Positions 1-64,000 of a stretch of DNA of 64,000 nt are shown here, piece by piece. A program made the position numbers and the translations under genes. Source of the DNA: Zygnema circumcarinatum SAG 698-1b (taxonomy: Eukaryota; Plantae; Zygnematophyceae). Within the stretch, counting starts at the first letter, position 1; every line of letters begins with the position of its first letter. Under the pieces are notes generated by a model that saw only the letters and a list, made by a program, of their open reading frames with translations, had not been told where the DNA came from and made no database searches. Location of the stretch: contig CM074806.1 in the NCBI GenBank assembly GCA_037447605.1, forward strand, positions 2,542,001 through 2,606,000, read 5' to 3'.

Positions 1-354
1 TACAACCTCAATTTCGTACCCAGTTTTCTCTGTAGGCGACTACCATGTCGAAACCATGTCAGATAAAGCACTGCTGTGTACTCAAATATCTATATGTACT
101 TATGGATGCTCGGATGGAGTAAAAAGAGTGGCAGGTAAGGAGAGAGGAAGTAGCAACGCGCAACAAAGAAGCGGCGTGTTGTGCATACAGAGTTACTATT
201 TGCAGCCGTTAACTGCGTCAAATTACTCAGGTTACGCGCGTCTTCCCATTAAAGACTCGCACTAAATGCTGCCAACGCTCATTAGCATCAGCAATCCTAA
301 AACCCTCAATAGGTAACCTCACAATTTTGAGAAAACAACGTTCAGTGGTCTCAC

Positions 355-966
355 CATTGACCTTCTCGCGTGTGATGCGCTCCACATGAATACTCCACTT
401 CTTTCTGTAGACTTGAACGACCTTGCCCTCACGCCCCTTGTATGTTCCACGAACCACCTGCACCTCGTCGTCCTTCCTGATGGGGACCGATCTCACCTGC
501 ACCAGAATAGCTTTGACCCTTTAATGACTGAAGAAAGGAACAGCCACATGAACAAATCAAAACATAAATCCAAACAGCCATCCGATTATAAATTGCTCAA
601 ACAAAAAATGATGGGTTCTGGAGCTGCAGCTCACATTATACTTGTTCTTGAGCTCCGTCGACAGGGCTGCGCTCATAATAATACGGCGCTCACTGCTGGG
701 AGCAGTAAAATGCGCCTTCCGCGCTTTTCTCCTGGAGGAGCTGACACCTGAGAGCGAGAGAAGCAGGGTTTCAAAAGAACAGCACGCGAGATAGGGCATC
801 CGTACCAGTCAATGCAACGAGAAAACATCAAACCCTAAAATACAGGTCGAAAAAATTGAGGAGGACGGAGCAAGGCCAGAGGTTTAGGGGCGGGAAGGCA
901 TGTGCAGGCAGGGTAAATAGCATGCAAGCAGGAAGGAGAAGAGCTCCTACGGGTGCTGAACTTCAT
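355..966 (-). CDS. RPL26: 60S ribosomal protein L26 (uL24), first three exons; 3' exon not found in the window
   Basis: Exons 966-951, 747-635 and 496-355 have GT-AG junctions. They join to [91 protein letters not shown], the canonical L26 sequence. Confidence 0.96.
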
Positions 967-1084
967 GGCGGCGACACGTGTCAGCCGGGGCTGCAGCGCC
1001 TGATGGCGGCGGAGGGGCCGAGGGGGGAGGCGCCGCGGAGAGAGAGCGTCCGTGGGGCTCCGAGGCCGCTTAGGGCACAAACTG

Positions 1085-1530
1085 CGGGGTACTGCTTCTA
1101 TCTTCGTTCCGCACGTGCCTAAGCCGCAGAGTACTCAATCGCAATATGTATATGGGCTCCCCCATGCGGCCATGCCATGACTCATGGTCCCATGCCATGA
1201 GTCATGAGGCTATGCCATAAGGCCATGACCCCATGACATGGAGCTCCCCAAAGGCCGGCCGTCGAGTGCATTGACATCGATGATGGCGACAGGATGATGG
1301 GCCCCATGGCCATCGCCATTTTGACCTAATTTTGTACCTGGAATGAATGCTGCGGTGCTACACTGCGAAGGCCGCGTCGCACTGCGCATATTTGAGGTTT
1401 AGTTGTATTTGGAAAAACGCAAGATGAGACTAAGGCTTATGGATTCTTTAGTGAGAAGAGCAGGCAGGCGCAGTCAGACGCAGGCGAAAATTTCCTGGGA
1501 ATAATTCTTTTTAGACTACTTTTGAACCGC
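1085..1530. promoter_or_regulatory. Putative bidirectional promoter between RPL26 and EAF
   Basis: About 570 bp separate the divergent ATGs (966 and 1534). Site II-like motifs TGGGCT (1153) and TGGGCC (1298) are present, and a telo-box AAACCCTA (830-837) lies in RPL26 intron 1. This pairing is typical of plant ribosomal protein genes. Confidence 0.5.
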
Positions 1531-1533
1531 ACA

Positions 1534-3274
1534 ATGGCTGGCCCAGGAGGACGCATTCCTCCCCCACAGAACGGCACGTGGTATCCATTGCATTTGGGGA
1601 CAACCTTTTCTGGAGATAATTCGGCTCAGTATTACACACTGAGATGTATGCAGTTTCTTTCTCTTTGGCCTTTTTTATGTTGATCCCTCTTTGAAACTTG
1701 AAGGTGCCCTCATGTCATGCATTTAAATAAGCCATCAAGGCTCAGCAATGTGAGATGAGCACGATGTAGGCTTGCTTGGTTAAGGGGAGGGGTGAATGCT
1801 CATGCTCATGCTCATGCTTTGTGTGTGTGTGTGCGTTTCTGCCTTTTGCAGATGAGTTTAAACCTGCATCAGTGGATCCTTCAAAGCCCGGTGTGATGAG
1901 AAGTCGGAAGGATAAAAAGGAGGTGGCTGTGGAGCTGCCTAATAATCAGGCAGGGAAGCCAAACGTTGCATTTCAAGGACATAGGGAGCTTTGTCAGGAG
2001 CAGGAGGCCATTCTTATCTTTGACGGCCAGTTGCTGCGGCTTGAGAGGCTTCACCACTCAGTGAAGAGTCTGAAGGTAGTAAGGGGCAATGCAAAGGCTG
2101 CAGCTGAAGGGGCTACTGCTGCAATCACAGAGATGCAGTCTTCCCCCCTTGAAGCTGCAGGAGATGGTGGCCGGACTCCTGTTGCAACTCCTCCTCTGGT
2201 GGAGGATTTAAAGGTATCTATTATTGGCCATGCCTCCTCTCTCTCTCACTCTTTCTCTCTCCCTCTCTCACTCGCCCTGTCTCCCTCTCTCTGTCTATCT
2301 CTACCTACTGGATGAATGGAGTGGTAACCCTCAATGACGACGGTGGGGGCTTGATAATTAAGCTGGTTCTGGTTGCAGGTTCATGAGGATGAGGACTTGC
2401 TGCTCCCCGTGTCTGAGGCAGCTGGTATGAAGCCCTTTTCTAAGCTCATAACTGCTTTTGCTTTTCACAAGGCCGTTATTGTCAACACGATGGCCCCCCC
2501 TCATCCTCCCCTTACTTTTTCTTTTTTTGGGTCAAGCATCCTTGGCTTTTAAGCAAAACCGTTTCGACGCTATTTTTTGGTGAAGCTTTTATCTGTGTGC
2601 CTCTTTTTGACTGCAAATTATTCTTCCCAAGGAGAAGCGTTGTTCATTGTGGGATTACAAAGCCATGAAGCCATCTTTGCATGAAGTCATCTGGTTTCTG
2701 CCGTTCATACCCGTTCATACCCCCTAATTCTACATGTGAATCCTTACCCTCTTTGGCAAATTTGCTGTGTCTACTGACAGTCCGTGCAGAAGTAGCGAAA
2801 ACATCCCCTAACTTTAAAGCGCATTTGAGCAAAGCCAAATTGCCAGGGACCGTTAAAAAGCGGAAGACAGCAGCAGTAGAAGAGCCTCCTCCTTCTCCTC
2901 CCGCACCTCCTCCTCCTCCTCCGAAGGAACGAACTCTATCACCCCCGAAACCATCAGCATCTGACGAAGAAGCTCAACAATGCAAGAAGCCGAGGCCCGA
3001 AGATGTGGAGACTTTAGAAATGGGAGTAGAGGAGGAGGTGGTGGAGTATTATGAGACAGAAACGGATGAAGAGGAAACGCAGGAAGTTAAAAGCGGAGGA
3101 GGAGGGGGGGTAGCTGTAGAAACTGCTAAAACTGGTGCAGTGTTAAAAACTTCGAGTTCGAGTGGGAGCAGCGCGAGTGGCAGCAGCGCGAGTGGTAGTG
3201 GGAGTGACGGAAGTTCCAGTGCTAGTGGGAGTGAGGACGACTCTGCCAGCTCGGGCGACGACGTGGTCGAGTAA
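1534..3274 (+). CDS. EAF: ELL-associated factor (EAF family transcription elongation factor)
   Basis: Exon 1 (1534-1645, WYPLHLGTTFSG...YYTLR) plus exon 2 (1852-2213, YEFKPASVD...FQG...AILIFDGQLLRLERLHHSVKSLK) gives the EAF domain. A Pro-rich, acidic and Ser-rich tail ends at TAA 3272-3274. The acceptor of the last exon is uncertain. Confidence 0.9.
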
Positions 3275-3872
3275 TTGTTTGCTGAAAGTGATGTGGTACG
3301 ACTTGGGTGAAGTCGCATCCTCCGTGTACATACAGCAATGGCATTTGAAACCCATCGCGATAAGTTATACACCTTTTTTCAATCAATTTTCCTGGAAGTC
3401 GTGGCTTTTCAAGACCGAGTACCGCGGGACACAATTTTCTTGATTGGACCCAACTCAGTACACCGTCACACAATTGAATCTCTGTCAACCTTTCAAGCAG
3501 ATTATGCTCGATGAAGAAGACAGAGACTTAAAGCATATGGTCTCTACTGTAGTCCCTCAAGTATTTGTTTACTATTACTCCATATTACTACACGGACTTA
3601 TGATTTGAAACTCTAGGTCTTCCTAGAAATTTGGAATGAGAAATGGAGAAGAAGTATCTAAATCGCTTTAATGAAGGCGCAAGACACAATGTGCCTGCAA
3701 CTTTGCCGAATTAATATAGAAAAAATAATAAATTTGGCGCTGAATTGTATTAATGATACGTCCCGCAGCCCTTGCATATAACAAGACTTCCTTCGATTGC
3801 CTTGAAAGACGGTTTCTTTGCTCTATCTGCTTCAGACTGCCGGAAGTCTCATTGGACTATGAAAAAAAATGA

Positions 3873-6546
3873 TCAAGTCTTAAAGTCGCATGGCCTTCCA
3901 ATGGGAATATCTTGAAGAGCGCAGAAGCGTACAATTGCCGCACGCTGCCAGCTCTTGAAGCTCCTGCACGGAAATGCAAAACAATTACAAACGGCCATCC
4001 ATACAATATAGGAACTTCATGAACTTCGCGAACCGCAGGAACAAGAACTTCGTGATGGTACCAGAGACTGATTTTTTCTCACGAATCTCCAGAGCAAAAA
4101 TCACCTATTGAATAGGGTTTTGAAGCTCAAAAAAGGAGATGCAAATGGTGCTTCAAGAGATGATCGGATCGGGACTTACTTGGCGTCCAAGTGTACCATA
4201 ACTTTCCCGCCTGGAAATGCTCTGCGAGTCATCTCCACCGCCTTCAATACTACACCTTTCCAGGTCCCTCCCACTTCAAATGCATCCATGGCTGCTGCGT
4301 TCGTACCTCCCTTCACTCCCTTCTCTGCTGCCTTAACCAACGTCGACGGCTCCTCCATTGAAAGACTGTAACCAGAAATCAAATGCCCCATCCAGACTCC
4401 TTCATGCCTGCAGCAGCCATGCAGCCAGCCAGGAGCCCCACTTGTTAGCAAGTTACCGCCATCTCCTGTCCTCTGAGTGCACGCTCCGTGAGAAGAAAAC
4501 ATGAAGTGATTGTTAACCAGATGAAGATATAAAAAGAAGAATCGCCGGAAAGACATAGAGGAGGAGATGCTCGTTCGACTTACTTCCCGACATCTCCATG
4601 GCGTGGCGCATAATGACCACCTCCGATGCCAACCAGTACTGGAGTGCCTTGTGCTGCTTTCCTCCAGTCGCCTAATCCTTCTCCTCCGCCTAGTCCAAGC
4701 CCTCTCCAGAACACACTCGCCATGGCCATGGCAACGTCTTTCCTTCCCCAATACTCTTCCGTACTTCCTATTTCGCAGAACATAGCAGGAACTTCCACTA
4801 TAGGACCATGATGGGTTGCTTCCAAAGTTATCTGGAAATTGTGGTGATAAAACGGAGCATTTGAAACCATAAACCAATGAGAACAAAACATTGAATCTTG
4901 CCACAGTAGCTAGCCACACCTAGTTCCAAAATGTAGTAGACTGTCCTTAAAAGCAATGCGGTAATTCAAACCAAAAAATAGATCCCTCTCGTCGGCCCGT
5001 CAAGCCAGTCAGTCTGTTATGCAACTTTGGACAAACATAATCACGTCGTTCTCCACCCCCCTCCATTCGCCATTCTCTCCCCAACAACAGGAACAAGGGC
5101 CTTCGGTTAAAGAGCAGCATGGCTAAAGGAGGATTGTTGTGACGTGCCTCAAACTCCGGCAGAAGCCCCTGCTCTGATGCCACGTCCTTGAGCAGGCGGA
5201 ACCACGGCCCTAAGCGCACACAGGGAGGGCCCAGCCATCCTTCTGCTCGGGGAGGGGCGACCTCTCCGGGCTTCAAATGGGGAATGCCTGCGGAAGGTAA
5301 TCCCACTCGAGGAGTTAGGGACCGCAGAATCTCCAAAGGAAAAATCTCATACTTCCACATACCCTACTACCATTAATTTGAACTATTGAACGATTAAAGG
5401 TTTTGGCTGTTGTAGGGAAAAAAACTATTCGTAATCGGTGTTCAAAAGAAAAACTGTTTTAGGTTTTTGTTTTTTTTTTTTTTTTTTTTTTAACAACGGT
5501 CCTTGTTCGAATGCGAATCCAAATACGAAACCGAGTGAACATTGAACAATTAATTCTCGGTCATGTTCAATTTCAATTTACTTTGCATCCACCGATCAGC
5601 AATGAGATTTGGCGCGTTCAAATTTTGCCCATTTCCATTTCCGTACCCTATGGAAATTGTTGATCTGGCAATAAAAATTGTACGGCAAAAATTGGGCCGG
5701 GCTTCAGCAAATCTCACAGATTGCTTGAATTCTACGTGGCAAAAACTGGAATCCACACGTGTAACCGAACAGATTGAGACTTTCAACAATTGAACATTGT
5801 TTAAATTGTTCAATTTAAAAACCTATTGACCTCGGGTGTTCAAAATTTAAAATGAAACCTTTTCATTTGGACATTGAACAATCCCAAAAAAAAAAATCGA
5901 TTGTTCAAATTAATCGTGGCAGGGGTAACAAAGAAATCATAAATGTAAAATACATACATATGCACATGCGAATGTTGATTACACAAATAACAGAACTGCA
6001 TGCAAGCTTTTCAGGCCCTCTCTGATGGCGATGATGGCCCTTCCACGCACCGATAGGGTGCACTGTCAAAGCAGGCTTTCCAGAGCCTGCCACGTGGCGG
6101 CTCATGAAGATGATTTCGCGCACCTTCTCCCCTGTCGCCTGCTGCCACCGCGAGTCAAGATACGCTTCATGCGTCAGAAGGGCGTCGTTTCTCATCCATA
6201 AACGCACCGCCCCTTGCTTCCAGGCCGGATTGTCCTGCAGGCTTTAGGGGAGCCCATTGAAAAAACACAAAAGCCCACTCAAAATGTCAGTAAAGAAACC
6301 ATTGACATGCGGCTAAAACCGATCAATTGCCTAAGCTTCATAGGCATCACTTGAACATTGCTTCAGACAAACTCCAGGAAAGCGTTTGCAGAAAGATCTA
6401 CATACCTCGATACAGACCATGCTCGCCCAGTTTCCCATGGCCAGGAGAGCTTGCGCGGGGCCTAAGGATGCAGGGTCGGGTTTATTGGCGATAACCAAAG
6501 TTATGGCTTCGTCCTGGATCGCCGCGGCATCTGAGAATGCCGCCAT
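3873..6546 (-). CDS. GEK1: D-aminoacyl-tRNA deacylase (DTD2/GEK1 type)
   Basis: Exons encode ITLVIANKPDPAS, IIFMSRH...PALTVHPIG, RLGPWFRLLK, ITLEATHHGP...MFCEIGSTEEYW, GIGGGHYAPRH, WMGHLISGYSL and AFPGGKVMVHLDAK-SFKSWQR, collinear with plant GEK1. Confidence 0.95.
5369..5919. mobile_element. Putative non-autonomous TIR element (MITE) in a GEK1 intron
   Basis: Terminal inverted repeat ATTAATTTGAAC (5372-5383) / GTTCAAATTAAT (5903-5914). Several subterminal ATTGAACA / TGTTCAAT-like motifs occur in both orientations. AT-rich; no clear TSD. Confidence 0.5.
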
Positions 6547-6943
6547 GGCAGTTGCTCTTCCTCTCACTACATTGTGCGAGCTTATGGACGACCGCCGCAC
6601 GAGCCAGCAGCCGCCATGGCCTCCACAGCTGCGGGCGTCTGAGGACCTGTCACGCGGCCCGCTGCCCTGGAGGGGGCGCACTGTCTCGTGGGGTAGGACG
6701 GACGCAGCGGCGGCCTCCACGCTTGCCACGTGGCAGAGGCGGACTCTGGAGGCGACACGTGGCAGCAGCATTTGGACCCCTTCCACGGAGCGCGGGGGGG
6801 CGACCACTGCGCACGTGCATGGAGCCCGGCCGCCCGCCCGCCGCGCGCCAGGTTCGCGGTTGCGCATCACAGTGCCATGTCTGCCGGGGCCGCTCGTGCC
6901 CGCCATCCAGCCCTGTACGGCGCGGTGCGGCACAGATACAGTA

Positions 6944-7812
6944 CAGTAGGGGGTCCTCATATTTTCTACCCTGGTTCCGGGCAAAATGAGGCGAAAATAT
7001 TAAATTTGCATATATAAGGTTCGTGTTACGAATAGACGGGCGGTATTATGTTAGAGTTCATGTTGGACCGTACGTATCGTACCGTGGCATATCGTACCGT
7101 ATCGTACTGTATCATTTAGCATTGTATCGTATCGTGACATATCGTGACGCATAGACGTAGTTTTCCGCTTTCTGTTGTTCGCCTCAGCTCGTACAGCTCG
7201 TACGGACAATACCATATCGAGGCGTTTCGTATCGTATCGCCTAGTATCGTAAAGTATCGTACCGATCGTTTCGTGTCGTATCGTATCGAAGCCAGGAAGA
7301 AGGGGAGAAGGGCGAGCGCCTCTTACGGCGGCACGAGCGGGGAGATTAGGGGGAGTCAGACCTTGACCATCGCCCGCGGAATTGAAAGATTCCGCCGGCG
7401 GAAAGGTATTGATTTCGATTGCAGAATTCGGTTCGGAAACCGCGGCTCCCTCCGAACCTGTCTGTCCCGTCCGTACTTCGAAATAGGTTACAAAAATGAG
7501 ATACAGGCTCGGCGCCCGAGCCTGTCGAACGTCCACTTTTGGCGAAAAAGGCCTGCCGTACAACGCGGAATTGGCCCCACGGGCTCGCGGAATTGGTTTG
7601 GCGATGGTCAAGGTCTGACTCCCCCTAATTAGGTGAGTTTTGCGGAAGCCCGTAACGGCTAGTACATATAGTACGGATAGTACGGCTAGTACGAACAGTA
7701 CGAATAGTACGGCTAACACAAGTTACCGTACAAAAAGGTGGTTTCGGCAAAATCGGGGCGAAAATATTGAGGACGCACTCCTTGGGGTGGTAAATACGAG
7801 GACCCCCCACTG
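6944..7812. mobile_element. Tc1/mariner-type MITE, copy 1
   Basis: TIRs CAGTAGGGGGTCCTCATATTT / AAATACGAGGACCCCCCACTG are flanked by TA on both sides. The interior is CGTAT/GTAC-rich and non-coding. A closely related copy lies at 38200-38876. Confidence 0.85.
7349..7625. mobile_element. Nested MITE with perfect 26-bp TIRs (Harbinger/Tourist-like GGG termini)
   Basis: GGGGGAGTCAGACCTTGACCATCGCC (7349-7374) and its exact reverse complement (7600-7625). Subterminal CGCGGAATT repeats are present. Copy 2 of the host MITE has the empty site GAGATTAGGTGA. Confidence 0.85.
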
Positions 7813-8024
7813 TACTGTACTGTACAGTACGCGGGGCCGGGGCCTCGTGACCGTACTGTTCGGCATCCGCGTGTACCGTACGGCACAAGTGGGCAGCGGC
7901 GAGGCACGGCGGGCGCCACCTTTACCGTTGGGTGCGGCGGAAAGCCCCGGGCTCATCCGACTGACCGACTTGGCAGATATTTCGTACACATGGATAGATA
8001 CAGTACTGTACGAGCACGGGGCCA

Positions 8025-9193
8025 GTCGTACTCCGCCACGCGTGCCCTAATCAGGCTCGAACCGGCGACGGCAGGCTGCAGGGCGGCTGCGGTACGGCGA
8101 GCCAGCTGGGGACCGGCCGGCCTGCTTTGGCGTACGCGGGAGGGACAGCTGGCGGCGACCGACAGGGCCGGCGGGACGGACGGGCAGCCGCGACGGCGGT
8201 CGACGTACGTGAGAGCATCGTCCGCGCGGCGTGTTCTTCTCCTTGTTGCTGGATCGGATCGGATCGGATCGGATCGGATCGGGTCGCGGGCAGGTCGTTT
8301 GGTCCACCGCAAATCTAGACTATGAAAAGCGCAGGACTGACAACATGCATGCGCCAACATTTGTGTGCATCGTTCATGTTGGCATCCATGATGACAATGT
8401 TGTTGTTGTTGTTCTTGTAGGCGTAATCTTCAATTTGTGAGTGCTTCTACAACAGAATATTTTTCTGAGAACATCTTATACATATACATGTGAAAAATGT
8501 CGTTTCGTCATCGGCAATTGCAATGTTGTACTGCAACAATGCACAACAATGTTGTCATTTTTTATTCAAAGCTCCATCCATTATTTATATCTGCTCTTTT
8601 GTGGATAAAAACGTTATTTATATTATCTACAAACAGAAAAGTCAACAAGTACAATAAAAATAATCATATTGTGTCATGTGCTTGTTTCTTTTGTTGCTGT
8701 TGGTTATTTATTTGTCACTAGTGTCGCAATCATAACTTAGGTATACACCAGATGCAGCACAACATCAAAAAATGCAATTGCAGTATAAACAGGATACCAT
8801 ATTAACATGTGTCGCGTACGTATATGATGTTTTCTGGTCTTGTACGAACCAGAAGCATGTTGTGAAAGCATCCACAAACAAAGAATCGCGAGTGCGACCA
8901 CAAGAACAACAGCAACATTGTCCCGCAGCTGACAGCGGCAACAACATGAACACGCGCGTCGGGCGGTCGGGCCGACGGCCGGGCGGAAGATTGTTCTGCT
9001 CAACCATCTGTACGTCGACCGCCGTCGCGACTGCCCTGTCCGTCCCGCCGGTCCTGTCGGTCACCGCCAGCTGTCCCTCCCGGGTACGCCAAAGCAGCCC
9101 GCCCGGCCTCCAGCTGGCTTGCCGTACCTCCCTGCAGCCCGCCGTCGGCCGGTTCGAGCCTGCCCGGCTAGGGCACGCGTGGCGAAATATGAC
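8025..9193. mobile_element. Foldback element with long (about 184 bp) GC-rich inverted arms and an AT-rich core
   Basis: 8025-8208 is an imperfect reverse complement of 9010-9193 (for example GACAGGGCCGGCGGGACGGACGGGCAGCCGCGACGGCGGTCGACGTAC versus GTACGTCGACCGCCGTCGCGACTGCCCTGTCCGTCCCGCCGGTCCTGTC). A (GGATC)6 tract lies at 8251-8280. No TSD was recognised. Confidence 0.7.
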
Positions 9194-9900
9194 GTGGTTT
9201 TTTGTCCGTTGGGGTCTGTCGGCCCTCCCTCCCGCGCGGCCCCCGCCCCCTTCGCGCTGGCCCGCCCGCGCCGCCTCTGTGCGAGGGAGTGCGCGCGATG
9301 GCCAAGGGCGCCTGCCACCTGGCGCGCGCCACCCGCCAGCTGCCCTTAGAGGATGCTGGGCCGTACGGTCGGTCAGGCGCGGCGGTAGATCTGCCAGCTG
9401 GAACTCGTACCCTCTACGCGCCCGCGATTAGCGGCACACTCACTTTTTTCTTCCCTCCCTGCCCGCCTGCCTGCCCGCAGGCGGTCAAACCGTGGTCAAA
9501 CTGCTCGCTGGCTGCCCGTCCCTTTCCGCAAACCGCTCGTTGCACGGGCCCGGCCCCTCCGCCCTCCCACGATTGGCTCCGACCGTCCGTCCGATCGTTT
9601 CGCTTGCTGGAAATTTTGTCACCTTGGGCCGGCCACCCGGCGGGAGGTTTGGGTGATTTTTTTGGGGCAAAAAGGGCACCGTCGCGGGCGGGCCGTGCCG
9701 TACGTACCTGTACGTGGCGCCCGGACATGGCCCGCCGCCCGCCCGCCCGCCCGCCCTGCGCCGCCGCTGAGCGCGAACCCAGGCGCCACGCGGCCGCGCG
9801 ACATTGGCCGAGACCGGACGCAGGGGTGGGGAAGGGCAGGGCAGAGCGCACCGGGCCTCAGTCAGTGCGGAGGGAGAGCAAGAGAGGGGAAGGGGAGTGC

Positions 9901-10015
9901 GAGAGGAGAGAGTGGAGAGTGTGGAGAGGGAGAGGAGAGGGAGGGGAGGGAGGGGAGGGAGGGGAGGGAGGGGAGGGAGGGGAGGGAGGGGAGGGAGGGG
10001 AAGGAGGGGAAGGAG
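9901..10015 (+). repeat. GA-rich GGGA/GGGGA tandem tract just upstream of the GH5 start codon
   Basis: More than 15 consecutive G3-G5 runs separated by single A, ending about 40 nt before ATG 10052. Confidence 0.9.
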
Positions 10016-10051
10016 AGGAAGTCGGGGGGGGCAAGGAGAGGGGAGGAAGGA

Positions 10052-12886
10052 ATGGCGCGATTGCTTCTCCTGCTTTTGGTGGTCAGCTGCTTCGCCGCTT
10101 GGTATGGCGTCTCCGGGAAGGACTTGCAGAACGGAGGAGGCAGTCATGAACTTGCAGATGGTAAAGTCAATGGTAAGTTCCGTTAAATAACTTCATGAGC
10201 TCGGCTACTTTGCTCCAAGTGTCTTGTTGGAACCAGCGGATTCTTTGAAACTTACGGTGTGGTGGTATGTTTGTTCATTCGAGTTCCATTGGGTCTGGCT
10301 TTCGCAAACTGCCAAACACCTCGTTGCTACATGAAGCTCTTAAATTTCGTTGGGCCAAATTCTTGAAGCAGAACTTTGACGCGGACTGATATATCATTGG
10401 TTGTCTGGTTGTCTGTTGCAGGAACAGAAGTGCTTGCCCAGAAATTGTTAAAGGGCACTGCAGAAGTGGTGAGTAAAATCACACTCATTTAAAGGTCCGC
10501 ATTTTCAAGCAAGAGCTCGTTGTCGAATCTATCTTTGCGTGAAAGTGGGAGTGAAACCTCCTCCTAGTTGTGTTTATTGGAATTTTCTGAAAATTAGTAT
10601 CGTGTTCTTTGCAGGCGGTCAATGAAGCTGTACAGAGGCGAGAGCTTGTAGGTGGCAAGAGGGGTGAGGGTTTCTGGACGGTCAAAGGAGCAAAGTACTT
10701 CGATTCTCACGGCAACCAGGTGTGCAGACGAGCTCCAACTTCATACTGACATAAAATTTATTTGACCTCTTCCAGTCTCTAAGTTTTTTTTGGATTGCTG
10801 TTGCGGCTGCGTATACCGTGACAATCACTACTACTGTGCTAGTACTGCAACTGTTGCTGCTCTTGCTACCGCTAAAACTGGAAAGAGGGAGGAAGTGGGA
10901 AGGGAGGGGGAAATGGGTCGAAGTCAGTGAGGGCGTTTGGCAACCTCCTTGCGGCAGTGAGCTGGTTATGGGTCTCTGTTTCAGCAGCAAGTTCGTACGG
11001 GTTCTGGATGCAGGTCTGGTTTGCCGGGGTTCAATGGACTGGGATTGAAGTCGATGGATCGCCTCATGGTCTGTGGACTCGAAACTATTGGGACATGCTC
11101 AGACAGATTTCTTCCCTTGGTTTCAACATGATTCGCCTGCCCTTTGCTGGAGAAGCACTTCGCTCGTCATACTACCCAACTAATATCAACTATGGAGTTA
11201 ATCCGGATCTTCAGGTGGTGCTTCTCTCTCTCTTACTCTCTCTTTCACACACACACACACTTCGTCACTTTCGTGATAGTAGTTTATTGCCTGCTATGTT
11301 CGCTTACGACAAAGTGATCGCGTAATTTTTCCCCTTGTGCAAATTATTTTTTCAGATATGCAGCTTTCTGGTTGAATGCACAACTTCATTGCACAGTGCA
11401 AAAAAACTTTCTATAATCTGCACGCTTTTGTGTCATCTCAAACGATGTTTTGTGTAATCAATTTTCAGGGTCTAAATTCACTCGGTGTGATGGACAAGAT
11501 TATTACAGCTTGCGCCACGTACAACTTAAAAGTTATTCTGGACTATCACAGAATATATCTCACAAGCCATCCAGAGTGGGGTATATGGTTCGATAAACTA
11601 AACCCAGAGTCGGTCTGGCTAGATAATTGGGCCATGCTTGCAAAAAAGTATGTGAACAATCCAACCGTCATTGGGGTAAGTTTTGTATTTCTTCATTCCT
11701 TATTGACGCAGTGCTTGTCCTGGTTTCAGCTGCTGAAAACGTAGTCACTGTGCTTTTGATAGATTTTTTGTTTCTGCATAGATAAAAGTTCGCAGTTCCG
11801 ATATGTTCCATTATCTTCACCTATGCGGCTTTGAAAAGACAAGCAGGAAATTTGTGTAGCAATTTGCGGCTGCTTGCATGAAGAAGTGGCTTTGTTGTCG
11901 ACTTAACTTGAGTTATGAGAGCAGGCAGACCTGTTCAACGAGATTCACAACAATACGGATCTACCGGACTTTCCTGTTTGGGCTAAGGACGGAGTAGGGG
12001 AGCCTTACAATTGGAGAACTGCAGTCAAGAGGTTGGTACTCACTTTTTTCTCTCCTTTGCTGTTCCTAATTCGGCTGTCAACTGCCTGCTCATGCTGAAG
12101 TCTGCTCACTTGAACTGAGGGATTTGATGGATGCCTTCTTTTGAAGAAGAATCTTGGGAATTTATGACTTTGGTCTGACAGTTTCCTTACGGGTTTTTTG
12201 GCTCTATGATGTTTCAGATGTTCAGACCGAATCCAAGCAGTTAATCCAAATATCATCATCTTCATCGAGGGCATGTGGTACAATTCTTGGTGGGGAGGAA
12301 GCTGCAGTGACTTTGTGAAGATTAAGCCTGCCCCCATGAAGGTGAGTAACAATCCCTAGGCCCTTACCCGCACATGGGAATGGAGCGAATGGCCTGATCG
12401 AACGAATCCCTTGTCTCAATTACCTTTCTTTCTTACTTCCATTAACTGAAATTTAAGTTGAAATATATGGGAGGGGTGCAGGTTCCTAACAAACTGGCGT
12501 ATTCTGCACATGATTACGGTCCGAACGTGTACGATCAGCCGTGGTACAGGAACAAGAAGGCCTTTCCCAACAATCTGGAGGGTTACTGGCATCGGCGATG
12601 GGGTTACATTGTTGAGGCAGACATCGCCCCTGTGTGGATCGGAGAATTTGGATCTGCCTTGAACTGTACTCTTGTCAACCCTAAAACGCCCCGGGAGCTC
12701 ATTTGGGCCTATCGCTTTGTTAACTACATCAAAAAGCTTAACTTATCACACACGTGGTTCAACTGGGGTCCCGACTCCCGCGACACAGGGGGCATCCTGA
12801 AAGACGACTGGTGGAACGTGTGGGACTTGAAGATGAAGCTGCTCAATCCTGTTCTCTACCCAAACTTTGGGCCTCCCAAAAAATAG
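10052..12886 (+). CDS. Secreted GH5 endoglucanase, similar to bacterial GH5_1 (Acidothermus E1 type)
   Basis: Eight exons (approximately 10052-10160, 10421-10468, 10616-10719, 11012-11215, 11470-11676, 11925-12031, 12219-12341, 12458-12886). Signal peptide MARLLLLLLVVSCFAAWYGVSG, then motifs HGLWTRNYWDML...GFNMIRLPF, KVILDYH, NPTVIG-ADLFNE, AYSAHDY, APVWIGEFG and DTGGILKDDW. Confidence 0.92.
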
Positions 12887-14278
12887 TGACTTGTTAACTT
12901 ATCATTCTAAACGCGGGAACTGGCTAGCAATAAGGAAACTTAGCAAAGTTGTTGCTTTCTCCACTAAATTATACTTTTATGTCATTTTTTTTTTCTGTTC
13001 GATCGTCTATTTAAACAGACGCTCCTCTGTTGAGATAAATATTCGTTTGGTTTTTTATCGTGCAATCATTTTCGGTAAAAACTTTGGCCTTGGTCCCCTC
13101 TTTGCCAACTGTGTAGGTAATATGTTCTTGTTTCCAGCATCTTCTCCTATTGCTTTTGGCATGTGGAAGCTCGTGTGATCGGAGCCATCTCTGGCAGGGA
13201 TAGTGAGTGTGGTATGGGAGGACTTCATTCCTTAAGCAATTCTTCTCTGTCAACTCTGTGACGAATTCTGTAAGGCTGTGGCTCTTGGATCTTGTTTAAA
13301 AAGGCCAATATCCTTGCTTCAATGCCAAGGTCAAAATGTGAAGGTCATGAGCTTGGTCTGGCTATTGATCCTTGGGCTGCAAAACCGTCTCCTGCAAATG
13401 TTTACAAGCGGTTACTGAGTGCTCTGGTTTCTTTTTCTCGACGTGATTCTCTTTTCACCTAGTGGTCTGAAAGTAACAAAGATGCAAAATGAGCAGAATG
13501 AAAAAGGCAGTCGAGGGCCCAAAGCCAAAAATGTCGGAACTTTCCATCGCCAGCCAGCCTCTGTTGCATGCAAGCATGTCTCAATAACTCATACATCCTG
13601 CAACATGCCAACACGCAGCAAGCATCCACCTCCATGGTAATGATCGCATACAGAATACATGGGTGGCATTTGAATAGTTCAGGAAGAATCCTTAGGATGA
13701 TCCATGGCACAGCCAAGGCCGAGCTGACAAGACCAGGGATGAGAAGACCATATCATGTGCTGTGGCAGCCATTTGCGTGTGCCGAAGGCCATGGAGGGCG
13801 ATGGCCCCACTGCTTCCCAGTGCCGCAGTGCTGTTCTGCACAGATCGGATGAGAGATTCCGGAGGACAGGCTCAGGCTGCTGCGCTCAGACTCAGTGTTG
13901 CCGAGCGGCGAGCGAGCGCACAGCCCGAGACGGCCGCGGTTGCGAGTCGCGCGTGCCGTTGACTTTGCACTCACTTCAGCGACGGTTGGAACTGGAGACG
14001 AGGGACGCGGATAGAGGGAGGGAGAGCGGGGGAAGTCAGGGCGGGAGTGGGAGATGAGAGGAGGGAGAGTGCGGGAGGGGGAAGAGAGAAGAAACTGGCA
14101 TATACGCAAGATGCAATTGTGTCGAGTGCCTATATGGTAATAATATAATGTGGATATAATTGGTACTGCTGATCCTGCTTCGTGATTGGATAGTAGGTAG
14201 GCTCATGGATTGTAAACGAGGAGTCGGTGTAGGTATAATAATCCGCAGTATATAGTCGAGTTGCTATGAAACTCAGGC

Positions 14279-17200
14279 ATGAGGCTGTCTTCAGCTGGAG
14301 TTAGGTCTGAGCATGCGTTCTTAGTGCACACTGGAGTTTCTTCCACGAGAGATGAAATCCTCCCCGGGAATATCCCGTTCCCTACAGGGATCGGGAAAGC
14401 GCAAGCCAACTTCAAAGCTGACAGTACATCGGACAGCATTGTTCTTGCTGGCTGGAGCTCTGGTGGTGACCTTTACCAGCATTCCTATGTTCCTACTCAT
14501 TCTGCACGGAGTAGACTCATCTATCGAAGAAAGTGGGGAAATGCCAAGCTTGAGCATTCGTGCCATCCACATGCTGCAGCAAGCGAAAGTTCGAGGTCTT
14601 CACGGCAGTCTCAGCGAGGTTGGTTCCCCTGCGTTGCTATGTATATGTCGAATGCATTAAAATGAGTTGACTCCAAAAAAGTTAGTTGCGAGACCTACTT
14701 TGTAAGACAAGGTTAAGTTTAAGTTGAGTTTTTTTTAAAGTAAGGTGGCACCTTTAAAAAAAAAAAAAATCCAACTTTATACGCTCCCCTTCCCAAAACT
14801 GAAAACGAGGTAGATATGCAATATCGTGCCTAGTGCCCGTTGCATGCTTGCGTTAGTGATTTGTTTTCCGTAGTAAACATCGTTTTGTCTGTAAGATTGC
14901 ATCACTAAACCTTTGATAATGGGTTAGATCAAACCTGTTGAAAATGCAACTTCTAAATGTATCTCGAGATTCTAAGATTCCTTAACGCTAAGTATCACAA
15001 AGAACTCTGGCGTCCTCAAATGTGTATTTATCACAATATGTATTTGCATGTTTTCCCCGTCGATTGGCTTCATTCTCAATCCTGCAGCTGAAAAGGGAGT
15101 ACTGATATGCTGAAGTTTCTTTAACCCATGGACTTCTTGATTTAACCCTGATAGAGCTTTGTATGTGCAGTCATTGAAAAAACCTGCAAAGGTTTGCGTT
15201 GTAGAGCACGATGACCTTCAGCTCCGGGCCCGCCATCTTCTTCCAACCGAGACATCTATCCTAGACAATATTCTTGGTGATTTAGAGTTGGATGATGAAT
15301 TTGTGAGTGCGGAATTAGGCTCTGTAGAACCACCATTATCCGATATGGCGAAAGAAGCGTCTCTGTTTTCGAAGGGGTCGAATGATGGAAGTCCAGGTCG
15401 GCCAGTTTTCGCATGGCAGAGGTCATTGCTTCAACGCGGGGAGAGTTTCCGTAAGCAACGAGCCATGGGTCTTAGGAAACCTACCGGAAAAAAAGCTCTG
15501 GTACAAACATGGTTTGAGCGGCAAAAGCTATGCAGGCGATGGGTGAGCAGACTGACTACATTGTTGCAGGATGCTGGGAACGACTCCCTTATCTTAGGGC
15601 TGCAGTACTATCTTGGATCTGATGGTGACCAGGAACCAAGGCGTGAGGGCTGGAACAACAGGTCAGCGAGTTTGGAGGGAGCCATGGTAGAAGTTGAGCC
15701 GCTTACCCTTGCATTGGCCTTCTGGGGAAACAGTTCATTTGTTAGGGGAGGTGTAGACCCAGCATCGTCAGGAAACATTGCAGGAGAGGTGAAGAACAGC
15801 AAGGGACTAAATTTCAGGTGGCCGTTCAAAGCGGATGAGGCCAAGTCAGAGGGAAAGCCATTTCTTCGTGAGATAGTGCGGGTGGAAACGCTGGCACGAC
15901 CTGCTCGCGAACAAATTGCGATGTCCAGCAATCTTCTTGCCTTGGTACAATTTCCTCACCTGCGTTCCTCACAGGTCTACTATGTCGTGACTGGAGTGAA
16001 TATCCACTACTTCCAGTCCAATGTCTTTCCTTCTATCTTTTGGGCAAGAAAGAGGGGGAAGGCGGGGCGGTGGGCAATCTTGTTACAACCCAGCTGCTCA
16101 TTTCGTACCTTAAAGTATGAGTCATTGACTAAATAGAATCACATCCAGTAAACTTGATTTTTTACTCTTTGCAGTAGAAAACCTTTCAATGTCTAAAGGA
16201 TATTTCTTTCAAGTGTTTTTTACTTATTTATTTTGAGTGGATAGAGGATAGAACCGATGGCAGTCTGCCTACCGTTCATCCGACGGGGACCCTGGTGCAC
16301 AGGTTAATTACTTAGGGAAACAGAGAGCGGTTCTATGTTGAACCTGGATAATGAAATAAGGCCAACTTGCTGTTGTTATTCCTTCAGACTGTATTGAAGC
16401 CGCCATGACTTAAACCAGACAAGGCCTTACAGCTATGCAAACGAAAACCTCAAGATGAACTTTTCCTTCTTTGTTGATTTGAGAATTTTAGGCACCTGAA
16501 GGAGCGGAAGTGGTCGCCATTGAGATGTGTGGGCCAGTTGAACTTCCTCTTTTAGGAGTCAATAACACAAAAGGACTCGGGATTCATTTATCACTTTATC
16601 GGCCAAATGGAGGAACAAATGGATCCGTCACAGCCACCAACGTTGGTGCGAAACTTTCATGTCCCACTGGATTGAGTTCAGGTTTTTTTTTCTTTAAGTG
16701 AGACTGATCTTCGGTGTATGCTGACATTGGGGCTTCTCCTGTACTAGGTCTAGAAAAATGGCATTTCTTGATCCTCTCGGACTTCGCTCACTTGTAATGA
16801 AAGATTCAAGCGCAGTAGCTACTTGTTTACTGGACGTGCAACAATTTAGTTTCGTTCTTAGCGGAGCATTGCTTTAGTATCAATGTATACAATGGAATGA
16901 AGCAATACATTCGAGACTTTTCCCGATACTCCATTAGGGAGGAGATGATGTGGCATTGATCTCACGTTCCCAATACTCCATTACATCCCAATACTCCACA
17001 CCCCATTAGTGTCCCTATCTCTTCACATGTACAGGGTGCATGTGGTGGAGCCTGGCACTATTGGGAGCATTGGTTTAGTGGCCGATCGTCCTTTTAGTGC
17101 ATTAATGGAAGTACATTTTTCGTGTATTGTCCTTTCAGAGCGCAGCATGTCTGCGATATTGAAGCGTTGTGAACTACGTCAAGCTCCTTTGCTCAGATAT

Positions 17201-19082
17201 GTCATCCCGGCGGATAACTCGTCTAAGCTGGCCCAGGGGTTGGAGGACATGCCATTTCCTTGGGGACAATTGGCAGTGAGCTGGGAATCAAACTGCAATG
17301 TTGTACATCATCGAGTTATTATCTGTCGGTCTGTACCCTCTCTCAGTAAAAAGGAGAACAGCCATTACTCTGTCGAGGCATGAATCTTCCTGCTATACGG
17401 TCATTCCTGAACGCATTGTCCCGGTCTTTACTTATTTCTATAAACTTACTCCCTTACTCGACGCAGATGGGACATCTGAGTGAAACTGAAGGTGTGCCAT
17501 TTGCCACTACAGAAGCCTTATTGTAGTTTGGATGGAGGAGTTGGGGCAGAGGAGCAGAAGGAAGCCTGTGCAGTGAAGCGGAGGAAAAAGACTGCTCGAC
17601 AGCTGAGGACCCGGGTGCATGTGTGACAGAGCAGGAAGCCATGAATCACAGGCATCATCCTGACTTCACAGTCACTACAGTAACAACAAAGCAGGTCTGG
17701 AGTCTTCACTCGTTTATGTTAGTGACTTTGTACATGATACGTACATTGTGTTGTCCATGAAGAAGCGTGCATTGTGCTTTTTAAAAGTAACTTAGATATT
17801 ATTGTATCACAAGTGCTCTTGTCAGGCGCATATGTGTAGAGCTTAGCAAGGGGTGTGGGGAAGGACATAACTTGTAGCTGATAATTTGTTGAGTGGACAA
17901 AATTGGTGTTGGTTTTAGGTGTCTCCCACTTCGTGGATCCATAGTGCCTTCTTTCCAGCCCTCCAACCTGGGCAGTACCGTTACAGAGTAAGATCAGGCG
18001 GGAAGTGGTCCCATCAGTATGGCTTCCGTGTGGTGGGCGTTCCGCAGCTTCGAAAATTGGTCCACGGCGAAGGCGAGGGTAAAGTGGACAAGGGATCGAA
18101 AATTTACACAACAAGAGGCGGCCACCTGAGTTTCTTAAGAGGAACATCGAGAGGTAATAAGAAAGAGGGCACTATCGGGAAAAAGGGAGTGCTTGGGCGT
18201 AAAGGCTATCAGAGGGGGCCTATTGGAGTGTCGTCCGTCGATGTACATGTTGATGATTGGGTGCATATTGCACTTGTGAGCGACTCTCAATCTGGAGTTT
18301 CAGTGTTCCGCAAGCACTTAGCGCATATTCGCACACATAGACCATCTGCAGATATGCTTGTCCACTTAGGGGATCGTGTGCAGCATGGAGCATCCCAGCA
18401 AGAGTGGGCGTATGACTGGAACTTTCCGCTATGGGACAATAGGGTGGGTCAATACGCGGCTCATTTAGGCATAGTTGGGAATCACGATGTAGACAGTTTA
18501 GGACTTGCCGCAGCGTTTGCCCCCTTAGCTTCTCGAGCCACTTGGTATTCCGTCGTTATCGGGAACTGTTTATGGATCGCATTAGACAGCAATTTAAGTC
18601 CAGCGGTGGACTCATCCCAGAGCAAATGGCTCAAGCAGACATTGGAGGACCTGGCCTTAGCTCGGAAGGAAGGTGTGGCGCCGTCGTTCGCTATCGTGAT
18701 GGTCCATATAGCCCCATTCATAGAGTTTTGGGACCCGAAGACGTGGGTGAAGAAGGAAGAAAGGCGCTGGGGCGAGTGGGTGAGGATAGACTGGGTGCCC
18801 TTGTTCGAAAAGTATAAGGTAGATCTCGTCATTAGTGGGCACTCTCATGTCTACCAAAGAGGCGAGCGAAATGGTGTAATGTACGCCATAATGGGGGGCG
18901 GAGGCGGGGCTCTGGACATGAAGAGGGTTGAGAACTGGAAGATGTACCGGGTGACCCATCACGACCATCACTATGTATGGGTGGACATGTCCGCAGGGAA
19001 GCTCTCATGGACGGCATACGACCTGGCAAACAATCCCATAGATCATGTCCTCTTTGAAGCGGACTCGTTCCCAAATGAATAA
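14279..19082 (+). CDS. Large multidomain calcineurin-like metallophosphoesterase (unknown N-terminal region, FN3-like PAP N-domain, Metallophos domain)
   Basis: The terminal exon (17919-19082) has the motifs SDSQ, GDRVQHG, GNHD, VHIAPF and GHSH, preceded by HSAFFPALQPGQYRYRV. Upstream open exons (about 14279-14620, 15160-15974, 16250-16300, 16492-16648, 17035-17330, 17527-17694) have GT-AG borders. The start codon and whether 14.3-16.7 kb belongs to the same gene are uncertain. Confidence 0.7.
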
Positions 19083-19838
19083 ACAACATCGTCATGCATG
19101 GTCGGCAGACCGATGCGCTTGTTTCTATCCACTTTCCCTCACGAATGTTATCTTATGCCCCTCTTGATGCTGATTCTTTCGTTAGATGCTTTTAATTTAT
19201 TACCACAGCGGTTGTTCGTATTTGTATCTCTTTGGGATCGCTTTTCAGATTGATAAGATTCTATGATTTTGGGTGTGTAAGTAAGATAGATCGTACTTCA
19301 ACTGAAAAGTGAACATAGAAACGTTCCAAACGTACACTTCATCTATTTTTCACTCCCAGGCCCAGCACTGCGCATCTCCTATGGTGTATTACGATCGGTG
19401 CAATCTAATTTTGACCGTCATCATTCACTGGCCCTTGCTACAGTACGGGAGTGCGGGAAATGAAATTACAATAAACTTTGCAAAAATGGCATAATTTTCC
19501 TCTTCCTAAGCCGTCCATGCCTTCGTTTTCTCATCTGGCACAATGCCCTACAGCGAGGTAACCGATAGACCAGTAGACCGTCAAAACCCGACTAAAGGTT
19601 AGCTGCCCTTTCGCAGCAACATAAGCGAGACAGACAAGAATGTCAACTCTACCTACAAACTGTCACCAAAAAATATCCTAACTCCCGGCTCAAAATTGGA
19701 CTGCCCTTCCAAGACAGCCGAAGCAGAATCTGCAGAGCACTACGGATCTAATACTTCAGCTTCCCACGCACGCATGTCTATCCAATCCTTTTGACTCGAG
19801 CTTTCGATATCCCTTGGTCGGTTTGCAGTTCTCTGCTA

Positions 19839-22800
19839 TCACTCCTCTGCCACAGGAATAGCTAGAGAAAGGCACTCCGCATAGGGCATGCTGAAGGAGC
19901 TGCTGCTCCAAGTCTCTTGACTGTTTGCCCTAATTTGGCTCCTCTGCAATCTGCTGGACCTCCTCAGGCCCGACTGCTTCAGAATCTTTTCTTGAGGCGC
20001 CTTGGACTTTGCAGAGGATGTGGTTGTCCTGCGAGGCACTGCTTCCGCAGTATACTTGATGGAAATCGGTGAACTGCGCCGAGCTCTTCTAGGAATTTGA
20101 ACGGAGATAACATTTACTGAAGTAGGAGGGCTTGTTGGGACCGCTGAAAGTGACTGCGGAAGGAGAGTCCTAACTTGAGGGCTAACTTGAGGGGACGCCT
20201 GCCAGGGCAATCGCAAACCCGATAATGCACTGGCAGTGGTTTGCATCACGCGGAGAAAGCCAATCTGTAGAAACAACTTTGAATCAGCTCAGTTTAAACT
20301 TGGAGGGAAGGGCATAGATCTAGATTGCAGTGAGAAAAGCAAGCAACGATAGAACGCAGATGTAGCAGTCGGTTGAGTAATGATACATGTGAAGACGCGA
20401 TAGACTACATCTCCAAAGAAGAGACCTAGATAGATAACGAGCCCCTTCCATAGATGACAGGGATAGATGAAGCACCTGCGAGGCCATGGAAACGGATGCA
20501 AAAACAGTTGGGAAGGGCGGCAATGATCCACCCTTCCCTTTGTCCGCTTCTGTTCCACAGCGTCTTTGCATTGCGTCTTTCATCGTGTCTTCATCGAGCA
20601 TGGCCACCTTCCCGAAGCTCCGTGGTTTTCTTTCCTCTTCTTCTTCTTCCTCCTCTTCTTCATTTGCTTTCACCGGAGCAGCTGCTTGCTCTTCACCCTC
20701 CTCATCCTCTGTTTCCTCCTCTTCGTCGCTATCCTCCTCTGATGCCTTCTCCGCTTCGTCCACTCCAGAGAGGATGCTTTCCTGTTTAGCAGTTATCTCC
20801 TCCAGCCGAGCACTGAAAGTTTCGTCTTGCAGCTCAAGCTCACGGGCAATTTCCTCCCTTCTCAGCATCATTTCAGCTTCCTCCTGCTGTTTAGCTTCTT
20901 CCAACTCCCGTCGCTGAGCCTCCAACTTAGCTGCCAGGTTGGCCTTCCGCAGTTCATCCTCCCTGGCCCACCGCTGCTGCCTCTTCTTCCGCTTGCGCTC
21001 TACTTCTTGCAGTTTCTGCTCCACAGTCGTAGGCTCTCCCTCCACTTCCTCCTCATCCAAAACTTTATCCTCCATGAACTCCTTGAAGCCCAAAGGCAGT
21101 GGTTTGATCTTTGTTGGGTCGATCTCCTGGCCCCTGCAATCAAACAAACAGCCAATTGCTCACTTACTGATCGAGTATCTATAACGCGTTCTCTAGGGGT
21201 GGAAAATCGTCTCGGATATCGTTGGCGATAGATAATCAGCAAATTTAACGCCTAACTCCAACATCAGTAAAATATTTCACAGATCTTTCAATCAATTCTA
21301 AAATAAGCACCTACAAGTAATTCTCTAGTCATAGAGATGATTGCCTGGATAGTGTCCATGTCGGCCATCAAACAGTAGGGAGGCTTACTTCTATGCATGC
21401 ATTTTGATCTTGAGAAACAAGCTTGCTCCACGTTCATGACTACCGCCATCTCAACAGGTCCTACGCATTATGCATGGAAATGGTCTATTTCAAGAGGTCA
21501 ATGACTTGGAAAGGTGTTCGGAAGACGCTCACGGTTCATAAGGCTGGATAAAGAATCGCAGCTGGCCATCCTTGTCCTCAGCCCAATTGATGAGTTGTTT
21601 TGAAGGAACATGCAAAAGCACCTTCCCCTGCATTCCCTTCTGTGCCATAATCTTATCCTCCTTGGTATAGCGGCCTTCAAGGTTAGGTGTGTTACCAAGA
21701 ACCACAAATTCCTCATCTGCTCCAAAGACCACGGTGTAGGGAATTGTACATTAACCTCAGCCAGAAACAAGTCGACAATACTCCCTAAACTTCACAAGTT
21801 CCGTTTGAGTTTGGTAGAACATCGCTTAATTTGCTCCACACTGGCATACATTTTCCTTACATATACCAATTCAGATCAACAAGCAGGGTCAGCCTTGGAT
21901 GCCAATGTCAAGCCCAATCTGAAGCTCAGCATTCAGTGACAGGTCTTCATGAAATAGAGGAAAAACCGAAATAAAGAGCTGACCATAACTCCGAAATCAC
22001 ACACTGTCTGATACAATAGCCATAACTGTGACCAATACACACCTTTATCCCAGATTTGCTCCAGCTCAGGGGGCATAGGAATACGCAGTGGAGCTTGTGT
22101 AAAGGAATTGAGCCATGATTCACGCTCAGCATCGACTTCTTCCGCATACTTTTTCCAAGCAGTCGGGACCTGTCAATCAGCCCCCCCGGACATCTTCTGA
22201 GACCATTATAATACATATAAGTCAAGACATACAGCTCTGACTAGCATCTAATTGTTCTGCATTTGATCGAAACATGTATTAACTGCCATGTGAACCGTCC
22301 GACTTCCGTTCACGACTAGAAATTCAATCCTGCACTCGAGCACTCCAGGGATACTCGATAATTCAAAGGAACTCCAACTTGTGAAACTGGCAATAAGTAA
22401 CCACAGCCATCACCCTCTTGATCTTTGTTGGGGAAAGCTGCCTAACCAGTGTCCGATCGCTTGGCTACAATACCCCAAACAAGTCAAATGACGTTCCAAG
22501 CTGACACATCTACAGTGGGAAAGCCAGTACTTCAAACTACACAAATCTTTTCTCCTTCAATGCGAAAAACAAAACAAAATCCAAGGTGGCCCTTCTCCAA
22601 CAAAAACACAGAACATGTTGTGCTTCCCTCACTCTCAAGCCCTAAATGGTTTACTGCGTGGCTGAGAACTGTACCGGATGGAATTCATTGATGAAACCAG
22701 GTGCCATCCACATGTCCTCATCTTCATACATGTACGGATGGGAAGGGTCCGTGTAAGGGCCCCTAACCTCGCGAACCACTACAGCCCCAACAATCCAACA

Positions 22801-25800
22801 ATGCTGAGGATGCGACCCAAGATAAAATCCTTCATACTGCATTCCACAAAGCACATTAGGCTGCCTTTCAAAGGAGGACGATCTTGATCCGAGTTAACTA
22901 TAGAAGTCCACGGTAGAAGTCGCCAACAAAACGAAAAGGGGTGATAAATCACTTGCATCCTCCAAGCGGGAATTACCCAATTATGTTTCAAATTAGAGAC
23001 TTACTTCCATCTGGCTTGTTGGTGAACATGCGTGCCTTGGCTGCCGCTACTTCTGCCATTGCAGCATGGAACTGCCCATCCAACATCAAAACCACACTCT
23101 CCCAACGTTGATACAATTGCGCTCAACAGGATAAAAATTGACAGCTCTGCAATAGCCGCATTCATACACCAATTATAAAAGCTTGACCTGTCTTACATGC
23201 AGTTGAAAACAAATAGCACAATCAGGAAATGAAACAAAATGAAAATTGATTGAAAGATCAAATCTCCTCACCCCGGACGTTTCTGCATCGCATTCTCCAG
23301 GATCAGCAAGAAATTCGCCAAAATACCATTTTCCCTGAAAGAAAACAGACAGAGCAGACAAAGCAGTTCGGAGACGTTGTCAGATATATCAACGGTTCAT
23401 TTCTTAGTGCAAAGTAAGTGGTCTGCACTGGTAGTTCAACACCGTAAAATACAAACTTAAGCATAAAAAGGAAGAAAGCCGAAAGGATAGAACAATATTG
23501 TTGAAGCCAGAACCAAGCGTGCGAATGAATTATCTGGGCTTCTCAAACTTTATCCAAGTATAAAGCTGTGAATTTCTAATAATGTTAATTAGCACAGAAG
23601 CATACCCAAATCATTCGGCCATTGAGCTCGTACACTCCGCAGCCATGCATACGGCTATGCTTCATCTCGCCAGCATACTTGTAGTGTCCCTTTGGTCTGA
23701 AATTCACCACAGAAGCCAATTTCAATTATGCCCATTCAGATTGTAAGCAACAATAGAACAGTGCAGAAATGCGTCTTCAGAAAATCAATTCCATATAAAC
23801 AAAAAGACTCGTTATTGAGACGCCCAGCAAACAATAGATGCAGGCGAATACTCCATTCAGAAAGTTATCTTTCCCGGAAATGCTGAAGAAACTGCATCAG
23901 AAGCACAGCCTGAACCAATTCCAGTAATCTTAGAGGACTGATGCGAGTGTTTGAAGCCTGTAGAAAACAATAGGAAAAAGAAACAACAAAGGCAGCGAGC
24001 CGTACGGCAGCCGGCCAAAAATCTTCTTCCAGAGGGGATTCTCCTCATACGGCACCGCTTGGTCGTACGGAGGCCGCTTGAGCTGACTGGGCAGGTTGTC
24101 TGCTGACGTGGCCTGCTGACGTGCCATGGCAGCCGCATCTAAGTCTTCCAGCTCCATCTTCAGCCATTCCCGATCCTCAGAAGAAAGAAACTGGTCTTCA
24201 TCCGCCTGACCTTCCTTCGCAGCCAGTCTGCACAAAACATTCATCAGTAATCATCTATCTGGTAGCAGTGATAAGTGACATCTGCTCACTCAACATGCAG
24301 GAGCACCTTCACTTTCAAAAGTAATGTATTGAAAACTTTTATCTATTCCAGCTTATTCTTCAAGGATGAGCTAAGGTTGATGAAGACTAGAATCCGAAAA
24401 GGAACATGAGAAATAACACCAATTGAATCTCAAGACCCTCTCCTGAGCAGTGTTGATCGCACAGTCCACAGTAAGGGCAAGCTAGCATTTTCAACACTTG
24501 CGCTCGAAGTGATTTCGAACAAACGCAATGTTTGCTGAAAATACTAGTATACTGTACTTGGGCCAGCCATAGAAACGGCAGGCTGATGCCAATCTATACT
24601 GCCAGAAAGGGACTAGTGACTCGATCAAGCAAAAGCAATGGCAAAAAAAGGAAGGAAGTGAAGAAATTTACTTTGAATTAGGAGCAGGGACACGCCTTGG
24701 AACGTCAACTGTAAGGACTCCATGGCCTTGCATTGCGTTCTGCACCCACTCTCCTTCGTACCTGCAGTGACAAACAAGCAATCGGATAAATTGTGACTAT
24801 GTTCACTACCTATCGCCAGTCACAGCTCTGACATTAAGGCACAGCTGTTCACAGTCAGTGATTCAGAAGTCACTCAAGCAGCAGTAGAGTAACTAGACTG
24901 TCATTCAAGACATGAACAGGATACTTCAATCAACCAGGGAAACTAGGAAAGTGCTGAGCCTCACGTGCAAAGCTCCAAGGGAGTTGTGTACACGCCTTTT
25001 CCTTGCGCCAAGTCGTTCCATGTGGTGCCCTCGTAACTGCACATGAGAACGCGGCTTATCAGCCTCACCAATGTGAATCACGGCTCCTAATCTTGTTCAC
25101 AATCCGCCGCGCTGAATCTCTCACTGACTAGCTTTTGTCAGAAAAAATCGACCGTTAAGTACTACAAGATAGGTGCAGCTTTGCCTTCCATAATCAGAAT
25201 TGCTGTTCATTCTATGCGTGCTCAGCCAAAGCCTGCCTCAGTACCTCTGTTGAATCCAAATCTGACCTATTTCTGGTCTTTGGCAAAAACCTTTGTAAAC
25301 ATTGGGTGTTTATCTCAGATACGAATCCCTCTCCATTTTCACTACTCGTTGCAGTTGACCAGAGCAGACAAGAAAGGGCTCTTTTTACTGCAAATTAGTC
25401 CCAGTGCAATTTGTTCACATTGCAGTACAAGCTATTCAACGAGAAAAAAATTCTGGGAATCTATAAGGAAGTATGCGAATCACAATAATAACTCAAGTTA
25501 TAAAACAACTGGAAATTTCAAGCCACAAACCTTATTACTATCCTTCTGCTAGCTTGCCATCATCAGTTAGTTTACTCGCAATGTGCATAAGAAAAGTTGG
25601 AAGAAGTCCTTACGTTGAACCATCTTGAAATACATAGCTGTCCCAATCAAGGAACTCCTCCTCCATCTCCAGCTCCCTAAGAACGCCTTCTGCTCCAATG
25701 ATCTCATCATCGTCATCAGGAATGGGGGGTAATGGTCGTCGAAAAGGTACATACACATCGGGGGTTCGAATCCCTAAAGGAATTTTCTTTTTTGGTCGTT

Positions 25801-26634
25801 TCTTGCCCCTCCGCCGTCTGAACCTGAAACGTTAAAAGGGAGAAATCGCAAATACGTTAGTGCAGCTGAAGTTTCACAACCACAAGCAACATGAAAACTA
25901 ACTAATGTGTTAGTTTTCCTAGTTCATGTAAGTATTGTACATTCGTAATGCGTAGGATACCTGCAGAAAATCATCATCTACAGCCCGGAAATGCTTGCAT
26001 TGAATTACCTAGCCAACCTATGCAAGAAATGGTTTCACTAATTTACCGCGCATCATTCCCAACAGCTACCTCACTTCATACATCCACTGCTGATCACTAA
26101 ATTGCGATTAAACAATGATTGCCTCATGTACCTGGACGCCCTTTGGCGATCACCATCGTCCTCGTTTGTCTCGCTATCAATGCCAGTGATTCCCAAATGG
26201 GGATCATAGAACATGTTGGTCGCATTCTCAGGGGGTTCAATCCATTCTTCGTCGAGATCACCCTCTGTCCACCCTTCCTTATCACGACCAATATTTTCCC
26301 ATGCTTCTTCATCTTCAATAGGTCTCGTTTCGCCAGGAAGCCCGCCATCGTCACCTTCCTCGCTTTTTGGCTTCACGTTGTATATCTTTTCCAGAATTTC
26401 CCTCTCTTCACGATGTAGCTCGGCCTCCTTCCTTTTCGCCTCCGCTTCCTTTCTTCTTTCCTCCGCCTCGCGTTTCTCCACATTAGCCGGGTCAAATTCT
26501 GCCAAAATGGCATCAAAGTCTATGGGGGTCTCCTCTTCCGGCACCTCTTGTTCGTCATCACCTTTTCGACTGGCAGCAGGCAACTCCTTTCGCTCTGCAG
26601 CAGCAGCTCCCTGAGTCGCTTCCTTCTTCGCCAT
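19839..26634 (-). CDS. TIC100: Chloroplast translocon subunit TIC100 / EMB1211 (MORN-repeat protein)
   Basis: Acidic N-terminus, then EEEFLDWDSYVFQDGST-YEGTTWNDLAQGKGVY, YEGEWVQNAMQGHGV, EDREWLKMELED, REVRGPYTDPSHPYMYEDEDMWMAPGFINEF, LLHVPSKQLINWAED and IDPTKIKPLPLGFKEF. An acidic coiled coil and C-terminal CLSLAIP follow, all collinear with Arabidopsis TIC100. Confidence 0.93.
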
Positions 26635-29426
26635 TGTTGCCCTTCACGACTGGATTTTCTAGGTGAAGCCGTTAAGCCACGCACCTTCTTCTTCCCTCCT
26701 AGCCCGCCATTCCTCTCTTTCAGCTGCAGCAGCGGCAGCCCGCAGGGGGCCCGGCGGCCCTGTCCCTGCCCTGCTCCAGCTCCAGCTCCAGGTCCAGGCG
26801 AGCAGGGCGGGCGGATGCCGCGTGCAAGCAGGAAGCAGGGTGCGAGCGAGGGCGGGTTCAGGGAGGGCCTAGGCCCGCGGCCTCGCCCGTGCGGTGGGCC
26901 ACGTGGCGCGAGGTCAGCAGTGGATGCAGCAGTGGACGGCTGCGATTCGTCGGCGGGAGTGGGGGAGGGGCGAATGGATAAAGTCGCCCTCTGGCAGCAC
27001 CCGCGTGCCTGCCCGCCCGCCCGCCCGTCCAACGGGTCGGGCCGTACTGTACCCCTCCCCCCCTTTCCCAAATCGGCCAATCGGCCAATCGTGTCGGCCC
27101 GTTCGCAGTGCAAAGGGATTGGGCGCGTTTGTGAAGAAGCATAAAGGCTCGACTGATGGCGCGGATGGAAGGCGGGTAAAGGAGGGAGGGAGGGTTGGGG
27201 CCTGGCGGGGGGCGACGGGTGGCTGTGGTATGGACGGCTTAAGGGGGGGCGCTATCGAACGGCGCTCCGCACTTGGGGGGAATACGATCTTATGCCACTT
27301 GGTGCCTCGGCAGAGGTTTACCTTCCTCCCGGTCCTTTACACTGGTAAAGGGTTTAACGGGAAGGCTTAGGGGTATGGGCGAGCTAGTTTAAGAGCATGG
27401 GCAAGCTCTTAAGCTCGTTAAAAACTAGCATCACATTATAGACAAAGTGAGAGAGAGAGCTAAGGCAAGAGGCAAGGGCCTCCTGTTACATTAGTTTCAA
27501 AGCTAAAAGATGTGTAACTAACTAATGTGAAAAAAACTAACTCAACCAAAAATAAGAGTTGAGTACTTTTAGTTTAATAGTATCCCAGGAAAAAAAAATG
27601 CAAACAATGTTGAGAAACATACACCAATCAGTACCCATGCCTTCAGTGTTTCATGGAATAAAACAGAGTCTCCTTCATGGACGACATTCGCACAATGGAA
27701 CTGACAGAAGTGACTAGCAAAACTCGCATTGTATTCGTGAATAACTCTCAAAACTTCTTGAAAAAATATGACTACTCAGATCACCCCTACAACATTTGAA
27801 GGTTTCCAATTATTAATATATAACCTTAGTATGAATGCACAGATCCAACCTTCAAATACGTGATTATAAGTTCATGCACGTCCTATGCAGATTGAAATGG
27901 CCGATGAAACAAACACATGGATTCACTACAAGAGAAATTCTTAGTTCTTATTGAAATGTTTGCAAGCTAAGAAATTGGTATACGTGCAATTTTACCAAAA
28001 ACTTTCAGTGTGACTAAAGGTACTTCAGATTGAAGGCATCGACTGCCATAGAGGTCAAGTCTAAAGATGAATATATGCAGACGAGTTGTTGTGAAATTGG
28101 CTTAGCTCACATATGCTAGTTCTTTCTAATATCAAGTCAGACAAAAATGGCCTCTCAGTTCCAACCCCCCACTTTGAGCTGCTAGATCAATTCATCTATT
28201 AGTATCAGCTAAGTCAACAGTGCACTAGTTGAGCTCCAACTTGGGGGGTTGAATTAGGAGCAAGTTCATGTTTTCACCACGCCCACTCTGCAAAGGCAAG
28301 CATGAAATTAAGCCATCAATCCAGACAAAAAAATCATTTAAATGTATGTGATTCACTTCAAGAATATTCTATGAAATAAGCAAATAGTGTAAAAATTGAT
28401 TGAATAGGATATGCTTTAAAGAGACAAACGGCAGCGAGAGATATACCACATAGTTAGGGATATCATTGGAAGACACGAAATACTTAAGAGCATGTTTGTG
28501 AAAAAACTTGGCGTGGCTAGGCAGGCTAACGATGTCGTTAGCGTCGTAAAATAGAGTGAGCCCCTTATAAGCATAACACTTTGACAGGTGTACGCTGCGG
28601 AGCAACAAGCGCATAAATTGAGTAAGATTTGTGTAAGAAATGTATCAAACATACTTAAGGTAGTTAAGCATGACATATTTGAAAAATATAAAAAGGGGAA
28701 GAGAAAAACACATATTGGCCTGTGGAACTGAGCACTTTTTTTAAGTTAAGATTGAAGCATTGATGAACACGACTGTCTAGAATTGGCTTGGGCCTTGGCA
28801 CAAGGGTATCAACATCGCCATGGCTTTTTTACTCATGCATCAAAATATTCACAGTTTTTGCCTTTATTATCTTGGTCCATCATCACAAACATTGATGGCC
28901 ATTGACTACATATTACATATAAGATGTCAACTTCATCAATACAACAAATTCCAAGAGTACAACAACTTTCTTTTGTTGAGACGATAATAATTGAGACGAT
29001 GACATCAGACGATTAAGTGATTGTAGTTGATTGATTGTAGTTGATTGAATTCTTGTGTTTTAGAGAATATCAATGGAAAGTGGCAATAGTCCTAGTGTGC
29101 AAACTCATTTGTTGACGACACTTTGTCAATCTCTAAAATCTAGATTTCGAATGTTACTGCAGCTCTAGCTTATGTTGTAAGGAATCTCTCTCTTTTTTTG
29201 CCCTTTTGGAAGCCATGGTCGCCAACAGTCGTTCCCTCGAAGCTGGCCTACAAATTATTAGGTGTGGGCTCTATCACCTTCACAGAATTCTTTCACCCTC
29301 AGCCTCTAGCCCAGCCCTTTGGCCTTTGCTTATGCTAGTACCACTGCAAAATATCTGTCTCCATCCACATAGCATCTTGTAGAAGTCGCCGTTACGTGGA
29401 GCTCCAATATGACATGCTACTTGGAG

Positions 29427-30468
29427 ATCGTTGGTGAGTCATAAGATTGCATGGCTCGAAGGAACCAGAGGGAGAGGTGACAAGGAGATCGTTGGTGAGC
29501 GCACGCATAGAATTGCATGGCTTGAAGTAACCAAAGCGAAAAGAGAAAGAAAGAAGAGGTGACACAGAAATCGCTGGTGAATGCACGCGTAGGATTGCAT
29601 GGCTCAAAGGCATTGGAGAGAAAGGAGAGGTGACACAAAGATTGTTGGTGACACATGCATAAGATTGCATGGCTTGAAGGAATTGAAGAGAAGGGAGAGG
29701 GACACAAAGATTGTTGGTGACACATGCATAAGATTGTATGGCTTGAAGGAATCAAAGAAAAGGGAGAGGTGATACGAAGATTGTTAGTGAGAGCATTCGT
29801 AAGATTGTATGGCTTGAAGGAATTGAAGAGAAGGGAGAGGGACACAAAGATTGTTGGTGACACATGCATAAGATTGTATGGCTTGAAGGAATTGAAGAGA
29901 AGGGAGAGGGACACAAAGATTGTTGGTGACACATGCATAAGATTGTATGGCTTGAAGGAATCAAAGAAAAGGGAGAGGGACACAAAGATTGTTGGTGACA
30001 CATGCATAAGATTGTATGGCTTGAAGGAATCAAAGAAAAGGGAGAGGTGATACGAAGATTGTTGGTGACACATGCATAAGATTGTATGGCTTGAAGGAAT
30101 CAAAGAAAAGGGAGAGGTGATACGAAGATTGTTAGTGAGAGCATTCGTAAGATTGTATGGCTTGAAGGAATTGAAGAGAAGGGAGAGGGACACAAAGATT
30201 GTTGGTGACACATGCATAAGATTGTATGGCTTGAAGGAACCAAAGAGGTGACCCGAAGATCGCTGGTGAGCTCACGCGTAGGATTAACATGGCTCAAAGG
30301 AACCGAAGAGAAAAAAGAGGTGATACAAAGATCGCTGGTGAGCGCACGTGTAGGATTGTATGGCTCGAAGGAACCGGAGAAAAGGGAGAGGTGACACAAA
30401 GATTGCTGGTGACGCACATGTAAGATTGTATGGCTCGAAGGAACCAGAGAAAAGGGAGAGGTGACACA
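29427..30468. repeat. Tandem array of about 15 units of 69-70 bp
   Basis: Unit consensus is approximately GAAAAGGGAGAGG(T)GACACAAAGATTGTTGGTGACACATGCATAAGATTGTATGGCTTGAAGGAATCAAA. GATTGTATGG recurs at 29941, 30010 and 30080. Confidence 0.95.
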
Positions 30469-31063
30469 TACTGCAAAGCAAAGCTGGAAAGCGACATCTT
30501 GCTCTACAAATTCTCATGCGAGTGAGGGCATGCATTACCATGCACTTCCAATTTTCCACTTTCAATGGTTTGTTACATGCTCATGGTTAATGTCTTTGCT
30601 CATGCCACTTTCTTCTTCCTTCTTTATGCTTCTTCCCCACTTGCAGTATTATGTGCGGTGTTTTGTGCGGACATTGTTGGATGGTGTAAGAACTTTGTTT
30701 GGACGACAAAAAGTAATAAGTGATCTCTGCAGTGCTGAACCAAGGGCTTGCAAACGAGGACAAATACAGTACAGCTTTATCAGTAGTTTTGATTGCATTG
30801 GGCAAAAGTAGTTTTGATTGCATTGGGCAAATATAGGCCAGTACGCCAATAAAAAAGAACTAAGACATCCCAAAAGGGAGCTCTATGGGCAAAGGCCGCC
30901 AACTGCACACACAGCACGTTCCGCCAATGCGGAAGCTTGCACGTGCATATCACACTATACACATTTACAGATGATTCCAGAAATCAGCTAACTTCTGCCC
31001 AATTAAACGCCCACCGGACAGTTGTCGAGACGGTGAAACAGCCTTACTATGGCTCCTATGCTC

Positions 31064-33427
31064 TTACCTTGCAGGGCCTTCTTTGGACTCATCTAATCCC
31101 TCCCCCTTCACTGGCCCTTCAGATCCTTCTGGCTGTGAGCCCTGGGCTTGGGCCTGCGCCTGCGCCCCCTCCTCTCCTCCTGCTGACTGCGTTGCATTCA
31201 AGCCTTTGTTCCCAGGCACTCTGATCTCCAGCAAGCGCTCCACGACTTGTCGACAAATGGGACAGCGGTTAGTCTGATACCGTAGTACTTTCGCACATTC
31301 GCTGCACATACACTGAATATCACCCACAAAAAAAAAGCCCGATAAAGAACTTCTAATCTATTCATAGTTTTCAAAGCTGCATATCCACTGAACAGAAGAT
31401 GAAACATGGAAATGCATACATGCATATCCAAATAGGCTGTTGGCTTGCAAACACAGCCATCTCTATCTGCGTATACCCAAAGCATTAGGCTAAATGACTG
31501 AAAGATAAAGCAAGCATACAAGCAGAGTTCCAGGCCATGACGATAGGGCCATCCTCATCAACAAAAGGCGAAGCCATATTATATCTGATTAACAAATGGC
31601 GGCGTGACTTGTTAAGTCTAGATTGTAAAAACAGGCACGCGTACCATGTGGCGACAAGGGAGCACAGTTGTATCACGCGGTTCTGACAGGCAGATCACAC
31701 ATTCTTTTCCAATATCAGAACCCGTATCACTTGCGCTTTGCCCGCCCCCGTGCTCAATACCGTAAATTTCCTGCAAAACAAATCAATCTGTGTGAATGAA
31801 TTAACAGCCACATTAGCCTAGTGGCACAGCACCTGCCATCGGAACCACGTTGAGTAGGCCCGACCATAAACCAAGCAGTATGAAGCGGTTTTAGATAAGT
31901 ATCTGGTTTGGACTCCCACAATTCACGAGTATTGACGGCAGGAAGATGACAATACACAATAAGACACTTACACAGAGATGATCATCAAAGAGTTAACACA
32001 CCTGCAGCTCATAGCGCATCCCATCCACCCAGATCTTCTGCTTGAGCACTTTGACAGTGTACTCTCTATCAGGATGTTTCTCAAGGACCGCATATGTCGT
32101 CTGCGACTGGACCCACTTTGGCAGCTTTGCACCAGGGGACTCCTCTCTGCTCGGAGCATCTGGCGGAGGGTCCTTTGGCACAGTCTCTGTACGTACTACA
32201 AGGGGATACTGTTCCTTCTGTCCCTCGCTGGTCAGCTCTGCCTCTAAAAATCGTTTCAAATCCACCCCTGCTCCTGGGGCCTGTCGAAACTTTTGTCCAA
32301 GGCCCTTCTCAAAAGGAACGCGTATTGGGGTGTACAATTCAGGTCTTACTGAAGTGAAGCTGCAATTCTCCCCTTCCTTCGCGACAAAGAAGACACAAAT
32401 ACTGTTCATTCAGAGAAAGGGACCACCAAACATACAATTAAGTTTAGAAATTAGAACTCCAAGGTTTAACGCTTAAATGCAAAGGCACAAGAGGAGAGCC
32501 GCGTTTTAAAAAGGCCTAGTTAACGCTAAGTGGGAAATAATCTGAACAACAAAAGGCTCAGTCTTTGGATAATTACGTCTGGTGCAGCTGACATCATAAG
32601 CTACAAAAAGGAGATCTGACTCAAGAAAGAAGATTATGGGAAGAATGACCCTGATAAACAGCACCTACAACATCCCTTTCTTGGAGTGGAAAAAGTACAC
32701 GCCGCACACGAAACATTGCTTGTCGCCTTGGGCAGGTACAAACAACAGCCTATGATCCGGGTGAGCGCTAAAAGAGGAAAAATAAAGGAGCACGCTAAGA
32801 AAAAACATAACAAAATGTTACCATAGCAGCTGTATTTTTTGAAGTGCCCAAGGATCCGGCACAGTGCAGCTTGGGCTTCAAAAGTGCAGACAAGGTCCCG
32901 AAACATGAAGCAACTTCACCTGACTCGTGAGCGTCGGCCCCAATCAAACCAATTCCTTACCTCCCAGCCACTGTTGCATCAAAGGAGAAGGCCACCAAGT
33001 GTTGTCCGGGATTTTCTGGGTCGCGCTCTAGCCGCAAAGTAGCACGCTTCAAGTTTACGTCATTCCTAATGGTCGCCGTTCGCTGTGACTCTGCCGATGC
33101 GGGAGGAGGATAGGGAGTAGGAACCGGCATGCGCGGATAGTGGCTAGGCGGCACGGATGCCAGCCACGCTCCATTGCCTTGAAATTGTGGATAAGGTGGG
33201 GGGTAAGGCCGGTTGGAAATCCATGGGCCTACAGCAGGGTAAGGCTGCGTTGTAGGATATGGCGGATAACCTGGAGGCGGTTGGTAAGGGGGGTGAACCC
33301 CAGGGTACCCGTGAGGCGGGGGCGCTACTACTGGAACGGGAGGAACCTGCGGGATGCTGCCATTGCCATTGTTACCACCAGACGATCCAGACCTGCTTCT
33401 GTGCGGGCTACTTCCGCTATTCCCCAT
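31064..33427 (-). CDS. LOG2: LOG2/LUL (MGRN1-like) RING E3 ubiquitin ligase
   Basis: MGNSGS N-myristoylation start, Pro-rich region and DAR2 domain ([18 protein letters not shown]...[49 protein letters not shown]). RING domain [43 protein letters not shown]. The specific paralogue cannot be resolved. Confidence 0.93.
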
Positions 33428-34123
33428 GCTGAGACCACCACAGATTCTCGCCTGCACCGATCAATACATGTTTTGTCTCCTTATTAGGCAGCGGGGCTAT
33501 GCAGCTAGAACAGGCAGCACCTCTGGAAAATTAGGGTTTCTTGCAAGACGCGGCATCCACGCCTTTCTGAAGCAGAGGCCTGCGTCCGGTCGGTCCCTTC
33601 CCTCCCACCAGAGCGAGGGCGAGGACTCGAGGGGGAAGTGCTGTCGAGCAAGAAGTGTACGGACGACGTACGGCCCAAACGTCAGGGGCTTGCTCCGGGA
33701 AGGTGACAGCCCACAACTGCCTGCGACTAGGAATGTAACATTATTGAACGCAGGGTCGTGTATTGGAATTCCAATCAAAACTTATAAAAGTCATGCCGCT
33801 TTATAAAACACTTTGAGAATGACCGGGCAATCATTTTAATGTACGACCGTACGGCTAAGCTGTAAGGTAGGTACGGATGCTACGCGTTGGTAAGTGTTCA
33901 ATTGCAATGGGAGTACGGACATTCTGAAAGTGTTCTAAAAATCTGAAACTTTTAGATATTAGGATGTTTTAGCTCAGAAATCTAAAACTCTAAAAGGTCG
34001 CTTGTACGGACAAAAGTACAGTACATCCCTAGCTGCGATCACGGAACTGTCACCGTACGGTGCCGTACCGTACCGTGCCGTACGGTTTCAGCTGGAAGGG
34101 GCAACGGCACGCCTCTACAAATA

Positions 34124-35319
34124 ACGGAATTCCCTTAGTAACGTTTTTAAGGGAAAATTTGAGATTTTTCTATGGGATTTTAAGGGATATGTTGCAAAGC
34201 ACCTCAAAACACCCTAAAAAATCACGGTCCCTTAGTTATCATGCCATGCTCTCCCCCTTCCTCTCTCTCTTCTCAACAGGAGATAGCCCCTGCCCTTATC
34301 CCTGCCGCTGCCGCAGAAGGGGCAGCAGCAGGGATAGAAGAGCAAGGACAGCAGTGCCATCAACAGCAGTAGTAAGAGCAGGGGCAGCAACACCAACAGT
34401 AGCAGTAGCAGGAGCAAGGATCTCTTAGCCCCTACTGCTCTAGCCCCTACTGCTCTTGCCCCTGCCTGCCCTTGCCCTTTTTGCCCTTGCCCCCACATTT
34501 TCTTTAATAATTTTATCGCTTTCATGCATGTGCCCATTTTACTCTAAAGCAAAAGTTGAAAGAATCACAAGATGAAAGTGCAGAAAAGAAAAAATATATG
34601 AAAACCTTTTAGATATACTTGGACATGCTCATCCAAGGACTGCAAGCACTAGCTTCAATTAATCACCTACAATGAAGTGAAGCACCAAAGTACAAGCTGG
34701 ACCAATGCTCTGTAATACAATACTTATATTACTATGTGTTCAACTAAGAGCACACCCCAATAACTTAATATCAGTCTAACTATCAGATACGGATGCTGCA
34801 GACTAAGATGCTGCACATAGTTGTCCGTTCGAAAGCAATCAAAATATTTCACACGAGGTTTAGATTTCCTCTTGCTGCCAACCTTTTGTTCTCGCCCAAA
34901 AACGATGCAGAAACGACACACACAAGAAACACAAAGTTGCCGGGTCACGAGCAGTGACCTTGAGACCAAATTGGTCTTCATGGTTTTGCTGGAACTTAAG
35001 CAACTTCTTGCTTTTCGCCTTTGGGGGCATTTCATGCTTCAAAATCGCAGCACCTATCACGACGACATCTGCAGATCGAAGAGAGTGAGAAGAAAACGAA
35101 AGGTTCAAAAGGGAGAGAGGGAAGGGAGACGCAGTGGTATGTAAGACATAGAAAACGTCAGTCTTACTGAGGTTTCAGCCGTGACTGTACTTCCCATAAC
35201 AGTGATTGTCTATTTTTTGTACGATTATTATGTCATTTCAGACAATCCTTTATTCGTCCCTTAAAAAATATATATATGGGACGACCAAGAATCCTTTTAT
35301 GGGATTTAAGGGATTCCGT
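34124..35319 (-). mobile_element. Decayed non-autonomous DNA transposon carrying a frameshifted transposase N-terminal Zn-finger fragment
   Basis: Minus-strand MPPKAKSKKLLKFQQNHEDQFGLKVTARDPAT (from 35030) shifts frame into CVCRFCIVFGREQKVGSKRKSKPRVKYFDCFRTDNYVQHLSLQHP (C2H2 spacing). Imperfect TIR-like ends ACGGAATTCCCTTA (34124) / TAAGGGATTCCGT (35307-35319) and several TAAGGGA subterminal motifs. Ends are tentative. Confidence 0.6.
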
Positions 35320-35714
35320 ACACGGATTTGCCAACGAAAAAGCCGAACCACTATACAACCCAGCAATACCGCTGTAGAGTGCAACTGATACTCGAATGCT
35401 TTGGCGAAGCGGCTTTCCAAAAATGTGGACAATGCGATATATGCCTAACAAAAGCTGTGGAGGGGCACTTTCTAAAGCAAGACAGACCAAACAGGGTTTA
35501 GCTTTTCTATGTTAAAAATTGTATTAATTGTAATAATAGATTGTTGTGGCCTTAATAATAGAGGCCTGGGTAACGGCGCAGTTTAAGGCAAGGCAAGAAG
35601 GCTTTGAGAGGAGGAAATTTCTTATAAGAGGAGCTGGCCAATTTTTTAATGATCTGAGTGGGCAGAGGGCAGGAGATGCTGTCTGGCATACTTTCGAACA
35701 GGTATCGCCTGCGC

Positions 35715-35790
35715 AGTGAGTGAGTAAGTGAGTGAGTGAGTGACCGAATGACTGAATGACTGAATGAGTGAATGAGTGAGTGAGTGAGTG
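35715..35790. repeat. Compound tetranucleotide microsatellite (GTGA/ATGA)n
   Basis: gtgagtgagtaagtgagtgagtgagtgaccgaatgactgaatgactgaatgagtgaatgagtgagtgagtgagtg. Confidence 0.9.
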
Positions 35791-36168
35791 GCACACAAGT
35801 GCCATTTGAGATAGAGCCGCCACAAGGAGGAATGTTTTGAGCTCGACCTCATAAGCAACGCCGATGCCAACGGAAAGAATGCAGAGCACTTGAATTTTAG
35901 ATGAGATATTAAGCAGGAACGCAATTTAATGGAAAATGCCACGTTAGAACACTCTTTGTACAAGTAAGACATTATCCCTGATATCCCTGAGCCGCTAATA
36001 CAATGCGATTCCAGCTCTCCCTTACGTTATTCACCCCTGAGTTGCTCCTTGTATGACAGTACACAAGGACAACGTGCTGTAGAACAGTGGCCTCTCTCCA
36101 CTGATGCTCCAGAAAAAAGTTTGATCAAATACGGTCGTCGTGAATGCGAGGCAATTCAAACGGAACCA

Positions 36169-37850
36169 TCAGTCCTGCACATATGATTGGTCCGTGTAAA
36201 GCGCATTCTCCGCCCTTTGGAACTCCCTCCCCAAGTAATTTGCATGGCTCAGCATTGTGACAAGTGGCGGTGAATGTGATGCTTCGATGATGGCAACACT
36301 TATCTCTTTTGCGGTTCGCCCCCTGCAAGAACCATACTTTCTCTTTAGCTTCCTTCGATAAAGAAAACAATCTTATGCTTTAAGTGATCGATACTATCAC
36401 TGCATATCAGCAAGGGATCAGGAAGTGAAATTGCAAAGGCAAAAACTAGCACCAGGAACTTACACCCTTCACATAAAATACGAAGGCTGTGAAAACAGAA
36501 CCAGAAATCCCATCAGGCTGTGTTTTTCTTTCAGATGCACATGCATGGCATACGCAAGGAATTTCTGACCCAGAAGAATAGCCTGCCTGAAAACTTTATG
36601 TGGTCGGGGCTTGTAGGAACCGTCACAAGGAATAACATTGCCAGTTTCCGGATCGCAAGCTAATCCGTTCTCATTAATGGAATTACGATAGTGCTTGGCG
36701 ACTATCGCATGCTCCGCGGGATCGATGTAGATAATGAAATAGCCAGCAGGATCAAGCTCAAGGGGCCTCCTTGATAGCTCATTATCCAAGCGCTGGGCAG
36801 CATCTGCGAGACAATGGGCGTAGCATTGTTAAAGATTAAGGACAATACACCAAGCAGACTTTTGGTCTGATCTATCACTTACAACATAAGCAACCCATTG
36901 ACAACATAAACTTTAGTGTGCATCTCCTTCAAAAACAACAGTTGCCTGAATTGGTAGTGGTGATTTTCGAGATAGACCGTTCTAGAATAAAGCGAACTTC
37001 TACATAGCTTCTGGGTGAGCACCTGAGCCATGTACTTGCATACAACAACTGAGGACGCACACTTTTGTCTCGAGCTTAATACTTCATCTAATCGAATACC
37101 GTAAATTTGACTGAAAGCAACACAACTTTGTTCTTCCGCTTTGAAGAGATTGAGCTGGCATAGAATGGAAGATTCCGATCAAAAGAAGAAAAATTACAGC
37201 GTTATGACACTGAATAATATGGTCCTTAAGCATCCCCCCCTACAATCCCTAGCACCCAAGGAATCTATAATTTAAAAGATAAACATTCCATACTTTGGCA
37301 AATTTCTTTTAAGTTATCAGGAAACATAAAAGCGCTCAGTTATCCCACTCCTTTACTGCGAAAAGGCCTCGTTGGTGGCAACGAATTCTCCCGTGCATCA
37401 TTTTTTGCTAATTGCATTCCAGTACGAGTGGACTACTACCGTCAGTACCTGGATTACCTCAGTCTCAGCAGTTTTCATCAAAGCAAAATTCTTACCCAAA
37501 GCTTCTTCAACTGGGAGTAGGCTGCTGGTGGCTGGTTCAATTGGTCTGAATTCGGTGACATTTGAAAGCTCTGCCTCGTCAGCCTTCGCTGCGAGCAAAG
37601 ACATGCTCGTACGAGAGTTTCCTTTTTTTGTTTTGCTACTTTGCAGTCGGAAGCGGCTTTCTCCTTCATTGCGAAATACTAAAGAGGACGCAGAGCAACA
37701 TTCAGACGACGAACTAGAAGTGAGAAACGACGACCCATCCAGGGCGGTGTGAGCGGGCCTGCAGAAAGACGACCGCAGACCTAGGCCATGGCTTGCTGAT
37801 ACTTCCACGACAGCGCCATGGATCACACTGCTGCTCATCCGCAGAGACAT
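36169..37850 (-). CDS. Plastid-targeted DUF4346 protein of cyanobacterial type
   Basis: A Ser-rich transit-peptide-like exon is followed by LDNELSRRPLELDPAGYFIIYID...AKHYRNSINENGLACDPETG...VF and RGRTAKEISVAIIE...VTMLSHANYLGREFQRAENAL...YVQD*. This matches the recalled small cyanobacterial DUF4346 proteins. Confidence 0.85.
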
Positions 37851-38199
37851 GTCTCCTGAACTCTACAAACGAAGCAGAGTCATCACGATTCCATAGTGAC
37901 AGAGAACATAATCATTTTTTTCTATCATGAAAGCAGCTGAAGCACTCGAACTGTGTTCTCTTCCTCCTCCATGCCCCCGTCCACGACCATCCATTCAGTG
38001 ACCTCCTCCCCCCTCTGCCCCACCTCCCTTGAAGCCACTCTTCATATCCTGAGCTTACTTTATCTGTAAGAGAAAACGAAGCCTGAACCCGAGCCGAGGT
38101 AACTGCAGAGGGCACTTCAAATATCCACAGTCCAATACACGTGGAGCAATAAAATTATGCCACGCCTACAAACGTTTCTCCGGACGCCGACATTTGGTA

Positions 38200-38876
38200 C
38201 AGTAGGGGGTCCTCATATTTTCCACCCTGGTTTTGGCCAATATGAGGCGAAAATATTGATTTTGCATATGTAAGGTTCGTGTTACCAATAGACGGGCGGT
38301 ATTATGTTAGAGTTCATGTTGGACCGTGTGTATCGTATCGTACCATATCGTGCCGTATCGCACTGTATCGCCTACTACAGCTCGTACGGCTAGTACGGAT
38401 AGTAACGTATCGAGGCGTTTCGTATCGTACCGTATCGTGTCGTATCACATCGTATCGTATTGAAGCCAAGACGAAGGGGAGAAGAGCGAGCGCCTCTTAC
38501 GGCGGCACGAGCGGGGAGATTAGGTGAACTTTTGCGTAAGCCCGTAACGGCTAGTACAGCTAGTACGGCTAGTACGAATAGTACGAATTGTACGAATAGT
38601 ACCGTATCGGGGTGTTTCGTTTCGTATCGGATATTTTCGTATCGTATCGTATCGTATCGAAGCCAAGAAGAAGGGGAGAAGAGCGAGCGCCTCGTACGGC
38701 GGCTCGTGCGGGGAGATAAGGTGAGTTTTGCGTAAGCCCGTAACGGCTAGTACGGACAGTACGAATAGTACGGCTAACACAAGGTTACCGTACAAAAAGG
38801 TGGTTTCGGCAAAATCGGGGCGAATTTCTTGAGGACGCACTGTTTAGGGCGGTAAATACGAGGACCCCCCCCACTG
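38200..38876. mobile_element. Tc1/mariner-type MITE, copy 2
   Basis: TA-CAGTAGGGGGTCCTCATATTT...AAATACGAGGACCCCCCCCACTG-TA. The first and last ~130 bp are highly similar to 6944-7812. It lacks the nested 277-bp insert and has an internal module duplicated (about 38462-38560 and 38659-38760). Confidence 0.85.
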
Positions 38877-38910
38877 TACAGAGCATACGGTGTTCGCCAG
38901 TCGGCCGTTG

Positions 38911-39010
38911 GGGCCGCCGGGCGGGCGCGTTTGTCGCTTGCTCGTAATTCCCAGTCGGGGAACCGTGTACGGACGGACGGCACCGCGACAAACAGGCCCG
39001 CCCAGCGGCC
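38911..39010. repeat. GC-rich inverted repeat (26-bp arms, 23/26 identity)
   Basis: GGCCGCCGGGCGGGCGCGTTTGTCGC (38911-38936) versus GCGACAAACAGGCCCGCCCAGCGGCC (38985-39010). Confidence 0.75.
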
Positions 39011-39560
39011 AAAAGGGTCTCAAAACTGTACGGACTGACGCCGTCTAGAAACGGTTCTCGCAGCGTAAATTTTTGGCGCGCTGAAAGGAAACTTCTTATG
39101 AATTTTAATTATAATAAAAACTAAGCACGTTAATGCAACAGCGCAATTGAGGTCTCTCTACACATGGCAGCCATCCTGTGGTCCACGTGGATATGGCCTG
39201 TGGGGTTACTGAGATCCCCTGTGCAGGTACCGCGGTTCCCTCCCAAATTTTCACGACTGCAGTGCAGATGCTAAACGAAGTCAGTCAGTCCCACTTCCTC
39301 ATCCATCTGGTTACATCATCCGAATAATTTCTTAAGAAAAAAGCGAGATTAAGATTAAGAGGATTTAAAATTTTTAGTTCAGCGCGACTGGGCTAGAATG
39401 CATGCATGCTCTGTAGCGATCTGCACACTTAATCCCTGACACGAACGATATCCTACAAGCCCTTTATTACGCTAGCTGTATTTCGCTTTCCAGGAGACTT
39501 GAACAGAAGTCTTTTGTAACTGAGATTGCATTCGCAAATTGAAGACGCTTTTGAAGCAAG

Positions 39561-42500
39561 ATGGACCGATTAGCGTGGCTTGGGGAAGTCCATGGGGCTC
39601 TGGACCTCATGGCTGCCCATGGAGTCCACACTCCTTCTCTTGCCAATGACCGGATGCTGGCGGAATGCCTCGTTGCATTGGTACTCTCAAGCTCCCATCT
39701 CTTGACAGATTGTATGCGAGTTGCGGGCCTAGCTTGGTAGAATATCTTGCAGGAAGAAGTAAACATTGGACTAATGCCAAGTGTATTTTCAAGCTTGAGA
39801 ACCTAAAATAGCCAACAAACCGCAAATAGTGGCATCAGGGAGACAATGAATGCAGGTGTACAGCACTCCTGTTGTATGGGTTGTCGCTTTGTGAAAAAAA
39901 TCTTCCTGCAGGTTTTCATAGGGATTAGTACCCTACAGACGTGCTTCGTTAGATAAAAAAAAATGTCAAACAATATGCAGCGACAGGCGGACAGACCTTG
40001 ATGTTTCCTCTCTCTTGCGCTGCTCTCACTGTTTTGCACAATTTCATTCGTTCTTTCCACATTAGAACTCGAGAGGCTGATGCCAAAGTTTGATCCTGTC
40101 TTGCTGTACGGATGTCATTTCAGATAAGTTGTGTAATAAATCAAAGACCAGGAGGTGCGTTTCTATCACAGAAATCATTCTCAGCCTCAAATGGATTGGA
40201 AAATCGTTGTTTTTGCTGATCCAGTTTAAAAACCATGACTATCCAATTTGTTCTCTGTTTCTCGAGCCTCTCTAAAAGGCAGAATTTGCAAAGATTTGAA
40301 AATGATTCACTTCTCACACATCTTTGTCATATTTGGTAGTGGAGCTATTGTTGCTTGCGTTTAGACCGTGTAAATCTTTTCAAGTTACTTGATAAAACGT
40401 AACTGACTACTTCTGAGTTCGCTCACACACTTCACTATCTTTCAATAGTATTAATGCTGTGATGTTGAACAAGAAATACAAAATAGAAAAGTACGGTTCT
40501 GACAGCGAAAGGTAAAAGAAGCGCCTTGTTGTAATACAACATGAGATTAAACAACTAGAAGGGAATATGTAGTTCTGCGCCAACTCTTGCACTTGAAGCA
40601 ACTGATCCAAGAGCCGTTAAAGAATGCCTCTGAGAATGCCAGGACGAGCCTGAAGTTTGGACCTTGTGTATGGATGTCTAGGGGTCGACGGAACCATAGT
40701 AGTTTGCTTTTCAGCTGCCTCCAGTCAGTGAATTGTCCAGCAGTCTTTCTGAGCTTCTACGTTCAGGAAATTTAATATCAGTATCACCCGTCACTTGCGG
40801 TGCAGAATCAATTTTCAGGAGATGGGACTAAGTTGCAATCCCGATGTGCCATCTTACTGGAGAGTCTGCCACAGGTTCTGCTGCCCTGGTTTGCCCCCCG
40901 ATCACTGCTGGGTTTCACTTAGATACATATCACGCTTGTTGCAAGCTGTATATGCTTGCCCCCAAACGAGAACTTGTCCTGAAATCAAAATAGTCGGCAC
41001 AGACATTGTTCTTGAAACAAAGCTTGAATGTTTAGGTTCTTCCTTGAACGTCATGTTTGTCAATGCTTGGTCTCACGGGAAGCTCTGCATCAAAGTGCCC
41101 CCAATGGAAATGCCCATCTTGACGTAGAAGAGTGGTTAGGCTAAGCCTCTTGTCTGTAGATTCCTGATTCTAGCGGAGTGCCGGAGATTTCCTGTTGTGG
41201 AAAGGACGCCACATTCATTGAATTCTATGGCAGCTGAAAGAAAATGCATAGAGCAGTTTATTGTGCACATCCAAACGGTCGAATTGTGGAGTGCTTCGCT
41301 GAAATGAGTTTTTTTCAATGTAGGTGCCTGTAGTCATGCTTCACCAGCTCTCTGCACAGAAGACGGGAAGCCCCCTGCAAACATTCGCCTGTTCTGTCTC
41401 ACTAATTCCACAAATCGCCACAACCAATGAGCCCAGGCAAGGGCAAAGCCAGAGAAAAATCTCAGAATCCCACCATTGCATAAGTTTTCCAGTTGGCAAA
41501 GCAGCCAACCCCTCTGTGTTGGCACTTCCAAATCAGACTCTACGAGGTCAGGCAGGCCTACAACAAGACCAAGATTTTACTACGTTTCCAGAGGGACAGT
41601 TGAAAGGTGCATATGGCAATCTTGCCAGGGCTTGTGCGGATCAAGAAAATGGAATGCAGAATGTCGAGAGTGATCATAGTCAGGAACGGAACACGTTCGG
41701 CAAACCAGCTATTGGGGAGGCAGAACCGTCGACGCTTGACGTTATGATACGGCAGCCACTGCGCGGGTATGCAGCAGTGGGTCTGAAGGCCATGGAGCGT
41801 GCCCGATCAACTCTTGAAGATTTTCACAGGTGATTTGAGACTACCGAGATTAAGGGTATCCATTTTCATTGATTGGAAACGACCATAGCTTTGAAAAATT
41901 GCAATGTAATAGTCATTTGTGGGAATTAAAAATACTGAACTGCAAATTATTTCCATGCCGGTGTCACCTCGTACTTCTGTATGCTTACGCCTCAGAGAGA
42001 AGGATTAAGATTACTGAGGACTTCCCTCCAAGGTGTCATCTTACTGCCTTTTTAATTTTCTAAACCTTGTGGTTGACCTTTTCAACTTTATAAACCTTAA
42101 GAAACAGTAGCTTAGCCTAGCTCAGATGTCATCTTCCGTTGCCGCCAGCATCATTGAAGAGAATCATTCTATCTGCTCTTTGCTGAGCAATGTCCGCAAG
42201 ATTGTCACTCTCTCAGACTATATGGCGTTGGCCAGTAACTAGTGGCAGAGGGAAGTTGCTTTACGTTTCTATGTCTTCGATGGAACAGCATTGCCCTGCT
42301 ATTTACTAATGCAATTGGAATTCTGCTGCAGTTCTTACTTCATGTTTCACGGTCTCAATGCCTGCTCTCCAGAGGACATCTTTCGTTACTTTCCCATTTT
42401 TGCCTTTGTTGAGGCGTTCATATATGAGGTACGCGAACATCATGACTCTTTGTCCTGAGATACTTCTCCCGCTGTCTTGCAGCTGTCATAAGTCAGTGAG

Positions 42501-45316
42501 AGTGAATGCCTCGGCCATCTTTCAATAAGCAGTAGTTCCACAAGTTTGTAGAGCTTGGTTGCACGACGGTGACTAAGAAGTACGTCGTATGCAATTCGCT
42601 TCCCCTATAGATCACCCTCGCACATGCTGTTTGTGACTTTTTTCATAAGGAAAATGGTGCATAGCTCATATCTCTTCCCAATTTGTTGAACTGCCATATC
42701 CTTGCAACTTCTGGACAATGAGATTGGCGTTTTTCTCACTGCAGTGGTCTCTGGCATCAAATGATTCACAAACAGTCGTTTGCGAGGATGCTCTGACAGT
42801 GAGGATATTTCCGATTGGCAGCTTGATGAACAGAACGAGGAGTCTCTCTTGCCTCCCGCGGTATCTCTCCCACCCGCGAGTAGTGCAGCCCTGCTTCCAA
42901 CTGCCCCACTTGCCATGGAGACCGCTCCCTTGCAACAGCCGCAGGATGAAGAGTCTCCATTCGCTCCTCTGGAGGAGCAGCTTCAAGAAAGGGGTCTGCT
43001 GACTGAGAGGTAGTTTACTAATTGGCCATCTTGCTTCTTTGCGGACAAGTCTTCCTTGGGCCTTAAAGAAAATGCCTCCGATTTGTCATGCAAAAATCTG
43101 CATATACGATGGATTAGGCAGATCGACTAGGGGATCAAGAATCTTTCTGAAAATCTGCAATGTGGAATGTATGATTGCCGATCATAAAGTTTTGAGATGT
43201 AAATAGTGGGCGACCGGAAACTTGGGATCAGTCAAAAAGAAATTGCGTTGCCAAAGCTGCCAAAACAGCCTTCACATGTCCTCTCGTTTTGTGATTTCCT
43301 ATCAACCTTTGTCATGGCTTGTTCAGCATTTAATAACAGTTCAAGAATAGTTCGTTTACTCAAGCCCTATTCATTGCTGTTCTTCTTTTGTGACGTTGCC
43401 TGCAACTGAGAGCCTTTTAAACCAGATTGAGGATGGAGTTTCGGAGTGGGGTGGAATTTTGGCGGTTAGAGCGTCGCTTATGCGGTGCATTGGCAGCAAA
43501 TAAAGCGGTAGGCATGATTCTCATCACCCAGTCATACCTTTCCCGCTCTTCATGCACGTCATTGGGACTGAATTGAACTGTCCTTCGCATTGGCTTTTGT
43601 TGTCGTTGTTCACTTGGGCGGGAGTAGAAGGCTGGGCATTTGATTTTCGCGGATGTGTTCTGCCCGTGCCCTTTGATGTGTTTTCAGTTGCTTTCTTCAC
43701 CTAAGCAAGTGTTTTGACATGGAGGGCGGGAGCAGGTACAAAGACATGAAGTACTGAAGGCATTGCAACTTAAGTCCTTCGACTACCGTGTGCTCAATCT
43801 GTTGCTTTATCAGATGCGCCGAAGCCCTGTAAGCACTCAGAGCATTGTCCTGTTGTCAGAGCTTTATGTTCCTGTTCCTGTTCAGCTGCAACAGCGAAAG
43901 GCTGATGAGACGAGCTGAGGCTGATTAGTTTGCCACCAGATTCATCATCAGACTGCATCCACATGTGTAGCATGCGAATTTACTTTTATTGCTAGCGATC
44001 ATCTGTTGGGCGCTGTATATGCCGGGATTTTTGAATCATTGCGGGGTCTGTGAAGATAGTCTGCATGTGCACAAGGAGTTTACATTTTTGCTAGGAGCTT
44101 GGCTCTACTGAATTTCCTTGAAACCTATTTTTTCGGATCCCGTGCCCCTGATGGACTGAACATGTTCTAAGAATGGAGGCCCGTTTGCCTAATGACGGGA
44201 ATGTGCAATGCTTTGTAGGTGAACGAGACGCATTTCCGCTTCCTCGGTGTGTCCGAGCTGCTGGTGGAGATAGGAGATGATCTGTGCGTTTTGCTGCACA
44301 TTTCCGTCGGGTTGCTTGCAGAGTCTACAAGAGTTAGCTGCAACGGCTTTCTCTAAAATCCTACAAACCCTGCAAGTCCTATCTATTTCGCTTCCACATA
44401 GATCATTCTGACTCTTCCACTCTAAAGTAATGGCTGATTTTCTTTGCATTCTGCTTTGTCTGAACATTTGGACTCCTCTCTGCCCGGCTGCAGCTTCGAC
44501 TATGAGGTATACTCCAAGAGTCACTTTCTTGGGCGACTTTGCTTCTGAAACTCGTATTCTCTCGCAGCCATTTTTCCTATAATCCTCAATTTTCGGCAAT
44601 GAAATTTTTTATGTTTAGATGTTTTTTGATTTGCACTGCCTTCCTTTCAAATGCACTGAGGAGGTGTCTGTATCTGAACATTTGCAGGAGGACATTGTGA
44701 GCAATGCCTTCAACATTCTTCGGCTTTTTGTGGCGATAGATGGCCCCAAACATGCACCTGCTGAACTGGTAAGGCATGGAACTCGTTGACTAGCTCCTTC
44801 GAGCATCACTCGAATTAACCAAACGGCGCGCAGTTATTGATCTCTGACACTTACTATTCTCAGTCTTCTGTCCAGCCTAACCCAATCGCCCATTTTAAGC
44901 TTTATATGCTCTCTACTTGTTGTGTTTCAGGCAAAATATATAGGAGAACTTGAGCGAGAGTATGAACGGCTCATGTTGGAGCTTGAGCCAGACCTGGCTG
45001 AGCTTTATCGCAAGCGCTGTAGAGACGCCACTCGTCAAGGTAAGATAATAGCCGTATTAGTAAACCGTGCTCCTGTCTCAATAGTCGATGTTTTCTGTCT
45101 TCTGAGTTTATCGTATGACCAGAACTTCCCGTTTGATTGTCCCGTGGAGGCAGTCGTTTATAACTGAAGAAACTCGGTGAGGATTGATGGGCACTCTTTT
45201 CGCCAGGTGGAGGAGGAGGCGGTGAAAGTCCCATGGGCGCTTGGAGCATCCCCCCTATCGTAGTGGATGAGGAGGCCTTCAGGGCACACGTTAGGGCAGC
45301 AGATGAGCAGCCTTGA
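39561..45316 (+). CDS. Conserved uncharacterised plant protein with an isoprenoid-synthase-like DDxxD motif
   Basis: Clean GT-AG exons give STLDVMIRQPLRGYAAVGLKAMERARSTLEDFHR-SYFMFHGL...FRYFPIFAFVEAFIYE-LDEQNE, EFWRLERRLCGAL, KSFDYRVLNLLLYQMR, FLGVSELLVEIGDDL-FDYE-EDIVSNAFNILRLFV and GAWSIPPIVVDEEAFR (stop 45314-45316). The N-terminal exons (39561-41300) are only partly resolved. Confidence 0.82.
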
Positions 45317-46091
45317 CCCAAGGGGAAGCCAAAGCGGATACGTATATGATGTGCTGCACAGGCTGACGGCCTGAGATAGGTGGGCCAAGAAAAGGTCCTT
45401 TCTCAGAATATGACAGTCTTGCGAACACAATGTTTCGATCAATCTGAATGATGTGACATCGACCTCTCTCTCTCTCTTTCTGCTTAAGAGGAGGCTATCT
45501 GGGAGCTATCTGGGCTATCGAGGAAGGTGAACCCTGATGCTTTACTTCGACACTTGGGCAACGTCATGTGTAAAATTCTGCTATGAGAGGGCGTTTCCAA
45601 CTTGTCCGCGGAACCACATTGCATGTGAACAGCTGGCGCATAATTTTGTAGCCCGTTATTGCCACAACTTCTAAGAAAATGGAAGGCGAGAAACGAGTTT
45701 TTCACAAATTCGATCAAACAGATGGTCCCACTCGCTTTCAAATATGTGCGGGGAAATTGTTCCTCCCATCTGTCTTTGTCCATGTACATTTGATGACCTC
45801 GTCATCGTGAGCTTAATGCCAAATCCACCACATCAGATGAAACCAATTGCCTCATTGAAATCGATTCCCCAGTTCGCTTATCTCCAGCCTTTGTGTGAGC
45901 CCACTTTCACTCAAAACCAAAGTCTCCCTTGTTTATCCAAACGTCATCCAAGCCTCAAAAGTTTGTTGGATAGCAATCACGTCAATCCTCCGAGTCCCCT
46001 CCCTTCCATGCGAAGTAATTCACCTGAAATTTCCTGTTCAACGCCGAACCCTCCACATAGCACTCCCGTCCTCCGTGGAACAGCGAGCGTC

Positions 46092-46264
46092 TCTCGAGCC
46101 GTCCACGTGGCGGGCCGACGTGTCGCCGACGGATGCCGCTGGCGGCCGGGGCCCGTCCGCGATTGGTCGCCGCCCGGACGCGAACTGCGAGCGAACGCTC
46201 CAGCGGACGGCTCCCCGCAACGGAGCGCGCGGAGCGCCTTAGCGCGCCACGTGGATGGTCGAGA
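46092..46264. promoter_or_regulatory. Paired G-boxes in inverted 20-bp arms upstream of ACP
   Basis: TCTCGAGCCGTCCACGTGGCG (46092-46112) / CGCCACGTGGATGGTCGAGA (46245-46264), with CACGTG at 46104 and 46248. Confidence 0.45.
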
Positions 46265-46414
46265 TTAAACCCTCAGGGATCGCACCCCCCACGGGGCCAT
46301 ATCCTCCTGCTCCGAGCGCACCCCTCCAAGAATTTGCAAGCGAGTCAAGCAAGCAGGCAAGCAGACGCCCCATCGCCTTATCCGGAAAGGAACAGGAACA
46401 GGAAGGTATCATCC

Positions 46415-47901
46415 ATGGCTGCCGCCGCCGCGTCCGTTGCGCTCTTGCAGGTGGCCACCGTGGCTGCAGCATGCCCCGCTGCCTCGCTCAAGGTGAGGAG
46501 AGGAAGGAGGGAGGGAGGGAGGGAGGGAGGGAGGGGTTAGGCAAGGGCAAGCGGCGGGCGGGCTGTGTGAATGGACGGGGTGAGAGGCAGGGTTGTGAAG
46601 AGTGGGGCTGTGCTGGAGTTGGCGGCAGGCAGGCGCTAGCGAGCTGCGGAGGTGCTCGTACTCCGTGTCTGCTCGCCGCTCAGCAGTGCCAGTGACCCGG
46701 CGCAGGCTGTCGGTGGCGTGCGAAGCGGAGAAGAAGCGGGAGGAACCGGTGAGTTTGGTGCTCTCAGCTTGGCTCTGGGCCGCATGGCACTACATTTTGA
46801 ATCTGTTATTGTAATGGCCTACCTGGTACCCTTTCCTTGTCTGCTTCTTGCAAGTCTTTCTCACTGCTGACTTATTGCATTTGAGAGGTTTTTTTAAGAC
46901 TACTCAGGATCGAACTGCACCCGCTCCCTTTCCATTCCGTACCTGATCTTGGAAACTGTTTTGCTTGCCTTCCACTTGAGTTATATCGAGTCGCGTGTTT
47001 CGTACATTGGCTGCCCCTTGTGCCCCTTGCCCCTTTTCTGTTCTTTTTCCTTGAAGAGCTGTGTTGTGGATTTTCTTTGACATCTTCCGTTTGCAGATAG
47101 ATTTCTGACATCACAACTTTTATATTAATCTGTCGGCTGATGTTTGTAACTTAAGTTCTTGCTGAATGTAGCAGACTTTGAAAGGTTTTGTAATCTTTTA
47201 TATTAATATCTTATCAGAATTCATCCTGGGGGGGCGCACATTGCAATGTCTGTGTGTAGCATGGTGCGCATGGTGCGCATGGTGCTTCCGGAGCCACTTT
47301 GTCGAAGGTGCAGGAGGTCATCTCAAAGCAGCTTGTTGTTGATGTAAAGACCATTGCGCCTGAAGCGAAGTTTGCTGATCTTGGAGCGGATTCTTTGGAT
47401 ACGGTATGGTGTCCGAAACAACAGGCTCTTTGGCAATGCATGCCATCCTGATGGTTTTTTCCTGTACTTCCGTCCAATTTGGCCTTAGGGCGTCTATCAT
47501 TGTTTTGAAGGCTTCCGTGCACTTCTTGCCTTGATATCATCATTGCAAGGAGACATTTTGAGAAATGTTCTTATTCCATTGGTGGCAGTCCCTTGAGCTA
47601 CATTTCATTTGTATAATAAATTGCACTTCACATTGCATCTTTGGTGAACATGTTTAGTCGCCATTTCTTGTTCTTTCTACCTTTTTCTATACCAAAGTGT
47701 GATTTGTGATGAAGGCGAAAACGATCCATGTAAGCTAGTGTGTGCACTAAACTGATTTTTCTGTTCTACCTGGAACAGGTGGAGATTATGATGGCCTTGG
47801 AGGAAAGTTTTGACATTACTCTCACTGAGGAAAGCTCGGAGAAGATCAGCACAGTGCAAGATGCAGCCAATCTCATTGAGAGCATGGTAGCGAAGAAGTA
47901 A
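46415..47901 (+). CDS. ACP: Plastid acyl carrier protein
   Basis: Ala/Ser/Arg-rich transit peptide over two exons, then TLSKVQEVISKQLVVDVKTIAPEAKFADLGADSLDT-VEIMMALEESFDITLTEESSEKISTVQDAANLIE. The DSL phosphopantetheine site is present. Confidence 0.96.
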
Positions 47902-49210
47902 GATAGAATACCACCTTTTCATTTGAGTATATATTTCGGGCAATTGACCCTCGGTGGGCGAATGGCAGGTGCCTAGATTGTTTGATAAGTGGAGCTGGCC
48001 CTTCTTGGCATACAAACAATAGGCGCCTCAGTGGCAGGTCGCTCATTAACAGTAGAGCTTGTTGGCTGCCCTATCTGCATTCTTTGTTCTGTACGGCTAG
48101 TTCAAGTAGGTTGTCAGATAGGTGTAAGATTTTGCAAAACCGTCACAAGAGGTTGCTGTCCTGTTGAGGCTGGAATTGAGGCGCGCCAGAAATTCTGAAG
48201 TCTGCAATTTATGCTACTGCTGGGGATGCTGTCTGTGCTGTGCCGCATTCTCTCCTGGAGCTCGCCTTTTTTTTGGACGTTGTATCAACGTTGCTAGCAA
48301 TTTAGAGCTATTTTTGGGTGGAACATGGTAGTAGAAGTTTTGCAATCTCTTTCTAGTCCAGCTTGCTGGGTTGGGTTTGTAAGGAGACTGACCGAAAGTT
48401 CTCTCGTTAGACGACTCCATGGTTCCCATGGGCACATGCTTCGGAGATATTTAGTTTCACAGTGCCAACTCCTTGTGTAGTTGGCAGTTTTTTTATTCAG
48501 CAAGCGCATAAAGTGAAGCCGGATGGCTCGGAAGGGCATGTTCGGGCCGTGCTCTTTCGAGTCACAGAGGCACTGTTGACTGATGCTTGTGACATGCTCC
48601 ACAAGTTCACCTCGCTAGTTCTGCAACAGTGCAGAACCAATGTGGTACTGCTTCACAGCCTCTTATGGCGTGTTGTAAACTGCCGCTATGTTGCGCCCCT
48701 GCCAGGCTGCAATCTGACTACAGAGACAGCGTTTCGGAACTTCAAAATTTTGAGCCGTGCCGAACCATACAGCAGATCACGAAAATACCGACATCTGTCG
48801 ACTATGTAGTGTATCTTCAAGCCGCTTGGCACTTGAAGATCACATGTAACCAGGCTATATCATGCTACGAGTACTCATGGAGAGCCTCCTGTGAAGCAGT
48901 GGTGTTCCTTCCTGGCTACAGCGAAGTCATCATGTCATCCACGTTCCATCCGGCAAAATTGACGTGTTGAAGTGTTGAAGTGTTGACGCCAACAAGTTGA
49001 ACGCCATGGTATAAGAATTATTCAATTCACTAACGCAATTGAAGACGCAAACAAACACTTTCCTCTCTGTCTGTAAATAGCTTATGACGCTCCCAAGCTC
49101 AAATGGTTCGCAGCTAAGGAAATAAAAATGATTGCAGAACCAGGTAAGGAACCCGGGTAAGAAATGAAAAGTGTGGGGAGGCCACGGGGAAAGAGGAGGC
49201 ACCTCATGTC

Positions 49211-50035
49211 TCAATTTTCAAAAGCACTGTCATCGTTTGCAACCATCTCAGCACCTGCATAAGAAGCCGGTGTGGCAATCTCTGTCCACTTCCGCTTATT
49301 CTGTGTCTCGTACGTACGAAGCAAGTCCTTGTTCCGAATCGCTTGGTGTCTCTGATCAGCTTGGGCTGGAGTCATTATAACTTCCTTGCAGTCTCCTGCG
49401 CGAGACAAGTTCCCATTCACCTCGTTCGGCAATGGCAATTCATTCTCCGACCATACTTTCTCCTACATGACATGAAACGACAGCGTTTAGGATCCATTAT
49501 TTTCTGTCCCCGCTTTTCAATAACGTTCTCGGTCATTGTCTAAAGGAGGGAGATTATGGAGCTTATCAAGCGCGGAATTGGTAAGGGTGCAAGAAAGCAA
49601 CAAGATAGCTAAGGAAGTGAGAGGATTAGAGACAAAATCATTGGACGAACCATGAAAACCAGAATTCTTAAAACGTCACATAAGCAAGGTGGAGTACAAG
49701 AAATGGAGAAACGGGAACATAAGAAAACATAGGGAAAAGAGCAAAAGGAAAAGTGAGACCAATCGGAAGAGACAGAAGCATTTGGCAAGAGAAGATTGCG
49801 TTATTTTGCCTCAGAGGATCACATGAAGTTGGGAGAGAGATGGAACAACTTCTAAGGGAAACAAAAAGCCAAAGCATAAGGAAAGAAAGGACATCGAGAA
49901 GGAGAAGCAGCCAGAAAGACAGAGAGACAAACAAACAAAACCGCACAGAGAGAAATTTATCACTGTTGAATGCAAGAAAGCCTCGATTATTCCGCTCACC
50001 TGCTTGGAAAAAGTTTCGATTTGCGTATTATCCAT
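49211..50035 (-). CDS. Possible small orphan protein (about 96 aa, 2 exons)
   Basis: MDNTQIETFSKQ (50035-50000, donor GTGAGC) joins in frame through a pyrimidine-rich intron to an open exon from 49462 (EKVWSENELPLPNEVNG...RNKDLLRTYETQNKRKW...FEN*). No family was recognised. Confidence 0.28.
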
Positions 50036-50726
50036 CTGAACTTTTGTTAGATTGTAAATCTTCTTCAGGCAGAACCAACGGGTTGTGCCTCGAGATCATC
50101 CTGCACCACTCGTGACGTAAACAAATGCTCAGATCATAGCAAGCACGGAATGCATAGGAGTTCAAAACGCGGGTGATATCTTTTGACACTGCCTTATCCA
50201 ATCAAATGCCAGCCTCTCCTTCATCAGTTCGTCAAATCTGAGTATTCCTGTTCTGTTTTCAGTTAGTTCTCAACAAAAAAGCACCAGATATTCTCGTACA
50301 TCTTTTATTTGCGGCCAACTGAAAACAGCATCAAGTAGAAAATGTCATTGCTACAAGAAAACAAGACATTTTCAGAAGACCACCAGAAGTCCAGCTATCA
50401 ATCAACTCCACCCTCTCACTCCGTTTCCAGCAGAGCTCCCTCCCTGACGCTTGCAGTGAAGCTCGCACAGCAAACCGCGAAAACAGAAGGAAGCCCTTTA
50501 CAGTGGCGCGCGATGCATGCCTCCCGAATCGATCCAAACATAGAACTAGTACCCACAGCAGCTTCGATCCATCGGGTTTGGTATCATGCAAAGTACGTTT
50601 TCCGATTTGGAGAAGTGCCTTAACCACCTGTCTAAGCTAAAAATCGCGCGGATGGCGTTTCACATTCAAGTTCAATTCAATTCAAATTTTCATCCAGTTT
50701 TGTTTCCGCCGCCCTGTGCTTTTAGC

Positions 50727-50796
50727 GGCATGGCATGTGGCATGGCATGGCATGGCATGGCATGATGACATGTGGCATGGCACGATGGCATGGCAC
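50727..50796. repeat. (TGGCA)n pentanucleotide microsatellite
   Basis: ggcatggcatgtggcatggcatggcatggcatggcatgatgacatgtggcatggcacgatggcatggcac. Confidence 0.85.
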
Positions 50797-51717
50797 GGGG
50801 GGTGAAGTCGAAAGGAGGGGAAAAAAAGTTTGTTGTGCCTAGGCGTAGTTTTCCGCTCTTAGCCTCTTTCTGTTGTGCTTAGGTCCTTTGCAACCAGTCC
50901 CTCGTGGTTCCACATCATGCTTTTGTCCATGTACACTTGATGGCCTCGCCATCGTGAGTTCAATGAAATTTTCCCTCTTGGATGCCTTTATTTGACAGTT
51001 AAGTATATTCGCCTGGGTTATTAAACCACAGTGAGAGGCAAACACCATCTCTCCACCCAAACATGAAGAGGGCCAATTAAGAGAATACCCTTGCGTACTG
51101 CATTCAGAAACCAAGAATAAGGGCGATCGGATCTGCCCTTGAAGGACCGCTTGACCTCTCCAACTCGATGCAGTCGCCGGCGGTGAGTACACACAGAGCT
51201 CTCGCTCTGCATCTGCATTTTTTCCGATGCTCATTTCACACAGCCATAGGCATGTTCCCAAAGCGTCCCCTTTCCTTAAGTCGCACTATTATGCTGTCGA
51301 TAATTTGCTTTTCTCAATTTGTGTTGTCATGACACTATACACTGCCCTTGCTTGAGATTGAAAAAGTGTTCCCACATTGGTGCGATCAAAGTACCCCTGA
51401 CAGCAAGGCGAGGTTACATGACAGACGAACAGGTAAGGTTGAACGAGATGGAATCCAATATCATCCATGGTACATGTCTGTATGACAAAAGTCTGAATTG
51501 CTGCCGTTAATAAGATCAAAGGAAGAAGACCACAAGGTCGCTTACCCTCAGAGTCACACGCGCTTCATTCAAAAGAAGTCCGAATTCCTACAGACGAGGT
51601 TTCACGTTCTCATTTCAAAGATTGCAATGCCATGTATAGAGTCTCCTATTGTCCAAAACTAAAAGGGTGAATAATAGAACGTGAGGCAACAACCATCTCA
51701 TGGCTGCTGGACAGCAG

Positions 51718-53909
51718 CTACAAACTAAGGGTCACAGCTCGGGGTTTGACGGGAGAGTAGGGCATGCGCGCCAACTGAAGCCATTCGCCCTCCCCGTGAC
51801 GGTTGAACACCCACAACGGCTGCGGAAGTCTCCACATACCAAAGACCTCCCACGTTCCCATCTTCCTCTCCTGACTACCCATAATGTACAAACGGTCCTG
51901 TACAGTCACACAAGCAGGGCACAATTTAGGGACCCTTGGAACTGCATGAAGTGTGCTCCACGTCTCCCAGCAACCACTCGGAGAGGCTGTCTCAGATGGG
52001 CCCATTGCTTCCCCGGAATCTCCTTCAGACAGTGACCTCCCCTGTACAACCGCCCCACCACCTTTCTGGTTCAACTGATCAGTGCCCTCTGCTTCCATGA
52101 AGTAGTCGAGACTGAAGTGGCTCACGGGGGGATTGCGAGACAGCATCAGTTGTCCCATGAGGCTCCAAGATGGACGCAGCATACTCAGCCCAGCGAATTT
52201 TACCAGCTTTGATTCTAACACTGCTGTTCCAAATCCGCGACAGAAAGCTCCATGGGGACCAGGTCCAGCTACTCGCCATTTCTCCAACACCGTATTGTAT
52301 GCGAAGACAGAACCCCTCTCATCGAGGTATCCTCCAGTAGAGTCCAAACCAGCAAAGCCACGCCCGAGCACAATGAAGTCAGCACCCACAGCCTGACCTT
52401 GGCAAGACACTTCATCCGGAAAGAAAATGTTTCCCGGGAGATCTTGAATAGGACTCCATGCATTAGAAGAAGGATTGTAGACTTCCGCGGAAGTCAAAGC
52501 CCTTGGAAAATGATTGTCATCACTTTGAAGCTCCTTCAGAACAGGTGGAGGTTGGATTTCTGGCTTGGAAGGCAGGCCTCTGCCAAAGCGGTACGAAAAG
52601 CTGTCATACTGCCTTGGATTCTCCTTTGGCGAAGCTGGTTTTGCGTCAACCGCTTTCTCTCGTTCCTCACTACATTCTTCATCCCAGTCTTGCGAGGCTA
52701 ATTCCTCTGGAAAACATTGTAAAGAAGAAGAACGTGACTTGTCATCCAAATCTTTTTTTACACAGTCATCCCTGCTCGCGCCCTGAGTGGTTTGATGATT
52801 TGAATCTTCACACGGCTCATCTGGCTCATCAAGTGTCCTACACACCCCCCCCGCTACATAAATTTTGCCTGCAATGACTGCACATGCAAAACCTGCTCTT
52901 GCGTGCCCCATAGAGGCGACGCGTTGCCAGCTGTTTTGCAAAGGAGTGTAGACAAAAACCTCTGCCGATGCCTTCCATATGTACGAGTTAAGGTTCTCAT
53001 CAAACTGCCAGCAGCGACCACCCAGGAGATACACTCTTCCCCCGAGAGAGACGCAGGAGAAGGCTGAACGACGGCCAAGATGCACCCCATGGGAAGTCCT
53101 ACGAGTCGGAAGCTCCCGCCACCTGTCTGATGTAATGTCATAAAACGACATGCGTACTGCCGGTAAGTCAGAGTTTACGCGCTCTGCTATTGGAGGATCA
53201 GGATCTTCGGTCACCTATAGACACAAGGCAGAATAGGGTTCTATTCAGATACGGTTCTATACACATCCAAGGAATAGGCTGTCAACCAGCCACTCTTGAA
53301 GAAAACCATAAACGCATGACAAGAATAACCACGATGAGCTTAATCTGATCCATTCTACTACTAACAGTAGCCCCATGATGACTTGTGCTTCACAAAACAG
53401 CTAGCAACTGGCATACTGAAAGCATGACTTGCTTCAAGAGAGTCAACATAGTGAAAAAATGACAGCAGAAGAAGCTGATTAGTAGTCAATACCAAGCGAC
53501 GAGATCCCTTCCCTTTGCTCCTCCTAGGAAGCTCTTACGCAGCCAACATTTGTAGAACCCGAAACTAGTCATTTATTGCCACAGAAACAACAGGAAGCAA
53601 GGGAATTTGCTAAAAACCAGCCACACAAAACCTTTCCTTATGAGTAAACTAACTACTCTAGTGCGTGAAAATGATCCCCTGGTTACATAGTTGTATGGCA
53701 AAAGCTACGAGCTTTAAAGCTGTACATACCTGATCAAGGACCATAATGAAAGGAGCCCGTGCCGTTTCCATCTTCTCCCGCATCTTATAAAGCTGATTCC
53801 CACAGACAGTGTCACGCCATCGCCTTGACACCTGCTTGGCAACTATGAGGCTCTTGCGATCAAGCCCAGCCAAAGTGTACAAAAATAAATCTTCTGGCAG
53901 ATTGTCCAT
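51718..53909 (-). CDS. F-box/kelch-repeat protein
   Basis: Exon 1 is the F-box MDNLPEDLFLYTLAGLDRKSLIVAKQVSRRWRDTV. The long second exon carries kelch repeats (RVYLLGG...W, KIYVAGG, SAEVYNPSSNAW, FAYNTVLEKW, DRLYIMG...W). Confidence 0.9.
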
Positions 53910-54400
53910 TTTGAAGTCCGATACAGAACACGAGTTGAACTTTCATCCACTGTTCAAGACACTTTTCAGCCAAGTCTGAATAAACTAAATTGTAAATCCA
54001 CTGATTACAGCCGCGCATGTCATAGGTGTGGATCAGGGCAACAGAATACAGGTCTTGGTCCAATTCACTTTGAATTAGTCCTCGTGTCTCCGGCCCAACT
54101 GGCCCAAGACAAGCTCTCTTATATAGGAATATCCTCGATATGTCCAACCAATTGGGACCACAAGCAAAAGCCGGCGAACCTCTGCAGGCTCTAAAACCTC
54201 AGGATTGCATTGCTGCCCTGCTTCGACTGCCCAGCCGGGCACTCTAAAGAGGATGACGAAGAAGACTCCCATACAGACTCACAAGGCCACTTTCCAGCAA
54301 CTGTTTTCCCGATGTGCGGACAGGAAGTTAACAGATTTGAAGCATCTTGAAGCCCCTTAGGAGAAAAGGAACCAAAACCTAACGGCCTCTCCTAAGGAAG

Positions 54401-55951
54401 TCAAAAGTCAGAGCTGTCTGCACCGATGGGTGGAATGTCGGAATAAAGCAGATGCACTCCAAGTGTTGCAGTGATGGCTCGGAATTTGGTCCTCAGAGAG
54501 GAGAGAAGTTCTTGAAAGTCCTCCCTCTGCGTGTCCGCCGAAAGGAAAAAGCCACGCTTCAATGTACTCAGCTAAAATGCAGGCTGAGCATTGCAAAGGC
54601 ACTGCACAGGTTTTGCTGAGTTGCGAAGGCTCATGGGTAGATTGTGACAAACAACAATGTCGTGTGAAAACAGGATTATGGTACTTCCGTGAAGGTGAAA
54701 GACTCGTAAAACGCTAAGAAGGGAAAACCTCGAAAGGGAGTAAAGAAGACATTTAGAAATGCCACACAAAAAACTTTTCACTCGTATACATCTAGCAAAC
54801 CAGCAAACAAAACATACCTCGGGCTCTAACAAAGGGAAAACCCTCAGCTGCTCCTCTAATTGCCCAATGCTCCTACGAGCTCTGCAGTTCAAAGAACCAA
54901 AAATCCGTTTGCAATCAGTATAGAAATGATTATGGTGGAGTACGGGACTGATAATTGCACACAAACATCGTTTCTAAGTTATCAATACTATCTCTACAGC
55001 AACTTCACCAACAATAATGCAGACACATAGAGATCCCCTGAACTAGAAGACTGAAGTTCGACCAGCTCCGAAAGTCGGATTTCCATAATTGATTTCAAAA
55101 TTGAAGAAGTTCAGCAAGGTACTTGTTTTCAGGAAAGGATTTGAGGGAATTCGACTACCTTGCAGAAAAGGCGTCCGCATTGTCCCGCAGAACTCCACTC
55201 CAGACTTGGATACAACCACTGTAAAAGCCAACCTCTTCACCTGAGGACCCCGGAAAAGAAAATAAATGTAACTTGTGGGACACTCAAAATGTTGTGAATG
55301 CAACAGCCGCTTTTGGCACGTCCAGCTTATGGAGCACTGGACGAAGTCAACCACAGATGTTGACGCTTAGTTCATGCTGAGATGACCTAATTCACTTTTT
55401 TCATTATTCACTGCGGATAAATAATATACACAAAATGAACGTATCATGAGGCAAAGGAGCTTCCTGACTGACTTCAACGAAAACATGTTCGTATTAAAAA
55501 TTAATCACTTGCGGTGGAGAACTTAAATAGTGCCGTGAGAACAGAGAGCATGAAGTGACAGAACATCACACCGTCCCTCCAGTCAAAAATAAACGAGGCC
55601 CAACCTGTTTCAAAGCCTGTCTTCAAACCAACTTCGCGCCCTTCCTCTTTGCCTGCAATCAACCCTTCACTGCAAACACCTGCCAGTGCATCAAGAATTA
55701 CTCAAGCCGACCGTGGCCACAATATTACTTTAATCTAGCAACAATACTTTGCCACTGACTTCATATTTAAAACCGCGATTACGTCGCCTTTGTGGCATTG
55801 AAGATCGCCTTGATCGCCTTAGGTCGGCACACGGTACTCACCGGTATCCTTCGTCGTACCCTTCCGCCACGAGGTTGCTTTCTAAGTCTAAAACGGACTG
55901 GAAGATATCAGCTTCAGCATGGGAGAATCCACCATTCACTGCCGTCTGCAT
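54401..55951 (-). CDS. ORAOV1: ORAOV1/LTO1 homologue (Yae1_N domain; ABCE1 Fe-S maturation adaptor)
   Basis: Five exons not captured by the ORF track: ADIFQSVLDLESNLVAEGYDEGY-REGLIAGKEEGREVGLKTGFET-GEEVGFYSGCIQVW...AFSA-RARRSIGQLEEQLRVFPLLEPE-REDFQELLSSLRTKFRAITATLGV...DF*. Confidence 0.92.
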
Positions 55952-57318
55952 GGACGACGCAGAGACGCACTTTATACTTTAGGCTCATTCATCGACATCA
56001 AGACACAACGGAATCGAGAAATAGGATAAGAGGAAGCAGAGTAACAGAAATGAGGATTCTACAAAACCCAGTGTCACTCAAACTTCATCAATATTTCAAG
56101 AAGCGTTGAGATTGATTGAGATTGAGGGGCAAAATTAGTAAGGTATTAAGGCCATCATGAATAAGCATGGTTGGGCCTGACGTTTAAATATTCTGTTTTG
56201 TAGAGATTACTTTGTGCCGCTCGCCAAACCCAAAGATTCCAATAAGCAAGCGTGTACCAGTCATAGCACACACTTAAATGCTCATTCTGTAGCGCAGAGG
56301 GATTTCCAGCAAACTTTCTCATTTTATATGAATAAACACTATTGGAGAAAGGCGGAGTGAATAAGCGTGCAAAAGAGGAAACGGAAACGGGATAGAAACG
56401 GAGACGAAGGCCTCGAAGGACAATCAGACATTGCACGGCGAAAAAAAGAATAAGTCAGGAAAAACGACAGAAGAAAAGAGCAGTAGAATGCTCACGGATG
56501 CTGTGGTCTCCACGTGCAGTGTGTGGCCCTGCCTCAGAGACATAAGCCTCGACGAGTAACAGAATACCTATTCTTTACTAAAAAAAAAAAAAACTCGCGA
56601 TGGCCCAGCCATCAAGTCCAGAAGGGACAGAAACAAGGCACTCCGCCTTCTAGGGACGAGACGCGGCGCTTTGAGTGAAAACGAAGAAAAAAATAATCGG
56701 CGAATCGAAAATAAAAGAAGGCCGACCTAAAGCAAAGCGAACGGAAAGACCGCGAAGGGAGTCCCAAAGCGGTTTCCTTCGAGTGGAGACGTCCAAACTG
56801 ATACTGTTAGCTTCAGTGGTTATGGTTAGGGTTAAGGATTAGGGTTATGGAGTAGCGGGCCAAGCAAAAAAAAAAAATGCCTTTTTGGATGATGGGGCCA
56901 CTTTCTGCATGGATGGAGAAATGGGATATCTCACGGAGCAGGTTTTTTGCAAGGTCAAGGCTGTAGGAGAGCTAGGTTTCTTTCTATGATGTATGACCCC
57001 TAGATGTGAACCTGCATCATGAGTCTGAATTCAGACCCACTTCTCTGGTAGCATCAAGCTGGTAGCAGTTCGTTCAGTGCCTCCTGCAGTTGTTGTCAGT
57101 GGTTTTGATAGGACTCTGGCCAGTAGCAGTGATCAGGCGAACAAATTAGCTTGTACATTCATCTTTGAACAAGTACGGGAAATACTTCGTCCTGTTAGTG
57201 CTGTCTTCAATACTGTGTACTTTGGCTGCAATGGCCATTTAAATCACTTGAAAGCATAATCTAAGTGCAAAAGATCATAACAACTCAAACAGACATTGCA
57301 TTGCATTGGATGCAGCAG

Positions 57319-58996
57319 ATGTTGGGAGTGAAAAAGGTGGAGAGAGTCCTCCCGATTGGCATGCCCCTGACAGTTTAGGGGAGGTGTGTTTCCCTTTCTC
57401 TTGTTCCTTTCCTCGTGATTCTGTTTGTTGGCTGATATCCGAGTTCTGTCAATATATATCTGCCATGGCGGGAGAGTCTGTTTGGCAGACGTCATGTACG
57501 CCCCCTTAATGGCCAATCTGAAACTTCTCAGAGTGAAATACTCTTAAGGTGAAAGTCTAGACTGGACATCTCTTATTTGTATACTCATTGACTGAATTTC
57601 TTCTTGGGGAAGGCAACAGGCAGTTCGTGACGAACAAGGCTCAGTGCGAATTCAAAGGCCGCATCGGGGGTCCTTTTATGTGTCCAGCAAGAGCTTAGAG
57701 CAGCTTATCTCCACTTTAGGAAGATGGTCAGGGTGTGCTACGTTAAACTGCCCACCTATAGAAGAGCAGAGCACTCTGCAACTGAAACAAAGCCATAAAC
57801 TGTTTATTTCTGTTGCTTGCTGACATGTGCATTTTTCTGAGCTACCCGCGCTTTAGAACTGGCTGGTTTTCTCCTGTTCAGTGATCTAATGGTGCATGTT
57901 TCACATATAAGCATCATGGCAGTCGAAGACTGATATCTTTCAGGCACTGAGTCGCATACCAACTTTGTGCAGGTTGTATACATGGCTCTCCATCGGCTGT
58001 ACTGCGATGGGAGTATGGCTCCTTGCTCGCCACACTCTCCACCGCATGGGAGAGAAGCGCCGACGAATGGCATTGCGTCGCAGGTGGGTGTGATCTTAGC
58101 TCCCTCACTTCCCCCAAGCTGTCCTGCCTGCAACCGTCCCCCTTCTGTCTCTGCGTCTGCGTGTTTCCTCGTGATGTTGAAATGGACAGTCGTATGGCAC
58201 CACGGGCCTATATTTACGTCGACGGCGCCCATTGTTTTACTTGTAATACGAACATTAAGGTTCTAATTTGTCTTGTTTTGTGCCTGGTTGGATGTATTGC
58301 AAACAAGTCTTGATTTCTTACTTGAGCGTGCAGAGTGCTGGAAGCTGCTGCCCAACAGGAACAACATCTTGCTGACGGTGATCTCTTGAAACCATAGAAC
58401 CATTACTATGCTCATGGCAAGAGAACAGCTTGCATTGTGTACAAGGGGAGGGGGCCTTAATAGGAGAGGCAGAACAAGGCGTACATTTCTGCTACGGAAT
58501 CATTGTTACAGGAGGTTTCTCTGATTCCTTTTCGAGCGCAGATGTTACTTGATACGCAAACGCAAACGGTTATGAGGAAAAAGGTTTCAAACAGCTTTTT
58601 AGTTAGCCTTACATTTGAAGGTTGTCATCTTGATTCAAACGGCCTCCCTTCTCTCAATTCGTGCAGGCCAGAGATCGAATTCTGAAGCGGATGGAGAGAA
58701 GCCGGAGGGAATCCTGCCGGACCTTTGTGTTATCTGCCTCGAACAGAAGTACACGGCGGTTTTTGTTCCGTGAGCTCTCTCATTGATCCCTGCTTCAATC
58801 CCTCCCACACTATGAAGGAAAGGATCTCCTGCCTTTGAGGTGTAACTGAGTTTGTTCTGACAGCTCCGTTCCACGCGTTTGGCTGGTCAGGTGCGGCCAC
58901 ATGTGTTGCTGCTCCCTATGTTCTGCACAGCTGAGCAATTGCCCACTCTGTCGGCGGCACATTGACCAAGTTGTGCGAGCGTACCGCCATCAATGA
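57319..58996 (+). CDS. SP1: SP1/DAL1-like chloroplast outer-membrane RING E3 ligase; 5' half missing or highly diverged, with a 1-nt frameshift as assembled
   Basis: MLGVKKVERVLPIGMPLTV, AVRDEQGSVRIQRPHRGPFYVSSKSLEQLISTLGRWSR, TM segment LYTWLSIGCTAMGVWLLARH and RING LPDLCVICLEQKYTAVFVP-CGHMCCCSLCSAQLSNCPLCRRHI. There is an in-frame TAG at 57376-57378. May be a pseudogene or an assembly error. Confidence 0.8.
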
Positions 58997-60450
58997 TCCC
59001 TTGCCACGAAGGGATCTGTAAATATACTGCTCGAATTTGTACAGAGCTGCCAATTTTTAGGTCAAGCTCTATGTACAGTTGTTTGACTTTGCATCAGAAA
59101 GTCGTGTGCTGGGAAGTGTGTCAAGCAGTTTAAGACATCTGTTGGCACCGGCTGAGACAGTGTTGATGCGCAAAGGTTTCTGTTTACAAAATGCCCATTG
59201 GTGGAATTTCGTCTTGCAACTTCTTTTACATTAGGGGGAGACAGACCTTGACGATCGCTTACAGAATTCCCTCATTCCTTACACTCCCCCTATTGGTGTT
59301 TTATGTTAAATTTTCCCATGTGCACTGAAAAGTTTTGCATATGATTCATGGCATGTGACTGTAGAACTCATCTTTATACGAGGGTTTCGTATGTTTTAGC
59401 CGGGCTGACTTTGCCGAAATGAGTTACTTGTGCATCAACATGACGATCTGCTGATCCGCAAACCTTGCTCATAGGAGTGTCAGGACACTGGAAAAAAGGC
59501 AGTTGCAAGACAGTCCAAGCATCAACGAAGGCCCCACGTGTTGTTCTAAAAAGGAGCCACGTCCATTCGAATCATATGCAAGGGGCTGCCAAACAGGCTC
59601 ACAACAAACAATCCGTCTTGCTCTCATGTCGTCTCTCAAATGTACACTTGGGGTGGCTGGTGAGCAAGTTCCTACAATACCTGCAACCACTAAGCTACAC
59701 AGCATTCATACGGCATTAAGAAACCAGCCGTCACTCCAACACCAATCAAAAGAACGCTCCAACACAAGCAGTAGCCACCTGCACCGCTCATCTTCCCACC
59801 CACTCAGCCAACGCCGTACCGCCCAACCCTTCCCCTTTCTAAAGAGGCAGCCGAAGCAGGGTTTATTCACAAAAGCAGAACAGCTACCAAAAGAAGGCTT
59901 CAGACAACAGAGTGGCGAACAGAAGCATGGGCGGAGCACATGCGAAGCCTGCAAAACAGAACTTGTACATTACAAACGTGCATCTGCATTGAGACTGAAA
60001 GTGCGGCTAAGTTCCAAGCGATATTCCAACGCCCGCATGTGATGTCCGAGCAGCATGCACCTGCACCCAACCAGGGAGCAGCCAATGTTGGCACACTGCG
60101 CTTGGACGAAATGTAAAGCTACAAGAGGCTCAAAACAAAGTACAGTCCGGGACATACATTGGTCAATAAGCCACCCAGCAGACTCGACGTGATACTGCCT
60201 GGCTAGTCAGCCGGCTGGCCAGACAGGCAGCTGATACACAAAGTCCCTGAGGGGCACTATCACGGAATGACGTTGCATGGGAAGTTAGCAGCTTCCCAAC
60301 CGTTTTCAGTCAGCAGCCGGCACTGCATCTCCAGATGATGCTGGATAGCTGCCCGGGAACGAGGCCTTACCAGCAACGAAGGTGACCTATGGGCCTGGGG
60401 ATCTTGAGTCTTGCTCTTACAGCACCAAGCAGCGGTGACAACCATCAGCC

Positions 60451-62701
60451 ATGGCTAGCAGGAGCAGCCGTGCAGGACGATGGCTCCGTCTGGCAGGGAT
60501 GGCATGGCGTACAATGAAGCAGGAAACTGGCAGGGGGAACCTGTATGGAGTAAATGACGGAGAAACTCTGCAAATGGCAAAATGCTTTGCTCCTGATGCA
60601 GGGAGAACAATGTCGTCTGGAATTAAGTTACAAAATATGGATTATTGTTCTCGGACTGGCGTAAGGCTGCAAAGATGCACAAAAGAGAACTGGTGCACTG
60701 TGCTAGGGAGGCGAAATTTTCACTGTATGCATCATATTTTCGAATCCCACGGTGAAAAGGGAGCTAGTGCTTCAAATGTAGAAGCTAGCGCTGGCGGGAT
60801 GAGAAAGTATCTGGAGGATCTTCCTCGAAAAAGTTTCATGAATGCTTTGCTATTGCATGTGGGGTGTGTATCGACGCTTTGCTTCCCAGTTAGCTGCGAG
60901 GGAAGTGATTTCAATCATCAGAACAACTAAGGAGGGAACATGTAGCCATCCCGCAGATTTACAAAACTCAACTTAAGGGATGCTTGCGGTTGTTGTCATT
61001 GATGTACTGCTTAAAACCGTGTTGTCGTCCTTTTATAAGCAGGCCAGGTCGTTTAACGGCTATAATAGTCTGCCAATTTCCTCCATGCCCTTCTATCGGT
61101 TTGGCTTCTTTGTTTTTTTTTTTTTTTAATAAGGTCGACAATATTTCAAAGTCCAATTTTTTTGTTTTCCCCCGATCTGTGTGTACATATGTAGGAGATT
61201 TCCACGTTTCATTTTTGAAATTAGTGCTTGCATTTCAACTGGACGACTGTCCTATAACTCACTGGAGTCATTAGTTTTTTGCTGGAGTGGAGCTCCATAG
61301 CGCAAATTGTTTCTTATTGAGGCCCTCATGCAATGCTGAGAGCAAACATCGTGCTCTAAGACACCATCATCACTTGCAAACATGTATAGACTGACTTGCC
61401 CGTAACTTTCAGCCTTGATTTTGACGTTCACTTACAGAAAATATTTGACACATTCTTGAGATCAGTTTAGTTCTGTTTCCTTATCTCCTCGTCTCTTTCT
61501 TTTTCATTCTTTGTGTCTCTGTGGAAAATCCAGGCAGGATCCTCGGCTAGCTGGACAAAAGGCTTTCTTTGAGGAGGCAATTGAGAGCAAGTTCAAGGAG
61601 TGCATCACCCGTCATAAAGACCTGCTTGTAGACGACCGAGCCAATGCTCACCTCCAGGTAGTCCCGGTTAAAGTCTCCTCTCAAGTAGCACCCCATCTGA
61701 TGATCTACTAGCCAAGAAAAGGCAAGAAGCTCGAAGGATGAATCGTCTATGCTGGACTCAACCTTCGTACACGTACAGTTAAACAATGCTTTGTGCTTCA
61801 AGTCTAGACAACTTCGGGACTGTAAAAATTGGATGTGCATAAGGGGTCGACAAGGTGCTGTGCAGATGGCGGCAATGGTTGCTGCATCCTATTCTGTGCT
61901 ACTGCCATGGATGGCAAACGATTCAGCAGCGGTCATAGAGGTCGTTAAGCAACCAGCTGGTGCTGCAGCTGCTGTTTTTGTGAAGGTTGTTCAGAAAGTG
62001 GCTATTCTACTCGCATGGGATAAGATGAAATATGCGTCTAATTTGCTGCGGAAGACAGAGGCCGATTATGGAAAGGCGTTTGAATTCGAGCATCATGTCA
62101 TTCCAGAGTGAGAGTTTCTCACTTGCATATGGCTTTTGCAACCATTGGCCATAATGAGCTTATGTGCGTTTAAGTGCTTTTGTAAAAGTGATGCGCATTG
62201 CCGCATGCATTTCATCATGCATGTTGACATCGGACAGTGTTTTGCAAAGGTTGCTAATAGTGTACATACCGTTTCTGCTGTGATCATGCACAAATTAGAG
62301 ACATGATCAAATGACTCACCTTGTTGTGCACGTGGCAGGAGCCATGAAATGCGTGTGAGCCGCTGCTTGTATCATACGGTGTTTGAGAAGGAGGGCGTCC
62401 CAGAGTTAACCTCAATCTTTTGCGCATTGGACCGTATGTGGTAAGTGTTCGACCAATCTTATTTACTTTTTGTTCCTTCAAACTGCTTGCTTTCCTTCTC
62501 CTTCAGCAATCTCAGCACAAAGAGCTGCCAACAAAGAGAAATGTTTGAACGTTGTTCAGAACCGTTTTTTTTGTTTGCTTCGCTCTTTTCCACAGGTTCA
62601 GTCAAATCAATCCTAAGCAGCATGGTGTTGAATTTGAGCGTCCAGCCACTCTTGCAGACGGAGCAGCTGCCTGCAGATTCATTGTCAGAAAGGTGAGGTG
62701 A
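60451..62701 (+). CDS. Organelle-targeted L-2-amino-thiazoline-4-carboxylic acid hydrolase-like protein (PF14196-type)
   Basis: Five phase-compatible GT-AG exons (60451-60863, 61534-61657, 61866-62107, 62339-62440, 62596-62701). They give an Arg/Ser-rich presequence, then DLLVDDRANAHLQ-MAAMVAASYSVL, YGKAFEFE, RVSRCLYHTVFEKEGVPELTSIFCALDRM-WFSQINPKQHGVEFERPATLADGAAACRF. An extra terminal exon (EMTT*, near 62835) is possible. Confidence 0.8.
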
Positions 62702-63815
62702 AGAAGCCCGCATAGGTGTTGGTGGGAGACCAATTGAGCTCGGTAAGTTTTGGCGATGTTACTTGAGCCCATGTACGGGATTAGGTCCATGCCGGTGCCA
62801 ACGCATATCAAAGTCCATGCCCACACTCTGCAGGAAATGACCACGTAGCTGTCGAAATAAAGGACAAATTTACGATGTGAAGACCCGACTTTTGGTAGAA
62901 ATTGGGCGTCATCGTTAGCAGATTTTGCAGATTACAGTTTTGAAAATCTGCGAACAGCTGTCAACCGCCGGGGGGGCGTCAGTCTGCCCTACAGCAGTGA
63001 AATGTGAAGTCGATTCATTGAACCAGGGAAGCGTCTTAGGTTGGGCATGCAGCTTTCAAAGGCATGTGTTCATTGTATCATTAATGCTGCCTCTAAGGCC
63101 TGGCTCTTTCACTCTTTGCAACATTTTTATTCCAATCATGTTTTCAATAGTGAGATAAAGCCGCTGCCTTGTATCTCGATTGCCTGCTGTGAAGAAAGTA
63201 CGCCTACTTGAAGCAGACATAAGAGCCGGTTTCCTCAAACTAAGAACCGTGGATGAACTTGTGATTTGGCATCCACTTTTGGCCGTGTCTGCTACCTTCA
63301 GCGCATCGACTGATGCATCCGATGCAAAAATCTAACGGCTCAGAGCTGACCACCTCAAGCAGCGGTCATTGCGCGATTTACAGACCGGAAAAGTTGGAAG
63401 ATCAACCAGTGGGTGCAGACACGATTCTATGCAAAAAATGCTGCTCGGACGTATGCCTCTCGTTGGGATCTCCACCCGCAAGTTGCTGTGGCGTGTGCCG
63501 CAGGAGGTGGGAGAGAGCAGGAGAGGCGGTGGGTGAGACAGGAGTGGGAGAGTGGGAAAAGGAATTGAAGGCGAGGGAGAGGGAGAGAGGGCGAGGGAGA
63601 GGGAGAGAGGGCGAGGGAGAGGGAGGGCGGGAGAGAGCGGGCAAACGTGGTTGGCGGCGTTGCCCAGGAATGAAATTTAATTCCATACGTACGTACGTAC
63701 GGCACAGGCGTGCAGGATATGGGCCGTACGCATGCAGCCGCCCGGGTCGTACGGATTGGCCGACCAAGGCTGGACCTCCACGCGGAGGGCGCGGGTGAAC
63801 TGACCCTAACGCCAA

Positions 63816-63864
63816 AAACCCTAAACCCCCAAACACTCCAAAACCCTAAAGCACTAAAACCCTA
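63816..63864. promoter_or_regulatory. Cluster of three telo-boxes (AAACCCTA), probable promoter or 5' region of a gene outside the window
   Basis: AAACCCTA at 63816, 63841 and 63857, downstream of a GA-rich tract (63540-63650). Confidence 0.55.
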
Positions 63865-64000
63865 AATGCCCTTCGGGTTCCAGCACAAGCAATCAGCGCT
63901 CGCCAAGTGGTCGATTTGAAGCGTTGGAGGAGCCGCCCCTTCCTGCACTGCCTCTGATGACTTGAGAAGTTGAAACGGAATTTGTGAGCGAACAGGAGGA

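Follow-up and report, generated by a model that had tools for sequence, protein, structure and literature searches.

Here we report a gene of the streptophyte alga Zygnema circumcarinatum SAG 698-1b that comparison with related sequences identifies as real, intact and nuclear, with five exons between positions 60451 and 62701 of the window, that is, of the whole 64,000-nucleotide stretch of contig CM074806.1 that was analysed. Its product consists of a basic, poorly conserved N-terminal extension of about 118 aa followed by a complete ATC_hydrolase domain (Pfam PF14196) of about 210 aa. The best overall explanation, which we consider probable, is an old, vertically inherited member of the ATC_hydrolase family that encodes a putative zinc- or small-metabolite protein.

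The main value of the gene is as a pointer to an unstudied family: a small, well-conserved one with a long history in the green lineage, whose probable active-site or metal residues are intact in eukaryotic members on which no study exists. The function is directly testable, as Physcomitrium patens has an orthologue and gene targeting is routinely done in this moss. Starting questions are what changed in the seed plants, where the gene is apparently lost, and where in the cell the protein goes, given the basic extensions of the algal members.

Gene structure

The gene lies on the plus strand, every intron is bounded by GT..AG and the exon-end phases (2/0/2/2) are mutually compatible; the spliced length is 987 nt, which encodes 328 aa without an internal stop. 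The sequence-only reading of this stretch had rebuilt a protein of about 330 aa from five phase-compatible exons, and that reconstruction was borne out, including the N-terminus that it quoted (MASRSSRAGRWLRLAGMAWR) and its three cysteine motifs, RCLYH (Cys at 62364-62366), IFCALD (62421-62423) and AAACRF (62672-62674).

Exon 1 (60451-60863, 413 nt) encodes residues 1-137 and two bases of codon 138, ends in phase 2 and has a donor site in which GG is followed by gtgtgtat. It starts at the ATG at 60451, and an in-frame stop lies five codons upstream, from where the frame is open. The extension (residues 1-118) takes up positions 60451-60804. The 3' part of the exon is conserved with the related alga L001 and with land-plant N-termini. 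Here lies the earliest of the domain's conserved segments (YLEDLPRKSFMNALLLHV, 60808-60861), the counterpart of helix 1 of the fold; its equivalents are FEGLPRRAFLNSL in Calypogeia and AGLPRKAFINSL in Physcomitrium, and in tblastx positions 60781-60861 match L001 positions 2804-2884 at 56% identity. A shorter exon 1 (60451-60542), giving a product of 221 aa, was ruled out, since the same tblastx match marks 60781-60861 as conserved coding sequence.

Within intron 1 (60864-61533, 670 nt, GT..AG) no match to any homologue was found. Exon 2 (61534-61657, 124 nt) encodes the helical N-terminal part of the domain, with a conserved D..R..HLQ at its end, and was matched in tblastn by 9 of the 12 query homologues with E-values down to 1e-7. 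Intron 2 (61658-61865, 208 nt) is missing in L001, where positions 3194-3553 form one unbroken frame that spans junction 2/3. Exon 3 (61866-62107, 242 nt) encodes the central helices (SYSVLLPW ... ADYGKAFEF) and was likewise matched by homologues in tblastn; a HMMER search of 1.84 billion representatives with this exon returned nine clusters, the best at 58% identity (E 2.7e-21), and a word search with exon 3 inside a stop-free stretch gave no match. Intron 3 (62108-62338, 231 nt, GT..AG), across whose junction the orthologous proteins show no gap, is followed by exon 4 (62339-62440, 102 nt), which encodes the strand-helix-helix core with Cys269, PEL, Cys288 and Asp291. Intron 4 (62441-62595, 155 nt) runs from GTAAGT to CAG, and exon 5 (62596-62701, 106 nt) encodes the last two strands with Cys320 and ends in the stop codon TGA at 62699-62701.

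Evidence for each of the four junctions comes from relatives and orthologues. At junction 1/2 the relative L003 reads through uninterrupted with the same spacing, and at junctions 3/4 and 4/5 the annotated moss protein and the fern sequence P0004 (transcript-like in size, from a 1.27-kb contig of a run assembly) show no gap and no difference in length. Compared exon by exon with L001, the window gave a pN of 0.29 against a pS of 0.86, which is saturated, and this ratio indicates purifying selection. No identical product was on record for the ORFs of the window.

Domain assignment, fold and putative metal site

The window was scored exon by exon against Pfam. Exon 4 alone matches PF14196 at 31.1 bits over profile positions 87-116 of 145, above the gathering cut-off of 28.1 bits; exon 5 gives a weaker match to the same model (16.6 bits, positions 121-143), and exons 1 to 3 individually have no Pfam match. 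Nine full-length or nearly full-length homologues were also scored against Pfam, and the orthologues reach 43-61 bits, two of them spanning profile positions 3-144 and 7-144. The PF14196 assignment proposed from the sequence was thus confirmed. Collinear bacterial proteins score 64-95 bits, the nearest among the large Atlas clusters consist of bacterial PF14196 proteins some 220 aa long, and NCBIfam has no family for any member. The Pfam assignment of the fern and moss proteins already exists and was made automatically, so that nothing known is overturned. The one studied member, on which the Pfam family was founded, is the L-ATC hydrolase AtcB of Pseudomonas, an enzyme whose substrate ring contains sulphur and is opened by it; the earlier description of the family as largely prokaryotic, with most members uncharacterised, holds and extends to its eukaryotic members.

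Stand-alone bacterial PF14196 proteins occur in Embleya, Nonomuraea and other Actinomycetota, in Robiginitomaculum, Rhodothermus and Chloroflexota, and in Clostridium estertheticum, where the gene is carried on a plasmid and annotated as an ATC hydrolase. A pattern from a four-sequence alignment worked for scanning bacterial genomes, and nine sequences aligned together proved too diverse to yield one; a scan of these genomes with a profile built from eukaryotes only gave 15 pattern matches, none of which was confirmed. The ten neighbours at six diverse bacterial loci belong to unrelated families, and among 37 actinomycete loci the most widespread neighbour family is present at only seven. These bacterial neighbourhoods are heterogeneous and offer no clue to function.

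The fold was approached with an AlphaFold2 model of the orthologue P0048 from the liverwort Calypogeia (pLDDT 88.5, pTM 0.82), in which the N-terminal half is helical and rests against a small antiparallel sheet accompanied by two helices. Foldseek placed an H-NOX protein as the top natural match of this model (E 4e-4, probability 1.0), followed by Bet3 and PoxR. Whole-domain alignments with VIA gave Z 6.1-6.6 over 151-159 residues for H-NOX, about 6 for Bet3 and 5.3-5.5 for MopR, PoxR and DmpR; overall the range was Z 5.3-6.6 over 144-159 residues at an rmsd of 5-6 Å (near 5.8 Å), modest values since, according to the tool, a Z below 8 at such an rmsd may reflect a common arrangement. VIA-align against 48,000 representative chains, a search independent of Foldseek, returned mostly helical proteins (dynein, Rb pocket) and was uninformative, and a search of the PDB by sequence profile gave matches at chance level only. 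The Pfam V4R model (PF02830) has no match in the window exons, the nine homologues or the bacterial proteins, and HNOB (PF07700) has none in the nine homologues at E up to 0.1 or in the window exons at E up to 10. The V4R/H-NOX-like fold named in the sequence-only reading is therefore supported by the P0048 model as a resemblance in fold and ligand set, not as membership of Pfam V4R: judged from the modelled orthologue and its modest Z values, the domain resembles the H-NOX/V4R/Bet3 type.

In an alignment of three bacterial and six eukaryotic proteins, three cysteines and one aspartate are unchanged, and the Cys ... PEL ... Cys-x2-Asp ... Cys core of the bacterial members is also present in the window protein. 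The residues are Cys269 (62364-62366), Cys288 (62421-62423) and Asp291 (62430-62432) in exon 4 and Cys320 (62672-62674) in exon 5, all on the plus strand. A cluster of three cysteines is common to V4R and ATC hydrolase domains (PMC5847659), and the zinc ligands of DmpR are Cys151, Glu172, Cys177 and Cys185 (PMC7264223). The likeness of three Cys and one Asp to this V4R ligand set makes a zinc site beside a small-molecule pocket the best guess, and the Cys-liganded metal site proposed earlier is plausible on the same grounds. By analogy with the V4R phenol sensors, the four residues would hold one Zn2+ beside an enclosed small-molecule pocket, a proposal to which we give roughly even chances. 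The Pseudomonas enzyme reportedly requires no added divalent cation, which fits a tightly bound structural zinc and the absence of a metal alike.

Distribution, origin and N-terminal extension

Orthologues were found in Physcomitrium, Calypogeia, Ceratopteris, Adiantum, Trebouxia, a marine picoalga (prasinophyte-like), streptophyte algae and protist transcriptomes; sequence searches found none in seed plants, and we found no paper on eukaryotic PF14196 proteins. The family is rare but not new. For the trees the window was represented by exon 3 alone or left out. All eukaryotic sequences form one group (support 100/98), which contains a streptophyte clade (96/91) that includes window exon 3, with L001 as its sister (98/90), and the streptophyte part of the tree matches the species tree. 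Because exon 3 nests within a clade that follows the species tree, old vertical inheritance is indicated instead of a recent transfer, and the single eukaryotic group together with this order implies that any bacterial origin is older than the chlorophyte-streptophyte split. Acquisition by horizontal transfer into this lineage, as first proposed, is accordingly not supported. A link between the apparent loss in seed plants and that of flagella, motile cells being common to algae, bryophytes and ferns, was considered and rejected, as conjugating algae are not known to have flagella.

The extension is poorly conserved in sequence and has a basic tip, with six Arg or Lys against one Asp or Glu in the first 25 residues. 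The relatives L001 and L003 have extensions of about 90-125 aa without sequence similarity to that of the window, algal and protist members in general carry 40-110 extra N-terminal residues, and the net charge of the first 25 residues is +2 to +5 in all eukaryotic members. An AlphaFold2 model of the exon 1 product alone (pLDDT 36) shows a helix at residues 7-26 only. The extension is a plausible candidate for an organelle-targeting sequence, and in algae it would direct the protein into an organelle, an outcome that we hold to be about as probable as its opposite. Land-plant orthologues do not have it, the fern transcript having an in-frame stop three codons before its ATG, so that targeting is not a fixed trait of the family. 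An alternative translation start is possible at Met117.

The extension also contains the pattern C66-x9-C76-x5-C82-x9-C92 (twin Cx9C), which arises in shuffled sequences at a frequency of 0.33%. Its assignment as a CHCH domain was rejected, as the pattern is missing in L001 and L003 and the model of the exon 1 product (pLDDT 36) has no helical hairpin; the Pfam family NDUF_B7 scores 15 bits, under its cut-off.

Possible functions and comparison with known systems

The protein would act on a small metabolite, and we tentatively lean towards hydrolysis of a heterocycle at a C=N or C-S bond, by analogy with the one studied member, over pure binding, though with somewhat less than even confidence. 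A more specific form of this proposal, which we consider improbable, is that a Zn- or Cys-dependent hydrolase directed to an organelle persists in the green lineage, apparently lost in seed plants, and opens the ring of a thiazoline-type or related heterocycle in salvage or detoxification. Such an enzyme, if real, would be a step missing from every plant pathway map. Candidate substrates would be the cyanide-cystine adduct ATC or a by-product of cofactor or tetrapyrrole metabolism, and the twin Cx9C pattern could also route such a protein to the mitochondrial intermembrane space. A rival, the function suggested in the sequence-only reading, is an organellar L-ATC hydrolase: its substrate, 2-aminothiazoline-4-carboxylate, arises when cyanide reacts with cystine or protein thiols, and its opening to N-carbamoyl-cysteine would salvage cysteine or clear a cyanide adduct. 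In favour of this, the Pfam model named for that enzyme recognises the protein, which spans the whole length of the bacterial members of about 25 kDa in collinear order and keeps the putative catalytic or metal residues, and the algal N-termini resemble presequences. Against this stand an identity of just 21-27% to the bacterial members compared, the unrelated neighbourhoods of the bacterial homologues and a literature without a link between the family and cyanide in any eukaryote. Moreover, cyanide is a by-product of ethylene synthesis in seed plants, which of all plants have the largest internal source of it, yet the searches found the gene in none of them. The specific link to cyanide drawn earlier is therefore not supported. 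L-ATC activity itself is possible, with nothing that supports it specifically, and the organellar version as a whole appears unlikely by a wide measure.

The ligands of the fold group (haem in H-NOX, phenols in V4R sensors, a chlorophyll precursor in BchJ and palmitate in Bet3) instead suggest a non-catalytic binder, sensor or carrier, with the organellar tetrapyrroles or lipids of a photosynthetic cell as candidate ligands; we rate this as rather unlikely. The structural matches are binding proteins, and all eukaryotic carriers that could be identified to organism are photosynthetic, the marine scaffold also looking green-lineage. In cyanobacteria an ATC-hydrolase-like gene, tolI, lies in tetrapyrrole (tolyporphin) clusters (PMC8401325), and archaeal signalling proteins use related domains (PMC5847659). 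However, no member matches Pfam HNOB or V4R at E up to 0.1, no eukaryotic member is fused to a partner or output domain, and the sole studied PF14196 protein is an enzyme. The three Cys and the Asp, as invariant potential ligands, could alternatively hold an iron-sulphur cluster with a redox or radical role, as in the D27-type analogy drawn earlier, and chlorophyte and protist members do have additional cysteines, in a CCCC run adjoining the second invariant Cys. This is very unlikely, because zinc is the metal bound by the closest structural analogues that share this ligand set, no Pfam match to an Fe-S family or to DUF4033/D27 was obtained, and the spacing (about C-x18-C-x2-D-x28-C) corresponds to no Fe-S cluster motif that we know of. 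That the locus is non-functional, whether a decaying pseudogene, chance ORFs, bacterial contamination or a recent transfer, is scarcely credible: the junctions do rest on sequence comparison and no identical product is on record, but 328 codons run without a stop over five exons with canonical splice sites, non-synonymous change is about one third of synonymous change relative to L001, spliceosomal intron positions are common to relatives, the 118-codon extension is open in three independent relatives and the sequence nests in a eukaryotic streptophyte clade. The reading preferred here remains the old, vertically inherited ATC_hydrolase-family gene.

Among known proteins, the closest counterparts are orthologues that are collinear over the whole domain, namely P0057 of Physcomitrium patens (annotated as 'uncharacterized protein'), P0048 of Calypogeia fissa, KP509_12G027700 (P0047) of Ceratopteris richardii, L7F22_058824 (P0046) of Adiantum nelumboides and P0051, P0054 and P0055 of Trebouxia spp. 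Identity of the window to the liverwort protein P0049 is 74% in exon 4, 66% in exon 5 and 38% in exon 3, and slightly lower to other streptophyte proteins. The plant and algal orthologues share the invariant Cys/Cys/Asp/Cys set with the window protein; those of land plants differ in having no extension of about 118 aa, which in the window carries the twin Cx9C pattern. The likeness to Pseudomonas AtcB lies in the shared Pfam model and is a comparison by family, not residue by residue; the AtcB subunit is about 25 kDa, like the window protein minus its extension. The stand-alone bacterial proteins (about 25 kDa) align collinearly over their full length, the helical N-terminal half included, with 21-27% identity and the same invariant residues, but have no introns and form branches separate from the eukaryotic group, and in Embleya, the one actinomycete member looked at, the N-terminus is acidic whereas those of eukaryotes are basic. 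The V4R domains of DmpR, MopR and PoxR and the H-NOX/Bet3 group are alike in overall fold, as far as the model indicates, and V4R has three Cys and one carboxylate, which bind zinc in DmpR. The ligand order is C..C..D..C in the window protein and C..E..C..C in DmpR, with a different spacing, and the window protein, unlike DmpR, MopR and PoxR, carries no AAA+ or DNA-binding output domain.

Gene structure and comparative support

The gene was derived from the plus-strand reading of 60000-63200 together with the ORF list, and consists of five exons at 60451-60863 (413 nt, with the ATG at 60451 and the donor GG/gtgtgtat), 61534-61657 (124 nt), 61866-62107 (242 nt), 62339-62440 (102 nt, donor GTAAGT) and 62596-62701 (106 nt, with the TGA at 62699-62701), all on the plus strand. 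The four introns (670, 208, 231 and 155 nt) are all GT..AG, the exon-end phases (2/0/2/2) are mutually compatible, and the exons total 987 nt, or 328 codons with no internal stop. The five-exon product of about 330 residues proposed by the sequence-only reading was thus recovered, along with the N-terminus quoted there and the RCLYH, IFCALD and AAACRF motifs. A shorter exon 1 (60451-60542), yielding a 221-aa product, was ruled out because the stretch 60781-60861 (YLEDLPRKSFMNALLLHV) is conserved in tblastx with 2804-2884 of L001, a locus of a related alga; this stretch equates to the N-terminus of the land-plant orthologues.

Support for the model is comparative and comes from the sequences of relatives. 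Searches were run exon by exon, the joined 328-aa model being used for frame, length and composition checks only. Homologous proteins match exons 2-5, with no other convincing match within the window. Exons 1 and 2 form a single unbroken frame, with spacing identical to that of the window, in the metagenomic algal relative L003; in L001, exons 2 and 3 are uninterrupted. Junctions 3/4 and 4/5 are of equal length and free of gaps when compared with the annotated Physcomitrium protein and the fern protein P0004 (locus L002, on a 1.27-kb transcript-sized run-assembly contig). Exon-wise Nei-Gojobori counts between the window and L001 gave a pN of 0.29 against a saturated pS of 0.86, which indicates purifying selection.

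Intron content varies among close relatives: L001 (3194-3553) lacks intron 2 of the window and L003 (2703-3269) lacks intron 1, while the introns at the remaining L003 positions are far longer (1.7 and 2.3 kb). L003 also carries, at 4700-4798, a further, incomplete version of the first part of exon 3 (33 aa, with 48% identity to window exon 3), about 200 nt upstream of its full exon 3 (4995-5219); it could be a duplicated, alternative or decayed exon. The longest ORF by far within the final 14 kb of the window is an uninterrupted one of 498 aa (51718-53214, minus), on the strand opposite to the gene and about 7 kb upstream of it. About 600 nt past the stop codon, overlapping ORFs of 144-161 aa occupy both strands of 63313-63836, a low-complexity region (Gly/Arg/Glu-rich on one strand, Pro/Ser/Leu-rich on the other) that is more likely to be a simple repeat than a gene.

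Family, distribution and descent

Against Pfam PF14196 ATC_hydrolase (cut-off 28.1 bits), exon 4 by itself reached 31.1 bits over profile positions 87-116 of 145 and exon 5 reached 16.6 bits over positions 121-143; exons 1-3, each searched alone, had no Pfam match. Full-length homologues scored 43-61 bits, two of them spanning profile positions 3-144 and 7-144, and bacterial proteins collinear with them, found in Embleya, in Robiginitomaculum and on a Clostridium plasmid, scored 64-95 bits, the plasmid gene being annotated as ATC hydrolase. These scores bear out the proposed PF14196 membership and support assigning the gene as a new member of a known, unstudied family. A literature search found no study of a eukaryotic member, NCBIfam holds no model for the window homologues or their bacterial counterparts, and the PDB has no entry related by sequence.

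With exon 3 as the query, HMMER matched only nine clusters among 1.84 billion representatives; the sequences in them derive from metagenomes, run assemblies and MMETSP protist transcriptomes. One cluster lies on intron-poor Tara Oceans scaffolds, adjoining a response-regulator-Myb gene, and we infer its host to be a marine picoprasinophyte. Word searches added named proteins from Physcomitrium patens, Calypogeia fissa, Ceratopteris richardii, Adiantum nelumboides and three Trebouxia strains; no seed-plant protein was among the matches of any search. Bacterial genomes scanned with sequence patterns gave 47 loci, a sampling skewed by the patterns used, mostly in Actinomycetota, with others including Robiginitomaculum, Rhodothermus, a gammaproteobacterium and Chloroflexota.

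In maximum-likelihood analysis all eukaryotic sequences group together (89/58 with the long Clostridium branch, 100/98 without it). Within this group, a streptophyte clade (96/91) contains window exon 3, which stood for the gene, and its sister L001 (98/90), followed by L003, moss, liverworts and ferns; the other branch holds the chlorophyte and picoalgal sequences together with two of the three protist ones, the third, MMETSP a, branching first. The horizontal transfer that had been suggested is therefore not borne out as a recent event: the streptophyte topology is that of vertical inheritance reaching back beyond the chlorophyte-streptophyte split, seed plants apparently having lost the gene afterwards. 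As the family is common in bacteria, an ancient bacterial source for the eukaryotic group is likely, its closest bacterial branch being unsettled in the tree.

The N-terminal extension

Six R+K and one D+E occur among the first 25 residues, and in an AlphaFold2 (AF2) model of exon 1 alone (pLDDT 36) hardly any structure was predicted beyond a helix at residues 7-26. The extension of 118 codons is open from an ATG lying five codons after a stop; in L001 and L003, too, an extension of 90-125 codons is open, with no sequence similarity to it, and the openness of all three speaks for translation of the extension. Every eukaryotic N-terminus carries a net positive charge, and in algal and protist members the domain is preceded by 40-110 more residues than in land plants or bacteria. 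In the fern transcript a stop lies three codons before the ATG, so the land-plant proteins truly lack the extension. The organelle targeting earlier proposed is plausible for the algae.

The extension also contains a twin Cx9C pattern (C66-x9-C76-x5-C82-x9-C92; residues 66-92, window 60646-60726, plus strand), the signature of those CHCH proteins that are imported to the mitochondrial intermembrane space. Shuffled sequences showed the pattern at a frequency of 0.33%, one of the 152 long open stretches in the window has it, and the extension gives a sub-threshold match to Pfam NDUF_B7 (15 bits). A CHCH domain was set aside, the pattern being absent from L001 and L003 and no hairpin appearing in the AF2 model.

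Fold, putative metal site and function

The AF2 model of the liverwort orthologue P0048 from Calypogeia fissa (26-row alignment; pLDDT 88.5, pTM 0.82) has five long helices followed by strand-strand-helix-helix-strand-strand. Its best natural Foldseek matches were H-NOX domains (E 4e-4, probability 1.0), Bet3/TRAPP subunits and the phenol sensor PoxR. Whole-domain VIA-align scores were modest, with Z 6.1-6.6 for H-NOX (151-159 residues, rmsd about 5.8 A), about 6 for Bet3 and 5.3-5.5 for MopR, PoxR and DmpR; a structure search independent of Foldseek was uninformative. H-NOX, Bet3 and V4R families form one recognised fold group. The ATC hydrolase profile itself has been reported to be similar to HNOB and V4R (PMC5847659). 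The V4R/H-NOX-like assignment of the sequence-only reading thus holds at the level of fold, but not as a Pfam HNOB or V4R match.

Bacterial neighbourhoods are heterogeneous (with, among others, MarR and TetR regulators, a formamidase, a reductase of the old-yellow-enzyme type, a MobA-like transferase and a molybdopterin oxidoreductase) and are not conserved among 37 actinomycete loci. Nothing tested points to L-ATC or cyanide specifically, and the suggested cyanide role has no specific support. Seed plants produce cyanide during ethylene synthesis, and since the gene was not found in them such a role is not favoured. Our reading is that the protein hydrolyses or binds a small molecule and has a putative Cys3-Asp metal site, hydrolysis being somewhat more likely than binding; the moss orthologue makes its function testable.

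Columns invariant among three bacterial and six eukaryotic proteins include the P.L of a PEL motif, three Cys and one Asp, namely Cys269 (62364-62366), Cys288 (62421-62423), Asp291 (62430-62432) and Cys320 (62672-62674), all on the plus strand. Around the second invariant Cys, where only one Cys occurs in streptophytes and bacteria (IFCALD, MCAFD), the chlorophyte, picoalgal and protist members P0026, P0044, P0050, P0052 and P0030 of family alignment A3 have three to four in succession (QCCCCS.D or ATCCS.D). An Fe-S cluster at the invariant residues in place of zinc is possible. We prefer a zinc site adjoining a small-molecule pocket, to which we would give about an even chance, because of the ligands shared with a known sensor: in the V4R protein DmpR, zinc is held by Cys151, Glu172, Cys177 and Cys185, directly beside the phenol pocket (PMC7264223), and the invariant Cys, Cys, Asp and Cys of the window protein present the same set of three Cys and one carboxylate.
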